Shown piece by piece: positions 1-64,000 of a stretch of 64,000 nt of DNA. Origin of the DNA: an uncultured Desulfosarcina sp. GTDB taxonomy: Bacteria; Desulfobacterota; Desulfobacteria; Desulfobacterales; Desulfosarcinaceae. Each line of letters begins with the position of its first letter. Position 1 is the stretch's first letter. The notes beneath the pieces are model-generated. The model was not told the origin of the DNA. It did not search any database and saw only the letters and a list, made by a program, of their open reading frames with translations. The translations under genes were made by a program, and so were the position numbers. The DNA is taken from NCBI GenBank assembly GCA_963674945.2, contig CAXXWQ010000004.1, positions 1,312,001-1,376,000 of the forward strand, written 5' to 3'.

Positions 1-1144
1 TCGCGATCTGTTCAAGGATGCCAAGGCCAAGGCACCGTGCATTATCTTTATCGACGAGTTGGATGCAGTGGGCAAAAACCGCTCCCAGGGCGCCATCATT
101 GGGGGAAACGACGAACGGGAAAACACCCTCAACCAGTTGCTGACGGAAATGGACGGTTTCGATCCACGGTCGGGAATCATCATCATGGGCGCCACCAATC
201 GTCCCGAGGTCCTCGATCCCGCCCTTTTGCGCCCGGGGCGGTTCGATCGTCAGATTCTGGTGGATCGACCCGACCTTGGCGGCCGTATGGAGATTTTCAA
301 AGTGCATACACGGGGCTTCACGATCGACCCGAATGTGGACTTTCGGAAGCTGGCTGCCGAAACACCCGGATTTGCCGGAGCCGAAATCGCCAATGTTTGT
401 AACGAAGCGGCTCTTCTGGCTTCGCGTAGGGACCACCAGACCATTTCACATGCCGATTTTCAGGATGCCATCGAACGTGTCATCGCAGGGCTTGAAAAGA
501 AGAACAAACTGATCAATCCTCACGAGCGTAAAGTGGTGGCGTACCACGAATCGGGCCACGCCATCGTCGGACACCTCACAACGGGGGCCGATCCGGTACA
601 GAAGGTCTCGATTGTTCCCAGAGGGATCGGTGCGTTGGGCTATACCCTGCAAACGCCGTTGGAAGATCGTTTCCTCATGTCGCGAACCGAACTAGTGGGT
701 AAAATCAAGGGACTGTTGGGCGGTCGTGCAGCGGAAGAGCTTGTCTTCGGCGATATCTCCACCGGGGCTGCCAATGATTTGGAAAAAGTCGCAGACATCG
801 TCCGTAACATGTTGACCGTGTATGGGATGAGTGAACAGATGCCCAACCGGTCGCTGGTGGAAAATGCTTCCAATCCCTTTCTTGGGCAGGGGCCGTCCAC
901 GCAGCGCCGCTCGGAAACGCTCGAAACGCTGATCGATCAAGAGACACAAAAAATCATCGATGATGCGTACCAGAAGGCCCGTCAAATCCTCATCGAGCAC
1001 CGTGGAGAACTGGAGTCCATGGCAGGACTGCTGCTGGAAAAAGAGAACATCGACGGACAGGACATTCAGCGAATTCTGGGACAGAATCTGAGGGATGAGG
1101 ATAACACTGCCAGAACGACTCTACCATTGGCTGCATCACGATAG
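1..1144 (+). CDS. ftsH: ATP-dependent zinc metalloprotease FtsH (5' end outside window; probably an accessory paralog)
   Basis: Walker B IIFIDE at window start, [19 protein letters not shown] motif [25 protein letters not shown] zinc motif. Confidence 0.95.
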
Positions 1145-1178
1145 CAATACCGCCCCGGAAGAAAAGGATGTGGATAGG

Positions 1179-2459
1179 ATGAATCAAGGTGAAAAGAAAA
1201 TCGGATACTGGTCGGTCGTCGCCATCGGTATTGGGGGCATGGTCGGTGGCGGTATTTTCGCGGTACTGGGACTGTCTGTACAGATGACCAAAGGAGCCGC
1301 GCCGCTGGCGTTCACGGCGGCAGGAATCGTGGCGATCGCCACCGCCTATTCATACACGCGGCTGTCGGTGACATTTCCGAATCAAGGTGGTACGGTTACG
1401 TTCCTGGACCGGGCCTTCGGCCCAGGGATGTTCACCGGCACGGTCAACATCCTGCTATGGATCAGCTATATCGTCATGCTTTCATTGTATGCCTTTGCTT
1501 TCGGCAGCTACGCCGCGGCCTTGTTTCCCGATGGTTCCCGACTGGTGTGGAAACATATTTTGATCTGTGCTGCCGTGCTCGGTGTCACCGGTCTCAATTT
1601 TCTCAATGTCGCGATCATTGGCGCGGCCGAGGAATGGATCGTGGCCGTCAAGATCGGCATCCTGCTCTTCTTCATCGGCATCGGCATCTGGTCCATCGAT
1701 GCCTCCCGTTTGGCGGTGGATAGCTGGTCGCAACCCACCGCGACCATCGCCGGTGCAATGATCATTTTTCTGGCTTACGAAGGGTTCGAGCTGATCGCCA
1801 ATACGGCGGGAGATGTCCGCAATCCGGATCGCACGCTCCCGTTGGCCTACTTTTCCGCCGTCGGTTTCGTGATTCTGCTGTACATACTGGTAGCCGCGGT
1901 CACGGTGGGCAACCTTTCCGTTCAGCAGATTGTGGATGCCAAAGATTACGCGCTGGCCGAGGCGGCCCGCCCCTTTCTGGGCTCTATCGGATATCTTTTG
2001 ATTACCGTGGCGGCCCTGCTCTCCACCTTGTCAGCCATCAACGCCACGCTTTACGGAGCCGCCCGGCTCAGTTACGCCATCGCCAAGGATGGCGAACTGC
2101 CCGCGGTATTAGAAAGAAAACTTTGGAATCGTCCGGCGGAGGGGCTTTTGATCACTTCCGGAGCAACGCTTCTGGTCGCCAACGTTTTCGATTTATCAAG
2201 CATTTCCACCATGGGAAGCGCCGGATTTCTGCTGATCTTTGCCGTTGTGAATGCTGCCAATCTGGGGCTGGCACAAAAAACCAACAGCCGTGGCTGGATA
2301 TCGATGCTGGGTGTAATACTTTGCCTGGGAGCCCTGGCCAGCCTGATCGGTTACACGATAAAGCAGTCACCGGGTCACGTCTGGATACTGATCGCCATGG
2401 TCCTGCTGTCTTTCACCGTCGAAGGTGCCTATCGTCTCTGGCGACAAAGAAATCTTTAA
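1179..2459 (+). CDS. APC-family amino acid permease
   Basis: GIGGMVGGGIF in TM1, AYEGFELIAN motif, about 12 hydrophobic segments; ATG at 1179 chosen as start. Confidence 0.9.
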   Translation: MNQGEKKIGYWSVVAIGIGGMVGGGIFAVLGLSVQMTKGAAPLAFTAAGIVAIATAYSYTRLSVTFPNQGGTVTFLDRAFGPGMFTGTVNILLWISYIVMLSLYAFAFGSYAAALFPDGSRLVWKHILICAAVLGVTGLNFLNVAIIGAAEEWIVAVKIGILLFFIGIGIWSIDASRLAVDSWSQPTATIAGAMIIFLAYEGFELIANTAGDVRNPDRTLPLAYFSAVGFVILLYILVAAVTVGNLSVQQIVDAKDYALAEAARPFLGSIGYLLITVAALLSTLSAINATLYGAARLSYAIAKDGELPAVLERKLWNRPAEGLLITSGATLLVANVFDLSSISTMGSAGFLLIFAVVNAANLGLAQKTNSRGWISMLGVILCLGALASLIGYTIKQSPGHVWILIAMVLLSFTVEGAYRLWRQRNL

Positions 2460-2502
2460 CTTGGTCGCTACGATACCATAACATATTGAAAGGCGACAAC
2501 AC

Positions 2503-3435
2503 ATGATAACAATGTTGCGATGGTCAGAGAACAGATTTATTCAAACTGATAAAATTGAGAGGCACTGCCTGATCAACGTAGTCAATCCTGAAGAACATGA
2601 ACTAAAAACACTGACGGATGAAATGCTCATCCCGCCCGATTTCCTGACAGATCCCCTGGATATTGACGAGAGATCAAGAATCGAGACCGAGAACGGATTT
2701 CTACTTGTTGTTCTTAGATTGCCGAAATATAATAAGGAGTCGGACATTCCATTCACGACATTTCCTGCGGGCATTATTCTCACTAACAATGATACGATCG
2801 CGCTCATAAGTTCTTCGGATATAATGGAAGCTTTGAATCTGTCAGACAGCAGGCTGAAAGGGGTTGCTGACGGAAAGAGGAGCAGTGTCATCCTTCACAT
2901 ATTTCTGAAAACAGCGCTGCTTTTTCTCAAACATCTGAAAGAAATAAACCGGCAAACCGGAGAAATTGAAAATGAATTGCAGAAGTCACTGAAAAACAAA
3001 GAACTGATCAAGCTTCTGAATATAGAAAAGGGCCTTGTTTTCTTCATAACATCCTTGAAATCCAATGAGCTGATGATGGAACGGCTGATGAAGACGGAAC
3101 TTTTGAGCCTGACAACCGATGACAAAGACAGGCTGGAAGATGTACTGATTGACAACAGACAGGCAATCGAGATGGCGAATATATACAGCAATATCCTGAG
3201 CGGAATGATGGATGCATTCGCGTCGGTGATTTCCAACAACCTTAATGTCGTCATGAAAATTCTGACATCGATAACAATCATACTGATGATTCCGACACTC
3301 GCCGCAAGTATTTACGGGATGAACATAGAACTTCCGTTTCAGCATTTGCCCCAGGCGTTCTCTATCATATCGGGAATTTCATTTTTACTGCTATCGCTAT
3401 GCATCTTAATTTTCAAAATAAACAAATGGTTCTGA
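2503..3435 (+). CDS. corA: CorA-family Mg2+/Co2+ transporter
   Basis: YGMN signature and two C-terminal TM helices; DPLDIDERSRIE motif. Confidence 0.93.
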   Translation: MITMLRWSENRFIQTDKIERHCLINVVNPEEHELKTLTDEMLIPPDFLTDPLDIDERSRIETENGFLLVVLRLPKYNKESDIPFTTFPAGIILTNNDTIALISSSDIMEALNLSDSRLKGVADGKRSSVILHIFLKTALLFLKHLKEINRQTGEIENELQKSLKNKELIKLLNIEKGLVFFITSLKSNELMMERLMKTELLSLTTDDKDRLEDVLIDNRQAIEMANIYSNILSGMMDAFASVISNNLNVVMKILTSITIILMIPTLAASIYGMNIELPFQHLPQAFSIISGISFLLLSLCILIFKINKWF

Positions 3436-3522
3436 AGTATCGCAACCAGGAACTGGAGTGGAATTGAAGGATCTTGTGCCACCATCCCTTTCAGAATATT
3501 GCCGTAAAAGCGGTCAATTCAG

Positions 3523-4116
3523 GTGGAAAACCCGGGCAATGGCCCCACTGTGCCTAATTGTGCTTATCGGCACCCTTGCGCTGACGCTGCCTCTTTTTGG
3601 AATATCCGAACATTCTCAGCCATCGGAAAAGATCAAATCCACACACCGGCCATTCTCGTCCCTTGTCTTCGGCGGCCGGCGATAGTTACCGCCAATCAGA
3701 ATGTTACGGTCGACCTGGACCTTGCCGTTGATATCTGCCCGGCAACCATTGATCCGGACCGTTTTACCCAGTGTCTGCTCAACCTTTATCTCAATGCGAT
3801 CCAATCCATGACTGACGGCGGCACCCTGCTGGTGGCCTGTGACATGGAGGACAACCGCTACGCAAGGATTCGCGTCAGCGACACGGGACCGGGCATTGCC
3901 GCAGACCATCTGGGTCGGATTTTTGATCCCTATTTTACCACAAAGAACAAAGGAACCGGACTGGGGCTGGCGGTTGTGCATAAAATTATCGATGCACACC
4001 AAGCTCACCTTGCCGTTGAAAGTGTCCCCGGTAAAGGCACGACCATGACGATCCGGCTTGCATGCACCACAGCTTTCACGAAAAAGGCAGCGACTCATGG
4101 ACACAAACCGGTCTAA
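3523..4116 (+). pseudogene. Truncated sensor histidine kinase (HATPase_c only; ZraS/NtrB-like remnant)
   Basis: N-box NLYLNAIQSM, G1 DTGPGI, F-box FDPYFTTK, G2 GTGLGL; no sensor domain or H-box upstream. Confidence 0.8.
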
Positions 4117-4705
4117 CCGCATTCTAATCGTTGACGACGACCCTGGTCATCTGGCGACCCTGAAGACGATCACCCGTAGCTGGGGGTATGCCGTCCAAAC
4201 CACCGATGACGGCGACCATGCGGTTGAACGGGCAACAACCGACCCTTTCGATCTGATCCTCATGGATATCCGCATGGCCAGGATAAGCGGAATCGAAGCG
4301 CTGGCCAAGATAAAAGCGTATAATCCTTCCATCCCCGTATTAATTATGACCGCCTATTCTTCCGTGGCATCGGCGATCGACGCCTTGAAGGCGGGTGCCT
4401 ATGATTATTTGATAAAACCCCTTGATTTCGAAGTCCTGAAACTGACACTGGAGAGGACACGCGAGCATGCCGGGCTCAAGGTGGAGAACGAACTGCTCAA
4501 AAGACAATTGCATGCCGATCTCGATGGTTCTCCGGCCTCGGTTCCAACGCCATCGGATGGCACCCGGTCGTTGGAAGAGATCGAAAAGGAGGCTATTGTG
4601 GCAACCTTGAAAGCCACCAACGGCAACAAGAGTGAATGTGCCCGCCGCTTAGGCATCACACGCAAAACATTGCACAACAAACTCAAGAACTTCGGCATTG
4701 GATAA
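4097..4705 (+). CDS. ZraR/NtrC-like response regulator reduced to REC plus Fis-type HTH (AAA+ domain missing)
   Basis: REC (ILIVDDD, LMDIRM, KPLD) joined by a short linker to SLEEIEKEAI...GNKSECARRLGITRKTLHNKL; no GESGTGKE or GAFTGA. Confidence 0.85.
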   Translation: MDTNRSNRILIVDDDPGHLATLKTITRSWGYAVQTTDDGDHAVERATTDPFDLILMDIRMARISGIEALAKIKAYNPSIPVLIMTAYSSVASAIDALKAGAYDYLIKPLDFEVLKLTLERTREHAGLKVENELLKRQLHADLDGSPASVPTPSDGTRSLEEIEKEAIVATLKATNGNKSECARRLGITRKTLHNKLKNFGIG

Positions 4706-4898
4706 CCGCCGCACGCGCCCTTCACAAGCAGTATAATTTTTACCCACATCGCTCTGCCCTCTGATGCAAACTGTTTATTTTTTACACAGCAATAAATCTC
4801 CCGATGTCTGCCAATCCGTTAACCAACAATTCTCATTCAGATAGTTAATCCTGTCATTTCAAATCATTAAAACGCCTCTTGAGAACCTCTGAAAAAAC

Positions 4899-4913
4899 TG
4901 GCACGTGCTTTGC
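4899..4913 (+). promoter_or_regulatory. Sigma54 (-24/-12) promoter upstream of zraP-like gene
   Basis: TGGCAC-GTGCT-TTGC matches TGGCAC-N5-TTGC; two 13-bp GT(A/T)-N7-TAC sites at 4731-4743 and 4773-4785 are candidate enhancer sites. Confidence 0.8.
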
Positions 4914-4991
4914 CGTTGAATCAAAGTGCACATGGACGATACCGCATTTTGCGGCAACCGATGATCACTCAACATGGAAAGGAGAATTCCA

Positions 4992-5489
4992 ATGAAGATC
5001 AATACGAAATCGATTCTTGGCTTGGCGGCTGTTCTGTCCCTGGCGATTGCAACCGTCGCCTTTGCCAATGGTGGGTGGGGGTATGATTCACACATGGACG
5101 GCTACGACGGCCACATGATGGAACCTGGTCATGGTGGTGGCCACATGATGAATTACGATTGTAATTACGGCCGGTACGGTCACGGGCACGATGCCTGGAA
5201 TAACCTGTCCGATGCGGATGCTGCCGAGCTGGATGCCTCTCAGGAGAAATTCTACGCTGATACCTTTGAATTACACAGCCAGATCAATGAGAAGGAACTC
5301 GCTCTGCGTAATGAAATGAATCAATCGAATCCGGATCAGAACAGAGCCATAACGCTGCAAAAAGAACTCTCCTCTCCGCAGAGTGATTTTGACCAGAAAG
5401 CATTGGCTCACCAGTTGGAGGTTCGAAAACTGCTGCCAAAAGACTATCGCGGAAGCGGTTATGGCTATGGGCCCGCCTATTGCCGGTAG
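4992..5489 (+). CDS. ZraP/Spy/CpxP-family periplasmic metal-resistance protein
   Basis: Signal peptide, His/Met/Gly-rich segment, helical core (FYADTFELHSQINEKELALRNEM...LQKELS); follows a Zra-like two-component pair and sigma54 promoter. Confidence 0.8.
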   Translation: MKINTKSILGLAAVLSLAIATVAFANGGWGYDSHMDGYDGHMMEPGHGGGHMMNYDCNYGRYGHGHDAWNNLSDADAAELDASQEKFYADTFELHSQINEKELALRNEMNQSNPDQNRAITLQKELSSPQSDFDQKALAHQLEVRKLLPKDYRGSGYGYGPAYCR

Positions 5490-5566
5490 GTCCCCAAAAA
5501 TGTTCCGGGACGAACCTTTACCATTCGTCCCGGACGGATGACGCGTAGGACTCAAAGGAGGTTACG

Positions 5567-5932
5567 ATGAACAGAAAAACCAGCACACTTTTGAGTCTGG
5601 GAATCTCAATCGCATTGATCGCAGGCACCATATGGTTTCTGCTCAATCATCAATACGGTTACGGTAATGGTCGCTGGATGATGCCGCATTACATGACGAT
5701 GGGAGCTGGTGGTATGGGATTTATCATGATTTTTCTCTGGGTGGCCGTGATCGCCGCCATTGCGATGGTCATTTCCGGCATCTCTTCGGGCAGGCAGTCA
5801 ACGGGCGGACCGGACAACAAGAGCCAGCCCGATGCTTTGGAAATATTGAAAACCCCTTATGCCCGAGGTGAGATCGACAAAGACCAGTATCAGTCCATGA
5901 AAGATGAACTGCTCTTGGTGTTTCCGCCGTAA
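5567..5932 (+). CDS. SHOCT-domain membrane protein
   Basis: Two TM segments and C-terminal DALEILKxxYARGEIDKDQY. Confidence 0.8.
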   Translation: MNRKTSTLLSLGISIALIAGTIWFLLNHQYGYGNGRWMMPHYMTMGAGGMGFIMIFLWVAVIAAIAMVISGISSGRQSTGGPDNKSQPDALEILKTPYARGEIDKDQYQSMKDELLLVFPP

Positions 5933-6206
5933 TCGTTTTGGACCGCACTGCTGGTATCCGACGACGGATCATGCCGACGATTACGACGGTTCTCACGCAC
6001 AATAATTTTATACCGGCTAACATAGAAGAACACTGCTGTGGATAAGAGAAATGGTTTCATATGCAATTAAACCGGCAGTATCCATATGGCGGGATTGGAA
6101 CAATAAAGGCGGCGCTGATGGGAAATACGTTTTGCACCTGATTGCCCGCCAATCGTGAAGGACATACAGTGGTGGACAGAAGCCTACATCACTTCGGGAG
6201 GTCACC

Positions 6207-7826
6207 ATGCAACACATGAATGTAGCCCAAATAACGGACGATGCAGTCGTTGATCCGGTCTGCGGGATGAGTACCGAATCTCCGGAATCTTATATCGCCT
6301 ACGATTACGAGGAAACGACGTTCTATTTCTGCAGCAATCATTGCCTGGAGAAATTCAAGAGGTCACCGGATCGATTCCTGTCCGATGAAATCGACAGGTC
6401 AGACGGTGAGGTGCCGGAAACGGACACCAAAAAACATACGAGTTACACCTGTCCGATGCATCCGGAGGTCCACCGGGAAGGTCCGGGTGACTGCCCCAAG
6501 TGCGGGATGGCCCTGGAACCGAAGACCGTTGCAGAAGAGTCGGATGACAACCATGAATACCTTTTCATGCGTAAGCGCTTTTGGATTTCGGTGATCCTAT
6601 CGCTGCCGGTGATGGTCATCGCCATGCGGGATCTTTTCGGCCTGGGTTTTCTGGAGCGAACCTTTGGAAGCGTTACCCTGCATTGGGCGGAGTTCGTTTT
6701 GGCCACGCCGGTCGTCCTTTGGGGTGGCCGGGTCTTCTACGTTCGGGCATGGAAATCCATCGCCTCCTGGAATCTGAACATGTTCACACTCATCGGCCTG
6801 GGCACGGCCGTGGCTTATTTATACAGCGTCGCGGCATTGATATTTCCGGACCTATTCCCTGCATCATTCAGGGCAAGCGACGGAACGGTAGCCGTCTATT
6901 TCGAGGCTTCGGCGATGATTATCACCCTTGTATTGCTCGGTCAGCTGCTTGAACAGAAAGCACGCAGCCGCACCGGTTCCGCCATTAAGGCCCTTCTTGG
7001 CTTGGCGCCGAAGACCGCGCGGCGAATCGAGGAAGACGGTTCGGAACACGACGTGCCATTGGACGAAATCCGGATGGATGACCGTTTGCGGGTTCGCCCC
7101 GGTGAGAAAGTGCCGGTGGACGGTACGGTAATCGATGGGAACAGCAGTGTGCAGGAAGCCGACATCTCGACAGACGAACTGTAAGACGACGCCGTAAAGC
7201 TGCGCGCTAAAGGGAAAACCGCCATGTTCGTAGCCGTAGATGGTGCTGCTGCAGGGATTGTCAGCGTGTCGGATCCCATCAAGACAACCACGCAGGAGGC
7301 CATGAAGAATCTACACGAGGAAGGCATCGAGATTGTTATGCTGACAGGCGACAACAAAGCTACGGCTTCGGCAGTGGCCGAAAAACTGGGCATCGACGAT
7401 GTCGTTGCAGAAGTGATGCCGGAGGATAAGGCCGAAGCGGTCAAACGGTTTCAGGATCAGGGTAAAATCGTTGCCATGGCCGGGGACGGTATCAACGACG
7501 CCCCGGCATTGGCCTATACACAGGTCGGCATTGCCATGGGTACAGGAACCGATGTGGCCATGGAGAGTGCGAGTGTAACATTGGTAAAGGGAGATCTTCG
7601 CGGAATCGTCAGGGCCGTGATGCTATCCAAGGCCACCATGCGCAACATCAAACAGAACCTGTTTTTTGCCTTTTTTTACAATGCGCTGGGCATCCCCGTC
7701 GCCGCCGGCGTGCTCTACCCGGTTTTTGGCCTGTTGCTTTCACCGATGATCGCTGCCGCCGCCATGAGCTTCAGTTCGGTTTCCGTGGTTGGCAACGCCT
7801 TGAGACTGCGCAAGGTGCAGATCTAA
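6207..7826 (+). pseudogene. copA: Cu(I)-translocating P1B ATPase (CopA-like, YHS plus heavy-metal-binding domain) with large in-frame deletion and an in-frame TAA
   Basis: DPVCGM..YFCS..C, YTCPMHPE..CPKCGM, start of A-domain, then [16 protein letters not shown] and YN/MSFSS; ORFs 6207-7184 and 7224-7826 share a frame; TGES, CPC and DKTGT are absent. Confidence 0.9.
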
Positions 7827-7847
7827 AGGATTTGCTCAAATCCTTTT
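7825..7847. terminator. Hairpin between convergent genes (probable bidirectional terminator)
   Basis: AAAGGATTTG-CT-CAAATCCTTT inverted repeat. Confidence 0.6.
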
Positions 7848-7869
7848 GTTGAAATAGGTACCATCGATG

Positions 7870-8562
7870 CTATAGGTTATCGGTTATGCGGAATTGCACT
7901 GTGAAGTAAAGGTTCCTGATTCCCAGACGATCCAGCGGAATGATCACCGAATGGTCTTTTGATAAACCTGGAGGAAACGATACAGAAATGGGCACCTCGC
8001 CTGTAATCACCCCCTCACCAGCGCACCGATGGCAATCATAAAATCCCATGCGTCCATAACCACCACAAGTGGGACAAAGCGCTCGCGCAGGAACCATAAT
8101 CCTCGCGGTTCCGCCCCGGCGGGTCTGCTCACCGGTCAGCGGCACTTCCATGGTCAGATTTTGCATCCGGCCGGATCTGGATGGTTCGACACTTGAAAAA
8201 TTTCTCCATAGCCAGTCGAATAACTCGTCGAAGGAGGGAGAATATTTTTCAAAGGAACGAACGGGTGATATTTCTCCCATATTGGCGGGACCACTGTCCG
8301 GGATCAGAGGTTCCGGTTTGATTTTTGGCCTGATATCCAGAGCCCTTCTTACCCGGACATTTGCAAGTGTCTTCTCATAAGCTTTTCGCTTGACCGGGTC
8401 TCCTAATACTGAATAGGCTTCTTGAATTTGTTTAAAGGATTCGCTGTTACCACTGTAAAGATCCGGATGGAACTCCTTTGCCAATCGGCGATAGGCCGAA
8501 TGGACTTCATCGGAAGTTGCATTTGATGAAATTTCCAAAATCGTGAAATAGCTTTTGGCCAT
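7870..8562 (-). CDS. DnaJ-domain protein with partial zinc finger
   Basis: J-domain with HPD (AKEFHPD), CPTCGGYG and CHRCAGEG repeats; ATG 8562 with AGGAGG RBS. Confidence 0.88.
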   Translation of the reverse strand: MAKSYFTILEISSNATSDEVHSAYRRLAKEFHPDLYSGNSESFKQIQEAYSVLGDPVKRKAYEKTLANVRVRRALDIRPKIKPEPLIPDSGPANMGEISPVRSFEKYSPSFDELFDWLWRNFSSVEPSRSGRMQNLTMEVPLTGEQTRRGGTARIMVPARALCPTCGGYGRMGFYDCHRCAGEGVITGEVPISVSFPPGLSKDHSVIIPLDRLGIRNLYFTVQFRITDNL

Positions 8563-8748
8563 CAGAAACCTCCTTTCCTGACATTCCATATCCATTGAAT
8601 TTTTGTCCCGGAGCACTAAACCCAATATGACATCCTGGGGGATGGATGAAGTTGGCGATCTTACAATAATCGCGCACCGTGGCTTTTGGACTCTCCGAAC
8701 GAATGCCATTTCAGTATATACCTTGATTGCGGCTTGGCACTTTTTTAT

Positions 8749-9387
8749 TCAGCGCTCATGTCGTTCCCCCTTAACCGAATCGACGGGAAATTTGGATATT
8801 CGCTTGCCTTTCTTAACCAACTTCTGAATGTCGGCAAGGGTCTTCCCGTATGTTTCTATGACGCTCACGAGCGACTGGTATAGCGTATCGTCTTCTCCCA
8901 GCGTTTTCTTGACGTCAGCCAAGAGTTCTTTTCCCTGTTTACAATGTTTGCTGATCCTGACCAACGCTTCTTCTCGTCTTAGCTGCCGGAAGCGTTCTTT
9001 TTCGAGTACCGGCAGCAGCCGTTGAATCGACCGCTCAATCAAGTCGTCCCGCGATGCTGGTGAGTACTTGGAAGCGGAATTGAGTGCGGCTAATGATCTT
9101 TGGCTAATAACGAATGTTTTTTGAATGCGTTGCTCCTTTGTATCCGTATCAAGGGACAGCGACGCCGCTATGGCCTGCAACGCATCCTCATCCTCCATGA
9201 GGTAATCGAACAGGGATTTTTGCTTGATCCCCAGCTGGGCGGCCAGAGAACTCAGAAGCTCAATTGTTGTCGGATGCAGCTTGAACGTTGCCCGCACCGA
9301 TTTCTTTCCCAACAGATCACCGATCGTGGTCAACTTTATCGTTGCGTCTTTCCCTTTTTCAGTGGTCGATTCGTTCATAGCACCCAT
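8749..9387 (-). CDS. Hypothetical protein, possibly a tandem ribbon-helix-helix-like regulator
   Basis: Intact 212-aa ORF with two strand-helix-helix-like repeats (SVRATFKLHPTTIELLSSLA; RIQKTFVISQRSLAALNSAS). Confidence 0.6.
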   Translation of the reverse strand: MGAMNESTTEKGKDATIKLTTIGDLLGKKSVRATFKLHPTTIELLSSLAAQLGIKQKSLFDYLMEDEDALQAIAASLSLDTDTKEQRIQKTFVISQRSLAALNSASKYSPASRDDLIERSIQRLLPVLEKERFRQLRREEALVRISKHCKQGKELLADVKKTLGEDDTLYQSLVSVIETYGKTLADIQKLVKKGKRISKFPVDSVKGERHER

Positions 9388-9727
9388 TGCATTACTTATT
9401 CTTCATTCAAATATTTAGTAATTATTACAATAATTCAATGGAAAATATTTTCAAGGCTGCCAGTAAACAGGTTCTACATTGCAATGGGGAATGAATCGCT
9501 TACCCAATAAGGAATGTAGATGGTTTTCGTCCAAGTTGGGATTAAGTTGATTTTTCTATCAAAGGTCACTTCAGGATCGATGGAACTTTTTATTCAATAA
9601 ATTTATCTTGATTCATCAGCATGTTGAAAATTTGACAAAATTTGACTCGCGCCACTTGACAGCCGACATATTTACATTACTTTTTAATTAAAAATAATTA
9701 AATAATTTCTTCTGAACGGGGTGCGCC

Positions 9728-9955
9728 ATGAGCATCAAAAAATGGATCCCATGAAACTGGTCCAAGAAGGAAGATAAGGACTTTTATCGCAGGGAACGCA
9801 GCTACGGATCGTTTCAGCGGGTTCTTTCACTTCCGGAAGATGCCGACCAGGAAGCTGTCTCGGCCACTTTTAAAAATGGCGTCCTGACGGTCACCATGCC
9901 CAGGAAAGAGGCTCCGCAAGCCCACGTGAGGCAGATCGAAGTTCAAAGCGCCTGA
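9728..9955 (+). pseudogene. Hsp20/alpha-crystallin remnant (internal deletion plus TGA at 9752); not in ORF track
   Basis: Translates MSIKKWIP*NWSKKEDKDFYRRERSYGSFQRVLSLPEDADQEAVSATFKNGVLTVTMPRK...IEV. Confidence 0.85.
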
Positions 9956-10017
9956 TTCTCGAAAATGACCTGTGTAACGGGCATATTGCCCTCAACTGAA
10001 AAAAGGAGGAATGAACC

Positions 10018-10479
10018 ATGTTGGCAAGAAGATTGTTCAATTATCCGTCAATGGGTTGGCGGCATCCGTTCACCGATTTGGAACGTATGTCCCGTCAGAT
10101 GGACCAGTTAACCAATGCCGTGTTCGGCAGACCGGGGATGAACTGGATGTCTGCCAGGGTCTTTCCGGCCGTTAATCTTACCGAGGATGCGGAAAACTAC
10201 TATATCCGGGCCGAACTGCCGGGAATCAAGGCCGATGCCTTGGATATTCAGGCCGTTGGCAAGAACCTGACCATTTCGGGTGAACGCACGATCACCCCCG
10301 AGGGTGAAGAAGTCAGGTATCACAGACGTGAACGCGAATCCGGTAAGTTTTCCCGCGTCATCGGCCTGCCCGGCGATGTCGATACGGACAAGGTAGATGC
10401 CAGACTGGCCAATGGGATGCTCACCGTGACCATTGCCAAGGCCGCGGCAGCCAAACCGAAACAGATCACCGTCAGCTAG
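10018..10479 (+). CDS. Hsp20/alpha-crystallin small heat-shock protein
   Basis: FPAVNL, AELPG, HRRERESGKFSR, NGMLTV, IxV tail. Confidence 0.95.
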   Translation: MLARRLFNYPSMGWRHPFTDLERMSRQMDQLTNAVFGRPGMNWMSARVFPAVNLTEDAENYYIRAELPGIKADALDIQAVGKNLTISGERTITPEGEEVRYHRRERESGKFSRVIGLPGDVDTDKVDARLANGMLTVTIAKAAAAKPKQITVS

Positions 10480-10508
10480 TCCGAATTGTGTGAAAGGAGG
10501 GATGAACA

Positions 10509-10913
10509 ATGAGTCATTCAAAAGAGCTTCAGGTAAAAGACAAACAAGAGGTGGCCGCTCCGGCCGAGCAGACTCGTCCCGGTGTGGTATTTACGCCGGA
10601 TGTGGATATCTTCGAAGACGATCGGCAGATCACGTTACTTGCCGACATGCCCGGCGTGGCTTCCGATGATATCACCATCGATCTGAATGAAAACGTATTG
10701 AGCCTTTCAGGAGAAGTCAAGCCGTTTGAAAACAAGAATGAATCGGATGTGTTCATCGAATTTGAAATCGGACGCTACCATCGTCAGTTCTCCCTTTCCG
10801 AGGTCATTGATCAAAGCAGGATCGAAGCCAAGCATGAAGACGGGGTACTGCGTCTGACCCTGCCCAAGGCAGAGAAGGCAATCCCTCGACAGATAACCGT
10901 GAATGCGGGATAA
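10509..10913 (+). CDS. Hsp20/alpha-crystallin small heat-shock protein
   Basis: PDVDIFE, ADMPGV, YHRQFSL, DGVLRLTLPK, IxV tail. Confidence 0.95.
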   Translation: MSHSKELQVKDKQEVAAPAEQTRPGVVFTPDVDIFEDDRQITLLADMPGVASDDITIDLNENVLSLSGEVKPFENKNESDVFIEFEIGRYHRQFSLSEVIDQSRIEAKHEDGVLRLTLPKAEKAIPRQITVNAG

Positions 10914-11097
10914 TGGGCAGCCCCATGGAGACCCGAGAAAACCGGCATCGGGTCTCCAACGAATTATTCACTATATCCCAAGCGCCATCAGTGCCTATGC
11001 CGATGAAGATATCAACACATAATCGCAACTTGATGAAGAGTGCAGACAAGCTTTCAGTATCCATAATTTCAAAGTAGCCTACTTTTACATGATATTA

Positions 11098-11579
11098 TTA
11101 CCGAACCCGTACCCAGCCAGCAACGCCATTGTGCGGACAATGACAAAATCCATGATATTGTTCTATTGCCTCGGGTAGATATCGTATGAAATCAAACATC
11201 GCCGGCCCTCCCGGGAGTGTGGTGAGAACATTGAGAAAAGCGATGATCTTCCCGGAGCTGTCCCGCGCCACCGCCACGGGATTCCGCTGGAGATATCCCG
11301 ACGAAGAGTAGCAGGGGCTGAACTGCATTCCACGTCCCCCTTGGAGGCCAGCCAGGAATCGCCAACTTCATGCAACGGATCATTCGTTTCCTCCGAAAAC
11401 GGTGGCACCATATACGCATATGTGACTTCAGCCCGTTCCATCACGTTTATTGTTCGTCTCAATCCGGCATTCCTGCCACCTTTAGGCGTAAAGCCGCCAA
11501 GCGGCAGGACCGCTTCTTCCGCAACTTTCATGAAATGGTATCTGAGGTCATGCAGATGACTTTTATCAATCAAGTGCAC
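11098..11579 (-). pseudogene. Frameshifted fragment of MprF-type aminoacyl-phosphatidylglycerol synthase C-terminal domain (DUF2156-like)
   Basis: KVAEEAVLPLGGF..LRRTINVMER..DSWLASK, then in another frame YLQRNPVAVARDSSGKIIAFLN..FDFIRY. Confidence 0.65.
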
Positions 11580-11688
11580 AATTATAGCCGTTGACGGGAT
11601 TCGTATCCATGCATGATTTCCAGAAACGATTTAGAGGAAACCATGTCATCGTTTGAAGGTGCTAAAGCGAAAAGAACGACCCACGATA

Positions 11689-14133
11689 TTACATCAGGTA
11701 GAAAAGATATGTCATCGAAACCAGTATGACGATGTAGATGACGGCCAGCCCGCCGCCGATTTTCACATAGTCACTGGTTCGGTATTCGCCGGGTCCCATG
11801 TAAAGCGCGTTCACCTGATGGGTCGGCAGGATGAATGAGTTAGACACCCCAAGACCGACGACAATGGCTGCCACCCGCGGGTCGACACCGATCTGACTGG
11901 CAATGGAAATTCCCAGGGGAATGAGAAGTGTGCAGGCACCCACATTGGAAATGACCATTGTGAACCCGCAACTTAAAGTGGCCAGAAGGATCAGAAGCAG
12001 CAGCGGGTTCATCAAGGGCCCGAAGGCGGCGACAATACCTCTGGCCATCCATCCTGCCGTACCGGTCTGATCCATCGCCATTCCCAACGGGATAAGCCCT
12101 CCAAGCAGAAAAACGGTACGCCAATCGACCGCACGGTAAGCCTCATTGATGGATATGACCCGCGTGAGAACCATACCAACGGCACCCAGCATGAGACAGA
12201 CCGAAAGGGGTATTGGATTGTATGGCCGGGTTTGAAAGTAGAAGCTCGACAGCATCATCAAGCCCAACGTCACCATGAAGCAGATCAATGCCCAAACGGA
12301 TTTTTCGGGTTTGTGAAATTCCTCTTCAAACGGTGTAATAATGATAAAGTTCCGGTGAAGCTCTTCCAGTGCGTGCAGTTGCTCCCATGTGCCGTGCAAC
12401 AGCACCGCATCACCGGCCTTTAGCGGCCGGTCGGCCAATTGCCTGTAGAATGCTTTCCCCGACTGATGAATGGCGAGGGCATTCAGGCCAAAGTTCTCCC
12501 GAAAACGAATTTCCTTGATGGTTTGCCCGATAAGGCTGGATCGGGGCGATACCACGCCTTCGACGATTCCCGCCAGGGAGGGATTGAACATGTTGTTTTT
12601 AAAATATACCGGTCCTTCCTTCAGTTCCAGTCCGTAGGTGACAGTGAACCTCTTGACAGCTTTCATGGGACCATAGACACACAGAAAGTGCCCTGGCTGG
12701 AGCACCGTCTCGGGAATCGGGGCAACTTCACACCTGCCTTCCGTTTCGGTATGCGCCACGATGTTCACCAGGTACTGCCTTCGTATTTGTGCAATCGTTA
12801 TAGGAAGTTTTCCCGGACGGAAGTCTTCGGGAACATGAATCTCGAAGGGTCCCTTGATCAGCGGGTATTCGTCAAGAATGCCGTTTCCCGTGCCATCGAT
12901 GGGTTTGCTTTGCGTACGGGACGACTCTTCTTCAAGTTTCGACAGAGTACCCAAACCCACCGTTGAAAGATAGGCAATCCCACCGATGACCAGTGCAAAA
13001 CCGATTGGCGTCAGCTCCAGAAAAGCGAATTTCGGCATCCCGGGAGGAAGAATGTCGTTAAGAAGAATCAGGGGGCTGGTGCCGATCATGGTCAGGGTGC
13101 CCCCGAGAATGGCCGACATGCCGATGGGCATAAGCACTCGTGAAATCGGGATTTTCAGGCGGTAAGAGGTGACCAGTCGAATGGCGGGCAGGAAAAGAAC
13201 GGCGGCGCCGGTATTTTGCATTACGCTGGAGATAACCGCGATGAGACCGGAAAACACGATCGTCAGCCGTCGTGAACTACTTCCTAAGTATTGCAGCAGC
13301 GGTTGAAGAATACGATTGACCAGGCCGGCGCGGTTCAATCCATAGCTGATGATCATCACACCGATAATCGCCACGACGGCGTTGCTGCTGAGGCCTTTAA
13401 ACGTGTCCTGGGCATTGAGCAGGCCCAGCTCGGGAAGCAGTACCATCATCACGATGGCGACAACATCCACACGCACCCACTCAACGATAAAGAGAAAAAC
13501 AGCCACTGCGATGATCGTCAGCATCAACACCTTGGTTTTCAGATGCGTGTCGACTTGAAAGGGCAGGCGGTAGACACCCATATCCTGATTCTTGCGACCA
13601 TCCGCGTCGATCAGCTCGCCATAGATGTCCATCCAGAAAGAGTGACTGCCCGCGTTGGTTCTTGAATTGACGATGTATTTCACATCCGCGCGCAATGGCT
13701 GTGCATCGGAGCCACCGGGAAGATCGAATTTTACCAGAATATGGTGGTAGGGCCTGTCCGGGTTATCACTGTCGATGAACGCAATTCCGCTCGATTCCGG
13801 AACGGCAATATAAATGACCAGTGGCACCGCTGCTTTCCGGTCCCAGCGCACCTGTCTGCCAGCGGCGTTCTCCGGTATCTTCAGCCGTGCTTCCAGTTCA
13901 AAACTGCCGGATTCACCGGCGATCAGGGTCTTAAGGGGACGCTTCATCTGCACATCAATATATTCAGGCATCCGGGAGGGAGCGATACGGCCAGCGGTGA
14001 TCATCGGTTGCGGTAATGGGAGCGTAGCGGTTGGTGTACCCCGGTTTCCTTGGGTAGAGAAAGAAATACCGGGGATAAGAACCACTGAAACGGTGAAACA
14101 TGCAATCCACAAAAGTCGTTTTGAGATCTGCAT
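11689..14133 (-). CDS. SLC13/CitMHS-type permease with TrkA-C (RCK_C) domains and an extra N-terminal soluble domain
   Basis: EWVRVDVVA, SSVMQNTGA, GGTLTMIGT, RCK_C-like SSLIGQTIKEIRFRE, PTHQVNALYMGPGEY. Confidence 0.88.
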   Translation of the reverse strand: MQISKRLLWIACFTVSVVLIPGISFSTQGNRGTPTATLPLPQPMITAGRIAPSRMPEYIDVQMKRPLKTLIAGESGSFELEARLKIPENAAGRQVRWDRKAAVPLVIYIAVPESSGIAFIDSDNPDRPYHHILVKFDLPGGSDAQPLRADVKYIVNSRTNAGSHSFWMDIYGELIDADGRKNQDMGVYRLPFQVDTHLKTKVLMLTIIAVAVFLFIVEWVRVDVVAIVMMVLLPELGLLNAQDTFKGLSSNAVVAIIGVMIISYGLNRAGLVNRILQPLLQYLGSSSRRLTIVFSGLIAVISSVMQNTGAAVLFLPAIRLVTSYRLKIPISRVLMPIGMSAILGGTLTMIGTSPLILLNDILPPGMPKFAFLELTPIGFALVIGGIAYLSTVGLGTLSKLEEESSRTQSKPIDGTGNGILDEYPLIKGPFEIHVPEDFRPGKLPITIAQIRRQYLVNIVAHTETEGRCEVAPIPETVLQPGHFLCVYGPMKAVKRFTVTYGLELKEGPVYFKNNMFNPSLAGIVEGVVSPRSSLIGQTIKEIRFRENFGLNALAIHQSGKAFYRQLADRPLKAGDAVLLHGTWEQLHALEELHRNFIIITPFEEEFHKPEKSVWALICFMVTLGLMMLSSFYFQTRPYNPIPLSVCLMLGAVGMVLTRVISINEAYRAVDWRTVFLLGGLIPLGMAMDQTGTAGWMARGIVAAFGPLMNPLLLLILLATLSCGFTMVISNVGACTLLIPLGISIASQIGVDPRVAAIVVGLGVSNSFILPTHQVNALYMGPGEYRTSDYVKIGGGLAVIYIVILVSMTYLFYLM

Positions 14134-14210
14134 AATAAAAAATATATCACAGAAAGGCTGAAGTCAGAAAGGCCGGATACAACCTTTTTGAATCCAATCA
14201 TCATGGAAAA

Positions 14211-16133
14211 TCATTTCAACATAGGGGAATGGCTGCGTTGCGCCTTCTCCTGCCCATGACTGCGCACCACCATCACCGGGATATCGATGGCGTGGCGCAC
14301 GGTAGATACGGTCTGCCCGAAAACAATATCATCCATGCCGCGATGACCGTGGGATCCCATGATCAACATATCAATACCGGCGGCGTTTACTGCTTCGACG
14401 ATCTGTTCGGCCGGACGGCCATAGCGTAGCGAAAACTCCACGGAAAGGTCCGCATCTTCAATTTCCCGTGCCAGATGCATAAGATAGGACTCGTCTTCTG
14501 AACTGTGCAGACTCCGACTCTCCTCACCCAGCATGAGTGTGCCCGGGGTGTCGACCACATGTAGCAGGGTGATCCGAGCAAGATGTCCCCGCGCTTCGGC
14601 GATGGCGGCAGAAAGGATCGCCCCATCGCCGTCAGCATGCTGCAGACACACCCCGATATGCCGTATCCGAACCGGTCTGATCGAATTGGCGACATCGCCG
14701 GCATCGGTGGTGATATCACTCTCCCACTGCCGGCCGGCACGAAAGAAAAGAGGGATCGTAATGCCGACCAGTACCCACATGACAATCCCGATGGGAATCA
14801 GGACAACGGAACATATCCAGAAAGGACACGCGGCGAGCCATCCGGTCAGAGCGTCAAAAACCAGTTTCAGATTCAGGGCGAGGACAACGGCGGCGATCAC
14901 CGAGGCTGCGACGGTAACCCAAACGCGATTTGCAAAGACGCCCATCTTTCCCGGATCGGACGTAAAATGGATCAGTGGAATCATGGCAAATGGCAGTTGC
15001 AGACTGAGCACTACCTGGGAAAAAAGTAACAAACGGTAAAGACCGTTGTCGCCGGACAGTGCGATGACGATGGTTGCCGGTACCAAAGCCAGTCCGCGGG
15101 TCACCAGACGTCTCATCCAGGGCTGCATGCGCAGGTTGAGAAATCCTTCCATGACGATCTGTCCGGAAAGCGTTCCGGTGATGGTCGAACTCTGACCGGC
15201 GGCCAGCAACGCCACGGCAAAGGCGAGCGGTGCCAGTTTGGAGCCCAACACACCATCGAGCAACGTGTGCGCTTGCTGGATCTCGGTTACCAGAATTCCT
15301 CTGCTGTGAAAGTCCGCTGCTGCCATTACGAGAATGGCGGCGTTTACAAAAAATGCAGCATTGAGCGCCACCACTGAATCGATCAGGTTGAACCGGCAAG
15401 CTTCCCGCTTGGCGGTGACCGTGTCGGAGACGGCCCGCGACTGTACCAGCGAGGAGTGCAGGTAGAGATTGTGAGGCATTACCGTGGCACCGATCATTCC
15501 GATGGCCACGTAAAGGGCCTAAGAATTCAGATGGGGAACGAATCCCCCGGCGATTCCCCCCCAATCCGGCCTGGCGAGATAGACTTCAATGAAGAAACAG
15601 GAGCCGATGGTCGCCACCAGCATGACGATTAAGGCTTCCATCTTTCGCATGCCCAACCGCTGAAGAGCCAGAAGCAAAAACGTGTCCAGAGCGGTCACGG
15701 CGCATCCCCAAAGCAATGGCAGTCCAAACAGCAGGTTTAAACCGACGACGGTACCCAATATTTCAGCCAGATCGGTGGCCGCGATGGCGATTTCAGCCAA
15801 CACCCAAAGGAAGAAGTTGATCGAAGGACGATATTCTCGACGGCATCCCTGGGCCAAATCCAATCCGGTAACGATTCCCAGCCGGGCGCTTAAGGTCTGC
15901 AGAACCACTGCCATGACGTTGGACATCAGCAGCACCCAGATGAGCATGTAACCGAAACGGGCGCCGCCCTCGATGTCCGTGGCCCAGTTACCCGGATCCA
16001 TGTATCCTACACTGACCAGGTAGGCCGGCCCTACAAAAGCAATCAGTCGATGGAGGTTGTTCTTTTTCTTAACGTCGATCTTCGCTCTGATACTACCGTT
16101 CCCAATCTGACCAATCGCATTGGAAGTATACAT
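14211..16133 (-). pseudogene. mntH: Nramp Mn2+/Fe2+ transporter fused to a C-terminal USP domain, interrupted by one in-frame TAG (15519-15521)
   Basis: YMDPGNW and GATVMPHNLYLHS motifs in the same frame (..PHLNS*ALYVAIG..); USP tail IMGSHGHRG..FGQTV. Confidence 0.9.
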
Positions 16134-16168
16134 GAGCCCTGAATCTCCGTTTTAGAATGAAAACATGT

Positions 16169-16591
16169 CTACTGACGACAAGTCTGTCCACTTGCTGTTG
16201 AGAACAGCTCGGGGTACAGCTTCTCTTTGCACTCGGGGCAGATGGAGTGGGAAAACTGTACCTTGGAATGGCTGCTGAAATATGTCTCGATCTGCTCCCA
16301 CTGGTCTCGGATACGAATCTTCTTACAATTGGCACAAATGGGAAGAAATCCCTCCAATACCCGGATGTGTTGGATCATACGCCTGAAAAAAAACAATTCG
16401 ATCCCCATGACCAAACTAAACATGATCAACTCGATCCATATTTCACCGGTCCGTTGATGCCAGGTGGTTGCAGCGTCATGGAACAAAAAATGGGGCAGAT
16501 CAAAGACTTCATTGGTTATGGTCAGCAAAAAGAACAGAAATAGAACGATAAATTGCCAAATCAAAACCCATCGTATCTGTTGGCTTCTCAT
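16169..16591 (-). CDS. Small membrane protein with C-terminal Cys/His motif
   Basis: Two TM segments, then LPICANCKKIR...FSHSICPEC..KLYP. Confidence 0.7.
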   Translation of the reverse strand: MRSQQIRWVLIWQFIVLFLFFLLTITNEVFDLPHFLFHDAATTWHQRTGEIWIELIMFSLVMGIELFFFRRMIQHIRVLEGFLPICANCKKIRIRDQWEQIETYFSSHSKVQFSHSICPECKEKLYPELFSTASGQTCRQ

Positions 16592-16634
16592 GTGGCTCCT
16601 CTTATTACGATTGCGACAAAGAACGAATAGCTGC

Positions 16635-17099
16635 TCACTGAACGAAGGCCGTCACGTTGACCCCCATATGATACACCAACTGCCCCCCCAGATAGGCGGT
16701 CGTCAGCAATCCGGCGATCCCCACCAGTCCAGGCAACTCGGCCAGCCAACCGCGCACACCGCGCAACGGATATTTCCGCCAGATGGCAAGCCACCGAATG
16801 AGAAGGTGCAACTTGAAAATGATAATAGTGGTCACGGCTGCGACTTCATGGGTTTCAATCGGGCCTATGGGGAAACCGGTGGCCACGGCTTTGTCCGAGG
16901 CGATATCACCGAACACTGCGGCCACAATCGCAATCACACTCCCTGCCAAAAGACTGTAAGAAGCGACCATGGGCCATCGCAGGCGGGCGCTCATATCACC
17001 ACCACGGATCAGGACGGCCACGGAAATGGTTCCGGCACAGATCCATAAAACGATTGGAAAGTGCACCAGCATTGGATGGATGTCAGTAATTGCAATCAT
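16635..17099 (-). CDS. DUF2231-like membrane protein
   Basis: HPMLVHFPI N-terminal motif, YLGGQLVYHMGV C-terminal motif, four TM segments. Confidence 0.8.
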   Translation of the reverse strand: MIAITDIHPMLVHFPIVLWICAGTISVAVLIRGGDMSARLRWPMVASYSLLAGSVIAIVAAVFGDIASDKAVATGFPIGPIETHEVAAVTTIIIFKLHLLIRWLAIWRKYPLRGVRGWLAELPGLVGIAGLLTTAYLGGQLVYHMGVNVTAFVQ

Positions 17100-17865
17100 G
17101 GGTCACCTCCTTTTTCATCGTATCGGCCTGATGCACAGGAATAGAACAGCTGATGCGATGGATCATGTAACTTGTTTCAATCTGGTTTAAAATTGCCTTG
17201 AGTAGGATAGTTCGATCTTCTGTCATATCAATCTTCGGCAGGATAAAGACCGTTAGCAGGTCGGGATTTCGCCGGGGTGAACAAAAGGTTTGCAATCCAT
17301 TACCGTGCTGGCCGTCGAGGATGGCACGGTTGCCCAATGTTGCGGACGGAAGTCTTTGATCGGATCGTGTAACTGCGTGTTCATAAACGGTCTGTCTGTC
17401 GTGACGGTCGATCATTCGCACGACAAGCCAGGGGGCGACGGCTACGGTCATGGCTTTTGTCGCCAACTGATCGACCAGTTTTTTGAGTTCCCGTCGGCTC
17501 TGTGGATAGCATTGCACATCACAAACGACAGACTCGATTTCCTGAATTTCAACATTTACTGTGCCGATATAGTTGAAGGCTTCGGCCAATCGGGAAACCA
17601 GTCTGGACTTCTCCTTTCCGGCATGTTCTGCAATCTTCTTGTATGCTTTTAAGGTGTGCATGAAACTTCTTAGAATAATGAAAGAAATTACGAAAAGTGC
17701 CAGAATGAGGAGTGTCTCAAAGGTCTCCTCTTCGATGATATATCGATGGGTAAAGGGAATTCCGTTCCGAATCATCAGTGGCGTGGCGACGACGCAAAGG
17801 AAAAGTGAAATAAGAAGAAGTACATAAAAACCAATGAGAATATTTTGCTTTTGTATGGTTTTCAT
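17083..17865 (-). CDS. Hypothetical membrane protein
   Basis: 260-aa ORF with two N-terminal TM segments and GGAGG RBS. Confidence 0.6.
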   Translation of the reverse strand: MKTIQKQNILIGFYVLLLISLFLCVVATPLMIRNGIPFTHRYIIEEETFETLLILALFVISFIILRSFMHTLKAYKKIAEHAGKEKSRLVSRLAEAFNYIGTVNVEIQEIESVVCDVQCYPQSRRELKKLVDQLATKAMTVAVAPWLVVRMIDRHDRQTVYEHAVTRSDQRLPSATLGNRAILDGQHGNGLQTFCSPRRNPDLLTVFILPKIDMTEDRTILLKAILNQIETSYMIHRISCSIPVHQADTMKKEVTHDCNY

Positions 17866-17934
17866 ACGACCTCCGATAAAAGCTGCAAAGACGATTCAAT
17901 TCATGAAAATCCACATAACCAAATTGAGTCTTTG

Positions 17935-20454
17935 TCACACATGGGCATCCCGATGGGTATGATGGGGTGCCAAGGGAGCGTGCACCGTTTCCAGAAACTG
18001 CTCATGCCGGTGGCCTTGCATGTTGAAGTGGCTGTAAACCAACGTCTTGGCCCAGTCGGTAAAAAAGGCCCAAACGATCGAATACCCCCAGATCAGGCCG
18101 ATTTCCGTCCAGCGGATAGGGGTGATCAATCCGAACCCGTAGGCTGCCAGTAAGGTGCCGGCAATTTTTGTAGCCAGTGCAGACCATATCATCACCGGTG
18201 CAGGATAGGGTTTTTTGAGGAAAAAGCCCTTGCTGCGGGCCACAAACAGCGTGAGGTGACCGGAAACGGCCATTTTTAGAAAGATGTACGTTTGAACCTG
18301 AGAAATGCTCAGATGCAAAATATTCAGTGCGATGTAAAGCATGAAGAAGCTACCGACCACGCCTGTCAGTCCCATGACCGACGAAACGGCGATAATGCGG
18401 TGCATGTCCCAGCGTACCGGTTTCGGTTCCAGTCCGGTATGATCATAGGCAATGGTCATGATCGGAATGTCGTTGAGAAAAGCCAGAAGGATGATCATGA
18501 TGGCCGTAATGGGATAGAAATTGAACACAATCATCGCCAGTACAACGAAAATCATGATCCGGATCGTCTCCGTGATGCGATAGATGGCGTAGCTGTTCAT
18601 CCGTTCGAAAATCCGGCGAGCCTCCTCCACGGCGCGCACGAGCACCGACAGTCCCGGTGCGGTCAGCACCAGATCGGCTGCCGCCCTGGCCGCATCGGTG
18701 GCCCCGCTGACGGCAACGCCCACATCGGCCTGCTTGAGTGCCGGTGCATCGTTGACACCGTCACCGGTCATGCCGACGATGTGCCCTTTGTCCTGGAGGG
18801 CTTTGACGATGGAAAATTTGTGTTCGGGAAAGACCTGGGCAAAGCCGTCTGTCGCCTCGGTTTGTTCGGCCAAGTCATCATCTGCCGTACTTTTCGTTTC
18901 ACGGAAAAGCTGATCCGCTTTCCGGATATTCTTTCCAAGCCCGAGCGTACCAGCAATTTCCCGGGCAATTGCCAGGTTGTCACCGGTAACCATCTTGACT
19001 TGAATACCGTGGGATTTTGCCTGGGAAATGGTCTCGGCCGAATCCTCTCTCGGTGGATCAAATAGCGGCAGAATCCCCAGCAGCTGCCAGGGGCCGTCCT
19101 CTCCGATGGAACGCGCCACACCTAACGTTCGTTGGCCCTTCTCGGCCAGATCGTCGACTACGGCTTCGACTTTCTCACGCATTGGACGATCGATGTCGGC
19201 CAGATCCATGATTACCTGTGGTGCACCCTTGCTGACCCGTAACGTCCGGCCCGTTGCATCCCGGACCGTTGCCTGTGTCCGTTTTCCCACAGGATCGAAC
19301 GGTACGAAAGAGAGTTGTTCAAAATCATCTAGTTGGCGAGGATTCTTCACCGCTTCGATCATGGCCGAATCGATGCTATCATTGTTCTCAGCCTTGGATG
19401 CCAGGGCCGCAGTCAAAATCAGATCATCGATAGGAAACGACTCAAATGTTCTCGGCTTTCCCAGAGTCAGACGATTCTGGGTCAGCGTACCGGTTTTATC
19501 CAAGCAGAGGATATCCATCCCCGCCATTTCCTCTACCGATTCCAGACGAGAGACGATGGCTTTCATCTTGGATAGCGCCAACGCCCCTACCGCCATGGTC
19601 ACCGAGAGCACAGCCGGCATGGCCACAGGTATCGATGCGACGGTAAGAATCAACGCGAACTGGAGCAGTTCGGTGAGACTGGCCCCACGGAAAAGCTGCA
19701 CGACAACGAGGACCGCCACCAGCCCGAGACTCAGATAAATCAGGTAGTCTCCGATTTGCAGGACCGCTTTTTGAAAATGGGATGCCTTGCCGGCTCCGGC
19801 CACCAGTCTGGCTGTTCGGCCGAAGTAGGTCTCGGCGCCGGTGGTCGTGACGAGGGCGATCATCTCACCTTGTTTGGCAATGGAGCCTGAGTAGACGACA
19901 TCGTCTTTTTCCTTTCCGGCCGGCAGGGATTCACCGGTAAGGGCCGACTGGTCTACGCTCAGGTAATCGCCGTCGATCAATTTGGCATCGGCTGGAATGA
20001 TGTCGCCGGCCCGCAGGCGGATGATGTCACCGGGAACCAGCTCACGGGAATTCAGCATTTGCCAGCGCCCGTCACGCAGCACCCGGCTTTCAAGGGCCAA
20101 CTTTTTTTTGAGGGCGGCAACCGCATTCCCGGCCTGGTATTCCTGCCAGAACCCAACGGCGGCATTGAACAGAAGCAACGCGACAATGATGCCAAAATCG
20201 ACCCAATGATGAACCACCAAAGAAAGGATTGCCGCCGCTTCGATCATCCACGGAATCGGTCCCCACAAGTATCCCAGAAATTCCAGTATGGGATTGGTCG
20301 TTTTTTCCTTGATCTCGTTGGCACCGACCTGCGCCAGCCGCCTCTTGGCATCGTCCTGGGAGAGCCCCTGCCGGCTTGCATGCAGCGTTTCCATCAATTC
20401 ATCGGCAGAAATCTGCCGCGCAACCTTTGTCTCTATCTGCCTTGTTTCTACCAT
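17935..20454 (-). CDS. Plasma-membrane-type proton-efflux P-type ATPase (P3A)
   Basis: WGPIPWMIE, LTGES, IPVAMPAV, DKTGTLT, KGAP, DPPR, TGDGVNDAPALK, LNDIPIMTIAYD (conserved TM6 Asp). Confidence 0.93.
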   Translation of the reverse strand: MVETRQIETKVARQISADELMETLHASRQGLSQDDAKRRLAQVGANEIKEKTTNPILEFLGYLWGPIPWMIEAAAILSLVVHHWVDFGIIVALLLFNAAVGFWQEYQAGNAVAALKKKLALESRVLRDGRWQMLNSRELVPGDIIRLRAGDIIPADAKLIDGDYLSVDQSALTGESLPAGKEKDDVVYSGSIAKQGEMIALVTTTGAETYFGRTARLVAGAGKASHFQKAVLQIGDYLIYLSLGLVAVLVVVQLFRGASLTELLQFALILTVASIPVAMPAVLSVTMAVGALALSKMKAIVSRLESVEEMAGMDILCLDKTGTLTQNRLTLGKPRTFESFPIDDLILTAALASKAENNDSIDSAMIEAVKNPRQLDDFEQLSFVPFDPVGKRTQATVRDATGRTLRVSKGAPQVIMDLADIDRPMREKVEAVVDDLAEKGQRTLGVARSIGEDGPWQLLGILPLFDPPREDSAETISQAKSHGIQVKMVTGDNLAIAREIAGTLGLGKNIRKADQLFRETKSTADDDLAEQTEATDGFAQVFPEHKFSIVKALQDKGHIVGMTGDGVNDAPALKQADVGVAVSGATDAARAAADLVLTAPGLSVLVRAVEEARRIFERMNSYAIYRITETIRIMIFVVLAMIVFNFYPITAIMIILLAFLNDIPIMTIAYDHTGLEPKPVRWDMHRIIAVSSVMGLTGVVGSFFMLYIALNILHLSISQVQTYIFLKMAVSGHLTLFVARSKGFFLKKPYPAPVMIWSALATKIAGTLLAAYGFGLITPIRWTEIGLIWGYSIVWAFFTDWAKTLVYSHFNMQGHRHEQFLETVHAPLAPHHTHRDAHV

Positions 20455-20531
20455 TGTCCTACTCCTACTATCGCTTGCCATTTCTTCTAAATGGTTCGGC
20501 TCATGCCACAAACGCCGCTCAATCTTCTCAT

Positions 20532-20969
20532 CTATTTTACCAGCATGAGTGTTGCCGGGAGTTTCCGAATGATTTCATCGTTGGTCCTGCCGAACAAAAA
20601 GTGTTCCAGACGTCCTTCACGATGTGCCAGCATGAGTATCAGATCCACGTTTTTGTCTTCAACTGCCTGACGTATGGCATCGACGGGATTCCCGTCTTTC
20701 ACCCATTCGTTGACGACCATTCCTTCCGCCCTTTCGGCCCTGACCAGACGATGCAGTTCGTCCCGGGCCTTGGTGACCATGGTTTTGTATTCTTCGTCCA
20801 AAGACGGTACCGGAAGATTCCAACCGTTCACATTGAAGGGGTCGTGAATGATATGCATAACATGCAACCGGGCGTCGAATTTACGAGCCAGGGCGATTCC
20901 GGTACGCAGCACTTTGATGCAATGCTCAGTAGAACGACTGACAACGAGAATGTTATTAAATGATTCCAT
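20532..20969 (-). CDS. Universal stress protein
   Basis: NILVV..., GNPVDAI, DLILM, FLFGRT USP pattern. Confidence 0.85.
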   Translation of the reverse strand: MESFNNILVVSRSTEHCIKVLRTGIALARKFDARLHVMHIIHDPFNVNGWNLPVPSLDEEYKTMVTKARDELHRLVRAERAEGMVVNEWVKDGNPVDAIRQAVEDKNVDLILMLAHREGRLEHFLFGRTNDEIIRKLPATLMLVK

Positions 20970-21369
20970 GGCGGTCTCCTTTCGTTGCTGTGCACCGGTA
21001 ATTTCGGTGCACTGGGTCGGCGAGGACGGTGGTAACGATTTCTTCGAACTCCTTGCTCTTGCTTAAAAAATAATCCGCTCCAAATTTTTGACACTGCTCG
21101 CGATGTTTGGCATCGTCGAGATTGGTAAGCATGATAACCACCATCTTCGGGTATTTGATTTTAAACGTTTTGAGCAGGTCGATGCCACTTTGGCCGGGTA
21201 AAAAGATGTCAAGAACGACGGTGTCCGGTCTTATCCGTTCGACAGCATCGAGGGCATCGGGGCCGCTGCCGGCCTCGCCGACGATCCGGATTTTATCGGA
21301 TTCTGTAAGGAACTCGGCGATCCGTTTGCGGATCTGAGAAGAATCGTCGATGATGAATACTTTTTTCAT
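20956..21369 (-). CDS. Stand-alone response regulator receiver protein
   Basis: FIIDDS, VLDIFLP, MLT, FLSK. Confidence 0.88.
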   Translation of the reverse strand: MKKVFIIDDSSQIRKRIAEFLTESDKIRIVGEAGSGPDALDAVERIRPDTVVLDIFLPGQSGIDLLKTFKIKYPKMVVIMLTNLDDAKHREQCQKFGADYFLSKSKEFEEIVTTVLADPVHRNYRCTATKGDRHGII

Positions 21370-21537
21370 TGGCCTGCTCCTTGTTCGTTAGGCCAATGAT
21401 AAGACGGGAAGGCTTGTGGAAAAATCGGCGAATCTCTGATCTTGGTGTCGGCGGGAATCGAAAGATCGTGTCGGTGTTTGTCCGACACAGAAAAGATTTC
21501 AATCGTGCGAATCGGCTATAATCCGGATGGATGCGAC

Positions 21538-22170
21538 CTAATCCACCAGACCATTTTGCACCGCATAGTGAATCAACTCGGCATTGTTGTGGAGATGCAT
21601 CTTCTCCAGAATGCGGGTTCGGTAGGTACTTACTGTCTTTACGCTCAAGGCAAGGCTGTCGGCGATCTGAGAAACAGTCTTACCGGCGCCGATCTGGCAG
21701 AGTACCTGGTATTCACGATCCGAAAGGGTTTCGTGAGGCAGTTTGCTTGTATCCTCGTCCAAAGCGAAAGCAATCTTTTCTGCCAGGGACTGACTGATGT
21801 ACTTGCCCCCGCGATGCACCTTGCGGATGGCCTCGACCAGTTCTTCGTCTGCGCTTGCCTTGGTCAGATAGCCGGAGGCCCCTGCCTTGAGTATTCTCAG
21901 TGCGTACTGGGATTCAGGATGGATGGTAAGGATGACCACCGGAATATGGGGCTTGTCTATCTTGAGCTGTTTGAGAACGTCCAGGCCATCCATACCCGGC
22001 ATGGTCAGATCGAGAAGGATCACATCAAAATCCCTCTCTCGCACCTGTTTCAACAATGCATTGCCATTGGCGGCCTCGCCGACAACGGTGATACCTGTTT
22101 CCTCACTGATGATCTGTTTCAAACCGGCACGTACGATGGGATGATCGTCGGCGATGATAACCTGGATCAT
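21538..22170 (-). CDS. NarL/LuxR-family response regulator
   Basis: ADDHPIVRAG receiver plus LSDREYQVL..LSVKTVSTYR HTH. Confidence 0.95.
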   Translation of the reverse strand: MIQVIIADDHPIVRAGLKQIISEETGITVVGEAANGNALLKQVRERDFDVILLDLTMPGMDGLDVLKQLKIDKPHIPVVILTIHPESQYALRILKAGASGYLTKASADEELVEAIRKVHRGGKYISQSLAEKIAFALDEDTSKLPHETLSDREYQVLCQIGAGKTVSQIADSLALSVKTVSTYRTRILEKMHLHNNAELIHYAVQNGLVD

Positions 22171-23999
22171 TGGTTTTCTCCTTTTACGAAGCCGTCCGGA
22201 ATCCGGCTTTTTACGGGCATATCTTCATTTGGCATGGGCAGATGAATGGTCACGCGGGTCCCCTGGCCGGGCTGTCCATCAAAGGTCACCCGCCCGCCGA
22301 AAGGATAGAGCCGTTCCCGAATCCCCAGCAGGCCGAATGCATCCGGAGCGTTGATCTCGTCCGGGGTTATGCCGCGTCCATTGTCGGCAGCCTGAAAAAA
22401 GAGTTCGCCGTCGTGTTTTTCCAGTCGAACCACAACCTCACTGGCTCGGGCGTGGCGCATGATATTGGTCAGGATCTCCTGAAAGATACGAAACAGGGCG
22501 GTTGCCTGCGCCCGGGGCAAATCAGGCTCGAAGCCATTGTTCTCCAACCGGCAACGAATGCCGCTGCGCCGGGCAAACGCCTCGGCCTGCCATTCGATGG
22601 CCGCCGCCAGGCCGAAATCATCCAACATCACCGGTCTCAACTCAGCGGTGACCGCGTGCAGATTGTCCATGGCTGTTTCGATCACCTTTGCCATGGCTTT
22701 CATTTTCGCTTCCATATCGGTATCCAACGCGCGGGTATGCCTCTTGATCCATGACAGATCCATCTTGAGAATGGTCAAGGACTGCCCCAGCTGGTCATGA
22801 ATCTCACGGGCAATGCGAATGCGCTCTCGTTCGCGGACATCGTTTTGATAAACACTCAACCGGCGCAGCTGCTCCCTGGAACGCTTCAGTGAGGCCTTCA
22901 CCTGCTCCTCGCGTTCGATGCGCATCTGAAGCGATGCGGCCATTTCGTCAAATACGCCTGCCAGATGGTTGAGCTCGTCCCGAGCACCGATGTGACCGAT
23001 ACGCGACCGCAAGTCACCGGCGGCCAGACGGCGGCTGGCACGGACCATTGCCCCGACGCGTCTGAGGATTACCACGCTGGTGGCCCACCAGATGGCGAGA
23101 ACGGCCATGAGTGCCGACACGCCGAGCAGGGCCAGGTTGCGTACAAAAATGCGTTTGGATGCTGCCATGGCCAGCGATCGGGGAATTTCGAGGACGACGG
23201 CAATCCGGCGTGGCCGAAACGAACTTTCCAGGTGGGCGAAGGCATAGATTCGCCGCATCCCCGTTTCATCGGCCGCAACAAAAACGCCCGATGGTTGGTT
23301 GCCGATCTTCTGCAGTAGTGACGGATCCAATGACTGTACGGTGGACCACCGTGCCGTGTCCACCGTGTAGCGCAGCAACACCTGATTTTCATCCACCAGG
23401 GTCAGCCTGGAGCCAAGGGGCAGTTCAGCCAGCCGTCGAAAAAGACTGCGGTTCATCCGGTTCAGATCCAAAGCGGTGAAAACAACGGCCATGACCTCTT
23501 GTTGACTGTCAAGGATGGGGTTGGCGAAATAGAGTACCGGTGTTCCCTCAATACGCTCGCCCGAATACGGTCCCATGGCCGGCCTTTTTTGCTTTACGCT
23601 GGTGGAAAACCATGGCCTGCTTTCGTAATCGTGCGATATTGCCGACAAGGGGCTTCCGGCAATCAGCCTGCCTTCGGGATCGAGAACGCCAAATACCGCG
23701 TATCCCTCGGTTTGGCCACTCAGGTTTTGTAGAAACGAAGACACCTGTTCCGGCTGACCTTCGGCCATTGCAAAGGCCCCGGTCAGGGCAGCCATCAACT
23801 CCCGTGTTGCCTCGATCTGAGAGTTTTCCGAATTGGCCGCCGCCTGTGCCATCAGTCTGGTTCTATGTAAAATGGCGTCTTTCTCGATTGCCTTCTGTTC
23901 TTCGGTAACATAGACGATAAGCACCGCCACAGGAATGAAGGCGACCAAAATTAGCAGATACAATCGCGTTTTCAGGCTGATACCGTCAAATTGTTCCAT
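22167..23999 (-). CDS. Sensor histidine kinase (Cache-HAMP-HisKA_3-HATPase)
   Basis: ERIRIAREIHDQLGQ H-box, QEILTNIMRHA, DNGRG, GLLGIRER. Confidence 0.93.
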   Translation of the reverse strand: MEQFDGISLKTRLYLLILVAFIPVAVLIVYVTEEQKAIEKDAILHRTRLMAQAAANSENSQIEATRELMAALTGAFAMAEGQPEQVSSFLQNLSGQTEGYAVFGVLDPEGRLIAGSPLSAISHDYESRPWFSTSVKQKRPAMGPYSGERIEGTPVLYFANPILDSQQEVMAVVFTALDLNRMNRSLFRRLAELPLGSRLTLVDENQVLLRYTVDTARWSTVQSLDPSLLQKIGNQPSGVFVAADETGMRRIYAFAHLESSFRPRRIAVVLEIPRSLAMAASKRIFVRNLALLGVSALMAVLAIWWATSVVILRRVGAMVRASRRLAAGDLRSRIGHIGARDELNHLAGVFDEMAASLQMRIEREEQVKASLKRSREQLRRLSVYQNDVRERERIRIAREIHDQLGQSLTILKMDLSWIKRHTRALDTDMEAKMKAMAKVIETAMDNLHAVTAELRPVMLDDFGLAAAIEWQAEAFARRSGIRCRLENNGFEPDLPRAQATALFRIFQEILTNIMRHARASEVVVRLEKHDGELFFQAADNGRGITPDEINAPDAFGLLGIRERLYPFGGRVTFDGQPGQGTRVTIHLPMPNEDMPVKSRIPDGFVKGENQ

Positions 24000-24157
24000 G
24001 GGAAGCCCAATGCAGTGCTAAAGGTGGTGGATAAATTATCCATGATTCGACTCTTTCAACGTATACCGCCGAACCAGTATCCAATGCAACCAACACATCG
24101 GTTTCAGTGGGTCCTTACCTGTCGAATGGATCCACAATTTTCTATCACCGGAGTTTT

Positions 24158-25249
24158 TCAACGATGTTCTTTATCTTTTTTTGTCAATGAGTGCCCAAAT
24201 TGTATTGAAGGCTTTTCCAGGCAAACGTATATAGCGGAAGAGACAAGAACAGTGATGAGAAGTACGACTGTCATATAGACAGAAAGGTGGTAACCGTTTC
24301 TCATACTTGCGGACTGTGCCATTTTTATCACTGCTTCCATAACGATGGGGTGGAACAAATAGACCGAATAGCTGATTGCCCCCAGCCACAAGAAAAAAAC
24401 GGGGACTCTTTTAACACACAATCCGGACACAACGAACATGCACCAAGCCACGGTGTGTGCCACGCCGAACTGAAACGGACGATCTGACAAATTCACACCA
24501 AATTTTGAAAACAGGTAAACTCCGATCGGAAATCCGAAACAGACGCATGTCGCAATGACAACCTGTCTTCTCGATTTTACATTCAATTCTTTGTTCTCAT
24601 ACACATTTCGATACAAGGCGCCCAGAAACATGATACTCAGAATATAGGGAGAATACATGATCTCTTTGTCGACACCGGCGAAGAGATCGCTGGCTCTGTT
24701 CACCCCCTGGGACAAGACGAATAAGAGAAAACAGAAAAGGCTCCACGAAAAAAGTGATTCGTGTTTATCCAGATGACCATAATAAAAAATGACTGCGCAC
24801 AAAATATAGAAAACGAGTTCTACCTGGAGCGTCCAATACAATCCGATTAAATGAGGTTCTCCGAATAGCCGTTGCATCATTGTGGTATTGGCTGCCACTT
24901 CAATGACGCCGATATGATCTCCCCAGATGTAACCGATTCCAACAACCACAAGAATCGACAGCCAATATACCGGGTAGAGTCTAAAAAACCTTCGAATTGC
25001 AAAGCGTTTGATGGCACCATCCGTGTGACTTTGCAGACTGAATGGAATGACAAAGCCGCTAATCAGGAAAAAGCAAATGATGCCGACCCGGCCGAAATCG
25101 ATACGGTTTGCCAGATCGAATAACAACGTGCCTTTATCGGCGACACCGGGCAACTGGACAAATCGTTCCGATGTGTGCTGCCATGCGACAAGAAGTGCTG
25201 AGATTCCGCGCAATGCATCGATGTGAGCCATCCGCTGAGATCTGTGCAT
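24158..25249 (-). CDS. Acyltransferase-3 (OafA/YrhL-like) membrane O-acyltransferase
   Basis: IDALRG, FFLISGF, RRFFRLYP, WTLQVELVFY, ISYSVYLFH, EKP. Confidence 0.92.
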   Translation of the reverse strand: MHRSQRMAHIDALRGISALLVAWQHTSERFVQLPGVADKGTLLFDLANRIDFGRVGIICFFLISGFVIPFSLQSHTDGAIKRFAIRRFFRLYPVYWLSILVVVGIGYIWGDHIGVIEVAANTTMMQRLFGEPHLIGLYWTLQVELVFYILCAVIFYYGHLDKHESLFSWSLFCFLLFVLSQGVNRASDLFAGVDKEIMYSPYILSIMFLGALYRNVYENKELNVKSRRQVVIATCVCFGFPIGVYLFSKFGVNLSDRPFQFGVAHTVAWCMFVVSGLCVKRVPVFFLWLGAISYSVYLFHPIVMEAVIKMAQSASMRNGYHLSVYMTVVLLITVLVSSAIYVCLEKPSIQFGHSLTKKDKEHR

Positions 25250-25271
25250 ATGAAAACATTTCTATCATCGT

Positions 25272-25988
25272 TCAGAATAGCGGGGCGATAAAACACCCGC
25301 CACCACCCCCGGAGCTTTCTCCGGCTGCCTGGGTGGAGAAGGTTCCCGAGCCATCTCCGCTGCTCCAGACACCCGATATCTCCCCGGATGTGGTGACCTG
25401 GCCCTTGGCGCCGGTATCGCTGTGGCTGATGGCGATAATATTTCCCCGGCTGTCCACCATCCCCATGTAAATCGAGTCCGTTTCATCAACACCGTTGATT
25501 TTAAATTCCCCGCTGAACTGGCCGTCGGAAGTGATTTGAGCATCACACGTACCGGTGTAATCACCGTTGATGTAGAGACTGTAATGGCCGACATAAGGAT
25601 CTATGCTTCCGGTATCCTGTTCTCCGCGAACGGTTCCCTCATAGCCCAGGTAAGACCATGTGCCGCTGACAATACCCGCTTCCAAGATCGATCCTTCCAC
25701 CCACATTCCACAAGCGGAGGTAAAGGCAAAATTGCCGCTGTCATCCACCGTGGCCCATCCCGCCACATAATCGACAACCCGTTCCCGTTCGGACCAGATA
25801 AGGCCATAAAGACGGCCCCGTGAATCAACCTGCGTGATGGCGATACCACTGATGTCACCATTGAAAGTACAGGTATAGGCACCGGCAAAGTCCTCCGGTG
25901 CTGCGGCGGCATTTGTAAAAAGACCATTGAGAAGAATGAGTGACAGGATCATAATGGATGCAACTGCAACGGTACGTCGTCGACACAT
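25272..25988 (-). CDS. Secreted beta-rich repeat protein with C-terminal GGGGGCFI (CFI-box-like) motif
   Basis: Signal peptide (..TNAAA), two similar ~100-aa modules, ends SSGGGGGCFIAPLF. Confidence 0.7.
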   Translation of the reverse strand: MCRRRTVAVASIMILSLILLNGLFTNAAAAPEDFAGAYTCTFNGDISGIAITQVDSRGRLYGLIWSERERVVDYVAGWATVDDSGNFAFTSACGMWVEGSILEAGIVSGTWSYLGYEGTVRGEQDTGSIDPYVGHYSLYINGDYTGTCDAQITSDGQFSGEFKINGVDETDSIYMGMVDSRGNIIAISHSDTGAKGQVTTSGEISGVWSSGDGSGTFSTQAAGESSGGGGGCFIAPLF

Positions 25989-26222
25989 ATCGCCCTCCAA
26001 TCAAAAATGCTGACGGTCTGCAAAATGGAATCTGCCGGAACGGGACTTCAAGTCCATGACAGTCGGAAAGTGTACATTGGGCTAATACCACTTAATGGGA
26101 CCGGAGTCTATACGGTGTGTTGACTGGAAGCAAAAACGGCGTGGAGAAATAATTTTCTGCGGCATGCAGCGCCGATCGACGACAGCGATCGATGAAGATG
26201 TGTGATGATTTGAGGATTGAGG

Positions 26223-26271
26223 TGGAGGCGGCAACCAGATTCGAACTGGTGAATGGAGGTTTTGCAGACCT
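26223..26271 (-). repeat. att site: 49-bp duplicate of the 3' part of tRNA-Cys
   Basis: Identical to 38424-38472 (TGGAGGCGGCAACC...TTTTGCAGACCT). Confidence 0.97.
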
Positions 26272-26330
26272 TTATTGACAGCCTGTAAGGGGTTGTTTTT
26301 TCAAGCTGTTTTTATCTCCAGAATTTTGCC

Positions 26331-26353
26331 TGTTGTGGATTTTGATGGGACTT
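26331..26353. repeat. 23-bp direct repeat shared with 38267-38289; candidate integrase arm-type sites
   Basis: TGTTGTGGATTTTGATGGGACTT occurs identically just inside both att ends. Confidence 0.75.
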
Positions 26354-26658
26354 GGTCAAGAGCTTTCACGGCGTTCAATTTATGGTCCGGCGATGGGTGT
26401 TGATACCGCATGGCCATCATTGTTGTCTTGTGCCCCATTATTTCCATTATGGTCTTCAAGTCTGCCCCTGCCATACCAAGTCTGCTTCCGAATGTGTGGC
26501 GTAGGTCATGAAACCGGAAACGGACTGTTTTATTCCCTTCCTTTCTTGTCAATTTGGCCTCTTTTACGGCATACCAAAAGGCATTCGTCAACTGGGTAAG
26601 TTTCCTACCTTTCGAAGTGCAAAACACATAATCGGATTCACTGACATCTAAACGTCTT

Positions 26659-28314
26659 CCTGTTTCCGTGGCACAAAACCTGATTAAAACACTATAACCA
26701 ATTGATAAAACATATATATTATGGTAATATTAGGGCACTAAACGCTCACTTCGGAGGTGAAATCAATGCGGCGTCCGATCACCATAAAACACGAGATGGA
26801 AAAACTTGCCAGTCATAGCGGATTGATCAATATCGGCGCATTACTTGATGCGATAAATTTCAGGTTCCGTTTCGAAAAGATCAACGGCGTCCATTGTGTA
26901 GACCCGAAAATTTCTCATGGTGACATTTTAGCTTCGATGATTGCTCTCATGAGTATTGGTAAACCTGATTACGATGCGATCGAGATTTTTCGTGAGAAGC
27001 AAGAATTTTTCAACAAGGCCATTGGCAATCGTGCATGCCCGTCAAGCCCGACATTGCGTCAGCGAATCGATTTGATCGGCAACCAAGCCGATAAGCTGAT
27101 TAAGGATGCAGGCGTTGATTTGGTTCGATCCTGCGCTCCGGCGATTTCACCCATCCAAACCAGTGCGGGTGATTTCCTTCCTTTGGATATGGATGTGAGT
27201 CCGTTTGACAACTCAAAGACTCAAAAGGAAGGCGTTTCCAGAACCTACAAAGGCACGGATGGCTTCGCTCCGATCTTTGCCTACCTGGGCACCGAGGGGT
27301 ATCTGGTGAATCTTGAGTTCAGAGAAGGAAAACAACACTGCCAGAAAAACACCCCCGAATTTATCAACGCCACCTTGGATTATGCCAGGCAAATTACCGA
27401 TCAGCCTATTTTGATGAGGTTGGATTCAGGAAACGACAGTCAAGACAACTTTCCTGACGATTCACGAAAGAATGTCCACTTTATCATCAAACGCAATTTG
27501 CGTAGAGAATCTGTTCAAAAGTGGGTTGATCTGGCAAAAAAATCCGGCAAGCAACAGCATTGCCGCTCAGGAAAATGTGTATGGATCGGAAAGACGATTG
27601 AAGACATCAACGGCAATCCATTGCGCTACCCAATCATCTTTGAGGTTACCGAAAGGCATACCAAAAAGGGCCAAGTACTGCTGTTCCCCGAGTATCAGAT
27701 CGATACCTATTGGTGCAGCCTCGCACAGTTGCCACCGGATGAGGTGATTCGACTTTATCACGATCACGGTACCAGCGAGCAGTTTCACTCCGAACTCAAA
27801 TCCGACATGGGCCTGGAGCGCTTGCCGAGCGGTCATTTTTCCACCAATAGCTTGATTCTTCATTTGGCGATGCTGACGTACAACATGCTACGGATTATCG
27901 GACAAATCAGCATCGAAGAGAGTGATCCGACTGAATTGCCCGGTATACGCCGGAAGAAAGTTACCCGGCGTCGAATCCGGACAGTCATGCAGGACTTGAT
28001 GTATATGGCCGGTCGATTAGTAACCAGAAGTAGAAAATGGTACATATCCTTTGGCCAACTCAATCCATTTTCCAAACTGATGGATCGGATTTATCTTCGT
28101 CTGAATTTGCTTTCCGCTATGAAGTAGCTATAATTTTTAAAAGAACAATTTTACAGGCATTTGCTTGGTGATTTGCTATGGCTAAAGAATGAGAAACAGG
28201 AGCAAAATTCCTTCGAAATTTGAAAATAGTGAGAAAAATTATCAACAAATGATGGTGTGTGAGGCAATCGCCCCGCGCCAATCCTAACAGCAAAAATTAG
28301 GCCACTGATTCAGG
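26659..28314 (+). mobile_element. IS1380-family insertion sequence, copy 1 (1656 bp)
   Basis: Imperfect terminal IRs CCTGTTTCCGTGG / CCTGAATCAGTGG, 5-bp TSD GTCTT (26654-26658, 28315-28319). Confidence 0.93.
26757..28127 (+). CDS. IS1380-family DDE transposase
   Basis: SHSGL N-terminus, LDMDVSPFDN, RLDSGND, YHDHGTSEQFHSELKSDMGLERLPSG; 456 aa. Confidence 0.92.
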   Translation: MKSMRRPITIKHEMEKLASHSGLINIGALLDAINFRFRFEKINGVHCVDPKISHGDILASMIALMSIGKPDYDAIEIFREKQEFFNKAIGNRACPSSPTLRQRIDLIGNQADKLIKDAGVDLVRSCAPAISPIQTSAGDFLPLDMDVSPFDNSKTQKEGVSRTYKGTDGFAPIFAYLGTEGYLVNLEFREGKQHCQKNTPEFINATLDYARQITDQPILMRLDSGNDSQDNFPDDSRKNVHFIIKRNLRRESVQKWVDLAKKSGKQQHCRSGKCVWIGKTIEDINGNPLRYPIIFEVTERHTKKGQVLLFPEYQIDTYWCSLAQLPPDEVIRLYHDHGTSEQFHSELKSDMGLERLPSGHFSTNSLILHLAMLTYNMLRIIGQISIEESDPTELPGIRRKKVTRRRIRTVMQDLMYMAGRLVTRSRKWYISFGQLNPFSKLMDRIYLRLNLLSAMK

Positions 28315-29150
28315 GTCTTTGTAAAACCTCCTTCAGCGTATCATTTAAAGGGACTTTTCTATTTTCGTGATTTTTGGTATCGGTGGCCAGCAAAAACCTA
28401 CCAGAGAGGTTTACATGGGCCTTCTTGAGATTGAATATTTCCGCTTGCCGTAGGCCGCTGTGAAGAGCCACCATTACCAAATCTCTCAAATATTTCTTTT
28501 TACCTCGTTGTGGGCTTTTTGCGCATTGATCAAGAAACCGTTTTTCCTGCCCCGGTGTCAATACCCACATCTTTTCATTATCTTCTTTCAGCAGCTTCAC
28601 ACCAGAAATAGGATTCGATCTTAAATATCCCCACTGAACGGCCATGTTCAGCATATTTCGAAGTGTGGCCACGTCCCTATTAATTGTTGCCGGAGCCTTC
28701 CCATCATCCCTTCTGAACTTCTTGTACCGCTCGACATCCAACGAGTAAATCGATGTCAAGAGCTTCCCCTTGAAATGAGGCGTCAACATGGTTATCGATT
28801 CCCCATTTCGCCTGGATGAGTTTGGCTTTTTATTCACCTTTGCATGTTCAAGGTATTTTTCGGCAAAGGTTTCAAATAAAATCCGTTTTGCCTTCTGTTG
28901 ATGCTTTCCTTCTTTAACTTCGGTCCTGAATTTACGATCCTCCTCTTTCGCAAAGGTTTTACTGACTTCCCCATGCGCTTTGGTGTACCTCCCTCCATTG
29001 TACCAAAAATCAGAATACCAGCTGTTACCACGTCTATACATGCTGCCTCCTTTTTTTCTAACGCCTGCCGCCCCAGGCGACCGCCTTGTAGGTTTGAACA
29101 CCCTGTAACTATGTATCAAAGAATTGTTTGGGAAGGACGGTGACTTATTT

Positions 29151-29218
29151 GATGAACGAACTTCTCACCGAGTTCTGGCCGCGGAGTGACCAGAAACCGG
29201 TGAAGAAGCAGGTTATCT
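29151..29218 (-). repeat. attC site of integron cassette 2 (68 bp)
   Basis: Minus strand: R'' AGATAAC -5- L'' TCTTCACC -hairpin- L' GGTGAGA -5- R' GTTCATC, with one extrahelical base in L''. Confidence 0.8.
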
Positions 29219-29947
29219 TTGGTTTTGTTTATTGTAAACTTTCATCATTGGAACGATAGTTTTTTCAATATATTTTTCTATTGCCGATGTCATTTCTGCA
29301 TCTGAGTATTTTTGTTTAATTTTGAAAATTTCATACCTACATGAGATGAAATTCAAAATATTGATACCCCATGAGAGGTCCTTGATGAATTTTACCAATC
29401 CTTTTTCCATATCATTGAAAATTTTCTTTTGACTTACTTTGACCCCAAATTGGAAGCTATCATTAAATTTTTGGCTTTGATCTTTAAAAAAATCTTGTTT
29501 TTGTAGGATTTCACCTGTTTTTTTACTTAGTGCTTCAGTATATGAAATTTTACTTAGCTTGTAGGCAACAATCGGTTTAACATTTGACAATTCAAGTATC
29601 GAATTACCAAAGTTTTGTTTAAAGGTTTCATCCACTTCGCGCGTAATTGGTTCAATTATAGAAGTTAAAAATTGAAGACAAAACTGATTCAAGGTGGATT
29701 CATCAACGCTCATTAATTCTTTCAATTTAGGATGTTCTTTCAAACGATTTGAGTATATAGCAATGAAGCTGTCAATATTTTTCAGGACAGAAGTTACGTG
29801 AAGAAGTTTTACAAGATAAAAAATTGATTGGTTAATAATTCTAATTTTTTGATACCGCTCTTTAAGAATAAAACCGGCCCCATTAAGTACCGAACCAACA
29901 AATAAGCCAAGCATACCAATTATTGCAGCTATGATTGTTGTATCCAT
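29213..29947 (-). CDS. Hypothetical protein (integron cassette 2 cargo) with N-terminal TM segment
   Basis: Very AT-rich 244-aa ORF whose stop codon lies inside the attC R'' box (AGATAAC). Confidence 0.8.
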   Translation of the reverse strand: MDTTIIAAIIGMLGLFVGSVLNGAGFILKERYQKIRIINQSIFYLVKLLHVTSVLKNIDSFIAIYSNRLKEHPKLKELMSVDESTLNQFCLQFLTSIIEPITREVDETFKQNFGNSILELSNVKPIVAYKLSKISYTEALSKKTGEILQKQDFFKDQSQKFNDSFQFGVKVSQKKIFNDMEKGLVKFIKDLSWGINILNFISCRYEIFKIKQKYSDAEMTSAIEKYIEKTIVPMMKVYNKQNQR

Positions 29948-29967
29948 TTTAATAATACCTGCTGAAG

Positions 29968-30098
29968 AGATAACGCTTCATTTCACCAGGGCGCAGGCAG
30001 GGAATATTAAGAGCTTTTGATAAAGATAAAGCTTTGATAAATCTATGCACTCCAAAAATGCCATGACCCCTGCGCTCTGGTGGAAATGGTGGTTGGGT
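29968..30098 (-). repeat. attC site of integron cassette 1 (131 bp)
   Basis: Minus strand: R'' ACCCAAC -5- L'' TTTCCACC ... L' GGTGAAA -6- R' GTTATCT; 19/20-nt arms; extrahelical C (G on bottom strand). Confidence 0.87.
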
Positions 30099-30113
30099 GA
30101 TGAATCATTATCA

Positions 30114-30797
30114 TTAAGACTCAAAGTTATTTCCTTTGCCGAGATTACATGCAGAACATTTTGTTTCAAGATTTTCCGGAACGGTTTCGCCACCTTTAGA
30201 CCATGGCACAATATGATCTACATGTAATTCAACTCCTGGTGAATTTAGTGGACTTGCCCCACACTTACGGCATGTGAAACCATCTCGCATAAGAATTCTA
30301 AAACGCAAGCGAAGTGAAATATTTCGTGACGTGCGCTTACGTGGTGGTGTTTTCTTTTCGAATTGTTGATCGACACTATTATCAGGGCTATCACCAGTTT
30401 CAATGTCTTGGTTGATATATTCTACAAAATTATTGAGTGCTTTTCGCCAGCTTCCGAATTTGCTCAGGTATGGCGTAATGGAGCAGTCTGAAATCGGAGG
30501 CTTCATATCTTTTGCTTTAGGTTGGCGACCAAGAGTTATCCAGACTTTCTCAAGGTTTTGAAAAAGATCTTTCTCAGACAGGTTAAAAACCATTCCTTTT
30601 TTTAGACCAGCCTTTTCTATGGTCTTGTTCCAAGAACCGAAACGCTTCATTAATGTATCTGGATGAAACTTACCGTGCTTTCCATACTCTGAGACAGATA
30701 CCGTATCCTTTCCCAGTTTTAAAGCGACCCTATTAAGGTCGGAAATCATTTCCTCAGAAGGGGTATCTCTATGATAAGTTTTCAATTCAAACTTCAT
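30114..30797 (-). CDS. HNH endonuclease with two N-terminal helical repeats (cassette 1 cargo)
   Basis: RDGFTCRKCG...LHVDHIVPWSKGG...NLETKCSACNLGK; repeated FGSW motif (KRFGSWNKTIEKAGL; SKFGSWRKAL). Confidence 0.88.
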   Translation of the reverse strand: MKFELKTYHRDTPSEEMISDLNRVALKLGKDTVSVSEYGKHGKFHPDTLMKRFGSWNKTIEKAGLKKGMVFNLSEKDLFQNLEKVWITLGRQPKAKDMKPPISDCSITPYLSKFGSWRKALNNFVEYINQDIETGDSPDNSVDQQFEKKTPPRKRTSRNISLRLRFRILMRDGFTCRKCGASPLNSPGVELHVDHIVPWSKGGETVPENLETKCSACNLGKGNNFES

Positions 30798-30827
30798 TAT
30801 ATTACGATCATTCCATTTTTTCTGAAC

Positions 30828-30891
30828 ACCCAACATTAATATTCTATAGACGTCTATTTTACGTCCAATATGGGGATGATATCTTGACGTC
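30828..30891 (-). other. Candidate attI-like insertion site
   Basis: G|TTGGGT at 30834-30828 (exact complement of cassette-1 R''), preceded by an AT-rich spacer and three GACGT repeats. Confidence 0.55.
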
Positions 30892-30988
30892 TTGATAACA
30901 CCCTGAATATGGGCAAAAAATAGAAGATTTCACTTTGCTACGTATTTGGAACCGGTTCTTTTTCAGGAAATGATGATTGGAGATTCAA

Positions 30989-31017
30989 AGAATATCCAAA
31001 GGTATTAAATCTGTCAA
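30989..31017 (-). promoter_or_regulatory. Sigma70 promoter facing the cassette array (Pc-like)
   Basis: TTGACA-17 nt-TATTCT about 155 bp upstream of the first cassette. Confidence 0.7.
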
Positions 31018-31097
31018 TCACCGGCTGGTCACAGTACGAACTCTCCAGGACTAAACACCTAAAAATGGCCCGTTATCAAAGGACCACCTCTTTGATG

Positions 31098-31122
31098 ATG
31101 GGGTGGTAAAACACCACCCCAT
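31098..31122. terminator. Hairpin after the C4-controlled gene pair
   Basis: ATGGGGTGGT-AAAAC-ACCACCCCAT perfect 10-bp stem. Confidence 0.5.
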
Positions 31123-31137
31123 ACTACCGTTGTCGGA

Positions 31138-31494
31138 TCAACCAAGCAGATCTTTTAACCTACGGACAGAATTGAAGATTACCTCTTTTGGGTGTTCTTC
31201 GAGTCCACCCGCCAGGTTGGAAAGTTCGGAATAAGTTTTATAGATCTCCGAACCAATTGGACTTTTTAAAGGCACGGTTTCAGCATCCTCGATGGATTTC
31301 ACAGGCAACCTGTTTTCGTACTCATGTTTGTAAAACTCCCAAAGACCATCGCTTAAGGGTTTCAATAGGGGAGCCAAGCTTACGCTTTCGTCTAATCGTT
31401 CGTCAGCACAAAGGACGATTGAATATAGGCTATAGGCATAGCGTCTTATCTCATCCAAATTATCTTCAGGCGATAATAGCTTTTCAAACATCAC
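31138..31494 (-). CDS. Hypothetical protein, translationally coupled to upstream 63-aa ORF
   Basis: 118-aa ORF; start overlaps the upstream stop (GTGATG). Confidence 0.65.
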   Translation of the reverse strand: MMFEKLLSPEDNLDEIRRYAYSLYSIVLCADERLDESVSLAPLLKPLSDGLWEFYKHEYENRLPVKSIEDAETVPLKSPIGSEIYKTYSELSNLAGGLEEHPKEVIFNSVRRLKDLLG

Positions 31495-31682
31495 GCCACC
31501 CCCTTTCCAACACGGATCATGAAGGCAACCGTAGAGCGATATTTCGGACTTTTCGGATCTTCGACGTTGAACAGGTATAGAATACAGCCGAGAGTCTCTG
31601 TTTCGTCCTGAGAACCGATGTATTCAAGGAAAAATGGTGCAATGTTGTGGAGCAGGGACAGGTTGAAAAGAATTTGCTGCAT
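31491..31682 (-). CDS. 63-aa ORF in the icd/kil position, under antisense control
   Basis: AGGAGG RBS overlapping the b2 target site, ATG at 31682. Confidence 0.65.
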   Translation of the reverse strand: MQQILFNLSLLHNIAPFFLEYIGSQDETETLGCILYLFNVEDPKSPKYRSTVAFMIRVGKGVA

Positions 31683-31743
31683 GACGGAACCTCCTTGTGG
31701 TGTGTGGTGAAGGATTACCGCCATCTTTGTCTCCAAACAAAAA

Positions 31744-31820
31744 TGGCGGCGCACACACGGTTGGAGAACCGGCCCACAAGGATACCGGCGAGCCCGAAGG
31801 CTCCCGTATATGCACCGCCA
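31744..31820 (-). ncRNA. C4 (P1/P7)/CI (P4)-type antisense RNA, 77 nt
   Basis: 17-bp closing stem, GAGCC-TTCG-GGCTC hairpin, second hairpin loop CCTTGTGG and unpaired TCTCCAA, each complementary to paired targets upstream and downstream. Confidence 0.85.
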
Positions 31821-32068
31821 AAGTATAAACATAGTACAGAAACAGAAAAACGCCATACTATGAATTGGGCGCTTATGCACCTTGTGGAAAATCCGGTCTC
31901 CAAACCGGGCAACGGAATTTGCCGTTACAGATATATTCATAGTCGATGATAGAAACCGCGTCAAGGCTTTCGACATTTTTAAGGTGGGTGCTACTTCAGA
32001 TAGCCCCCTGGGCTCAGGAGGCACCCAGGAGGCAAAAGGTGGGCAAAGGAGTCAAACACCCACCACAA

Positions 32069-32764
32069 TCAATTATAATTCGGGTTTGGATTGAGCCCGC
32101 GGGGATTGATGGCTTTTGCAATTCCCAACTGCCGATACGCCTCCTTTTCGGCATCCGGTGAGGTGCTCAATTGCCCTCCCTTTGGATTGACTGGTCCTTT
32201 GCAACGGCCCTGGAGATTTCGCCAGTTAGAAACAAACACTTGTCTAAAATCCTCAACAATTTGCCCGTTACGGATTTTAAAATAACCTTGTGGGCTGTGT
32301 TTTTTCAATTGCGCCGTAAGCTGCTCGATAGCCTTATCAATATCTTCAAGCCGTTTTTCGCGCTCGGCGTCGGAGAGGGCCTCCTCATTTTTTCCAGCGA
32401 AGAGTACATCAATTGCCTTTTCCACATCCTCCCAATCAAGCTTGATGCAAACTTTTTGCAACTGTAAATTGCGTGTCGTTCGAATCATTAGCCTTGAAAA
32501 AGGATCATTGGCCGAGCCATTGCCCTTTGCCAAGTACTTTGCCAAATAAGCTATTCTTTGATCTTCATAGGCTTGCCATGATGCTTTGTATCGTTTCAGC
32601 ATATCTTCTTTAGCTGATTGGACCTTTTTGACCTCTGAGCACTTTGAACGAATGAATTTGATTTCATCCTTAATCTCTTGGCATCTTAAAAAATCGTCAA
32701 CCCATTCATATGATGCAAGACTGTCATAATATGGTGGATGGAAGTTATATTTTACGTGTCCCAC
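32069..32764 (-). CDS. Hypothetical satellite protein
   Basis: 231-aa intact ORF with GGGGG RBS and helical/coiled character. Confidence 0.7.
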   Translation of the reverse strand: MGHVKYNFHPPYYDSLASYEWVDDFLRCQEIKDEIKFIRSKCSEVKKVQSAKEDMLKRYKASWQAYEDQRIAYLAKYLAKGNGSANDPFSRLMIRTTRNLQLQKVCIKLDWEDVEKAIDVLFAGKNEEALSDAEREKRLEDIDKAIEQLTAQLKKHSPQGYFKIRNGQIVEDFRQVFVSNWRNLQGRCKGPVNPKGGQLSTSPDAEKEAYRQLGIAKAINPRGLNPNPNYN

Positions 32765-32776
32765 GGTTACCCCCTT

Positions 32777-33067
32777 CTATTGGTTTTCTCGCTCGATATA
32801 AGCCCTATGCACGTTGGGATGAAGGCGGATTACGGTGCGCATGGCGTCCACCTTACCGCAGCCATTGCGCTCCATGTGTTCGTCCACAAGCTGCTCAAAG
32901 GACTTTGTTTCATCATCTTCTGTCCGGTCGATAGGACCGCCTCCGGATTCAAGATAAGCCTTGTGGGCCTCCGGATCGGATCGAACTACGGCTTTCATGG
33001 CCTTGGTCACGCCGCACTTGTGCTTCGTCCGGTACTCTCTGACTTGTGATTGAAAAGACTTACCCAT
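32777..33067 (-). CDS. Small protein made of two copies of a ~40-aa helical repeat
   Basis: SFQSQVREYRTKHKCGVTKAMKAVVRSDPEAHKAYLE / SFEQLVDEHMERNGCGKVDAMRTVIRLHPNVHRAYIE. Confidence 0.75.
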   Translation of the reverse strand: MGKSFQSQVREYRTKHKCGVTKAMKAVVRSDPEAHKAYLESGGGPIDRTEDDETKSFEQLVDEHMERNGCGKVDAMRTVIRLHPNVHRAYIERENQ

Positions 33068-33078
33068 TTTTTTCCTTT

Positions 33079-33630
33079 CTACGAAAAGTCGACTTTAATG
33101 CCAGGGTTGAAGCTTTGTATAAACTCTCGATGAAGTCCGGGTTGCCTCCTGGCAACTTCCTGCATAGCCGAAGTCTTGCTGCATCGTCGTTTGGCCTGGA
33201 TAGTTGCAACAGCATCCATAAAATCGTTTTCATAAACATTACTGGACTGCTCAAGGTCCTTTAACAATCCATCTCTCACTTGTTTGAGCGCACTTACCTC
33301 CCCCGATGTATTCGTTGCCACAAGTCTCAACCCTTGAAACATTTCGTTTTCACCCAGCGCATCCCGGATATTCCTAAATTGATTGAGGGAAAGCCCAGCT
33401 TGTAAAATAGCCTCGAACCGCTCACACTGTTCGGGGCCAACAAAAGCTCGAAGCAATCCGATAATACGGGTTCTCTCGGCTTTGGAACTTGCGTCCCGTA
33501 TCTCCTGGTCGGCCTCCTGACGGGCATTTTCATAGATTTCACGGGCCTCCGCCTCATAAGGTGTCCCAATAAATTGAGCCAGCACGTCATTTTCTGAATC
33601 AGGTTTCTTTGGAAATTCAATTGTTTTCAT
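33079..33630 (-). CDS. Hypothetical protein, possible capsid-scaffold-like
   Basis: Coiled region with AERTRIIGLL and a C-terminal copy of the same ~40-aa repeat. Confidence 0.6.
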   Translation of the reverse strand: MKTIEFPKKPDSENDVLAQFIGTPYEAEAREIYENARQEADQEIRDASSKAERTRIIGLLRAFVGPEQCERFEAILQAGLSLNQFRNIRDALGENEMFQGLRLVATNTSGEVSALKQVRDGLLKDLEQSSNVYENDFMDAVATIQAKRRCSKTSAMQEVARRQPGLHREFIQSFNPGIKVDFS

Positions 33631-33722
33631 GCCTGCCCTTTCTTTTTGGATGGAAAAATGATTTGAAGTTTTTCCCTGATGATATCGAATCGATTCCCAA
33701 AAGTCTGGCAAGCCAGTCCATC

Positions 33723-33953
33723 TCAGTCCACCTCAGTCCCATTTTTTTCATGAATGTACGTCCCATTTTCCAATTGATAGGATTGGATGATTTTGTCGAT
33801 GTATGTATCCAGAGATTTTGAAGTGATTCGGACAGAACTTCCAATTTTGCCGCCTTCAAGCTTGCCAGCAGCCAAGAGTCGCCGGATGGTTTTCGGATGA
33901 CAGCTCAAAATTTCGGCTGCTTCATCAACCGTTAACAATCTTTTCACCGCCAC
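33723..33953 (-). CDS. Excisionase-family (HTH_17) DNA-binding protein
   Basis: LLTVDEAAEILSCHPKTIRRLLAAGKL..KIGSSVRI. Confidence 0.88.
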   Translation of the reverse strand: MAVKRLLTVDEAAEILSCHPKTIRRLLAAGKLEGGKIGSSVRITSKSLDTYIDKIIQSYQLENGTYIHEKNGTEVD

Positions 33954-33988
33954 CCCCTATTTTCTATCCAAAGGGAAAAGCTCGAACC

Positions 33989-34292
33989 ATCGCAAAAGGA
34001 CTTGCGACCATTGTGTGAGGATCGAAAATCCGGAAAAAAGCCCAAAACGTTCTTTTTCTAAAAAAATCCAGTTCCTTATAATATATTACATATATTCTTT
34101 TGCGATGATGCGATGATTTTTCTAGTAAGTTTACTATAGAAAAATGTAAAAAATAGGATTTGGAGTTTATAGCAGGGGTAGTCGCATCCTCGCAGGTGAA
34201 GGGATTGAAAAATGACTTAACAACTTGTAATTTATTATAAAAGTACATTTTTTTAAGATTTTGTCCTATTTTTGATCCCCGCAATCCTCGCA
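33989..34292. other. Candidate replication origin (iterons plus AT-rich DNA)
   Basis: TCGCA/TGCGA pentamers at 33990, 34003, 34101, 34109, 34182, 34190 and 34288 around AT-rich tracts, directly downstream of the helicase gene. Confidence 0.55.
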
Positions 34293-35915
34293 TCATATCC
34301 CGAACGGTGCATCGTCGGCCGTCGTTCCCATCGGCCGACCACCACTTGGGCCAGTTGGTGCCTGATCTTTCCAATTAGTGAGTAAACCGATTCCCCGGTA
34401 CCAAACCAGCCGATCCGGTACTCTTTCAAATCTTTTACCCAGGATCGTCCCGAACCGCTTCTGACTGATCGGCGTGTTGGAAATGTTTTCCAACCACCAC
34501 TCGCTGAAATTGTTGAAAAGATCCTTTGCACCTCCCCAGGCCTCATCATGAACGATGCAATTGGCCGAAAGCCACTCCCCGATCAAATCCTCTTCGGCCT
34601 GGTATTTTGCGGTAGCGTCACGAACCATCGCAGGTGGATCAAGCCCACGCTTCTGCCACTCTAAGCATCCGCGAATCATCCACGCCAAGATTCCACTGGC
34701 CTCGGCTTTGAGCTTTTCCGGCAGCGCCTTGTCCATCGGGAATTCATTGGGGTTTTGCGGATCATGATCGACAAAAACAGCATTGAAGGGTACCAGGTGC
34801 ATACGCCGCCAGAAGGCATAATCGTTGGCCGGCGCCCGTGGTTTGTCGTTGCAAATCAGAACGATCTTATGGGTTGGTGTGAAAGTGATTGGGTGTTTGT
34901 CGTGAGGATTTCTCCCGGTGAGTGAGTCGCCTCCGGTAAACCGTTTGACCGCCGACGCTGAAAACTTACGGCCATCATCGCTTTCGCTGGCCAAGGCCAG
35001 CCGTAAGCCTTTGAGCGCCATTATATCAGGCGAAGGCCCGGCGCTGTTTCTTATTCGGCCCTGGTCAAGCAGCATCTCAGGCTGTAAGACAGACGCGAGA
35101 GGTCCCATGACGTACTTGATCGTTTCGACTTCTGTTCCCTTGCCATTGCGTCCATCACCATAGAAGACCGGAAAAATGTGCTCACTGATATCACCGGTGG
35201 TAAAGTATCCTGCTAACCGCCTATGGTAGTTTTCCATTTCAACCATGGATAAGGTGACATCTTTCAAAAAACGGTCCCAGGTTGGCGCTGGATGATCGAT
35301 TCCTAAAAATTCAATTGGACTTGCCAACAGAATATTGTCTTCCGGCCTGCCTGGTCGCCCTTCTCCAGTTCGTAGGTCGATCACGCAGTTGGCGCAGCCA
35401 AGCAGCATCGGATCACGATCAAGCCTTTCAGACTCAATAACGATTCGATTATATTTGTTATTTGATGCAAAGCTCAGTGTTGATGATCGACCGTGCTCAC
35501 TCCTCAAGCGCTTAACCTGTTTGAAGATTTCGCTCTGGATGCGCTGGTAAAATGCAACCAACTTTTTATCTTCAGCCTCAGTTGCTTCAGAAATTTGATA
35601 TGCCGCGACATGAATCTGTTTGAGAAGCCAAATGACAACATCTTCAACAGAAGCCCGTGCCCTGCCAGTTGTGTCTCTCTTCCAGTGGTGGCCCTGCCAT
35701 TCAAGCCACTCGTCGGAAGTCGCATTGAAAATAAAACGCCCTTCAAACATATCCGCAAAGACCAGCCCACAGAATTGCTCACCACCATTGAGGATGTCGG
35801 TTATCTTGACCGTCCGAACCTGGTTAGCTTCCGGTTCTTCCTGGCCTTTGTCGGCAGCCTCTTCTTGGGCAACGCGGGCTTGAACTTTCCTTTTGATATC
35901 GTCAATCTCACTCAC
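34293..35915 (-). CDS. P4-family/D5-like SF3 helicase (phage/plasmid primase C-terminal type)
   Basis: D5_N-like (WLEWQGHHWKRD, LLGCANCVIDLRTG), Walker A GDGRNGKGT, KRFTGGDSLTGR, CNDKP, FWRRMHLVPF; GTG start at 35915 inferred. Confidence 0.9.
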   Translation of the reverse strand: MSEIDDIKRKVQARVAQEEAADKGQEEPEANQVRTVKITDILNGGEQFCGLVFADMFEGRFIFNATSDEWLEWQGHHWKRDTTGRARASVEDVVIWLLKQIHVAAYQISEATEAEDKKLVAFYQRIQSEIFKQVKRLRSEHGRSSTLSFASNNKYNRIVIESERLDRDPMLLGCANCVIDLRTGEGRPGRPEDNILLASPIEFLGIDHPAPTWDRFLKDVTLSMVEMENYHRRLAGYFTTGDISEHIFPVFYGDGRNGKGTEVETIKYVMGPLASVLQPEMLLDQGRIRNSAGPSPDIMALKGLRLALASESDDGRKFSASAVKRFTGGDSLTGRNPHDKHPITFTPTHKIVLICNDKPRAPANDYAFWRRMHLVPFNAVFVDHDPQNPNEFPMDKALPEKLKAEASGILAWMIRGCLEWQKRGLDPPAMVRDATAKYQAEEDLIGEWLSANCIVHDEAWGGAKDLFNNFSEWWLENISNTPISQKRFGTILGKRFERVPDRLVWYRGIGLLTNWKDQAPTGPSGGRPMGTTADDAPFGI

Positions 35916-36480
35916 GGAGTGCGGCCTCCTTGTACGGACACTGGTTACACCAATCACCGTTTGGGTTGCGGCGGACCACAATTTTGATCTCATCCAGATG
36001 ACCGAGCTCGTCAAGCAGGTGCTCCACTTGTTTTAAGTAGAAGTCGTAGAGCAAATGGCCCTTTTCATGCTTACCGCCGACGATGATAATGGCATCCATT
36101 ATCGTTGTGCGGAACATGGTCTTCAGGCTTGCATCGAAAACCCCAATTGCCATAGCCTGGTTCAGTTCCACTTGAGAGCGCTCGACATACTTGCCTGCAA
36201 GTAGCTTGTTACGCATTTCTTGCTCTTCAGCCTTAGCTAGCAGCAGCCGGTTTTTTAGATCCAGGTTTTCAGTAGCGCTTTTCGGCGGGCGCTTATCGGT
36301 GAAAGGCAGGGGCTTTTTTTTAGCGTATTTGAGAAGGGATTTTTTGGGATATCTCCCACCTACACTTTCGATCAACCCAGGACGCTTGAGGTCTGAATAG
36401 AACGTTGAGCGGCTTACTTTGAACCCCTCGGCTTTCAAAAAAGCAATTGCTTCAGCTGCATTCAGTGTCTCTTCTGTCAT
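35908..36480 (-). CDS. Putative Nu1-like terminase small subunit / packaging protein
   Basis: N-terminal winged-HTH-like region, then coiled coil RLLLAKAEEQEMRNKLLAGKYVERSQV resembling lambda Nu1-type proteins. Confidence 0.55.
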   Translation of the reverse strand: MTEETLNAAEAIAFLKAEGFKVSRSTFYSDLKRPGLIESVGGRYPKKSLLKYAKKKPLPFTDKRPPKSATENLDLKNRLLLAKAEEQEMRNKLLAGKYVERSQVELNQAMAIGVFDASLKTMFRTTIMDAIIIVGGKHEKGHLLYDFYLKQVEHLLDELGHLDEIKIVVRRNPNGDWCNQCPYKEAALRE

Positions 36481-36656
36481 CTGTCCAATTTTCCGAGTTT
36501 TTTAGAAATTTCAAATGGATACGCCGATCGAGCCTTAGTCCGCCGCTCCATGGTATATTCCAGGAAGGACCCGCGAGGTCTACCCATCGATAGCTGTCGA
36601 TGCAGGGTTCATTGACCATTTGGCCGGAGAAAAATATGGGGGCGTGGGGGTTTCTC

Positions 36657-36863
36657 TCACCCATGGTTAAGATCCTCCACTTTGATACCTGGTGCATTCT
36701 GTATCCACCGCACTATCTCCGAGCGAATGAATAGCAGCCTACCGCCCGGTTTCCTGAAGGGTATCGCTCGACGCAATACAAGGTTGCGAACAGCGCCAGG
36801 CGATCTCTGGATCATCTCGGCGCATTGGTTGGTGTCCATGTATTCAGGCGGTAGCTGTTTCAT
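36657..36863 (-). CDS. AlpA/excisionase-like HTH protein
   Basis: YMDTNQCAEMIQRSPGAVRNLVLRRAIPFRKPGGRLLFIRSEIVRWI. Confidence 0.85.
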   Translation of the reverse strand: MKQLPPEYMDTNQCAEMIQRSPGAVRNLVLRRAIPFRKPGGRLLFIRSEIVRWIQNAPGIKVEDLNHG

Positions 36864-36879
36864 TTCCCTTCATCCAAAT

Positions 36880-36929
36880 AAAAAGGCCCGATGACAGAAC
36901 GGTTTCAAACCGTTTCCATCACCGGGCCT
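36880..36929 (-). terminator. Long hairpin plus U-tract just upstream of the alpA-like gene
   Basis: AGGCCCGGTGATGG-AAACGGTTTGAAACCGTTC-TGTCATCGGGCCT followed by a T-run on the minus strand. Confidence 0.6.
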
Positions 36930-36973
36930 GTCAAGAATCCTATAAAAAGGGCTTGAGTGGTATCCGGTACCCG

Positions 36974-37132
36974 CTAAATGGTTCTGGATTTTATATCGAC
37001 ATCAATCTCCTGGGCATGGCGAATCCCGCCTTCGTGAAGCGACAACCGCAAAAAAACTTCACCAGAACGTCTTTTTGATTTAAGTTCTTTTATAAATTCC
37101 ATCAGTCGATCTTCTGGGCTCTTACTCTTCAT
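36974..37132 (-). CDS. Small hypothetical protein (YezD/DUF2292-like pattern)
   Basis: 52 aa, SGEVFLRLSLHEGGIRH. Confidence 0.5.
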   Translation of the reverse strand: MKSKSPEDRLMEFIKELKSKRRSGEVFLRLSLHEGGIRHAQEIDVDIKSRTI

Positions 37133-37170
37133 TTCACAAATCCCCTTTGAATTTTGAACCTTTCTAACTA

Positions 37171-37404
37171 TCAAAAAATCTTTTCAAGATACTTGTTAGC
37201 AGCATCTTTGTTTGGGAATACATAGCAAAGTAGGCCATTAGCACCGGATTTCTTGATCTTTTCCCACTGTCGTTCCCTTGCCCACTTCGCAATAACGGGA
37301 CCCTCATAACTTGGCCTTCCGGTTTCAACATTAAAAATGTTGGAAGTGATATATAAATCTTGTGAAAGCCCCATCAAGAAGCCCTTAGTTAATTTGCCGT
37401 GCAT
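37171..37404 (-). CDS. Small hypothetical protein
   Basis: AAGGAG RBS, 77 aa. Confidence 0.55.
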   Translation of the reverse strand: MHGKLTKGFLMGLSQDLYITSNIFNVETGRPSYEGPVIAKWARERQWEKIKKSGANGLLCYVFPNKDAANKYLEKIF

Positions 37405-37432
37405 GATTATCTCCTTTAATGCAGCGACTTGG

Positions 37433-38167
37433 TTATTTACTGTAAACAACCTTGTGAATTTCGTCGATGAAATCCCATCCGATTTCTTCAAATGTTCGCT
37501 CCCAAAAAGCATCTTCATCGAAATACATTTCGATTTGGTATTGAACATCCGAAACAGCCTTCCCAAGATTTAAGGCATGTGCCAAATCCTTGGTTTTGAG
37601 GGTTTGAGCCATAAGCATTAATTCTACGAATTCATCCGGAACCCTTTCAAAACTATCTTTTTCAATCACAGGGAAGCTCAATATCGTATTATGACCCTTC
37701 CAGTCTTGCTCAGAACAAAACCAAAGAAAAACACTACCATTTGGCTCCATTTCTTTCATTTTATTGAAAAATTTAGGTTGAATGATTTCCTTCTCTTCCG
37801 GTGACGCATCCAGATGGTCCGTTAGAAAATCCCATAGCGCACTGATTATGGTAAGTTTATGAATAATACCCTTTGATTCAGCATACCCTATTAATTTGAC
37901 AAGCTGTTTTTGGTCTATTTCGTCGATCATTTTGGCAACGGTTTTTCTGTCAAATCCAGAAGTCTTTAAGGTCTTGAACACCCCCAACTTATATAGGTCA
38001 TTTATTCCAAGCGTATGCGCAGGCCTCCCACGGCCACCAGACTTTTCACCTTCCTTTGGTTCGACGGCATCAAGGAAGCCAAGCCACTTGTTCAGCTCGT
38101 TTGTTGAAAGACTCAAAATGGCTTGAGCCTCTTTTTTGGAATATGTTCTAGAAAAGTCAAAACTCAT
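37433..38167 (-). CDS. MerR-like HTH regulator
   Basis: TYSKKEAQAILSLSTNELNKWL...GRGRPAHTLGINDLYKLGVFKTLKTSGF. Confidence 0.7.
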   Translation of the reverse strand: MSFDFSRTYSKKEAQAILSLSTNELNKWLGFLDAVEPKEGEKSGGRGRPAHTLGINDLYKLGVFKTLKTSGFDRKTVAKMIDEIDQKQLVKLIGYAESKGIIHKLTIISALWDFLTDHLDASPEEKEIIQPKFFNKMKEMEPNGSVFLWFCSEQDWKGHNTILSFPVIEKDSFERVPDEFVELMLMAQTLKTKDLAHALNLGKAVSDVQYQIEMYFDEDAFWERTFEEIGWDFIDEIHKVVYSK

Positions 38168-38362
38168 GATTTTTTCTCCACTCTGGATATTTAATAGACC
38201 ATCAAATAGTCATAGTCAAGTTTTTTTATCCAATGCGGATATTAATTAAAAATAGATAGGCTGAGGTGTTGTGGATTTTGATGGGACTTCATCGGCGAAA
38301 AGGGTACTTTTTGAGTATTTCTGTACTCTGAGTGATGTTTGCAGGTGAGAACTATGAAAAGC

Positions 38363-38389
38363 AAAAGGAGCCTTGTAAAGGCTCCTTTT
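38363..38389. terminator. Bidirectional intrinsic terminator downstream of the tRNA operon, inside the element
   Basis: AAAAGGAGCCTT-GTA-AAGGCTCCTTTT. Confidence 0.8.
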
Positions 38390-38423
38390 CTTTATAAATA
38401 TTCGGAATTTTGGGGCTTAGTTT

Positions 38424-38498
<75 letters not shown>

Positions 38499-38509
38499 CA
38501 TAAAAAAAA

Positions 38510-38584
38510 TGGAGCGGGAAACGGGATTTGAACCCGCGACTTCGACCTTGGCAAGGTCGCACTCTACCACTGAGTTATTCCCGC
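38510..38584 (-). tRNA. tRNA-Gly (GCC)
   Basis: GCGGGAATAACTCAGTGGTAGAGT...CGACC-TTGCCAA-GGTCG...TTCAAATC...TCCCGCTCCA. Confidence 0.98.
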
Positions 38585-38637
38585 TCAGTTGAAATGGCAT
38601 TTTTATCGGTTTAACGTGTGCATGTCAACTGCAAATT

Positions 38638-39201
38638 TCATCCGCGGAGCAATTTTCTGAACCGCAAAAAGTAGTCCGTTCCCGACCAGAGCGTTAAAAC
38701 GAGTGCACACCAGAGAAAGAACATGCCCACCGCCTGAAAGTCGAACCCGAATGCCGGGTAGTGGAGCATCAGGGGAATGATGGCCGCGATTTGAAACCCG
38801 GTTTTGTACTTTCCGAGAACCGATGCAGAGACATCCATTTCATTTTGGGCGATGATGTTGCGCAAACCGCTGATGGCCAATTCACGCCCGATGATGACAC
38901 AGGCGATCCATGCAGGCATCCACCCCAAAGCCGACAGCATGATGAGCGAAAAGGAGACCAGCAGCTTGTCGGCCACGGGATCCATCACCTTCCCGAGATT
39001 GGAAACCAGTCCGTATCGCCGGGCAAGGTATCCGTCGAAATAGTCGGTGATGGCGGCGGCGCTGAAGATCACTCCGGCAAGAAAACCGGTAAGCCGGTTT
39101 GGCATCATCAACAACACCACGATGATCGGTGCCGAAAGGATTCGAAACAGCGTCAGCGTGTTGGGATGGGTGAGAAGTGATTGGACGGGCCTGTTTTTCA
39201 T
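38638..39201 (-). CDS. pgsA: CDP-diacylglycerol--glycerol-3-phosphate 3-phosphatidyltransferase
   Basis: PNTLTLFR, TDYFDGYLARR..GKVMDPVADK; conserved pgsA-tRNA-Gly-tRNA-Cys order. Confidence 0.96.
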   Translation of the reverse strand: MKNRPVQSLLTHPNTLTLFRILSAPIIVVLLMMPNRLTGFLAGVIFSAAAITDYFDGYLARRYGLVSNLGKVMDPVADKLLVSFSLIMLSALGWMPAWIACVIIGRELAISGLRNIIAQNEMDVSASVLGKYKTGFQIAAIIPLMLHYPAFGFDFQAVGMFFLWCALVLTLWSGTDYFLRFRKLLRG

Positions 39202-39252
39202 GATGCGTCGCCTGTTATCTCATTTGGGTGAATTGTGGCTTCGCTTTTTCCT

Positions 39253-39897
39253 CTATTTTTTCGCCTTTTCCCAGTCCGCCAAGAAGGCGTCGAGCCCCTT
39301 GTCCGTCTGCGGATGGGCCGCCAGCTTGCTCAGCACGTTAAAGGGAATGGTGCAGATGTCCGCTCCGGCCATCGCGGCATCTAACACGTGCAGCGGATTC
39401 CGGATGCTGGCCACGATAATCTCCGTATCGTAGGAGTAATTGGCGTAAATCTCCACGATCTGCTCCACAAGCAGCATGCCGTTTTGGGCGATGTCGTCCA
39501 GCCGTCCCACGAAGGGGCTGACATAGGTCGCCCCGGCCTTGGCCGCCATGAGTGCCTGAAGGGGGGAGAAGACCAGGGTGACATTGGTCTTGATGCCTTC
39601 TTCGGTAAGCTGCCGGGTCGCCTTGAGCCCCTCCACCGTCATGGGAATCTTGATGACGATATTCTCGTGAATCTTGGAGAGTGGTCTTGCCTCATCGACC
39701 ATGCCTGCTGCTTCCAGGCTGATCACCTCGGCGCTGATGGGACCATCCACGATCTCGCAGATCTCTTTGATCACATCCTCAAATACCCGTCCCGACTTGG
39801 CGATCAGTGAGGGATTGGTGGTCACCCCGTCGACCATGCCCATGCTATGGGCCTCTTTGATTTCATCCACGTTGGCGGTATCGATAAAAAATTTCAT
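39253..39897 (-). CDS. fsa: Transaldolase/fructose-6-phosphate aldolase (TalC/MipB family)
   Basis: [38 protein letters not shown]. Confidence 0.93.
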
Positions 39898-40002
39898 TCT
39901 TCACATTCCTTTTTCCGTCTGGTAAGGTGTTGAAAATTATCAGTATACTATTTTCGCGTCTATTCACGCCCGGACAAACGCAGGAAATCTGGAATTGTAT
40001 CC

Positions 40003-40257
40003 CTATTGCCGCTCCTTTAAGAACCGGTCCCGGCAGTCGGTAGAGCAAAACAGAAGCGTCTGACCTTCGTGTTCCAAGGCCACCCCTTCCCGCCGTGGAA
40101 AATGGATACCGCATACCGGATCCTTGACCATAACGTCGTCCAGACGGGAATTGGATGCGTTCCCGACAGGGCCTGAGGTCAGGATCTTTCCGATTGCCCA
40201 GGATTTTACGGCCCTGTACACCAGGTAAACGATGACGAGCAGCAATAAAAGCTTCAC
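40003..40257 (-). CDS. YHS/TRASH-domain small membrane protein
   Basis: N-terminal TM segment, MVKDPVCG...FCSTDCRDRF. Confidence 0.8.
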   Translation of the reverse strand: MKLLLLLVIVYLVYRAVKSWAIGKILTSGPVGNASNSRLDDVMVKDPVCGIHFPRREGVALEHEGQTLLFCSTDCRDRFLKERQ

Positions 40258-40796
40258 AATGACACGCCTCCTATTTCCGCAGGCTGGTCTCTCAGCGGAT
40301 GAACCTGCTGGCCATCGCCGTCGAGTCGCGTGAGAAGGCGGACGACAGTCTCATCCAGCACGGGATGGACGACCGACGAATTTATATCACAGATGGGCTT
40401 CAGGACAAAAGCCCTTTTGTGCATGCGCGGATGGGGGATTGTGAGCCGATCTGTGTGAATCACCAGGTCGTCGTAGAGCAGAATATCCAGATCCAGCACC
40501 CGGGGGCCGAACCGAACGGTGTCCTTCGTCCGCCCCATTTTTCGCTGAATGACCTGCACTTCGTCCAGAAGATCAAACGGGGATAGCGTCGTTTCGATCA
40601 TCACGACCCCGTTGACGAACCAGGCCTGATCCGTATAGTCCACCGGCGAGGTGCGATAAAACCGGGATGATTTCAGAACCTTCGATCGGCCCGATTCGGT
40701 GAGTGCGGCGATGCCGGCCAGACAGTTGTCCAGTTTGTCGCCCATGTTCGAGCCGACGGAAATCAACGCCAGATGCGCTGTTTCTACTTCAGCCAC
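40254..40796 (-). CDS. folK: 2-amino-4-hydroxy-6-hydroxymethyldihydropteridine diphosphokinase
   Basis: GSNMG, FVNGV, GPRVLDLDILL, IPHPRMHKRAFVL. Confidence 0.96.
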   Translation of the reverse strand: MAEVETAHLALISVGSNMGDKLDNCLAGIAALTESGRSKVLKSSRFYRTSPVDYTDQAWFVNGVVMIETTLSPFDLLDEVQVIQRKMGRTKDTVRFGPRVLDLDILLYDDLVIHTDRLTIPHPRMHKRAFVLKPICDINSSVVHPVLDETVVRLLTRLDGDGQQVHPLRDQPAEIGGVSL

Positions 40797-41611
40797 GCCT
40801 CCTCCCACAATTCGCCGTTGTAGATCACCCGGGCGTCGCCTTCCAGGCATACCTCTTCGTATCCTGCTGCCGTGGGGGTAAAATGCACGGTCAGTCGTCC
40901 GCCGCTTCGGGTGGTCAGTATCACGGGTGATTCGACCTTGCCGCGTGCATGCAGAATCAGTGCTGCAGCCACGTTGCCCGTTCCGCAGGCCAGGGTTTCA
41001 TCCTCCACGCCCCGTTCATAGGTGCGGATGAAAAGCTCCCGGTTTTTCCCGAAAGCGACGAAGTTGGCATTGGTGCCGGCGGGGAAAAAATCGGCATGGT
41101 GCCGGATCAAACGGCCGGTTTCCACGACATCCACCGCATCGATGTCGTCGACGACGACCACTACGTGGGGAACGCCGGTATCGACGCTGCCCACCGAAAG
41201 AGAGCTGTCGGCCACGGAAAGTTCCCGTCGGGGCACGAGATTCACGGGATCGGTCATGCGAATCTTCACCCCTTCTCCCACGACATGCGCCTGGATGGTC
41301 CCCGCGAGTGTATCGAAGGAAAGATGGCGACCGCAAATCCCATGAAGAAATGCGAACCGGGCCGCGCAGCGGGCGCCGTTGCCGCACATTTCGGCGACGC
41401 TTCCGTCCGCGTTGAAGAACCGCCACATGAAATCGACCGTATCGGAAGGCTCGATAAGGATCAGGCCGTCGGCACCCGCGGAGACTCTTCTGCGGCAGGC
41501 ACCGACGATCAGGCGATGCAATCGATCTTCGGGAATTTTTTTGTCCCGGTTGTCGATGATGATGAAATCGTTACCGCTGCCGCTCATTTTGTAAAAAGAG
41601 ATTGGCTTCAT
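40784..41611 (-). CDS. dapF: Diaminopimelate epimerase
   Basis: GSGNDF, NADGS..MCGNG, ERGVEDETLACGTG. Confidence 0.97.
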   Translation of the reverse strand: MKPISFYKMSGSGNDFIIIDNRDKKIPEDRLHRLIVGACRRRVSAGADGLILIEPSDTVDFMWRFFNADGSVAEMCGNGARCAARFAFLHGICGRHLSFDTLAGTIQAHVVGEGVKIRMTDPVNLVPRRELSVADSSLSVGSVDTGVPHVVVVVDDIDAVDVVETGRLIRHHADFFPAGTNANFVAFGKNRELFIRTYERGVEDETLACGTGNVAAALILHARGKVESPVILTTRSGGRLTVHFTPTAAGYEEVCLEGDARVIYNGELWEEAWLK

Positions 41612-41626
41612 GGCTCCTCAGAATCA

Positions 41627-41647
41627 TTGACGGCTTCGTAAGAAGCC
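41627..41647. repeat. Short dispersed repeat GACGGCTTCGTAA (probable MITE end); copies at 22182-22196 (reverse) and 47070-47090
   Basis: Three near-identical copies at gene junctions. Confidence 0.6.
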
Positions 41648-41676
41648 TTTCGAAACCCTAATTTTATATCGATTCA

Positions 41677-42150
41677 TCAATCCGTGACCGGTGTTCGGGA
41701 CCAGACGTCGACATCCACAAGATCGGAATCGGGTCCGGTTCCACCGGGCATCACCAGGTTGACCTTGAAAACGTAGTGATAGTCCGATTCCACAGGAACC
41801 TGCAGTTCATACCGATTATCGTCGCGATCCACATATCCGATGGTGGCCATTTTCTCGAACACCTGGAGGCATCCTTGGCAAACCTCCATTTCAAGGGAAG
41901 ACTTTGCGCCGTAGATGACAAACTTCGCATGCTTCGCCTGTGTTCGGTGCAGTGGTTCAGACAAGGACCAGGTCAGTTTCACCCATGGCGCCTGTACGAC
42001 GCCGGCCAGGTCCACCACCCGGGGCACGGGCCGCTGCCAAAGGGGTTTCGGCGGCCCCTTGACGCCGCAGCCGGCAAACGACAAAACGCACAGCCAGCCA
42101 ATTACCGATAGCCCCAACCAGAAGGTGGTCTTACCCCTTTTCGACATCAC
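41677..42150 (-). CDS. Lipoprotein (LptM/YifL-like lipobox, FN3-like body)
   Basis: FAGCGVKGPP lipobox; CQGC motif; sits between argH and dapF. Confidence 0.7.
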   Translation of the reverse strand: MMSKRGKTTFWLGLSVIGWLCVLSFAGCGVKGPPKPLWQRPVPRVVDLAGVVQAPWVKLTWSLSEPLHRTQAKHAKFVIYGAKSSLEMEVCQGCLQVFEKMATIGYVDRDDNRYELQVPVESDYHYVFKVNLVMPGGTGPDSDLVDVDVWSRTPVTD

Positions 42151-43532
42151 GCCTTCTTGGCCAGCGCTTTCCTGGCGTCGGACAGGGCCTCGACGACCCG
42201 CTCGGTGGCCGTTCCACCGAGACTTTGACGGCGGTCGATCATGTGTGCGACGGTCAGGTGTTCAAAGATATCCGCCTGGATCAGCGAAGAGAACTCTTTC
42301 AGCTCATCCAGGGTCAATTGGTCAAGTTCCTTACCCGTGTCCAGTGCATAGGCCACGGCGCTTCCCACACAGGCGTGGGCTTTTCGAAACGGCATCCCCC
42401 TGGCCACCAGGTAATCGGCCATGTCCGTCGCGTTTAAAAATCCCGCAGATGCGGCCTTTGCCATGGCCGCTTTGTTGACGGTGATGTTGGGGAGCATCGC
42501 GACGTTGATGGAGAGACAGGCCCTAAGTGTGTCCACGGCATCGAACAGCGGCTCCTTGTCCTCTTGCATGTCGCGGTTGTACGCCAAGGGAAGGCTCTTC
42601 ATGATGGTGAGCAGGGATACCAGTGCCCCGAATACCCGTCCGGACTTTCCGCGCACGATCTCGGGGATATCCGGATTCTTTTTCTGGGGCATGATGCTGC
42701 TGCCCGTCGAAAAGGCATCGGACAAGGTGATGAATCCGAACTCCGATGTGGACCAGAGCACCAGTTCCTCGGAAAGCCGGCTTAAATGAACCATGCAGAT
42801 ACCGGCGTCGGCGAGAAACTCCATGACAAAATCACGATCGGACACCGCATCCATGCTGTTGGCGCTTACCTTGGGAAAATCCAGCAATTTGGCAACAAAT
42901 TCACGGTCGATGGGATAGGTGGTGCCGGCCAGGGCCGCCGCCCCCAAAGGCATGACGTCGATGCGTGCCAGACAGTCGGCGAAACGATCCTGGTCCCGGG
43001 AAAACATCTCGTAATAGGCCAGCATGTGGTGGGAAAAGAGTACGGGCTGCGCCCGCTGGGTGTGGGTGTAGCCGGGCATGACCACATCCTTGTGGGCGTC
43101 GGCCAGATCCACCAGCACCGTGCGCAGAGAGTGCAACAGATCGAGGATGCGACGGGTCTCTTCCCGCAGATACATGCGAACGTCCAGAGCCACCTGGTCG
43201 TTGCGGCTGCGGGCGGTGTGCAGTTTGAGGGCCACCTTCCCCGCCACCTGCAACAGACGGGCTTCGATGTGCATGTGGATGTCTTCCAGGCTGTCATCGA
43301 ATTCGAAATCTCCGCGATCCAACTCCCGTTTGATGGTGCCAAGCCCCTCCACCAGCTGTACCGCCTCCGCATCGGTGATGACGCCGACCTTGGCCAGCAT
43401 TTTACAATGGGCGATGGAACCTTTGATATCGTACGGATAGAGCTTGCTGTCATATGCGATGGAAGCGGTGAAGGCCTCCACGCTTTTATCCGTCTTCTCG
43501 GAAAAGCGACCGTCCCAGGGTTTTCCCACCAT
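42147..43532 (-). CDS. argH: Argininosuccinate lyase
   Basis: HTARSRNDQV, MPGYTH, GSSIMPQKKNPD. Confidence 0.98.
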   Translation of the reverse strand: MVGKPWDGRFSEKTDKSVEAFTASIAYDSKLYPYDIKGSIAHCKMLAKVGVITDAEAVQLVEGLGTIKRELDRGDFEFDDSLEDIHMHIEARLLQVAGKVALKLHTARSRNDQVALDVRMYLREETRRILDLLHSLRTVLVDLADAHKDVVMPGYTHTQRAQPVLFSHHMLAYYEMFSRDQDRFADCLARIDVMPLGAAALAGTTYPIDREFVAKLLDFPKVSANSMDAVSDRDFVMEFLADAGICMVHLSRLSEELVLWSTSEFGFITLSDAFSTGSSIMPQKKNPDIPEIVRGKSGRVFGALVSLLTIMKSLPLAYNRDMQEDKEPLFDAVDTLRACLSINVAMLPNITVNKAAMAKAASAGFLNATDMADYLVARGMPFRKAHACVGSAVAYALDTGKELDQLTLDELKEFSSLIQADIFEHLTVAHMIDRRQSLGGTATERVVEALSDARKALAKKA

Positions 43533-43540
43533 GGTCCTTC

Positions 43541-44752
43541 TTACCCTTTCCGTTCCATTAATTTGCGAATCCGCAGGCGCAGGGCATGAAGCCGGATGAA
43601 TCCTTCGGCATCCGCCTGCCTGTATACATCGTCATCCTCGAAGGTCGCATGGGCCTCACTGTAAAGGGAGCGGTCGGATTTTCTGCCTCTGACGATGCAG
43701 TTTCCCTTGTACAATTCGAGGCGGACCACCCCGGAAACGTTGGTCTGGGTACTGTCGATCATCTTCTGTAGTACCTCCATCTCCGGAGAGAACCAGAAGC
43801 CATTGTATATGAGCTCTGCGTATCTTGGAATCTGCGAATCTCTCAGGTGCATCACCTCACGATCCATTGTGATGGATTCCATGGCCATGTGGGCCAATCG
43901 CAAGATGGTGCCGCCGGGTGTCTCGTAGACACCTCTCGATTTCATGCCCACGAAACGGTTCTCCACGAGGTCGACGCGGCCGATGCCGTGCTTTCCGCCC
44001 AGCCGGTTCAACACGGCAAGCAAATTGGCCGGTGAAAGGGCCTTGCCGTCGATTGCCACCGGATCACCGGCGTCGAAGGTGATCTCTATGGTCTCGGGTT
44101 CGTTCGGGGCATCCTTGGGCGAGACCGTCAAGGTGAAGATGTCGTCCGGTGGTGCGGCCCATGGATCCTCAAGGATTCCACCTTCGTAGCTGATGTGCAA
44201 GAGGTTGCCGTCGGTACTGTATGGTTTGGCGTGGGTGGTGGGTACCGATATACCGTGTTTTTCCGCAAAGGCCATGAGGGCGGTCCGGGAAGTAAGGTCC
44301 CACTCACGCCATGGCGCCACGATCTTTATGGCCGGATTCATGGCGTAGTAGCCCAACTCGAAACGGACCTGGTCGTTGCCCTTTCCCGTGGCGCCGTGGC
44401 TCACCGCATCGGCGTCTTCCATGGCGGCGATCTCCATCTGCCGCTTGGCGATGAGGGGTCTGGCGATGGCGGTTCCCAGCAGGTATTGTCCTTCGTAAAT
44501 CACGTTGGCCCGAAAGGCGGGAAAGACATAATCCTTGACGAACGTCTCCTTCAGGTCATCCACATAGGCCTTGACCGCCCCGGTCTTCAAGGCATTGGCC
44601 TCCACATGGTCCATGGCATCGACCTGGCCGATGTCGGCGGAAAAGGTAACCACTTCGCATTCGTAGGTTTCGATGAGCCACCGCAAAATCACCGATGTGT
44701 CCAGACCACCCGAATATGCCAGCACCACTTTGTTTATTTTTTTATCACCCAC
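43541..44752 (-). CDS. argG: Argininosuccinate synthase
   Basis: [34 protein letters not shown]. Confidence 0.98.
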
Positions 44753-44779
44753 AATACAAAACTCCTATAGAACGTTATC

Positions 44780-44827
44780 AGTGCCCATCCAGAAATGGCC
44801 AATTTGCCCGATTTCTGAATAGACACT
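44780..44827. repeat. Internally deleted MITE-like repeat (same ends as 49089-49272)
   Basis: AGTGCCCATCCAGAAAT...ATTTCTGAATAGACACT imperfect IR. Confidence 0.6.
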
Positions 44828-44829
44828 AG

Positions 44830-46008
44830 TTACAAAATCTCATCCAGACATTCAACCAGTCGATCGATATCACCTGTCTCGATGATGAGCGGCGGCACGA
44901 ATCGAAGGGTATCGCCCTGGACGCAGTTGATCAAAAATCCCTTTTCCATGACCGCGGGCACCAGTTCATCGGCCGGCCCATCCAGGCGAATGCCCAGCAG
45001 CAAACCTTCTCCCCGGACTTCGATCACACACGGGTGGTCTTCTTTCAATTGCCTGAGCCGGTCCTTGAAGTATCGGCCCACCTCGCGGGCACGGTCCACC
45101 AGTTGCTCCTCCAAGATGATCTTCAGGGTCTCCAGCGCCGCCGCCGACACCAGGGGTGTCCCGCCGAAGGTGGAGGCATGGGCGCCGAACCCGAAGGCGG
45201 CGGCCACCTGCTCGGTGGCCAGCATGGCACCGATGGGAAGACCGTTGGCAAGCGCCTTGGCCAGGGTCATGATATCCGGTGTTACACCATAGTGCTCGTG
45301 GGCGAACAACTTTCCGGTCCGTCCCATGCCCGTCTGGATTTCGTCCAGGATCATCAATATACCGCGCCGGTCGCAGAGGTCTCGCACATTTTTAAGATAT
45401 TGGGGATCCGGGCAACAGATCCCCCCCTCTCCCTGGATGGGTTCCAGCATGACCGCACAGGTGTGATCGTCAATGGCCGATTCCAGGGCATCCATATCGT
45501 TAAAGGGAACGAAGGAAAATCCCTCCAGGACCGGATCGAAGCCTTTTTTGATCTTGTCCTGCCCCGTGGCGGATAAAGTGGCCATGGTTCGTCCGTGAAA
45601 GGATCTTTCCATGCTCACGATGCCGAACCGCTGTGCCTCTCCCCGGTCCTTGAAATATTTTCGCGCCAGCTTTATGGCCGCCTCGTTGGCCTCGGCACCG
45701 GAGTTGGCGAAAAAGACCCGATCGGCAAAACTGTTCTCCACCAGCATCCGGGCCAGTTCAGTCTGGGGGATGGTGTAATACAGATTGGAGACGTGCACCA
45801 GTTTCCTGGCCTGATCGGCAACACACGCTGCGATGCGGGGATGGGCATGGCCCAGGCTGCAAACGGCAATGCCCGAGACGAAATCGGTGTATTGACGTCC
45901 CTTCGTATCCCAGACCGATGTCCCAGCCCCTTTTTCCAACACGATGGGAAAGCGTTTGTATGTCATAAAAATGGCTTGATCCGCCATTTGCATAATTTCT
46001 TCTGTCAT
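44830..46008 (-). CDS. argD: Acetylornithine aminotransferase
   Basis: NSGAEANE, FHGRT, EPIQGEGG, DEIQTGMGRTG, LAKAL. Confidence 0.96.
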   Translation of the reverse strand: MTEEIMQMADQAIFMTYKRFPIVLEKGAGTSVWDTKGRQYTDFVSGIAVCSLGHAHPRIAACVADQARKLVHVSNLYYTIPQTELARMLVENSFADRVFFANSGAEANEAAIKLARKYFKDRGEAQRFGIVSMERSFHGRTMATLSATGQDKIKKGFDPVLEGFSFVPFNDMDALESAIDDHTCAVMLEPIQGEGGICCPDPQYLKNVRDLCDRRGILMILDEIQTGMGRTGKLFAHEHYGVTPDIMTLAKALANGLPIGAMLATEQVAAAFGFGAHASTFGGTPLVSAAALETLKIILEEQLVDRAREVGRYFKDRLRQLKEDHPCVIEVRGEGLLLGIRLDGPADELVPAVMEKGFLINCVQGDTLRFVPPLIIETGDIDRLVECLDEIL

Positions 46009-46029
46009 GAATTTTCTCCGAATATATGG

Positions 46030-46153
46030 AAAGAGTGTTAAGTGTAAAGTGATTAAGTTATGGTATTATATCGATTCATATTTTTGGCTACGAGCAAATA
46101 CTTGAACAATATAAAATCGATCTCCATCCTTCCCTTAACACTTAACACTTTTT
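46030..46153. repeat. Heptamer-repeat (AAGTGTT) hairpin element, copy 1
   Basis: Inverted arrays of AAGTGTT/AACACTT; 39/41-nt block identical to 58516-58556. Confidence 0.85.
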
Positions 46154-47050
46154 TTATTCCGTTACCTCCGTGCCAATCCCTCTATCCGTAAACAACTCTA
46201 ACAAGAGGGCGTGACGCCGCTTTCCGTTGATAATCGGCACCTTTTCCACGCCGTTTCGAATGGCGTGGAGGGCAAACTCGATTTTGGGAATCATGCCGCC
46301 ACTGATGCTGCCGTCGGCGATCATGCGGCCGATCGTATCCGCATCGATGGAGGAGATCAGCGCTCCCGTAGCGTCCAGCACCCCGTCCACATCCGTGAGC
46401 AGAAAGAGCCTTCCCGCGGACAGCGCCGTCGCCATGTGGCTGGCCACCAGATCCGCATTGATGTTATACGTCTCGCCGTTGGGTCCTGCGCCCACCGGTG
46501 CGATGATGGGAATGAATCCCTTTTGGGAAAGGGTGTGGATAATGTCCGGATTGATCCGGGTCACCTCTCCCACCATGCCCGGATCGATGATCTCCGGCGG
46601 GCTGTTGTCATCGGATCGATGGACGATCCGCATCTTCTCGGCCTGGATGAGCCCGCCGTCTTTGCCGGAAAGGCCGACCGCCTTTCCCCCCTGCTGGTTG
46701 ATCTGGGCCACGATCGCCTTGTTCACCTTGCCCCCCAGCACCATCTCCACCACGTCCATGGTGGGACCGTCGGTGAGCCGCATGCCACGTATGAACTGGG
46801 GCCGGATACCCATCTGGTCAAGCACCCGGTTGATTTGGGGGCCACCACCGTGGACCACGACGGGATTGAGTCCGATGAACTTCAAAAGGGTGATGTCCCT
46901 TGCAAAATCGACCTTGAGTTGCTCGTCCACCATGGCATGGCCACCGTATTTCACCACCACGGTCATGCCGGAAAACTTCCGGATATAGGGTAGCGCCTCA
47001 ATGAGGATATCAGCCACGGTGGAATTGGATGTGTGGGCTTGTTCAATCAT
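46154..47050 (-). CDS. argB: Acetylglutamate kinase
   Basis: VVKYGGHAM, VHGGGPQI, NINAD, GGMIPK. Confidence 0.98.
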   Translation of the reverse strand: MIEQAHTSNSTVADILIEALPYIRKFSGMTVVVKYGGHAMVDEQLKVDFARDITLLKFIGLNPVVVHGGGPQINRVLDQMGIRPQFIRGMRLTDGPTMDVVEMVLGGKVNKAIVAQINQQGGKAVGLSGKDGGLIQAEKMRIVHRSDDNSPPEIIDPGMVGEVTRINPDIIHTLSQKGFIPIIAPVGAGPNGETYNINADLVASHMATALSAGRLFLLTDVDGVLDATGALISSIDADTIGRMIADGSISGGMIPKIEFALHAIRNGVEKVPIINGKRRHALLLELFTDRGIGTEVTE

Positions 47051-47118
47051 TATGGTTTCCAGTTCAAGGTTGACGGCTTCGTAAAAAGCCCGATATCTTC
47101 ATTACGCTTCATCACACA

Positions 47119-48483
47119 TTACAAAATATAACGGCTCAGATCCTCGTCTTCCACGATCGCCTTGAGTTTATCCGAGACGTAGGCCGCATCCACGGTCAAG
47201 GCACTGTTCTGTGCATCCGGTGCATCGAAGAGGATGTCTTCCAGCAGCCGTTCCATCAGCGTGTGAAGTCGCCGTGCGCCGATATTTTCCGTTCGCTGAT
47301 TCACCGTCTCCGCGATCTCGGCGATCTTCTTTACCGCATCGTCGGAAAAAGAGAGGTCCACGTTTTCGGTTCTGAGCAGGGCGATATACTGCAGCAGCAG
47401 GGCGTTCTTGGGTTCGGTCAAGATCCGAAAAAAATCTTCTCGGTTGAGGGCATCCAGGGTCACCCGAATGGGAAACCGGCCCTGAAGCTCGGGGATCAGG
47501 TCCGAGGGTTTGATGGTGTGAAAGGCACCGGAAGCGATAAAAAGGATATGGTCGGTCTTGACCGGACCGTACTTCGTATTGACCGTGGAACCTTCCACGA
47601 TGGGAAGCAGATCCCGCTGCACCCCCTCCCTGGAAACATCCGGCCCGTGGCCGCCGCCGTTGCCGGCAATCTTGTCGATCTCGTCCAAGAAAATGATACC
47701 GGCCTGTTCCACCTTGGCGATGGCCTCCTGGATTACCTGGTCCATGTCCACGAGATTCTGGGCCTCCTCCGCAGCCATGGTATGCATGGCCTCGGGGACC
47801 TTGATTTTCCGCCGTCGTGTATTCTTGGGCATCAACGGCCCCAACATATCCTTGAAATTGATTCCCATCTCCTCCATGCCGACGTTGGAAAAAATCTCGA
47901 CCATGGGCATGTTTCGATCCGTCACATCCAGATCCACATAGCGGCTGTCCAGTTTCCCGGCCTTGAGCATCTTTCGCAGCTTCTCACGTGTCGACGAGGC
48001 GGTATCGGTGTCGGACGAAATCACCTCCAGACCACCTTCTGTGGAAGCATTTGCCCCGGGACGGTCGGACTTGGGCAATAAGAGATCCAGCATCCTTTCC
48101 TCGGCGATGCGCCAGGCTTTCTCCTTGACCGCCTCCTGCTGCGCGGCACGAAGGTTGTTGACAGTAAGTTCCAGCAAATCGCGGACCATGGACTCCACGT
48201 CCCGTCCCACGTATCCCACCTCGGTGAACTTGGACGCCTCCACCTTGTAGAAAGGAGAATCGCTCAAGCGTGACAGCCTCCTGGCAATTTCGGTTTTTCC
48301 GACCCCCGTAGGCCCGATGAGGATGATGTTTTTCGGTGCGATTTCGTCCCGCAGGGAATCAGGCACCTGTCGGCGACGCCAGCGGTTCCGCAAGGCGATG
48401 GCCACCGATCGTTTGGCCGTAGTCTGACCGATGACGTATTTGTCCAGTTCTGCGACGATTTCTGCTGGTTTCAGGTCTTTCAT
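47119..48483 (-). CDS. hslU: ATP-dependent protease ATPase subunit HslU
   Basis: [39 protein letters not shown]-terminal LSRYIL. Confidence 0.98.
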
Positions 48484-48486
48484 GGT

Positions 48487-49044
48487 TTATAGCTCTTCGA
48501 TGGTGATGCGGTCGTTTGTGAAAACACAAATGGAGGCAGCGATACTCATGGCCGTCTCGACGATCCGACGGGCATCCAGGTCGGTCTCCCGGCAAAGAGC
48601 CGTCGCCGCCGCCTGGGCCGCGACCCCACCGGACCCGATGGCGACCATGCCTTCATCCGGCTCGATGACATCTCCGTTTCCGGAAATCAGAAGCATGGCC
48701 TCACCATCCACGGCGATCATCAGGGCCTCCAGGCGTCGAAGATACTTATCCGCCCGCCAGTCCCGGGCCAGTTCCACGGCCGACCGTGTCAGGTTGCCAT
48801 TGTACCGCTCCAGCTTCTGTTCCAGCTTCTCGGTGAGGGTCAGGGCATCGGCCGTGGCACCGGCAAACCCCACCAGAATGGTATCGTTGTAAATTCGCCG
48901 TACCTTGCGTGCATTGTGCTTGATGACAGTATTGTTCAACGTCACCTGACCGTCGCCGGCCATCACCACGCGATCTTTTCCGCGCACGGCCAGGATCGTG
49001 GTCCCGTGAAAGCGAATGGAAGGTTCATTTGGATGAGGAATCAT
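48487..49044 (-). CDS. hslV: ATP-dependent protease peptidase subunit HslV
   Basis: [29 protein letters not shown]. Confidence 0.98.
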
Positions 49045-49088
49045 GAGAAAAAAATAATCTCCTTTTAATGTCCATCCATTAAATTTCT

Positions 49089-49272
49089 ATCCAGAAATAG
49101 GCAAATTTGCTCGAGATCAAGGCGTACGACCAATTTTAGCTCAGGTTGTGCCGCAGGTGCCCCGAAGGAAATGCCCTTGGGGTGCATATGGTTGATATTC
49201 CGAGGATAAAATTTTCCGCGCTACGCCGATATCGGCCAAAGCCAAATATAATTGGCTTGGCCATTTCTGGAT
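49089..49272. repeat. MITE-like element with terminal IRs and a nested hairpin
   Basis: ATCCAGAAAT...ATTTCTGGAT ends shared with 44780-44827; non-coding, 184 bp. Confidence 0.65.
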
Positions 49273-49281
49273 GTACATTTT

Positions 49282-50211
49282 CTATCGCCTGGGGTGCGCC
49301 TTGTCGTACGCAGCCATAAGGCGATCGATGCCCACATGGGTATATTTTTGGGTGGTCGAAAGGCTCTTGTGTCCCAAAAGCTCCTGGACCATCCGAAGGT
49401 CCGCCCCCGCATCCAGCATGTGGGTGGCGAAACTGTGTCGGATGCCATGGGGGGAGATGGGCACCGCCAGGCTGCATTGAGCAACCAGTTTTTCCAGGAT
49501 CCGTGCCACGGATCGACTGCTGAGCCGCCCTTTGTTTTTGTTCAGGAACAACGGGCCGTCTTCCGACATACCGATTCCGGTGCTGGCCGAAAGTCGCTTG
49601 CGGTAATCACGGATTCGCTCCAATGCTCTTCCGCCCACGGGCACGATACGCTGACGTCCCCCCTTTCCCGAGACTCTTATGCAGCCGCTGGAAGAATCCA
49701 CGTCGTAAACGTTCAGTGCTGTCAATTCCGAGACCCGGATACCCGATCCGTAAAGCGTCTCGAAGAGTGCACGGTTTCGCAATCCCAGGACGGTGTCATC
49801 CAGGGTCTGGTCCAGCAGTCGGAACATGTCGTCCACCGACAGATATGCCGGCAGTCGCCGTCCGTATTTGGGTGTCAGGATGGCGGCCGCGGGATCATCG
49901 TCGATCAGCCTGTGCTTGATCAGGTGACGGAAAAAAGAGCGAAGGGTCGACAGCTTTCGGGCAATGGTCGATTTTTCGTTTCTCCCGTGCAAAGAGGCCA
50001 GGTATCCTCGAATTGTCAGTTGGTCGATGGCATCGAGTGTCAATCGACGCGATTCACTTTCGTCGGGTCCGGCAGATTCCATGGCCGCATAGTCGGCGAA
50101 CGCTGTCAGGTCCTGAGCGTATGCGCGGATTGTGTGATCGGAGTACCCCTTTTCCGATGCCAGCGCTGCGAGGAACAGGTCGATCTGTTCGGAAAGCAAA
50201 GGTGGTGTCAT
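49282..50211 (-). CDS. xerC: Tyrosine recombinase XerC
   Basis: YSDHTIRAY, LYGSGIRVSEL, SPHGIRHSFATHML..QELLGH..TTQKYT; xerC-hslVU synteny. Confidence 0.93.
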   Translation of the reverse strand: MTPPLLSEQIDLFLAALASEKGYSDHTIRAYAQDLTAFADYAAMESAGPDESESRRLTLDAIDQLTIRGYLASLHGRNEKSTIARKLSTLRSFFRHLIKHRLIDDDPAAAILTPKYGRRLPAYLSVDDMFRLLDQTLDDTVLGLRNRALFETLYGSGIRVSELTALNVYDVDSSSGCIRVSGKGGRQRIVPVGGRALERIRDYRKRLSASTGIGMSEDGPLFLNKNKGRLSSRSVARILEKLVAQCSLAVPISPHGIRHSFATHMLDAGADLRMVQELLGHKSLSTTQKYTHVGIDRLMAAYDKAHPRR

Positions 50212-50798
50212 TAAAAATCGATCCACTGTTCCAGTTGCGCCCACGAATCCACCGACAGGTAGTCGTGGGGACGCGAGTTCCACGGCTGATTGAAAACGAT
50301 GGGAGCGATACCGGCCTCTTGAAGCAAATGACAGGTCTCCAGACGATCCTCCATGAACCAATCGATGCCATTTTGCATGAGGACGTCGATCTTGGCGTCG
50401 AAAGCGCCGGTGGCGACAATCTCTGAGTTCTCACGATGCCCGTCCAGAAGTTCTTCGATCCACGGTCCCATGGGCCCAGCGTAATGCCTTGCCGTGATCA
50501 GTAAGATGCGACCGGCAGACCCTCCGATACGCCGCAGCACACGTCCGGCACCGTCCATGGGCTTGAGTATGGGGCGATAGTTGCCATCCATAATCCGGTC
50601 GACGGCACCGGCCATCACCTCCGGGTCCAGATCCAGGCAATCTTCCAACTGGTAATCGGTGATGTCTTCGTAATGCACCGTGTGAACATTGTAGTGTTCG
50701 TGCAAAATATCGATGAATAGCCCCATGGTATCGGCGATGACCCCGTCGATATCGAAGGCGATTTTTCGTGGATCGATTGTTTTTGGTTTAGTTTTCAT
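50211..50798 (-). CDS. HAD-superfamily 5'(3')-nucleotidase-like protein
   Basis: FDIDGVIAD, ITAR, K..., MEDR motifs. Confidence 0.85.
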   Translation of the reverse strand: MKTKPKTIDPRKIAFDIDGVIADTMGLFIDILHEHYNVHTVHYEDITDYQLEDCLDLDPEVMAGAVDRIMDGNYRPILKPMDGAGRVLRRIGGSAGRILLITARHYAGPMGPWIEELLDGHRENSEIVATGAFDAKIDVLMQNGIDWFMEDRLETCHLLQEAGIAPIVFNQPWNSRPHDYLSVDSWAQLEQWIDF

Positions 50799-50896
50799 AT
50801 GTTAACACCCACAATGGGTCTCCGATACACCCTGCATCCAACGGATCGAAAAAAGTTTTTTATGTAATCCCATTGGACCTCGGGTGTCAATAGCCT

Positions 50897-51661
50897 TTAT
50901 TCATCGGCAATCGGTGCCTTTTCCGCCAATTTCAAAAAGGGACGGAACAGGTCCAGGGGAAGAGGAAAAACGGTGGTGGTATTGTTTTCCGCCGACATCT
51001 CCCGCATGGTCTGCAGATAGCGCAGCTGGATGGCCGTGGGGTAAGCATCGATGATCTTGGCCGCCTGGGCCAGGCGATCGGCGGCCTGGAATTCGCCTTC
51101 CGCGTTGATCACCTTGGCCCGCCTCTCCCTTTCGGCCTCGGCCTGTTTGGCCATGGCCCGCTGCATCTCCTGGGGAAGATCGATGTGTTTGAGCTCCACC
51201 GTGGCCACCTTGATGCCCCACGGATCCGTGTGGGTATCAAGGATTTCCTGCAACTGCGCATTGATCTTCTCACGGGCCGACAACAATTCGTCCAGTTCCG
51301 CCTGGCCGCAAACGCTACGCAAGGTGGTCTGGGCCAGTTGGGAGATGGCGAAGTTGTAATCCTCCACCTCCACGATGGCCTTGATGGGGTCGATCACCCG
51401 AAAATAGATGACGGCATTGACCTTCACCGACACGTTGTCCAGGGTGATCACGTCCTGGGGATCCACGTCCATGGCCACCAGGCGTAAGCTCACCTTGACC
51501 ATCTTGTCGATGACCGGGATGAGGATAATCAGTCCGGGTCCCTTGGCGTTGATCACCCGCCCTAAGCGAAAGATGACGCCCCGTTCATATTCATTCAAGA
51601 TCTTAAGGGCGGCGGACAGGAAAAGGACGATTAAGACGACGATACCGATATAAGGCAGCAT
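50897..51661 (-). CDS. Slipin/stomatin (SPFH) family protein
   Basis: [36 protein letters not shown]. Confidence 0.95.
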
Positions 51662-51698
51662 GAGCCCCTCCTTCATCTTACGTTTTTCACATCTATTG

Positions 51699-53018
51699 TT
51701 ATTTTTCCGTTTTCTCCGTATCCGGCGAATCCGCCGTGACCAGCAGGGTCAATCCGTCCACGCCCGTCACCCGAACCCGCTGGCCTTGGGCCAATGGGGC
51801 CGTTGACCGGGCGAACCACAACTCTCCCCCAACCAGAACCGTTCCCTCGGGCAAATCCTCGGAAGCAAAGGGACGCTTGACCATGCCGGTCTTGCCCACC
51901 AGCCCCGAGGCACCGGTCATGGGCCGCCTGCTCCGGGAACGAAAGACCAGTCCTGCGACCACGATAAAAAAACCGCCGACGAAGACGATGGTGGGAATCA
52001 AAACGGTCCAGGAGACGCCCATTTGGCCATCGGTCCGGTCGAAAAGCATCAGGGAGCCCAAAAACAGGCTGGCGATCCCGGCCAGGCTGAGCAATCCGAA
52101 GCTGGCGACTTTCATCTCCAAGATGAAGAAAATGATGGACAGGACAATGAGAAGCAAACCCGCGGTATTCACAGGCAGGGTTTGAAACGAATAGAAGGCG
52201 AGTATCAGGGCGATGCTCCCCACGACACCGGGCAGTATCGTTCCCGGGTGGGAAAGTTCGAAGTAAAGCCCTGCCAGTCCGATCATCATTAAAATATAGG
52301 TGATATTGGGATCGCTGATAACTTTGAGAATTCGTGTTCGCAGGGATTCATCGATCCAGATCCGGTCATCGGGATCGATGTCGATGGCCCCCTTGTCCAG
52401 GATCTGGCGACCGTTGATTTGTTCCAGGAGATCGTCCAGGTCCTTTGCCACCAGATCGATGATTTTCTCATTAAGGGCTTCGGTCTCGGTTACCGAAACG
52501 CTTTCACGAACGGCTTTCTCGGCCCATGTTTCGTTCCGGTTGCGCTTCTGGGCGATGCTCTTCACGAAGGCCACCATGTCGTTGGTCACCTTCTCGGCCA
52601 TGGTTTCGCCCAGTTCCTTTCCTCCGGCGTTCACCGGATGGGCCGCACCGATGTGTGTGCCCGGCGCCATGGCGGCCACATCGGCGGCCATGGTGATCAT
52701 CACGCCCGCCGAAGCGGCCCGTGCTCCGGAAGGAGATACATAGACAACTACGGGAATACGGCTGTTGTAGATGGCCATCACCATCTTGCGCATGGATTCG
52801 GCCAGGCCGCCGGGGGTATCCATCACCACGACCAGACACCCGCCACGCTCCTCATTGGCCCGGTCGATGGCGGAAATCAGAAATTCTGCATTTCCCGGAG
52901 AGATGGGACCGTTGATGCGAACCAGGTGGACCGGAGCGGATGCCCGGACGCTATCGGCCGCGACCACAAATGCGGATAGGACAAAAAACGAGAGAACAAG
53001 GATGCGAAGTTTCATCAT
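51699..53018 (-). CDS. nfeD: NfeD-family membrane-bound serine protease
   Basis: DTPGGL, AASAG, GAAHPV, TM region, C-terminal OB domain GELWFA; next to slipin. Confidence 0.93.
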
Positions 53019-53083
53019 TTTCCCCTTGGCGTACGGGTAAGGGGCTGCAAAAGATGATCCAACCAAATCAGTGTGACTGGGAC

Positions 53084-53785
53084 TCATGCCAGTATCTTCA
53101 TGATTTTCTGGACATCGTTCCACACATCCCGCTTTTTTTCGGGGGACCGAAGCAGGTACGCCGGGTGATAGGTCGGCATCACCGGCAGCCCCATGAAGGT
53201 TTGAAATTGCCCCCGCAATCGAGATACGGGCACCTGGGTCCCCAAAAGGGCCCGGGCGGCGACACTTCCCAGGGTACAGATCACCTTGGGATTGATGGCC
53301 GCGATTTGTCGTTTGATGAAGGGCAGGCATTTTTCGATCTCATCGGGTGTCGGGTTGCGGTTCTCGGGTGGACGGCACTTGACGATGTTGCCGATGTAGA
53401 CCTCTTCGCGGTTGAGATTCATGGCCTGGATGATTTTGGTAAGCAGTTGGCCGGCAGCCCCCACGAAGGGACGGCCGCATCGGTCCTCATCCGCACCCGG
53501 TCCCTCTCCCACGAATATCAGACGCGCCTTCGGATCCCCCTCTCCGAAAACGATGTGGTTTCGCCCCCTACAGAGGGGGCAACGGGTGCACTCTCCCAGA
53601 TCGGCCCTGATGGATGACAAGGATTCGGGACCGGCGGTTCGGGTGGCCGGCAAAGCCGTCAACCGTGCCAGACGATCCAGACACTCGGGATCGCACTCGA
53701 AACCGGTACAACCGATCTGTTTCAGATGAATCAGGCTTTCGCGAATTTGCCGGATCATCCGGACTCGTGGGGACGCCAAGGTCAT
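53084..53785 (-). CDS. Uracil-DNA glycosylase family 4
   Basis: CTRCPL, GEGPG, PFVGAAGQLL, KCRPPENR, TYHPAYLLR. Confidence 0.95.
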   Translation of the reverse strand: MTLASPRVRMIRQIRESLIHLKQIGCTGFECDPECLDRLARLTALPATRTAGPESLSSIRADLGECTRCPLCRGRNHIVFGEGDPKARLIFVGEGPGADEDRCGRPFVGAAGQLLTKIIQAMNLNREEVYIGNIVKCRPPENRNPTPDEIEKCLPFIKRQIAAINPKVICTLGSVAARALLGTQVPVSRLRGQFQTFMGLPVMPTYHPAYLLRSPEKKRDVWNDVQKIMKILA

Positions 53786-55047
53786 CGATTGACACGCTTT
53801 GACTTTTTCGATCCAGGGGTTTTCCGGCCGGTCCGTGACCTGTCTTTCATGATCGTAACAACGTGATCCAGGATCAAATGGGCCACGGCATCTTTTTCCA
53901 TCACCCCCAGGACCGTCTTATCACCATCGGGAAAAAAGAGGGTGATGCGGTTGGTATCTACGGCGAATCCGGAGTCCGGCTGTCCAACGCGATTGGCCGC
54001 AATCATGTCCAGATGTTTTTCCTTAAGCTTTTTCAGAGCGAATTTTTCCATGTCCTGGGTCTCTGCGGCGAACCCGACAATCACCTGATCCTTTCGCCTT
54101 TCCTTGCCGATGGTCTTCAAGATATCCGTCGTTTTCGTAAGGACCATCTCGACGGTGTCCTCGTCCTTCTTGATTTTGTGGGGTGCGATCTCGAGAGGCC
54201 GGTAATCGGAGACGGCGGCCACCTTTATCACCACATCGGATTGGTCCACCCGATCGAAAACGGCCTGGGCCATGTCATCCACGGTCTCCGTATGGACCAT
54301 CTCAACGTTGATCGGCGGGTCCAAGGCGACCGGCCCGGAGACGAGGGTGACCCGACCACCGCGGTGTTCTGCAGCCCGGGCGATGGCGTATCCCATCTTT
54401 CCCGATGAAGGGTTGCTGATGAATCGGACCGGATCAATGTATTCACGGGTGGGACCGGCTGTCACGAGAATCGCCTTTCCCGCAAGATCCTTGGGTGTGA
54501 CCAATCGGGTGAGGCGATCGACGATATCGGCGGGTTCGGGCAACCTTCCCGGCCCGGTGGTACCGCAGGCCAGTTCCCCCTCACCGGGTGAGAGGATCTG
54601 GCAACCGTCCTGTTCCAACTGCTTCAGATTTCGCCGATGGGCGGGATGCTCGTACATATTGGTATTCATGGAGGGACAGAGTAAAATCGGCGCGGTGACC
54701 GCCAGCATGAAGGTACTTACGGCATCATCGGCGATGCCATGGGCCAGCTTGGCCATCATGTTGGCCGTGGCTGGTGCGATCACCACGGCATGGGCATCTT
54801 CGGCCCATGAGATATGTCGGATCGCCGCATCCTCCTTGTCTTCGAACAGGTCCACACAAACCGGATTGCCGGACAGGACCTCGAAGGTCATGGGGCCAAC
54901 GAAAGAAGTGGCGCTTTTCGTCATGATCACCCGCACCTTGGCCCCTTTTTTTACCAACTGCCGCAAAAGCTCAACGCTCTTATACGCCGCGATGCCGCCG
55001 CACACGCCCAGAACAATGTTTTTTTCTTTCAGCGCACTCGTATTCAT
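53782..55047 (-). CDS. coaBC: Phosphopantothenoylcysteine decarboxylase/synthetase
   Basis: GGIAAYK, PATAN, PSMNTNMY, TAGPTRE.IDPVRFISNPSSGKMG. Confidence 0.97.
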   Translation of the reverse strand: MNTSALKEKNIVLGVCGGIAAYKSVELLRQLVKKGAKVRVIMTKSATSFVGPMTFEVLSGNPVCVDLFEDKEDAAIRHISWAEDAHAVVIAPATANMMAKLAHGIADDAVSTFMLAVTAPILLCPSMNTNMYEHPAHRRNLKQLEQDGCQILSPGEGELACGTTGPGRLPEPADIVDRLTRLVTPKDLAGKAILVTAGPTREYIDPVRFISNPSSGKMGYAIARAAEHRGGRVTLVSGPVALDPPINVEMVHTETVDDMAQAVFDRVDQSDVVIKVAAVSDYRPLEIAPHKIKKDEDTVEMVLTKTTDILKTIGKERRKDQVIVGFAAETQDMEKFALKKLKEKHLDMIAANRVGQPDSGFAVDTNRITLFFPDGDKTVLGVMEKDAVAHLILDHVVTIMKDRSRTGRKTPGSKKSKRVNR

Positions 55048-55349
55048 TTTCTTTCCAATTGAGATAGGCCTTTTCCAATGGGTGTTTGTCCCAAACGTGA
55101 AATGCAGCCAAGCATCCGCTGGGCGATGATCAACCGCACCCACTCCTCTATGGTGCCGGTGATATCCTCCCAATTCCGTTCGTTTTCCGACAGCTTGGCG
55201 ACAACGTCATCCAGACAAGATGAAAGGTCCGTTCGCCGGGGATCCTGCTCCAGCAGGTAGCGATAAATGCGGGCAGCCTCTTCATATCGGCCTTGTTTTG
55301 ACAACAGGTCGGCCATGGTGGCCGTGAAAAATGTCTTGTCCCCGGTCAC
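55044..55349 (-). CDS. Small TPR-containing protein
   Basis: TATMADLLSKQGRYEEAARIYRYLLEQDP. Confidence 0.7.
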   Translation of the reverse strand: MTGDKTFFTATMADLLSKQGRYEEAARIYRYLLEQDPRRTDLSSCLDDVVAKLSENERNWEDITGTIEEWVRLIIAQRMLGCISRLGQTPIGKGLSQLERK

Positions 55350-55350
55350 G

Positions 55351-55638
55351 CTACCTCTCCCGAGGCCGCAGTATGACGATATCGTCCTTGCCGACCATTC
55401 CCAATTCATTGCGTGCAATTGTCTCGATGTATTCCGGATCGTTCTTCAACCGGTCGACAATGCGGTACAGGTCGATGTTTTCTCTGGCCAAAGCCTGATT
55501 TTGCCCCGCCATCATTCTTTCCTTGGCCCGAAGCCGGGAAAGTTCGATCAAACCATTGTCCCCGAAGACAATCATCGACAGCACAGTCAGCAGGGCGCAT
55601 GCCGCGCCCACAACCAAAATTTTCTGTCCAAGGTTCAT
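55351..55638 (-). CDS. ftsB: Septum formation initiator (FtsB/DivIC)
   Basis: TM segment, FGDNG, coiled coil, YIETIARNELGMV. Confidence 0.88.
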   Translation of the reverse strand: MNLGQKILVVGAACALLTVLSMIVFGDNGLIELSRLRAKERMMAGQNQALARENIDLYRIVDRLKNDPEYIETIARNELGMVGKDDIVILRPRER

Positions 55639-57278
55639 GATCGGTACAGACCCTTTTTGATCATTCCCACCACGACCCGCCATTCTCGAATTTTCAGTAT
55701 CCATGCCGCACAGAAGAAGACGACAATGCCGCCAACGACACCACCCGCGATTGCCGAAAACAACCGCACCGGCCCCCAATACAGATCAGGAGGGATGGTC
55801 AATCTGGCGATGGCCGCCACATACGCCGCCATGATGGCCGATGCAGCCAATGTCTTCATGCAGCTGCCCGCGATGACACGCCAGTGGATCGTCCCCATCT
55901 TCCTTCTTAGCATGAAGACCAATAATCCGAGATTCACCATGGATGCCAAAGAGGTGGCAAGGGCCAGCCCGCAGTGCGCCATCGGCCCCATGAGGATCAC
56001 CCCGAAGACGATATTGGCGATGATGGCCACGGTAGCCGTCATCACCGGTGTTCGTGTATCCTGCATGGCATAAAAAGTGGAAACAACGATTCGCACGGCG
56101 GAAAATGCCCATAGTCCTATAGAATAATACAAAAGCGCATCGGAGGTCAATCGCGTGGTCTGGCGATCGAAGGCGCCGCGCTCGAACAACAGGGCCACAA
56201 TGGGTTCCCGCAGCACGATGAGCCCCACCATCGCCGGAATGGTGACAAACAGCACCAGACTCATGGCATGTCCGAAGGTCTCTCCCATACCGGAGTGATC
56301 GTCGGCCGCAGCTTGCCGGGAGAGACTTGGCAACACCGCAGTGGCCAGTGCCTGGGCGAAGACTCCCAAAGGAAATTGAACCAGTCTGTCGGCGTAATAC
56401 AGGTAGGAAACGCTTCCACCGGGAAGAAAAGAGGCCAAAAGGGTTCCGACGAGGATGTTGATCTGGTAGACTGCCGAACCGAAGATGACCGGCAGCATGA
56501 GAGCACCGATCTGTTTCATGGCCGGGTGCCACAGTCCGGATGACTGATAGAATCGAACGCCGTGACGGAGCAGAAAAGGGAGCTGCAGTCCCAGTTGCAA
56601 GACGCCTCCCAGCAATACACCGCCAGCCAGCCCAAGAACCCGTACGGTCTCGGAATCGGAAAGGCGGGAGACGGCAAGAACGGCACCGATCATGGCCAAA
56701 TTCAACAGCACCGGGGCAATGGCCGGTGCGGCAAAGTGGCCCAATACGTTCAGAATGCCCATGCACAGTGCTACCAGCCCGACGAAGATCACATAGGGGA
56801 ACATGAGCCGCGTTAATGTTACCGTCAGGGTCATCTTTTCCGGCGTATGGAAAAACCCCGGTGCAACCAGGTGAACGATCAGCGGCGCTGCGACGATGCC
56901 GATGACCGAGACCACCGAGAGAAGGATCAGCAGCAATTTCAGACTGGAAACGGCCAGCCCCATGGCGTTCTCGCGACCGTGTTTCACCAGGGTCTGGGTA
57001 AAAACGGGGACGAATGCGATGCTCAAGGATCCCTCTCCGAACAACCGTCGCAGCAGGTTGGGAATCCGAAAGGCGGCGATGAAGGCGTCGGCCGCCATGC
57101 CGGCGCCGAAGAAAGAGGCCAGCACCATATCCCGTACGTAACCGAAGACACGGCTGACCAGTGTCGCGACACCCACGATGCCGGCCGCTCGCGTGACGGA
57201 TTGCCGCTCGCCTACGGCCGGAATGGTGGATGGCGAATTCACGGGAAGATGACTCCTTGGCCGTGGGGGGGAATACAT
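55635..57278 (-). CDS. murJ: Lipid II flippase MurJ (MviN)
   Basis: SRVFGYVRD, AFRIPNLLRRLFGEG, YYADRLVQFPLG; start codon uncertain. Confidence 0.97.
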   Translation of the reverse strand: MYSPPRPRSHLPVNSPSTIPAVGERQSVTRAAGIVGVATLVSRVFGYVRDMVLASFFGAGMAADAFIAAFRIPNLLRRLFGEGSLSIAFVPVFTQTLVKHGRENAMGLAVSSLKLLLILLSVVSVIGIVAAPLIVHLVAPGFFHTPEKMTLTVTLTRLMFPYVIFVGLVALCMGILNVLGHFAAPAIAPVLLNLAMIGAVLAVSRLSDSETVRVLGLAGGVLLGGVLQLGLQLPFLLRHGVRFYQSSGLWHPAMKQIGALMLPVIFGSAVYQINILVGTLLASFLPGGSVSYLYYADRLVQFPLGVFAQALATAVLPSLSRQAAADDHSGMGETFGHAMSLVLFVTIPAMVGLIVLREPIVALLFERGAFDRQTTRLTSDALLYYSIGLWAFSAVRIVVSTFYAMQDTRTPVMTATVAIIANIVFGVILMGPMAHCGLALATSLASMVNLGLLVFMLRRKMGTIHWRVIAGSCMKTLAASAIMAAYVAAIARLTIPPDLYWGPVRLFSAIAGGVVGGIVVFFCAAWILKIREWRVVVGMIKKGLYRS

Positions 57279-57535
57279 GGCAGCCGCATTCGCATCGATC
57301 TGATTTGTTCACGGGTTTGTTCGCGGGCATGGCCCACTCCTACATCAATCAGTGGATTGGTTATTCGTCTCTTTTTGCAGGAGTTGGCCGTGCCGGGGAT
57401 AACGAATTTGAATATCGGATGCCAATTACGGTTAAACCGGTACAGAATCGTTTTTTCCTTGACTTGTCGAAGGAGTTTCGCTATCAGGAAGTTTTGCAAT
57501 TTTTCCAATTTATATGCCGAAAGGAGTCATAGAAG

Positions 57536-57796
57536 GTGGCCAACCATAAATCAGCATTGAAACGCGCCGGTCAGAGTCAACGCCGACGCATGCGGAACAA
57601 GGCAGTCCAAACCCGGGTAAAAAACGTCGTAAAGGATGTACGGCTTGCCGTAACACAAGGCGCTGAAGACGCCACCGACCGTCTCAACCAAGCCAAGTCC
57701 GTCATCGACAACGCGGCCAAAAAAGGCGTACTTCACAAAAAAACCGCCTCCCGGAAGATCTCTCGCCTGGCAAAGCAGGTTAACGACCTTTCATAG
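57536..57796 (+). CDS. rpsT: 30S ribosomal protein S20
   Basis: [10 protein letters not shown]...[16 protein letters not shown]. Confidence 0.98.
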
Positions 57797-57900
57797 TGTA
57801 GCATAGTTTCGACAGACCTCTTCGCCTGCCCTTGAAAGACGGATACGACGGACGCGCCAATGTCTCTCTTGCATCGTGCGAAAGGCATGGCAGACGCCAA

Positions 57901-58425
57901 TCAGAAGTCATCCGTCAATCGCGTGAAGGCGGACTCAGCCATTTTTCTGGAAAGCACGGCAACGGCATCGGACTTGTTCTGATCCGTTGCCGTCTTATCG
58001 TCTACTACCACCCTGTAGGCCTCACGCTCCACAATCGCACCCGAATTCCAAAGTATCCGACCGTCCGGTGATTCCAAGCGCAACTGCATCGTGCCGGTTA
58101 CCCGCCGCTCCACCGCCGTCGAAACGGTGGCCCGTGAGATGTTTTCTACGGCCAATGAAACGACGGTGCCGGTCAGGATGCCATCGGCCGAGGCGCGATC
58201 CGGAGCCAGGCTTTCCTTTCGGCTCCGGGTGAATTCATAGATCAGATCGTTGGTGAAAGTGCTCTCCACACCCGTCTCCGAAGTCCGGTTCTCCAGGATC
58301 GTGACATAAACCCGCGTCACGCCGGCGGGCAGGTGCCCGCCACCGGCGAAATGGTAGCCGCAGCTGCATAACAACGATAGTGGGATTACAGCCAAGCAAA
58401 AGGATATCGATAATCGTTTCACCAA
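57901..58425 (-). CDS. lptE: LPS assembly lipoprotein LptE-like
   Basis: Lipobox LCSCGYHF; position downstream of leuS. Confidence 0.85.
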   Translation of the reverse strand: MVKRLSISFCLAVIPLSLLCSCGYHFAGGGHLPAGVTRVYVTILENRTSETGVESTFTNDLIYEFTRSRKESLAPDRASADGILTGTVVSLAVENISRATVSTAVERRVTGTMQLRLESPDGRILWNSGAIVEREAYRVVVDDKTATDQNKSDAVAVLSRKMAESAFTRLTDDF

Positions 58426-58437
58426 AGTTCCAATAAA

Positions 58438-58571
58438 AAAGAGTGTTAAGTGTTAAGTTCTAAGTGATTAAGTTGAGGAATTCTATCGATTATAGACTAG
58501 GATCCATGCCGGGAGTATAAAATCGATCCCCATCCTTCCCTCAACACTTAACACTTCGAACTTAATACTTT
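58438..58571. repeat. Heptamer-repeat (AAGTGTT) hairpin element, copy 2
   Basis: Same architecture as 46030-46153, directly after the ancestral leuS stop (58574-58576). Confidence 0.85.
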
Positions 58572-58584
58572 ATTTATATAACAA

Positions 58585-60240
58585 CCTGAATCAGTGGCCT
58601 AATTTTTGCTGTTAGGATTGGCGCGGGGCGATTGCCTCACACACCATCATTTGTTGATAATTTTTCTCACTATTTTCAAATTTCGAAGGAATTTTGCTCC
58701 TGTTTCTCATTCTTTAGCCATAGCAAATCACCAAGCAAATGCCTGTAAAATTGTTCTTTTAAAAATTATAGCTACTTCATAGCGGAAAGCAAATTCAGAC
58801 GAAGATAAATCCGATCCATCAGTTTGGAAAATGGATTGAGTTGGCCAAAGGATATGTACCATTTTCTACTTCTGGTTACTAATCGACCGGCCATATACAT
58901 CAAGTCCTGCATGACTGTCCGGATTCGACGCCGGGTAACTTTCTTCCGGCGTATACCGGGCAATTCAGTCGGATCACTCTCTTCGATGCTGATTTGTCCG
59001 ATAATCCGTAGCATGTTGTACGTCAGCATCGCCAAATGAAGAATCAAGCTATTGGTGGAAAAATGACCGCTCGGCAAGCGCTCCAGGCCCATGTCGGATT
59101 TGAGTTCGGAGTGAAACTGCTCGCTGGTACCGTGATCGTGATAAAGTCGAATCACCTCATCCGGTGGCAACTGTGCGAGGCTGCACCAATAGGTATCGAT
59201 CTGATACTCGGGGAACAGCAGTACTTGGCCCTTTTTGGTATGCCTTTCGGTAACCTCAAAGATGATTGGGTAGCGCAATGGATTGCCGTTGATGTCTTCA
59301 ATCGTCTTTCCGATCCATACACATTTTCCTGAGCGGCAATGCTGTTGCTTGCCGGATTTTTTTGCCAGATCAACCCACTTTTGAACAGATTCTCTACGCA
59401 AATTGCGTTTGATGATAAAGTGGACATTCTTTCGTGAATCGTCAGGAAAGTTGTCTTGACTGTCGTTTCCTGAATCCAACCTCATCAAAATAGGCTGATC
59501 GGTAATTTGCCTGGCATAATCCAAGGTGGCGTTGATAAATTCGGGGGTGTTTTTCTGGCAGTGTTGTTTTCCTTCTCTGAACTCAAGATTCACCAGATAC
59601 CCCTCGGTGCCCAGGTAGGCAAAGATCGGAGCGAAGCCATCCGTGCCTTTGTAGGTTCTGGAAACGCCTTCCTTTTGAGTCTTTGAGTTGTCAAACGGAC
59701 TCACATCCATATCCAAAGGAAGGAAATCACCCGCACTGGTTTGGATGGGTGAAATCGCCGGAGCGCAGGATCGAACCAAATCAACGCCTGCATCCTTAAT
59801 CAGCTTATCGGCTTGGTTGCCGATCAAATCGATTCGCTGACGCAATGTCGGGCTTGACGGGCATGCACGATTGCCAATGGCCTTGTTGAAAAATTCTTGC
59901 TTCTCACGAAAAATCTCGATCGCATCGTAATCAGGTTTACCAATACTCATGAGAGCAATCATCGAAGCTAAAATGTCACCATGAGAAATTTTCGGGTCTA
60001 CACAATGGACGCCGTTGATCTTTTCGAAACGGAACCTGAAATTTATCGCATCAAGTAATGCGCCGATATTGATCAATCCGCTATGACTGGCAAGTTTTTC
60101 CATCTCGTGTTTTATGGTGATCGGACGCCGCATTGATTTCACCTCCGAAGTGAGCGTTTAGTGCCCTAATATTACCATAATATATATGTTTTATCAATTG
60201 GTTATAGTGTTTTAATCAGGTTTTGTGCCACGGAAACAGG
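58585..60240 (-). mobile_element. IS1380-family insertion sequence, copy 2 (1656 bp), inserted in the last codons of leuS
   Basis: Same ends and identical transposase; flanks AACAA | IS | G AACAA. Confidence 0.93.
58772..60142 (-). CDS. IS1380-family DDE transposase
   Basis: Protein identical to 26757-28127. Confidence 0.92.
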   Translation of the reverse strand: MKSMRRPITIKHEMEKLASHSGLINIGALLDAINFRFRFEKINGVHCVDPKISHGDILASMIALMSIGKPDYDAIEIFREKQEFFNKAIGNRACPSSPTLRQRIDLIGNQADKLIKDAGVDLVRSCAPAISPIQTSAGDFLPLDMDVSPFDNSKTQKEGVSRTYKGTDGFAPIFAYLGTEGYLVNLEFREGKQHCQKNTPEFINATLDYARQITDQPILMRLDSGNDSQDNFPDDSRKNVHFIIKRNLRRESVQKWVDLAKKSGKQQHCRSGKCVWIGKTIEDINGNPLRYPIIFEVTERHTKKGQVLLFPEYQIDTYWCSLAQLPPDEVIRLYHDHGTSEQFHSELKSDMGLERLPSGHFSTNSLILHLAMLTYNMLRIIGQISIEESDPTELPGIRRKKVTRRRIRTVMQDLMYMAGRLVTRSRKWYISFGQLNPFSKLMDRIYLRLNLLSAMK

Positions 60241-62827
60241 GAACAATATTTACTAACTTGTTTTTAACAACAATCACCTTCTTAATAGGCTTACCATCAA
60301 CAAAACGATTGACCTTTTCCTCGGCCAGGGCCATTTTCTTCAAGGTCTCGCCGTCTGCATCCGCGGCGGCGGTGAACCGGGCACGCAATTTGCCATTCAC
60401 CTGGACCACCACTTCCACCTCTTCTTTCGCGGTGGCGGCCGGATCGAAGATGGGCCATGTCGTGAGCAAAATGCTTCGGTCGTGGCCCAATCTCTCCCAC
60501 AGCTCTTCGCAAAAGTGAGGCACGATGGGGGAAAGAAGCAGAACAGATGTCTTCAGTGCAAACCGCATGGTTTGACACAGGTCTGGCTCTGGATCGACTT
60601 CATCCATGGCCTGCATGGTATTGACCAACTCCATTACGGCACTGATGACCGTGTTGAAGTGAAACCGCTCCTCGATATCCTGGGTGACCCGGGAGATGGT
60701 TTCGTGGGTTTTTCGGAAAAGTTCCCTGGTCTGGACGTCCAGCGCCTCAATGCACGGTTGGCCGTTTGCTCCTTCCATCAGGGGAATCCAGCGTTGGGCC
60801 AGTCGCCAGACCCGCTGCAGGAATCGGTAGGAACCCTCCACCCCCTGTTCGCTCCACTCCAGGTCTCTCTCCGGCGGCGCCGCGAACAAGCAGAAGAGAC
60901 GGGTGGTATCGGCCCCGTATTGATCCAGCAGAACATTGGGATCGATGACATTCTTCTTGGATTTGGACATCTTTTCCACCCGTCCCAGGGTCACCGGTTG
61001 GTTGCATGAAACGCAGGACCGCGCCCCTTCGCCATCGTCCGTCACCTGATCGGGAAAGAGAAAGCCGTGTGTGGGACAACGCATGGTCTCTTTGCAGACC
61101 ATTCCCTGGGTGAGCAACCGGGTAAAGGGTTCCTTGAAAGTAACCAACCCCAGCGTTTCCAGCACCCGGGTGAAGTAGCGGGAATAAAGCAGGTGCAAGA
61201 TGGCGTGCTCCACGCCGCCGATGTACTGGTCCACCGGCATCCAGTAGTCCACCGTCTCCTTGTCGAACATGGCCGTATCACATCGGGGACTGCAGTACCG
61301 TTCGAAATACCAGGAGGACTCCACGAAGGTATCCATGGTATCCGTTTCACGTCGGGCATCCGTTCGGCCACAGCGTGGACATCTGGTTTTAGCGAATTCG
61401 GGCAACGTCGGCAGTGGCGATCGCCCCCCCGGCAACAGATCGACTTGTTCCGGTAAAACGATGGGCAGGTCCGATTCGGGAACGGGCACGACCCCACAAT
61501 CGTCACAATGGATCATGGGGATGGGGGCGCCCCAGTACCGCTGCCGGGAGATCCCCCAATCCCTCAGCCGGAAGCTGACGGTGCGTTTGCCGATATCGTT
61601 CTTTTCCATATAGTCGGCAATGGATTCCATCGCCTGGCGGTTGGCCATGCCGTCGAAATCCCCGGAATTTACCATGACCCCTTCGCCGGCGTATGCGGCT
61701 TCCATGGTATCTCCATTTAGGGATTCCCCTTTCGGGTTGACGACCACAACAATGGGCAGGCCGTACTTTCTGGCGAAATCGAAATCTCGCTGATCGTGGG
61801 CCGGCACCGACATGACCGCACCGGTGCCGTACTCCATGAGGGCGAAGTTGGCCGTGTAGACGGGCATGCGTCTGCCGTTCACGGGGTTGATGCAGTGGGC
61901 GCCGGTAAACACGCCTTCCTTCTCGTAGGTTTCGATGGCCTTACTGGATCGCTCCTGATGGGAAATCCGTTCGATGAAGTCCGCCACGGCCGCCGACTGC
62001 GGTGTACCGGCCGACAGTTCACCAACCATGGGATGTTCGGGTGCAAGGCACATGAAGGTGGCCCCGAACACCGTGTCCTGACGGGTCGTAAAGACACTGA
62101 TGACCGCATCGCTGCCTTCCACCGGAAAACGGATCTCTGCACCGACGCTCTTTCCGATCCAGTTACGCTGCATGGTGGTCACCTTGTCCGGCCAGCCGGG
62201 CAATTGATCGCAGTGCACCAAAAGATCTTCGGCAAAATCGGTGATCTTGAAAAACCACTGCCACAGTTTCTTCTGGCGAACCGGCTTGCCGCAACGCCAG
62301 CACATGCCCGCCTCCACCTGCTCATTGGCCAGCACCGTCTGGCATGGGTCGCACCAGTTTACATAAGACTCCTTTCGGTAGGCCATCTTTCGCTCGACCA
62401 TTTTCAGAAACAGCCACTGCTCCCATCGGTAATATTCGGGACGGCACGTGGCCAATTCACGTTTCCAGTCATAGGAAAACCCCAGCCGCTTGAGCTGCGC
62501 CCGCATGGTATCGATATTCTCATAGGTCCATTTGGCCGGATGGGTGTCGTTGGCGATGGCCGCATTCTCCGCCGGCATGCCGAAGGCATCCCAGCCCATG
62601 GGATGCAGAACGTTAAACCCCCGCATGCGTTTGTAACGTGCGACCACGTCACCGATGGTGTAATTTCTGACGTGCCCCATGTGGATCTTGCCCGATGGAT
62701 AGGGAAACATTTCCAGCAGATAATATTTTTCCTGGTCCGGTACGACCTTTACGTGAAATAATTTGTCCTGCTGCCACCGGTTTTGCCATTTGGCTTCAAT
62801 TGATTGGGGATGGTACCGATCGTCCAT
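60212..62827 (-). CDS. leuS: Leucine--tRNA ligase (C-terminus extended by IS sequence)
   Basis: MFPYPSG..HMGH (HIGH motif), [13 protein letters not shown]. Confidence 0.98.
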
Positions 62828-63339
62828 TTATCTTCCTATCTAATTATCAGTGTTGCGTCGGCAGTGCCATATTCGGTTTTCCCACGCGGGAGGATATCGT
62901 AATTTTTAAATATTGAGATGCTACACATCCTATGGAATCGCAGTTTTCTTAACCTGGGATCGTGGATTCTCTCATGCCACAAAGCCCGGTAAAGATCAAG
63001 AAGGGATAGGCGGCACCTTGCGAGCCAAGGCATTGAAAAAAATGGTATCTTCCACCCATGGGATCGTCCAAACCATCGGCCGAAAGGATCTTCCCTTCTG
63101 TGAAACGCATTAGCCGATACAAATTGAAAAATGCTTTTTATAAAAAGCTTTTCCCATTTCAACCAATCGGCAAAATAATTGAAGAATGAATTTCGTTCGT
63201 AATACTGTTTGGCGATCTATCGGTCTGGAAAAGCTTTTTCCGTATTGGCCGAAAATTCGTTGACTTGCATATAACAATCAATTATTTATACAGATTTGAG
63301 GTAGTCAACCTAAATGTGGAGGGTAATTTCGAAAAACGA

Positions 63340-64000
63340 ATGACCAGCAAAATTCTCATCAATGCAGTGGACCCGGAAGAGGTCCGGCTTGCCATTGTGA
63401 AAGATAGCCGCTTAGAGGAATTTCACATTGAAAGTGCTTCCAGGGAGATCCTGCACAGCAGTATCTACAAGGGCCAGATCACCCGTATCGAGCCCAGCCT
63501 GCAGGCCGTTTTCGTGGATTTTGGTGCAGAACGCCACGGATTCTTGCAAAAACAGGAGATTCACAGCGACTATTTCCAGGGAGCGCCATCCAATGGGAAA
63601 ACCATCCAGAACCTGGTCAAACGCGGTCAGGAGCTGATGGTACAGGTAACCAAGGACCCCATCATGAAGAAAGGGGCCATGCTCACCACCTATATTTCCC
63701 TGCCCGGCCGTTATGTGGTACTCATGCCGGGCAGTGATACGCTCGGTATTTCCCGCAAGATCGAGGACGAAAAGGAACGAAACCGGTTAAAGGAGATCCT
63801 GGAGAAATTGAATTTGCCGGAAGGGTTCGGCGTCATCGTTCGGACTGCCGGCCAGGGGTGCACCAAGACCGTGTTGACCAAGGATGTGCAATACCTTCTC
63901 CGGCTATGGAAGAACATCACCAACCGGGCCGTCAAAGCCCCCGCCCCTTCGACCCTTTACAAGGATCGAAACCTGGCCGTTCGCTCCATCCGTGATCATT
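63340..64000 (+). CDS. Rne/Rng-family ribonuclease (runs off window; not in ORF track)
   Basis: MTSKILINAVDPEEVRLAIV...IYKGQITRIEPSLQAVFVDFGAERHGFL...VQVTKDP..KGAMLTTYISLPGRYVVLMP. Confidence 0.95.
   Translation, partial: MTSKILINAVDPEEVRLAIVKDSRLEEFHIESASREILHSSIYKGQITRIEPSLQAVFVDFGAERHGFLQKQEIHSDYFQGAPSNGKTIQNLVKRGQELMVQVTKDPIMKKGAMLTTYISLPGRYVVLMPGSDTLGISRKIEDEKERNRLKEILEKLNLPEGFGVIVRTAGQGCTKTVLTKDVQYLLRLWKNITNRAVKAPAPSTLYKDRNLAVRSIRDH

Follow-up and report, generated by a model that had tools for sequence, protein, structure and literature searches.

Two integron cassettes at an orphan attI in a satellite-like island of an uncultured Desulfosarcina

How can integron gene cassettes come to lie in a phage-satellite-like island that encodes no integron integrase? 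This question is raised by a stretch of 64,000 nucleotides from the genome of an uncultured Desulfosarcina sp. (assembly GCA_963674945.2, contig CAXXWQ010000004.1, positions 1,312,001 to 1,376,000), referred to as the window, in whose coordinates all features are given; they lie on the minus strand unless stated otherwise. The initial annotation of this DNA described two cassettes with attC sites and proposed that a cargo hotspot of the satellite is filled by an IntI acting in trans, with export of the cassettes in phage particles.

Judged by their anatomy, both are genuine integron gene cassettes. Cassette 1 (29975..30834, 860 bp) holds a gene with HNH_repeat and HNH nuclease domains (30114-30797) and closes with attC1 (29968..30098, 131 bp, spacers of 5 and 6); cassette 2 (29158..29974, 817 bp) holds an ORF for a 244-aa protein of no named family (29213-29947) and closes with attC2 (29151..29218, 68 bp, spacers of 5 and 5). 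On recomputation both lengths are those first given, and all boxes and the R/L spacing are present as they had been read. In either site L'' and L' pair at 7 of 7 positions once the extrahelical fourth base of L'' is taken out, and R'' is the exact complement of the first 7 nt of its own cassette, as had also been claimed. A strict attC heuristic finds two sites in the island; among 100 block shuffles it found one site in two and two sites in none. Folding z-scores of the bottom strand are -3.0 and -3.1. The covariance check suggested earlier gave one match in the window per model: R1, trained on 16 short attC that come from IntI-linked arrays in genomes other than this one, matches attC2 (29.7 bits, E 1.8e-4); R2, trained on 11 long attC that include three of the host's integron and one of an orphan array, matches attC1 (34.7 bits, E 2e-5), which together with its two close homologues was left out of training. 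Since the heuristic chose most training sites, the models keep some dependence on it. Moreover, attC1 is identical at 114 of 131 nt (87%) to an attC of an array downstream of an IntI in another genome (G023), and at 77% over 124 nt to one attC of the host's own integron. Having at least two attC and no intI nearby, the array is a CALIN by definition.

The island around the cassettes is bounded by a 49-bp direct repeat, one copy forming the 3' end of a tRNA-Cys gene (38424..38472) and the other the opposite att end (26223..26271), and measures 12.2 kb, or 10.5 kb without an insertion sequence. It encodes a small-terminase-like (terS-like) protein (35908..36480; a weak match to phrog_57, E 3.5e-4), homologues of which occur in prophage-like loci of the family with E-values to 3e-13, and a D5/P4-family replicative helicase (34293..36014; D5_N, and TIGR01613 above cut-off) in which no primase domain was detected. 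An excisionase-like HTH_17 protein (33723..33953) is supported by profile matches and also matches MerR weakly; alpA and stl had no match in the island, and the 244-aa first gene, looked up as a possible PICI regulator, had none in Pfam or PHROGs. A 183-aa protein (33079..33630) corresponds, as a stand-alone segment, to the C-terminal part of S49 protease proteins, and is predicted to be a capsid scaffold. It has 78 matches, of which 42 were examined (every one of the 38 with at least 246 aa and, among the shorter, the best four); 33 of these carry Peptidase_S49 and one a Clp protease. The model for a scaffold nested in the C-terminal part of a protease gene is the lambda C/Nu3 arrangement, by analogy with which we infer that the 183-aa protein is a stand-alone capsid scaffold. 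A 96-aa protein (32777..33067) has the same C-terminal motif twice (E 1.8e-5), and a search for longer forms of it found none. Further genes of the island specify a 231-aa protein (32069..32764) and a C4 antisense RNA (31739..31825; RF01695, 70.2 bits against a gathering score of 45) with an isrK/a1b1-like target directly upstream. Capsid, portal, holin and tail genes were sought among 15 ORFs against PHROGs and none was found, the only match being one to a tail chaperone at 0.013. From this gene content we infer a satellite that works in the manner of the PICIs, its membership against the published core list being incomplete.

The island has a phage-type integrase in two parts, an N-terminal one (28310..29119; phrog_1, not IntI) and a C-terminal one recognised by profile matches (26301..26627). 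Between them lies an element with a DDE_Tnp_1_4 transposase, a family which we take to be IS1380 (26659..28314, plus strand), flanked by a 5-bp target duplication and present in more than 20 further copies in the genome. Against TIGR02249, with a cut-off of 265 bits, the integrase halves reach at most 26 bits, which bears out the claim that the island is without IntI; the scores likewise rule out the island integrase and a XerC-like gene of the window as IntI candidates. With its integrase split by IS1380, the island probably cannot excise itself now and appears immobilised in this strain, and the export of cassettes in phage particles that had been envisaged is for the same reason doubtful here. 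Public contigs span 29159-38450 in one piece without differences; as they probably come from the source sample, they support the assembly only. Their depth over the island equals that of the flanking chromosome and is not raised. No excised or empty form, no cassette circle and no excision joint was found in the contigs of four runs of one study, a kind of data that cannot show absence. A joint 26274-38458 was rejected as an excision junction, its 21-nt side falling in tRNA sequence. Also rejected were contigs sharing attC halves with the window up to the GTT or slightly beyond; they carry mismatches and hence come from other loci.

The entry point of the cassettes, which the initial annotation had missed, lies directly ahead of cassette 1. 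By homology and position, the first cassette begins at an attI homologue, whose core (30832..30867, crossover after the G at 30834) matches intI-adjacent sites of two other genomes of the order, G072 and G143, at 30 and 25 of 36 nt. The left arm of this attI ends a conserved platform (30835..31032) of ~37-bp repeat units, in which a Pc-like sigma-70 promoter facing the cassettes is predicted (30989..31017; consensus 10 of 12). Matches of this quality are no commoner in the real sequence than in shuffles, and the promoter is kept in a second genomic copy of the platform; read from 31017-30989, it could express the HNH gene. The start of that gene is more likely at 30797 (227 aa), the 240-aa ORF beginning within the docking site; a homologue of the cassette 2 protein in another genome (G345) also begins just past a GTT core. 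At 30834-30836 of the window, and at two other copies of the site (L046:9852, L157:7373), the crossover makes an ATG in frame with the first cassette gene, which may be chance or a start codon on offer. An anti-phage role of the cassette genes was considered and dropped, PADLOC giving domain-level matches only for the HNH protein and none for the cassette 2 protein. An HNH homologue on a Leptospira plasmid (47%) sits between repeats ending in GTT, to which the covariance models gave no score.

The docking site belongs to a dispersed family. The 130 bp ahead of the first crossover recur in this genome and occur in 12 of 61 genomes, this one included; a 22-nt site pattern matched 18 of 401 genomes of the order, its reversed control none. 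At phylum level the pattern was found in 7 of 300 genomes and the control also in 7, so these matches are background. Exact site matches in named records fall to Desulfosarcina, Desulfobacteraceae and other deltaproteobacterial bins in 11 of 13 cases. We compiled 48 copies besides that of the window (40 fetched loci and 8 of this genome entered by hand), omitting duplicates, two reverse-strand self-matches and four weak matches of the genome itself; the contigs of some copies stop near the site. GTT continues the site in 32 of the 48. A scored attC lies within 2.5 kb in cassette orientation at 18 (7.6% at random positions; 0 in the opposite orientation), four of them at 20 bits or less, and at 13 of the 18 the R'' is exactly complementary to the first 7 nt; the remaining 30 have no scored attC nearby. 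A long-form IntI stands divergent from the site at two copies, those of G072 and G143, and no IntI profile match was found within 2.5 kb upstream of any other, the window's included. Thus 46 loci are orphans, 12 of which then carry a cassette with exactly matching ends.

These two complete integrons point to the clade of the cognate integrase. In G072 the intI that stands divergent from the site is of the long form and frameshifted. The best match to its protein in the 401 genomes is the IntI of G143 (67%), where the site is found at the same distance; both proteins exceed the TIGR02249 cut-off. Among 25 loci of a search for long-form IntIs the pattern matched at these two only; weaker sites, alike at their 3' ends (13-24 of 36 nt), lie upstream of five further long-form IntIs. 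Long-form IntIs at loci L192-L216 are of ~410-440 aa with an N-terminal extension of ~100 aa; at several of these loci the upstream motif of attI occurs again near the start of intI, possibly as an autoregulatory or accessory binding site. As to the origin of the platform, four orphans keep a full-length spacer, and the 42-nt unit of the window matches the element lying 210-212 nt upstream in these at 31-35 of 42 positions (shuffle maximum 24-25). In the two intI-linked spacers it reaches 25 of 42 only, at or near the shuffle maximum. The spacer of one orphan (L057) aligns with that of G072 into an eroded intI start, so the decay of integrons does produce orphans. The compact form of the platform is consistent with a deletion between repeats; an IntI carrying exactly this form was not found.

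Taken together, we think it fairly probable that the locus is an integrase-less mini-integron in a PICI-like island, and that an IntI of the long form, none of which was found in the genome, probably brought the cassettes into the attI. This draws on what is read directly from the DNA, namely the anatomy of the cassettes, the homology of their entry site to intI-linked attI, the recurrence of that site without intI and the split integrase of the island. The spacer between a long-form intI and its attI would have become the compact platform through deletion between repeated motifs; at the G/TT crossover, a long-form IntI would have added cassette 2 first and cassette 1 afterwards. The platform would have taken the place of a primase gene of the satellite, such as a related element still has. 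Loading may have happened in trans or before loss of the intI, and either before or after the platform entered the island. Of the earlier idea of loading by integron recombination, the genuine cassettes thus stand, and the entry point becomes an orphan attI of the long-form IntI clade.

The compact platform might instead be maintained as a capture site, dispersed and free of an integrase, to which cassettes are still delivered in trans while it rides satellites and prophages, and which may itself move as an IntI circle from a GTT at ~31041 to attC2; this we regard as unlikely. About 200 bp of platform are indeed conserved across genomes and families while the first cassette differs at each copy; nine copies were counted in this genome and six matches in G009, and copies adjoin phage-like and Mu-like genes. 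On the other hand, searches of IMG/VR and of phage and plasmid collections returned no platform, the GTT is lost in a third of copies (16 of the 48), and G025, an assembly that is 98% complete, holds two copies with no IntI match. For movement, a weak lead comes from the second copy in this genome, the homology of which opens at the upstream GTT in the same register, and the DNA directly past attC2 resembles a platform-free locus (74% over 65 nt), but most other pairs are without a sharp shared 5' boundary. The upstream repeat was also rejected as the end of an insertion sequence, no sharp boundary being seen across copies. Single copies show diverse surroundings. Three outward-pointing platform copies flank a Mu-like prophage remnant at G000:C3:423418-436209 (L016/L017), the left array of which holds a kinase gene and, as a candidate for defence, PDC-M11A; one copy adjoins, facing away, another integrase-plus-primase island (L115:6003-11586); and another sits midway along a long array of cassettes, attC lying on either side of it (L045:7457-14316). 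A wider proposal combines both lines of thought: integrase-free pads of promoter plus attI, dispersed in bacteria of this order, would be reloaded in trans by long-form IntI and move by themselves, and one would have replaced the primase gene of a scaffold-encoding satellite, giving cassettes a phage-particle route. We put this forward tentatively, as a rather doubtful proposition.

The initial proposal, a cargo hotspot of the satellite family filled by the resident chromosomal IntI with export in phage particles, now appears quite improbable. In its favour, a single IntI above cut-off does exist elsewhere in the genome, as had been expected, intact on another contig with its own array, which holds the attC related to attC1; the island has satellite-type genes and a C4 RNA; and bioRxiv 2025.06.18.660453 states that CALINs can be mobilised in trans. 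The resident attI, however, matches the window's site at only 10 of 40 nt, and the resident enzyme is 45-52% identical to the long forms, of which none was found in the host assembly (98.7% complete). In the available text of PMC2095811, IntIs are reported to be strict for their own attI and tolerant for attC. The resident IntI, a short form, is therefore an improbable loader and a plausible exciser: it could likely excise cassette 2 by attC x attC recombination and would probably not reload the attI. Further points against the proposal are the split island integrase and the helper: no S49-plus-scaffold helper prophage came to light in this genome, and the capsid-E prophage inspected looks, on our reading of its gene list, Mu-like. 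The genome has two capsid-E prophage regions with equal scores (G000:C1:431253, G000:C3:1982729), and C1 and C3 share identical integrase fragments, which points to either a duplicated prophage or an assembly duplication. The host integron has a DarT with a NADAR antitoxin as its first cassette (L010:4557-5937), after which insertion elements interrupt the array. Between its intI and attI, at L010 ~6120-6135, lies a palindrome GAAC-N4-GTTC that resembles a LexA box. Orphan attI of two other integron classes, each heading an exact-ended cassette, lie at G000:C1:366316 and G000:C4:2544204; they match intI-linked spacers elsewhere at 82-83%, the second lacking 27 nt between repeats, so that orphan docking sites are common in this genome.

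The notion of a hotspot belonging to the satellite itself also finds no support in comparison with its relatives. One well-assembled related element was found in 290 genomes of the order (G290), with the same gene order, ~10.7 kb and tRNA-Arg repeats, and the 231-aa protein is common to both. Where the window holds platform and cassettes, this element has a Zn-ribbon primase gene, which has no match in the window or its genome, and neither attC nor platform or attI is present at that position. Judged on this one element, the cassettes do not mark a hotspot shared by the whole satellite family, and the site itself occurs in many contexts. The 231-aa protein had one other homologue in a first search and occurs in 3 of the 290 genomes, two of them on short contigs. 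Helicase matches in 10 of 64 genomes of the family were rejected as island relatives, being mostly prophage-like and sharing with the island, beyond the helicase, no more than terS-like, o177 and integrase-fragment matches; metagenome and viral scans for relatives gave nothing usable. Insertion of the cassettes at a chance GTT secondary site, with the upstream repeat as no more than a promoter or regulatory motif, has very little probability. In the available text of bioRxiv 2022.09.11.507474, the GWT sites used by IntI are numerous in genomes and CALINs of just two cassettes are frequent, yet that study reports for attG a short motif and no further feature. Here, one and the same 36-nt site leads 12 further orphan loci in which the cassette ends match exactly, and in two integrons it lies where attI belongs.

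Arrays that are small and lack an integrase are commonly taken for integron debris or for chance attG insertions. Here, dozens of them open at one conserved attI-derived platform, for which a cognate clade of integrases can be named and put to the test; how small CALINs arise thereby becomes testable in this order. Should the platform still be in use, it would give satellites and prophages without an IntI of their own a cassette-type exchange of cargo. As the island looks immobilised in this strain, the claim is limited accordingly.

How does the locus compare with known systems? In the literature searched, with subscription papers and supplements outside its scope, we found no account of attC cassettes in a satellite and none of a dispersed orphan-attI family. 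Within that search, the view that the combination is undescribed holds for cassettes in a satellite; some of its elements have been published. In the available text of Qi et al. 2023 (PMC9892861), an attI-headed CALIN without adjacent intI lies in the prophage-type element M16-3 of Shewanella, and phage attC sites are functional. There, a cognate intact integron is present in the same prophage, whereas here no cognate IntI was found in the genome, the element is satellite-like and the site belongs to a dispersed family; the main text of that paper does not use the word satellite. Anti-phage integron cassettes have likewise been published, as far as the available texts go. The P4-like satellites have psu, delta and sid as hallmark genes, for which the island gave no match in Pfam or PHROGs. 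With PICIs, as described in the available texts of PMC10085698 and PMC6092414, the island shares a size of ~10.5 kb, tRNA-end repeats, an integrase, a helicase, a terS-like gene and no capsid or tail gene found; it differs in its distal and interrupted integrase, in having no alpA/stl match and no primase, in its C4 RNA and in a scaffold-like gene instead of a capsid-morphogenesis gene. Small intI-free arrays with the integrase encoded elsewhere are also known as CALIN/SALIN with attG entry (Loot et al., bioRxiv 2022.09.11.507474); in the available text of that study entry is at an unconserved genomic site, here at a conserved attI homologue with its ~200-bp platform. Sites derived from attI that work away from their normal place are known from the Delta-attI cassettes of class 1 and 2 integrons, where, in the available text of PMC12901181, the attI fragment ends a cassette, while in the window the attI heads the array. 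Closest are the complete integrons of G072 and G143, with the same attI core, repeated upstream motif and attC cassettes, from which the window differs by the missing intI, a shortened spacer and a different upstream part. By sequence, then, what is new here is a first cassette at an orphan attI with a predicted promoter, at a site that recurs without intI. Every ingredient has a precedent, and the site family in its satellite context is worth testing.

Follow-up and report, generated by a model that had tools for sequence, protein, structure and literature searches.

On the minus strand of the 64,000-nucleotide stretch of DNA analysed here (the window), an integrated island most probably carries a complete C4 cassette of the P1 type, which is predicted to keep two ORFs (ORF1 and ORF2) off through pairing at the ribosome-binding site (RBS) of ORF1. 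A preliminary description of this DNA had proposed a C4-type layout and an antisense switch, and this proposal was supported by the match to the Rfam C4 model, by the agreement with the geometry of phage P1 and by the covariation found among related cassettes.

The mechanism itself is already known from P1 and P7, as is heteroimmunity by code differences, and the switch in the window is a further member of the known C4 system, in a lineage where C4 is uncommon in the samples. The present addition is a panel of 21 naturally occurring cassettes. Across this panel, each of the two recognition words varies together with its targets and the words appear to reassort, and one genome contributes two cassettes with different codes. 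The panel makes the specificity rules of C4 directly testable and provides candidate orthogonal RNA switches. In addition, we flag a family of ~60-aa domains that has no name (176 clusters) and whose contexts point to early phage-host conflict.

Layout of the cassette and its C4 RNA

All positions that the preliminary description had named were confirmed by direct reading of the minus strand, and the elements of the cassette, the two ORFs and the island are as follows.

31936..31964, minus strand: predicted sigma70-type promoter, TTGACG-17 nt-TATGAA, with a weak -10 and conserved spacing
31843..31928, minus strand: IsrK/seqA-like leader with a 5' hairpin, the a1 hairpin, b1 and a terminator-like hairpin (Rfam matches below the cut-off)
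31903-31897, minus strand: target a1, TTGGAGA, capping a CCGG stem (direct read; fold)
31887-31880, minus strand: target b1, CCACAAGG (direct read; covariation panel)
31846..31874, minus strand: predicted terminator-like hairpin and U-tract directly 3' of b1, with b1 overlapping the rival stem
31820-31744, minus strand: C4 antisense RNA, 77 nt, Rfam RF01695 (Rfam match and fold)
31781-31774, minus strand: b', CCTTGTGG, in the P3 loop of C4 (Rfam model, direct read, alignment test)
31767-31761, minus strand: a', TCTCCAA, in an unpaired junction of C4 (Rfam model, direct read, fold, alignment tests)
31716..31749, minus strand: 15-bp competing hairpin, built partly from the 3' strand of C4, with a2 at its tip (fold)
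31736-31730, minus strand: target a2, TTGGAGA, at the tip of the competing hairpin
31700-31693, minus strand: target b2, CCACAAGG, running into the AGGAGG RBS (overlap region 31690..31700)
31682, minus strand: ATG start of ORF1 (direct read)
31491..31682, minus strand: ORF1, 63 aa, of a family of alpha+beta domains that occurs in phages and mobile elements and has no name (paralogs, clusters, structural model)
31138..31494, minus strand: ORF2, 118 aa (start GTG 31494) or 117 aa (start ATG 31491), overlapping the stop of ORF1
26223..38472, minus strand: satellite-like island of 12.2 kb, integrated at the 3' end of tRNA-Cys (att repeats)

The Rfam scan that the preliminary description had put forward as a check identified a full-length member of the C4 family (RF01695; 70.2 bits against a cut-off of 45, E 1.2e-11, full model 1-87 at 31825-31739). 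The features of a C4 element were present, i.e., an RNA of ~77 nt with three stems, a1-b1 on the 5' side, a2-b2 on the 3' side and b2 at the RBS; all four pairings in the window were perfect, and ORF1 and ORF2 were both open. As few as two of the four target sites occurred together in only 6 of 200,000 shuffled versions of the flanks, and the C4 score lies above the Rfam cut-off, so that chance is excluded.

The predicted fold of the 77-nt RNA had an energy of -50.8 kcal/mol (z -6.9), and none of 200 shuffled sequences was as stable. The earlier claim that this RNA exposes both recognition words held for a', which was fully unpaired in the folded RNA of the window, but less well for b', which was partly paired in the minimum-energy fold but is drawn as a 12-nt loop in the Rfam consensus. 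Likewise, the targets had been placed in stem loops, and a1 does lie in the CCGG stem and a2 on the competing hairpin, but only ~4 of the 7 nt in each were predicted to be unpaired in the window. The competing hairpin itself was stable in the window (-22.3 kcal/mol, z -6.5) and its fold had z values of -2.3 to -6.8 across 21/21 cassettes; in a column-based test it was 62% paired, which did not exceed the value of the shuffles, since the pairing register is not constant from one sequence to the next. When the whole leader was folded at equilibrium, the words a' and b' and the targets a1 and b1 were all buried (mean unpaired 0.03-0.17), and the model therefore needs processing or co-transcriptional folding of the RNA.

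The TTGACG promoter of the preliminary description (-35 box at 31964-31959, minus strand) was not called by a consensus promoter scan, which called TCGAAA-16-TATCAT at 31973-31946 instead, but we favour the former because the spacing of TTGAC is conserved among the cassettes (59-62 nt 5' of a1 in 18/21). From this promoter, transcription would start near 31930. The leader that follows matched the Rfam models isrK (RF01394; 44.9 bits, cut-off 50, E 2.4e-8) and c4-a1b1 (RF03163; 25.4 bits, cut-off 46.7, E 4e-4), both at the expected place.

The terminator-like hairpin and U-tract after b1, an element absent from the list given in the preliminary description, were kept in 21/21 cassettes and in P1 and P7 (23/23). 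With b1 blocked, 14 of these 23 loci showed a gain of more than 0.1 in predicted terminator probability; in the window this probability rose from 0.92 to 1.0, the terminator being, by prediction, already 92% formed without C4. The consensus scan did not call this hairpin.

In the immI c4-icd-ant region of P1 and P7 (RF01695, clan CL00128), the elements follow the order a1-b1 / b'-a' / a2-b2, as in the window, and both phages also have a 77-nt three-stem RNA, a promoter ~60 nt before a1, b2 over the start region and a short first ORF overlapping the second. When the P1 sites (promoter, a1, b1, C4, a2, b2 and icd) were taken from the GenBank annotation, the spacings in P1 and in the window were, respectively, 60 and 61 nt from the -35 box (of promoter P1c4 in P1) to a1, 14 and 16 from a1 to b1, 74 and 67 from b1 to C4, 77 and 77 for the RNA, 29 and 36 from a2 to b2, and 18 and 18 from b2 to the ATG. 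The codes differ from that of the window, being TTGACAG (a) and GTTAGTGA (b) in P1 and TTAGCAG (a) and GATTGTGA (b) in P7, and the excerpts of PMC5320573 and PMC12197685 explain the heteroimmunity of P1 and P7 by such differences. The P1 a word also occurs in four cassettes (L007, L008, L012 and L048), combined with different b words. The cargo of the two phages is Icd and Ant, whereas that of the window, which has one predicted promoter, matches neither; and P1 and P7 are plasmid prophages, whereas the window holds an integrated 12-kb island, likely in a Desulfosarcina-type sulfate reducer.

The resemblance to the P4 CI RNA with its seqA/seqC targets, which had also been pointed out, applies to the flanking targets and the leader hairpin. 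As compared by description, P4 shares with the island of the window the small size, the integrated, satellite-like state, the P4-family primase/helicase domain and a terminator-like leader hairpin, and its processed RNA pairs on both sides, as by analogy the RNA of the window would. However, the parallel with P4 is looser than that with P1, since the replication genes of the island sit upstream of the cassette and not under it: in P4, CI halts transcription of the replication genes (excerpt of PMC4825925), whereas in the window these genes lie 5' of the cassette and ORF2 appears to be the last gene of the operon. The isrK-orf45-anrP region of Gifsy-1 (RF01394) is paralleled by the isrK-like leader hairpins, which score below the cut-off, by the coupled short ORF pair and, in sister cassettes, by antirepressor-type genes; the window is without an AnrP-like gene.

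Covariation of the recognition words and occurrence of the cassettes

A search with the leader pattern in which the a word was left free gave 85 candidates; 14 of them had a C4-like RNA on the 3' side and the other 71 were dropped. The final panel held 21 distinct cassettes, with the duplicates L015, L017 and L024 and the truncated L063 excluded. The Rfam C4 cut-off was passed by all ten additions from the pattern scan and failed by L006, one of the first eleven cassettes.

Within the panel, a' and b' matched the cassette's own a1 and b1 in 18/21 cassettes, as opposed to 1/420 foreign pairings, and the own a2 and b2 in 19/21, as opposed to 2/420. At b1 a cognate run of at least 7 pairs was found in 21/21 cassettes. 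In a permutation test of the cognate matches, 0 of 20,000 permutations reached the observed count and none exceeded 7, although such counts overstate the significance because the cassettes are related. The first pairing parser had taken the best 7-mer in a search interval as a2 and had required a CCT/AGG core, and the pairing test was therefore redone on an alignment of 20 cassettes (L006 omitted). Here, 98% of cells were paired for a'/a2 and b'/b2, with 62 two-sided changes, compared with 33-53% in slid controls; for a1/a', 97.9% were paired, with 36 two-sided changes (20 cassettes). Moreover, among the 21 cassettes 15 different a words and 10 different b words formed 20 combinations, which makes chance implausible despite the relatedness. 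At the level of sequence, these results establish the family membership, the geometry and the complementarity of the cassette: the pairing of C4 with its targets is real and all four pairings covary.

Two exceptions were found among the 21 cassettes, L054 and L006, in which a2 was mismatched to the own a'. In L054 (1827-2065), a2 and b2 (TTGACAG and CACAAAGG) belong to another code than the own a' and b', and this cassette is likely a recombinant that would be poorly repressed by its own C4.

The window had been credited with its own specificity code, which is accurate for the a word TTGGAGA, unique among the 21 cassettes, but not for the b word, which is shared with L011 and L016. The second cassette of the same genome, L002, has TTGGCGA as its a word and ACCGAGG as its b word, and L011 combines the b word of the window with the a word of L002; a and b words therefore appear to reassort. 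For the two islands of this genome, the predicted duplex energies of the a words were -8.2 and -9.5 kcal/mol in cognate and -3.7 and -3.8 kcal/mol in crossed combinations, and those of the b words -13.5 and -12.1 as against -5.1 and -4.1 kcal/mol. The two C4 codes are predicted from these energies to be orthogonal, and since the a and b words vary independently, the C4 RNA of the window would not silence the second island.

The Rfam C4 model was matched in 2 of the 151 genomes sampled from the phylum and in 6 of the 65 genomes of the family, all six belonging to the host genus (6/31 genus genomes). These frequencies are lower bounds, since only 27-56 candidates were scored per genome. C4 is uncommon in the phylum sample and recurrent in the host genus. 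A profile search of the own genome found no third cassette, a narrow C4 pattern scan of the genome_contigs set returned 2 loci, one of them a chance match, and in 401 genomes of the order the leader pattern occurred only at the two own-genome sites. A literature search on C4 under Desulfo- names gave no 'c4 antisense' paper among the matches listed, and earlier deltaproteobacterial records are possible; the table of Weinberg 2010 gives C4 for 'Proteobacteria, phages' and the alignments carry accessions only.

The controlled ORFs and their island

The ORFs of 63 and 118 aa that had been described were both present, with the start of ORF2 overlapping the stop of ORF1, and we infer that the two are translationally coupled. 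Neither had a match in Pfam, PHROGs or NCBIfam. ORF1 had no match among phage records, and when compared with the cargo of the known systems it matched neither Icd and Ant nor HTH proteins, whether by family, by sequence or by fold. The structural model of ORF1 (pLDDT 85) comprised one helix and three strands and no HTH; a fold search of 48,161 PDB chains gave a best Z of 5.2 and only generic helix-plus-meander matches, there was no viral match at E<=0.001, and the sequence had no match among solved structures. A word search recovered only ORF1 itself and the Atlas search gave no usable match.

However sparse these matches, ORF1 is, by its sequence relatives, a member of a real gene family. 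Three paralogs with 48-53% identity were present in the own genome, the family had 12 members in 5/31 genus genomes, and the 176 clusters recovered by a profile search (E<=0.001) were mostly small stand-alone proteins, most family members being stand-alone and 53-100 aa long. ORF1 differs from the family consensus at H45. No C4 cassette accompanies any of the three own-genome paralogs; two of them are the first gene of early operons of Mu-like prophages, with a repressor on the opposite strand, and a PHROG-supported divergent repressor was found at 4 of the 11 non-window members (L106, L107, L112 and L116). Other members adjoin a RecE-type exonuclease, an integrase, a Cro-like gene or a methyltransferase. 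L106 and L107 (G000:C4:1792000-1831999) are related Mu-like early regions ~20 kb apart that have different repressors opposite the ORF1 paralogs. In L108 (8956-11576), the ORF1 paralog lies ~600 bp from a cas1-like gene of a type I-F-like CRISPR-Cas locus and directly 5' of a DNA methyltransferase-like gene.

The ORF1 domain also occurs inside polyvalent proteins of 890-3946 aa. Among the 40 family members scanned, the large proteins carried LPD38, ART-PolyVal, tail lysozyme or methyltransferase domains, and a single protein (P0034, 250 aa) had the ORF1 domain fused to Tad6, which is an anti-Thoeris protein (excerpt of PMC13728456); the 23 small members scanned were all uninformative on the role (one has DUF5661). 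The largest protein, of 3946 aa (L127:619-12459), combines the ORF1 domain with a Strawberry-notch-type helicase, PBECR1 and LPD38. In occurring within such large proteins the ORF1 domain resembles the polyvalent-protein domains of phages and conjugative elements, which the excerpt of PMC5512222 describes as early-infection conflict effectors; it differs from them in that no Pfam model covers it and most of its members stand alone. The occurrence of ORF1 relatives in prophage early operons, in polyvalent proteins and in the Tad6 fusion hints at a role in counter-defence, and on this context we favour an early-acting counter-defence or host-modulating protein over a classical antirepressor as the most likely identity of ORF1.

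The preliminary description had regarded the two ORFs as silenced, toxic, antirepressor-like or helper-interfering proteins. Silenced phage-type ORFs are plausible in view of the ORF1 relatives in prophage early operons, but the antirepressor part found no support: besides the lack of a family match and of an HTH in the ORF1 model, antirepressor-type Pfam domains (Bro-N, Rha, ANT or P22_AR_N), which were found in the first or second gene of 8/21 cassettes (37 downstream ORFs scanned), were recognisable in 0/8 host-genus cassettes as against 8/13 others. As for ORF2, a word search and a search of 65 family genomes recovered only ORF2 itself, and no relatives were found in viral contigs. ORF2 is weakly similar to a 76-aa family located behind C4 in L009 and L011 (hhalign 49.8%, E 1.7e-4, 39 columns).

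The island is bounded by 49-bp direct att repeats (26223-26271 and 38424-38472) that duplicate the tRNA-Cys 3' end. A scan of its 17 ORFs identified two HTH_17 proteins, a primase/helicase with a P4-family C-terminal domain (TIGR01613), a weakly matching terminase small subunit (E 3.5e-4), an HNH protein and two integrase pieces; no capsid family matched any of these ORFs, and the scan of the helicase ORF gave no N-terminal primase domain. The traits of PICI/P4-like phage satellites are present, i.e., att sites, an (interrupted) integrase, HTH regulators, a primase/helicase and no full virion module. The integrase is split by an IS1380 element (window ~26660-28300), and this copy of the island may therefore be stranded. 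Since the genome holds 26 near-identical copies of the element, one of which also interrupts the methyltransferase-like gene in L108, the break is probably recent. The helicase and HTH genes lie 5' of the cassette on the same strand and the HNH nuclease (30114-30836, HNH_repeat domains) has its own predicted promoter at 31017-30989, so that the C4 operon probably comprises two ORFs.

The HNH nuclease is possible defence cargo of the island. A perfect 23-bp direct repeat just inside both island ends (26331-26353 and 38267-38289) is possibly an arm-type site of the integrase. Assembled contigs confirmed the DNA here as a single piece of 9,292 nt that was free of differences, and the same runs may be its source; the four runs listed for it, all from a single study, include no RNA run. 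The depth of the island equalled that of the flanks in two runs spanning it, and no reliable excision joint was seen in the assembled contigs; a 12-kb skip in one run was distrusted as an excision, its 21-nt side lying inside the att repeat. In a check for CRISPR self-targeting, none of the 30 spacers parsed, which cover the type I-F array in part, gave a convincing match.

Proposed action of the switch and alternative readings

In the preferred model, a single promoter would make a leader-C4-ORF1-ORF2 transcript from which C4 is likely cut, as it is by RNase P in P1. C4 would then bind a2 and b2 on new transcripts and block the RBS of ORF1, and through the coupling ORF2 would be blocked too. 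It would also bind a1 and b1, favour the terminator after b1 and in this way limit its own synthesis. Upon entry into a cell without a matching C4, a short pulse of ORF1 and ORF2 would be followed by shut-off. The processing and the repression are proposed here by analogy with P1, P4 and Gifsy-1, for which the mechanism is taken from the excerpt of PMC4825925. A bolder extension, to which we give little weight, is that C4 serves the mobile elements of sulfate reducers as a two-word combinatorial address (20 a+b codes in 21 cassettes, independent words and orthogonal copies in one cell) that times a pulse of counter-defence proteins of a new family on entry into a non-immune host and does not control an antirepressor.

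Another conceivable reading, although a doubtful one, retains the same switch and makes ORF1/ORF2 an Icd-like growth inhibitor or an unrecognised antirepressor or inducer of the island or of a co-resident prophage. The control of icd-ant by P1 c4, the antirepressor-type genes of the sister cassettes and the ORF1 paralogs in the early operons of two Mu-like prophages of the same genome are consistent with such cargo; however, ORF1 resembles neither Icd, Ant nor HTH proteins, the host-genus cassettes are without known antirepressors, and a domain embedded in polyvalent proteins of 900-3900 aa would be a poor fit for an antirepressor. It also seems unlikely that the active small RNA is the IsrK-like leader, which would turn the genes on by pairing with the C4 sequence in the long transcript, as is reported for Gifsy-1. 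Activation in trans is reported in the excerpt of PMC4825925, the terminator-like hairpin could release an ~85-nt RNA, and the isrK match of the leader, together with the L039 leader that passes the isrK cut-off, would fit; yet the score in the window stays under that cut-off, and the same pairings explain activation as titration of C4, which makes the leader reading compatible with the main model and not a replacement for it.

We consider it still less probable that the cassette is a leftover, stranded in an island that can no longer move, and that it now regulates nothing that matters. The split integrase, the helicase ORF without a detected N-terminal primase domain, the equal depth of island and flanks and the departure of ORF1 from its consensus at H45 would agree with this, but the four perfect pairings, the two open ORFs and the probably recent break argue against decay. 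Finally, a co-option of C4 to regulate host mRNAs in trans, as the excerpt of PMC5320573 proposes for Acinetobacter C4-like RNAs, appears highly improbable: outside the cassette the genome has only 2 a-then-b matches, neither of them followed by AGGAG, and it is the cis targets that covary with C4.

Several sister cassettes have features of their own. The L002/L003 cassette (G000:C3:2421889-2421972 and downstream) is followed by at least 7 coupled short ORFs, including two paralogous pairs, and belongs to another element, which encodes a primase and a helicase. L056 has two same-strand Rfam C4 matches ~900 bp apart (962-1048 and 1881-1967), one of which entered the analysis. In L047 (2217-3798), the C4-controlled ORF is directly followed by an intact-looking integrase and a tRNA, which suggests that C4 may control integration in this element.
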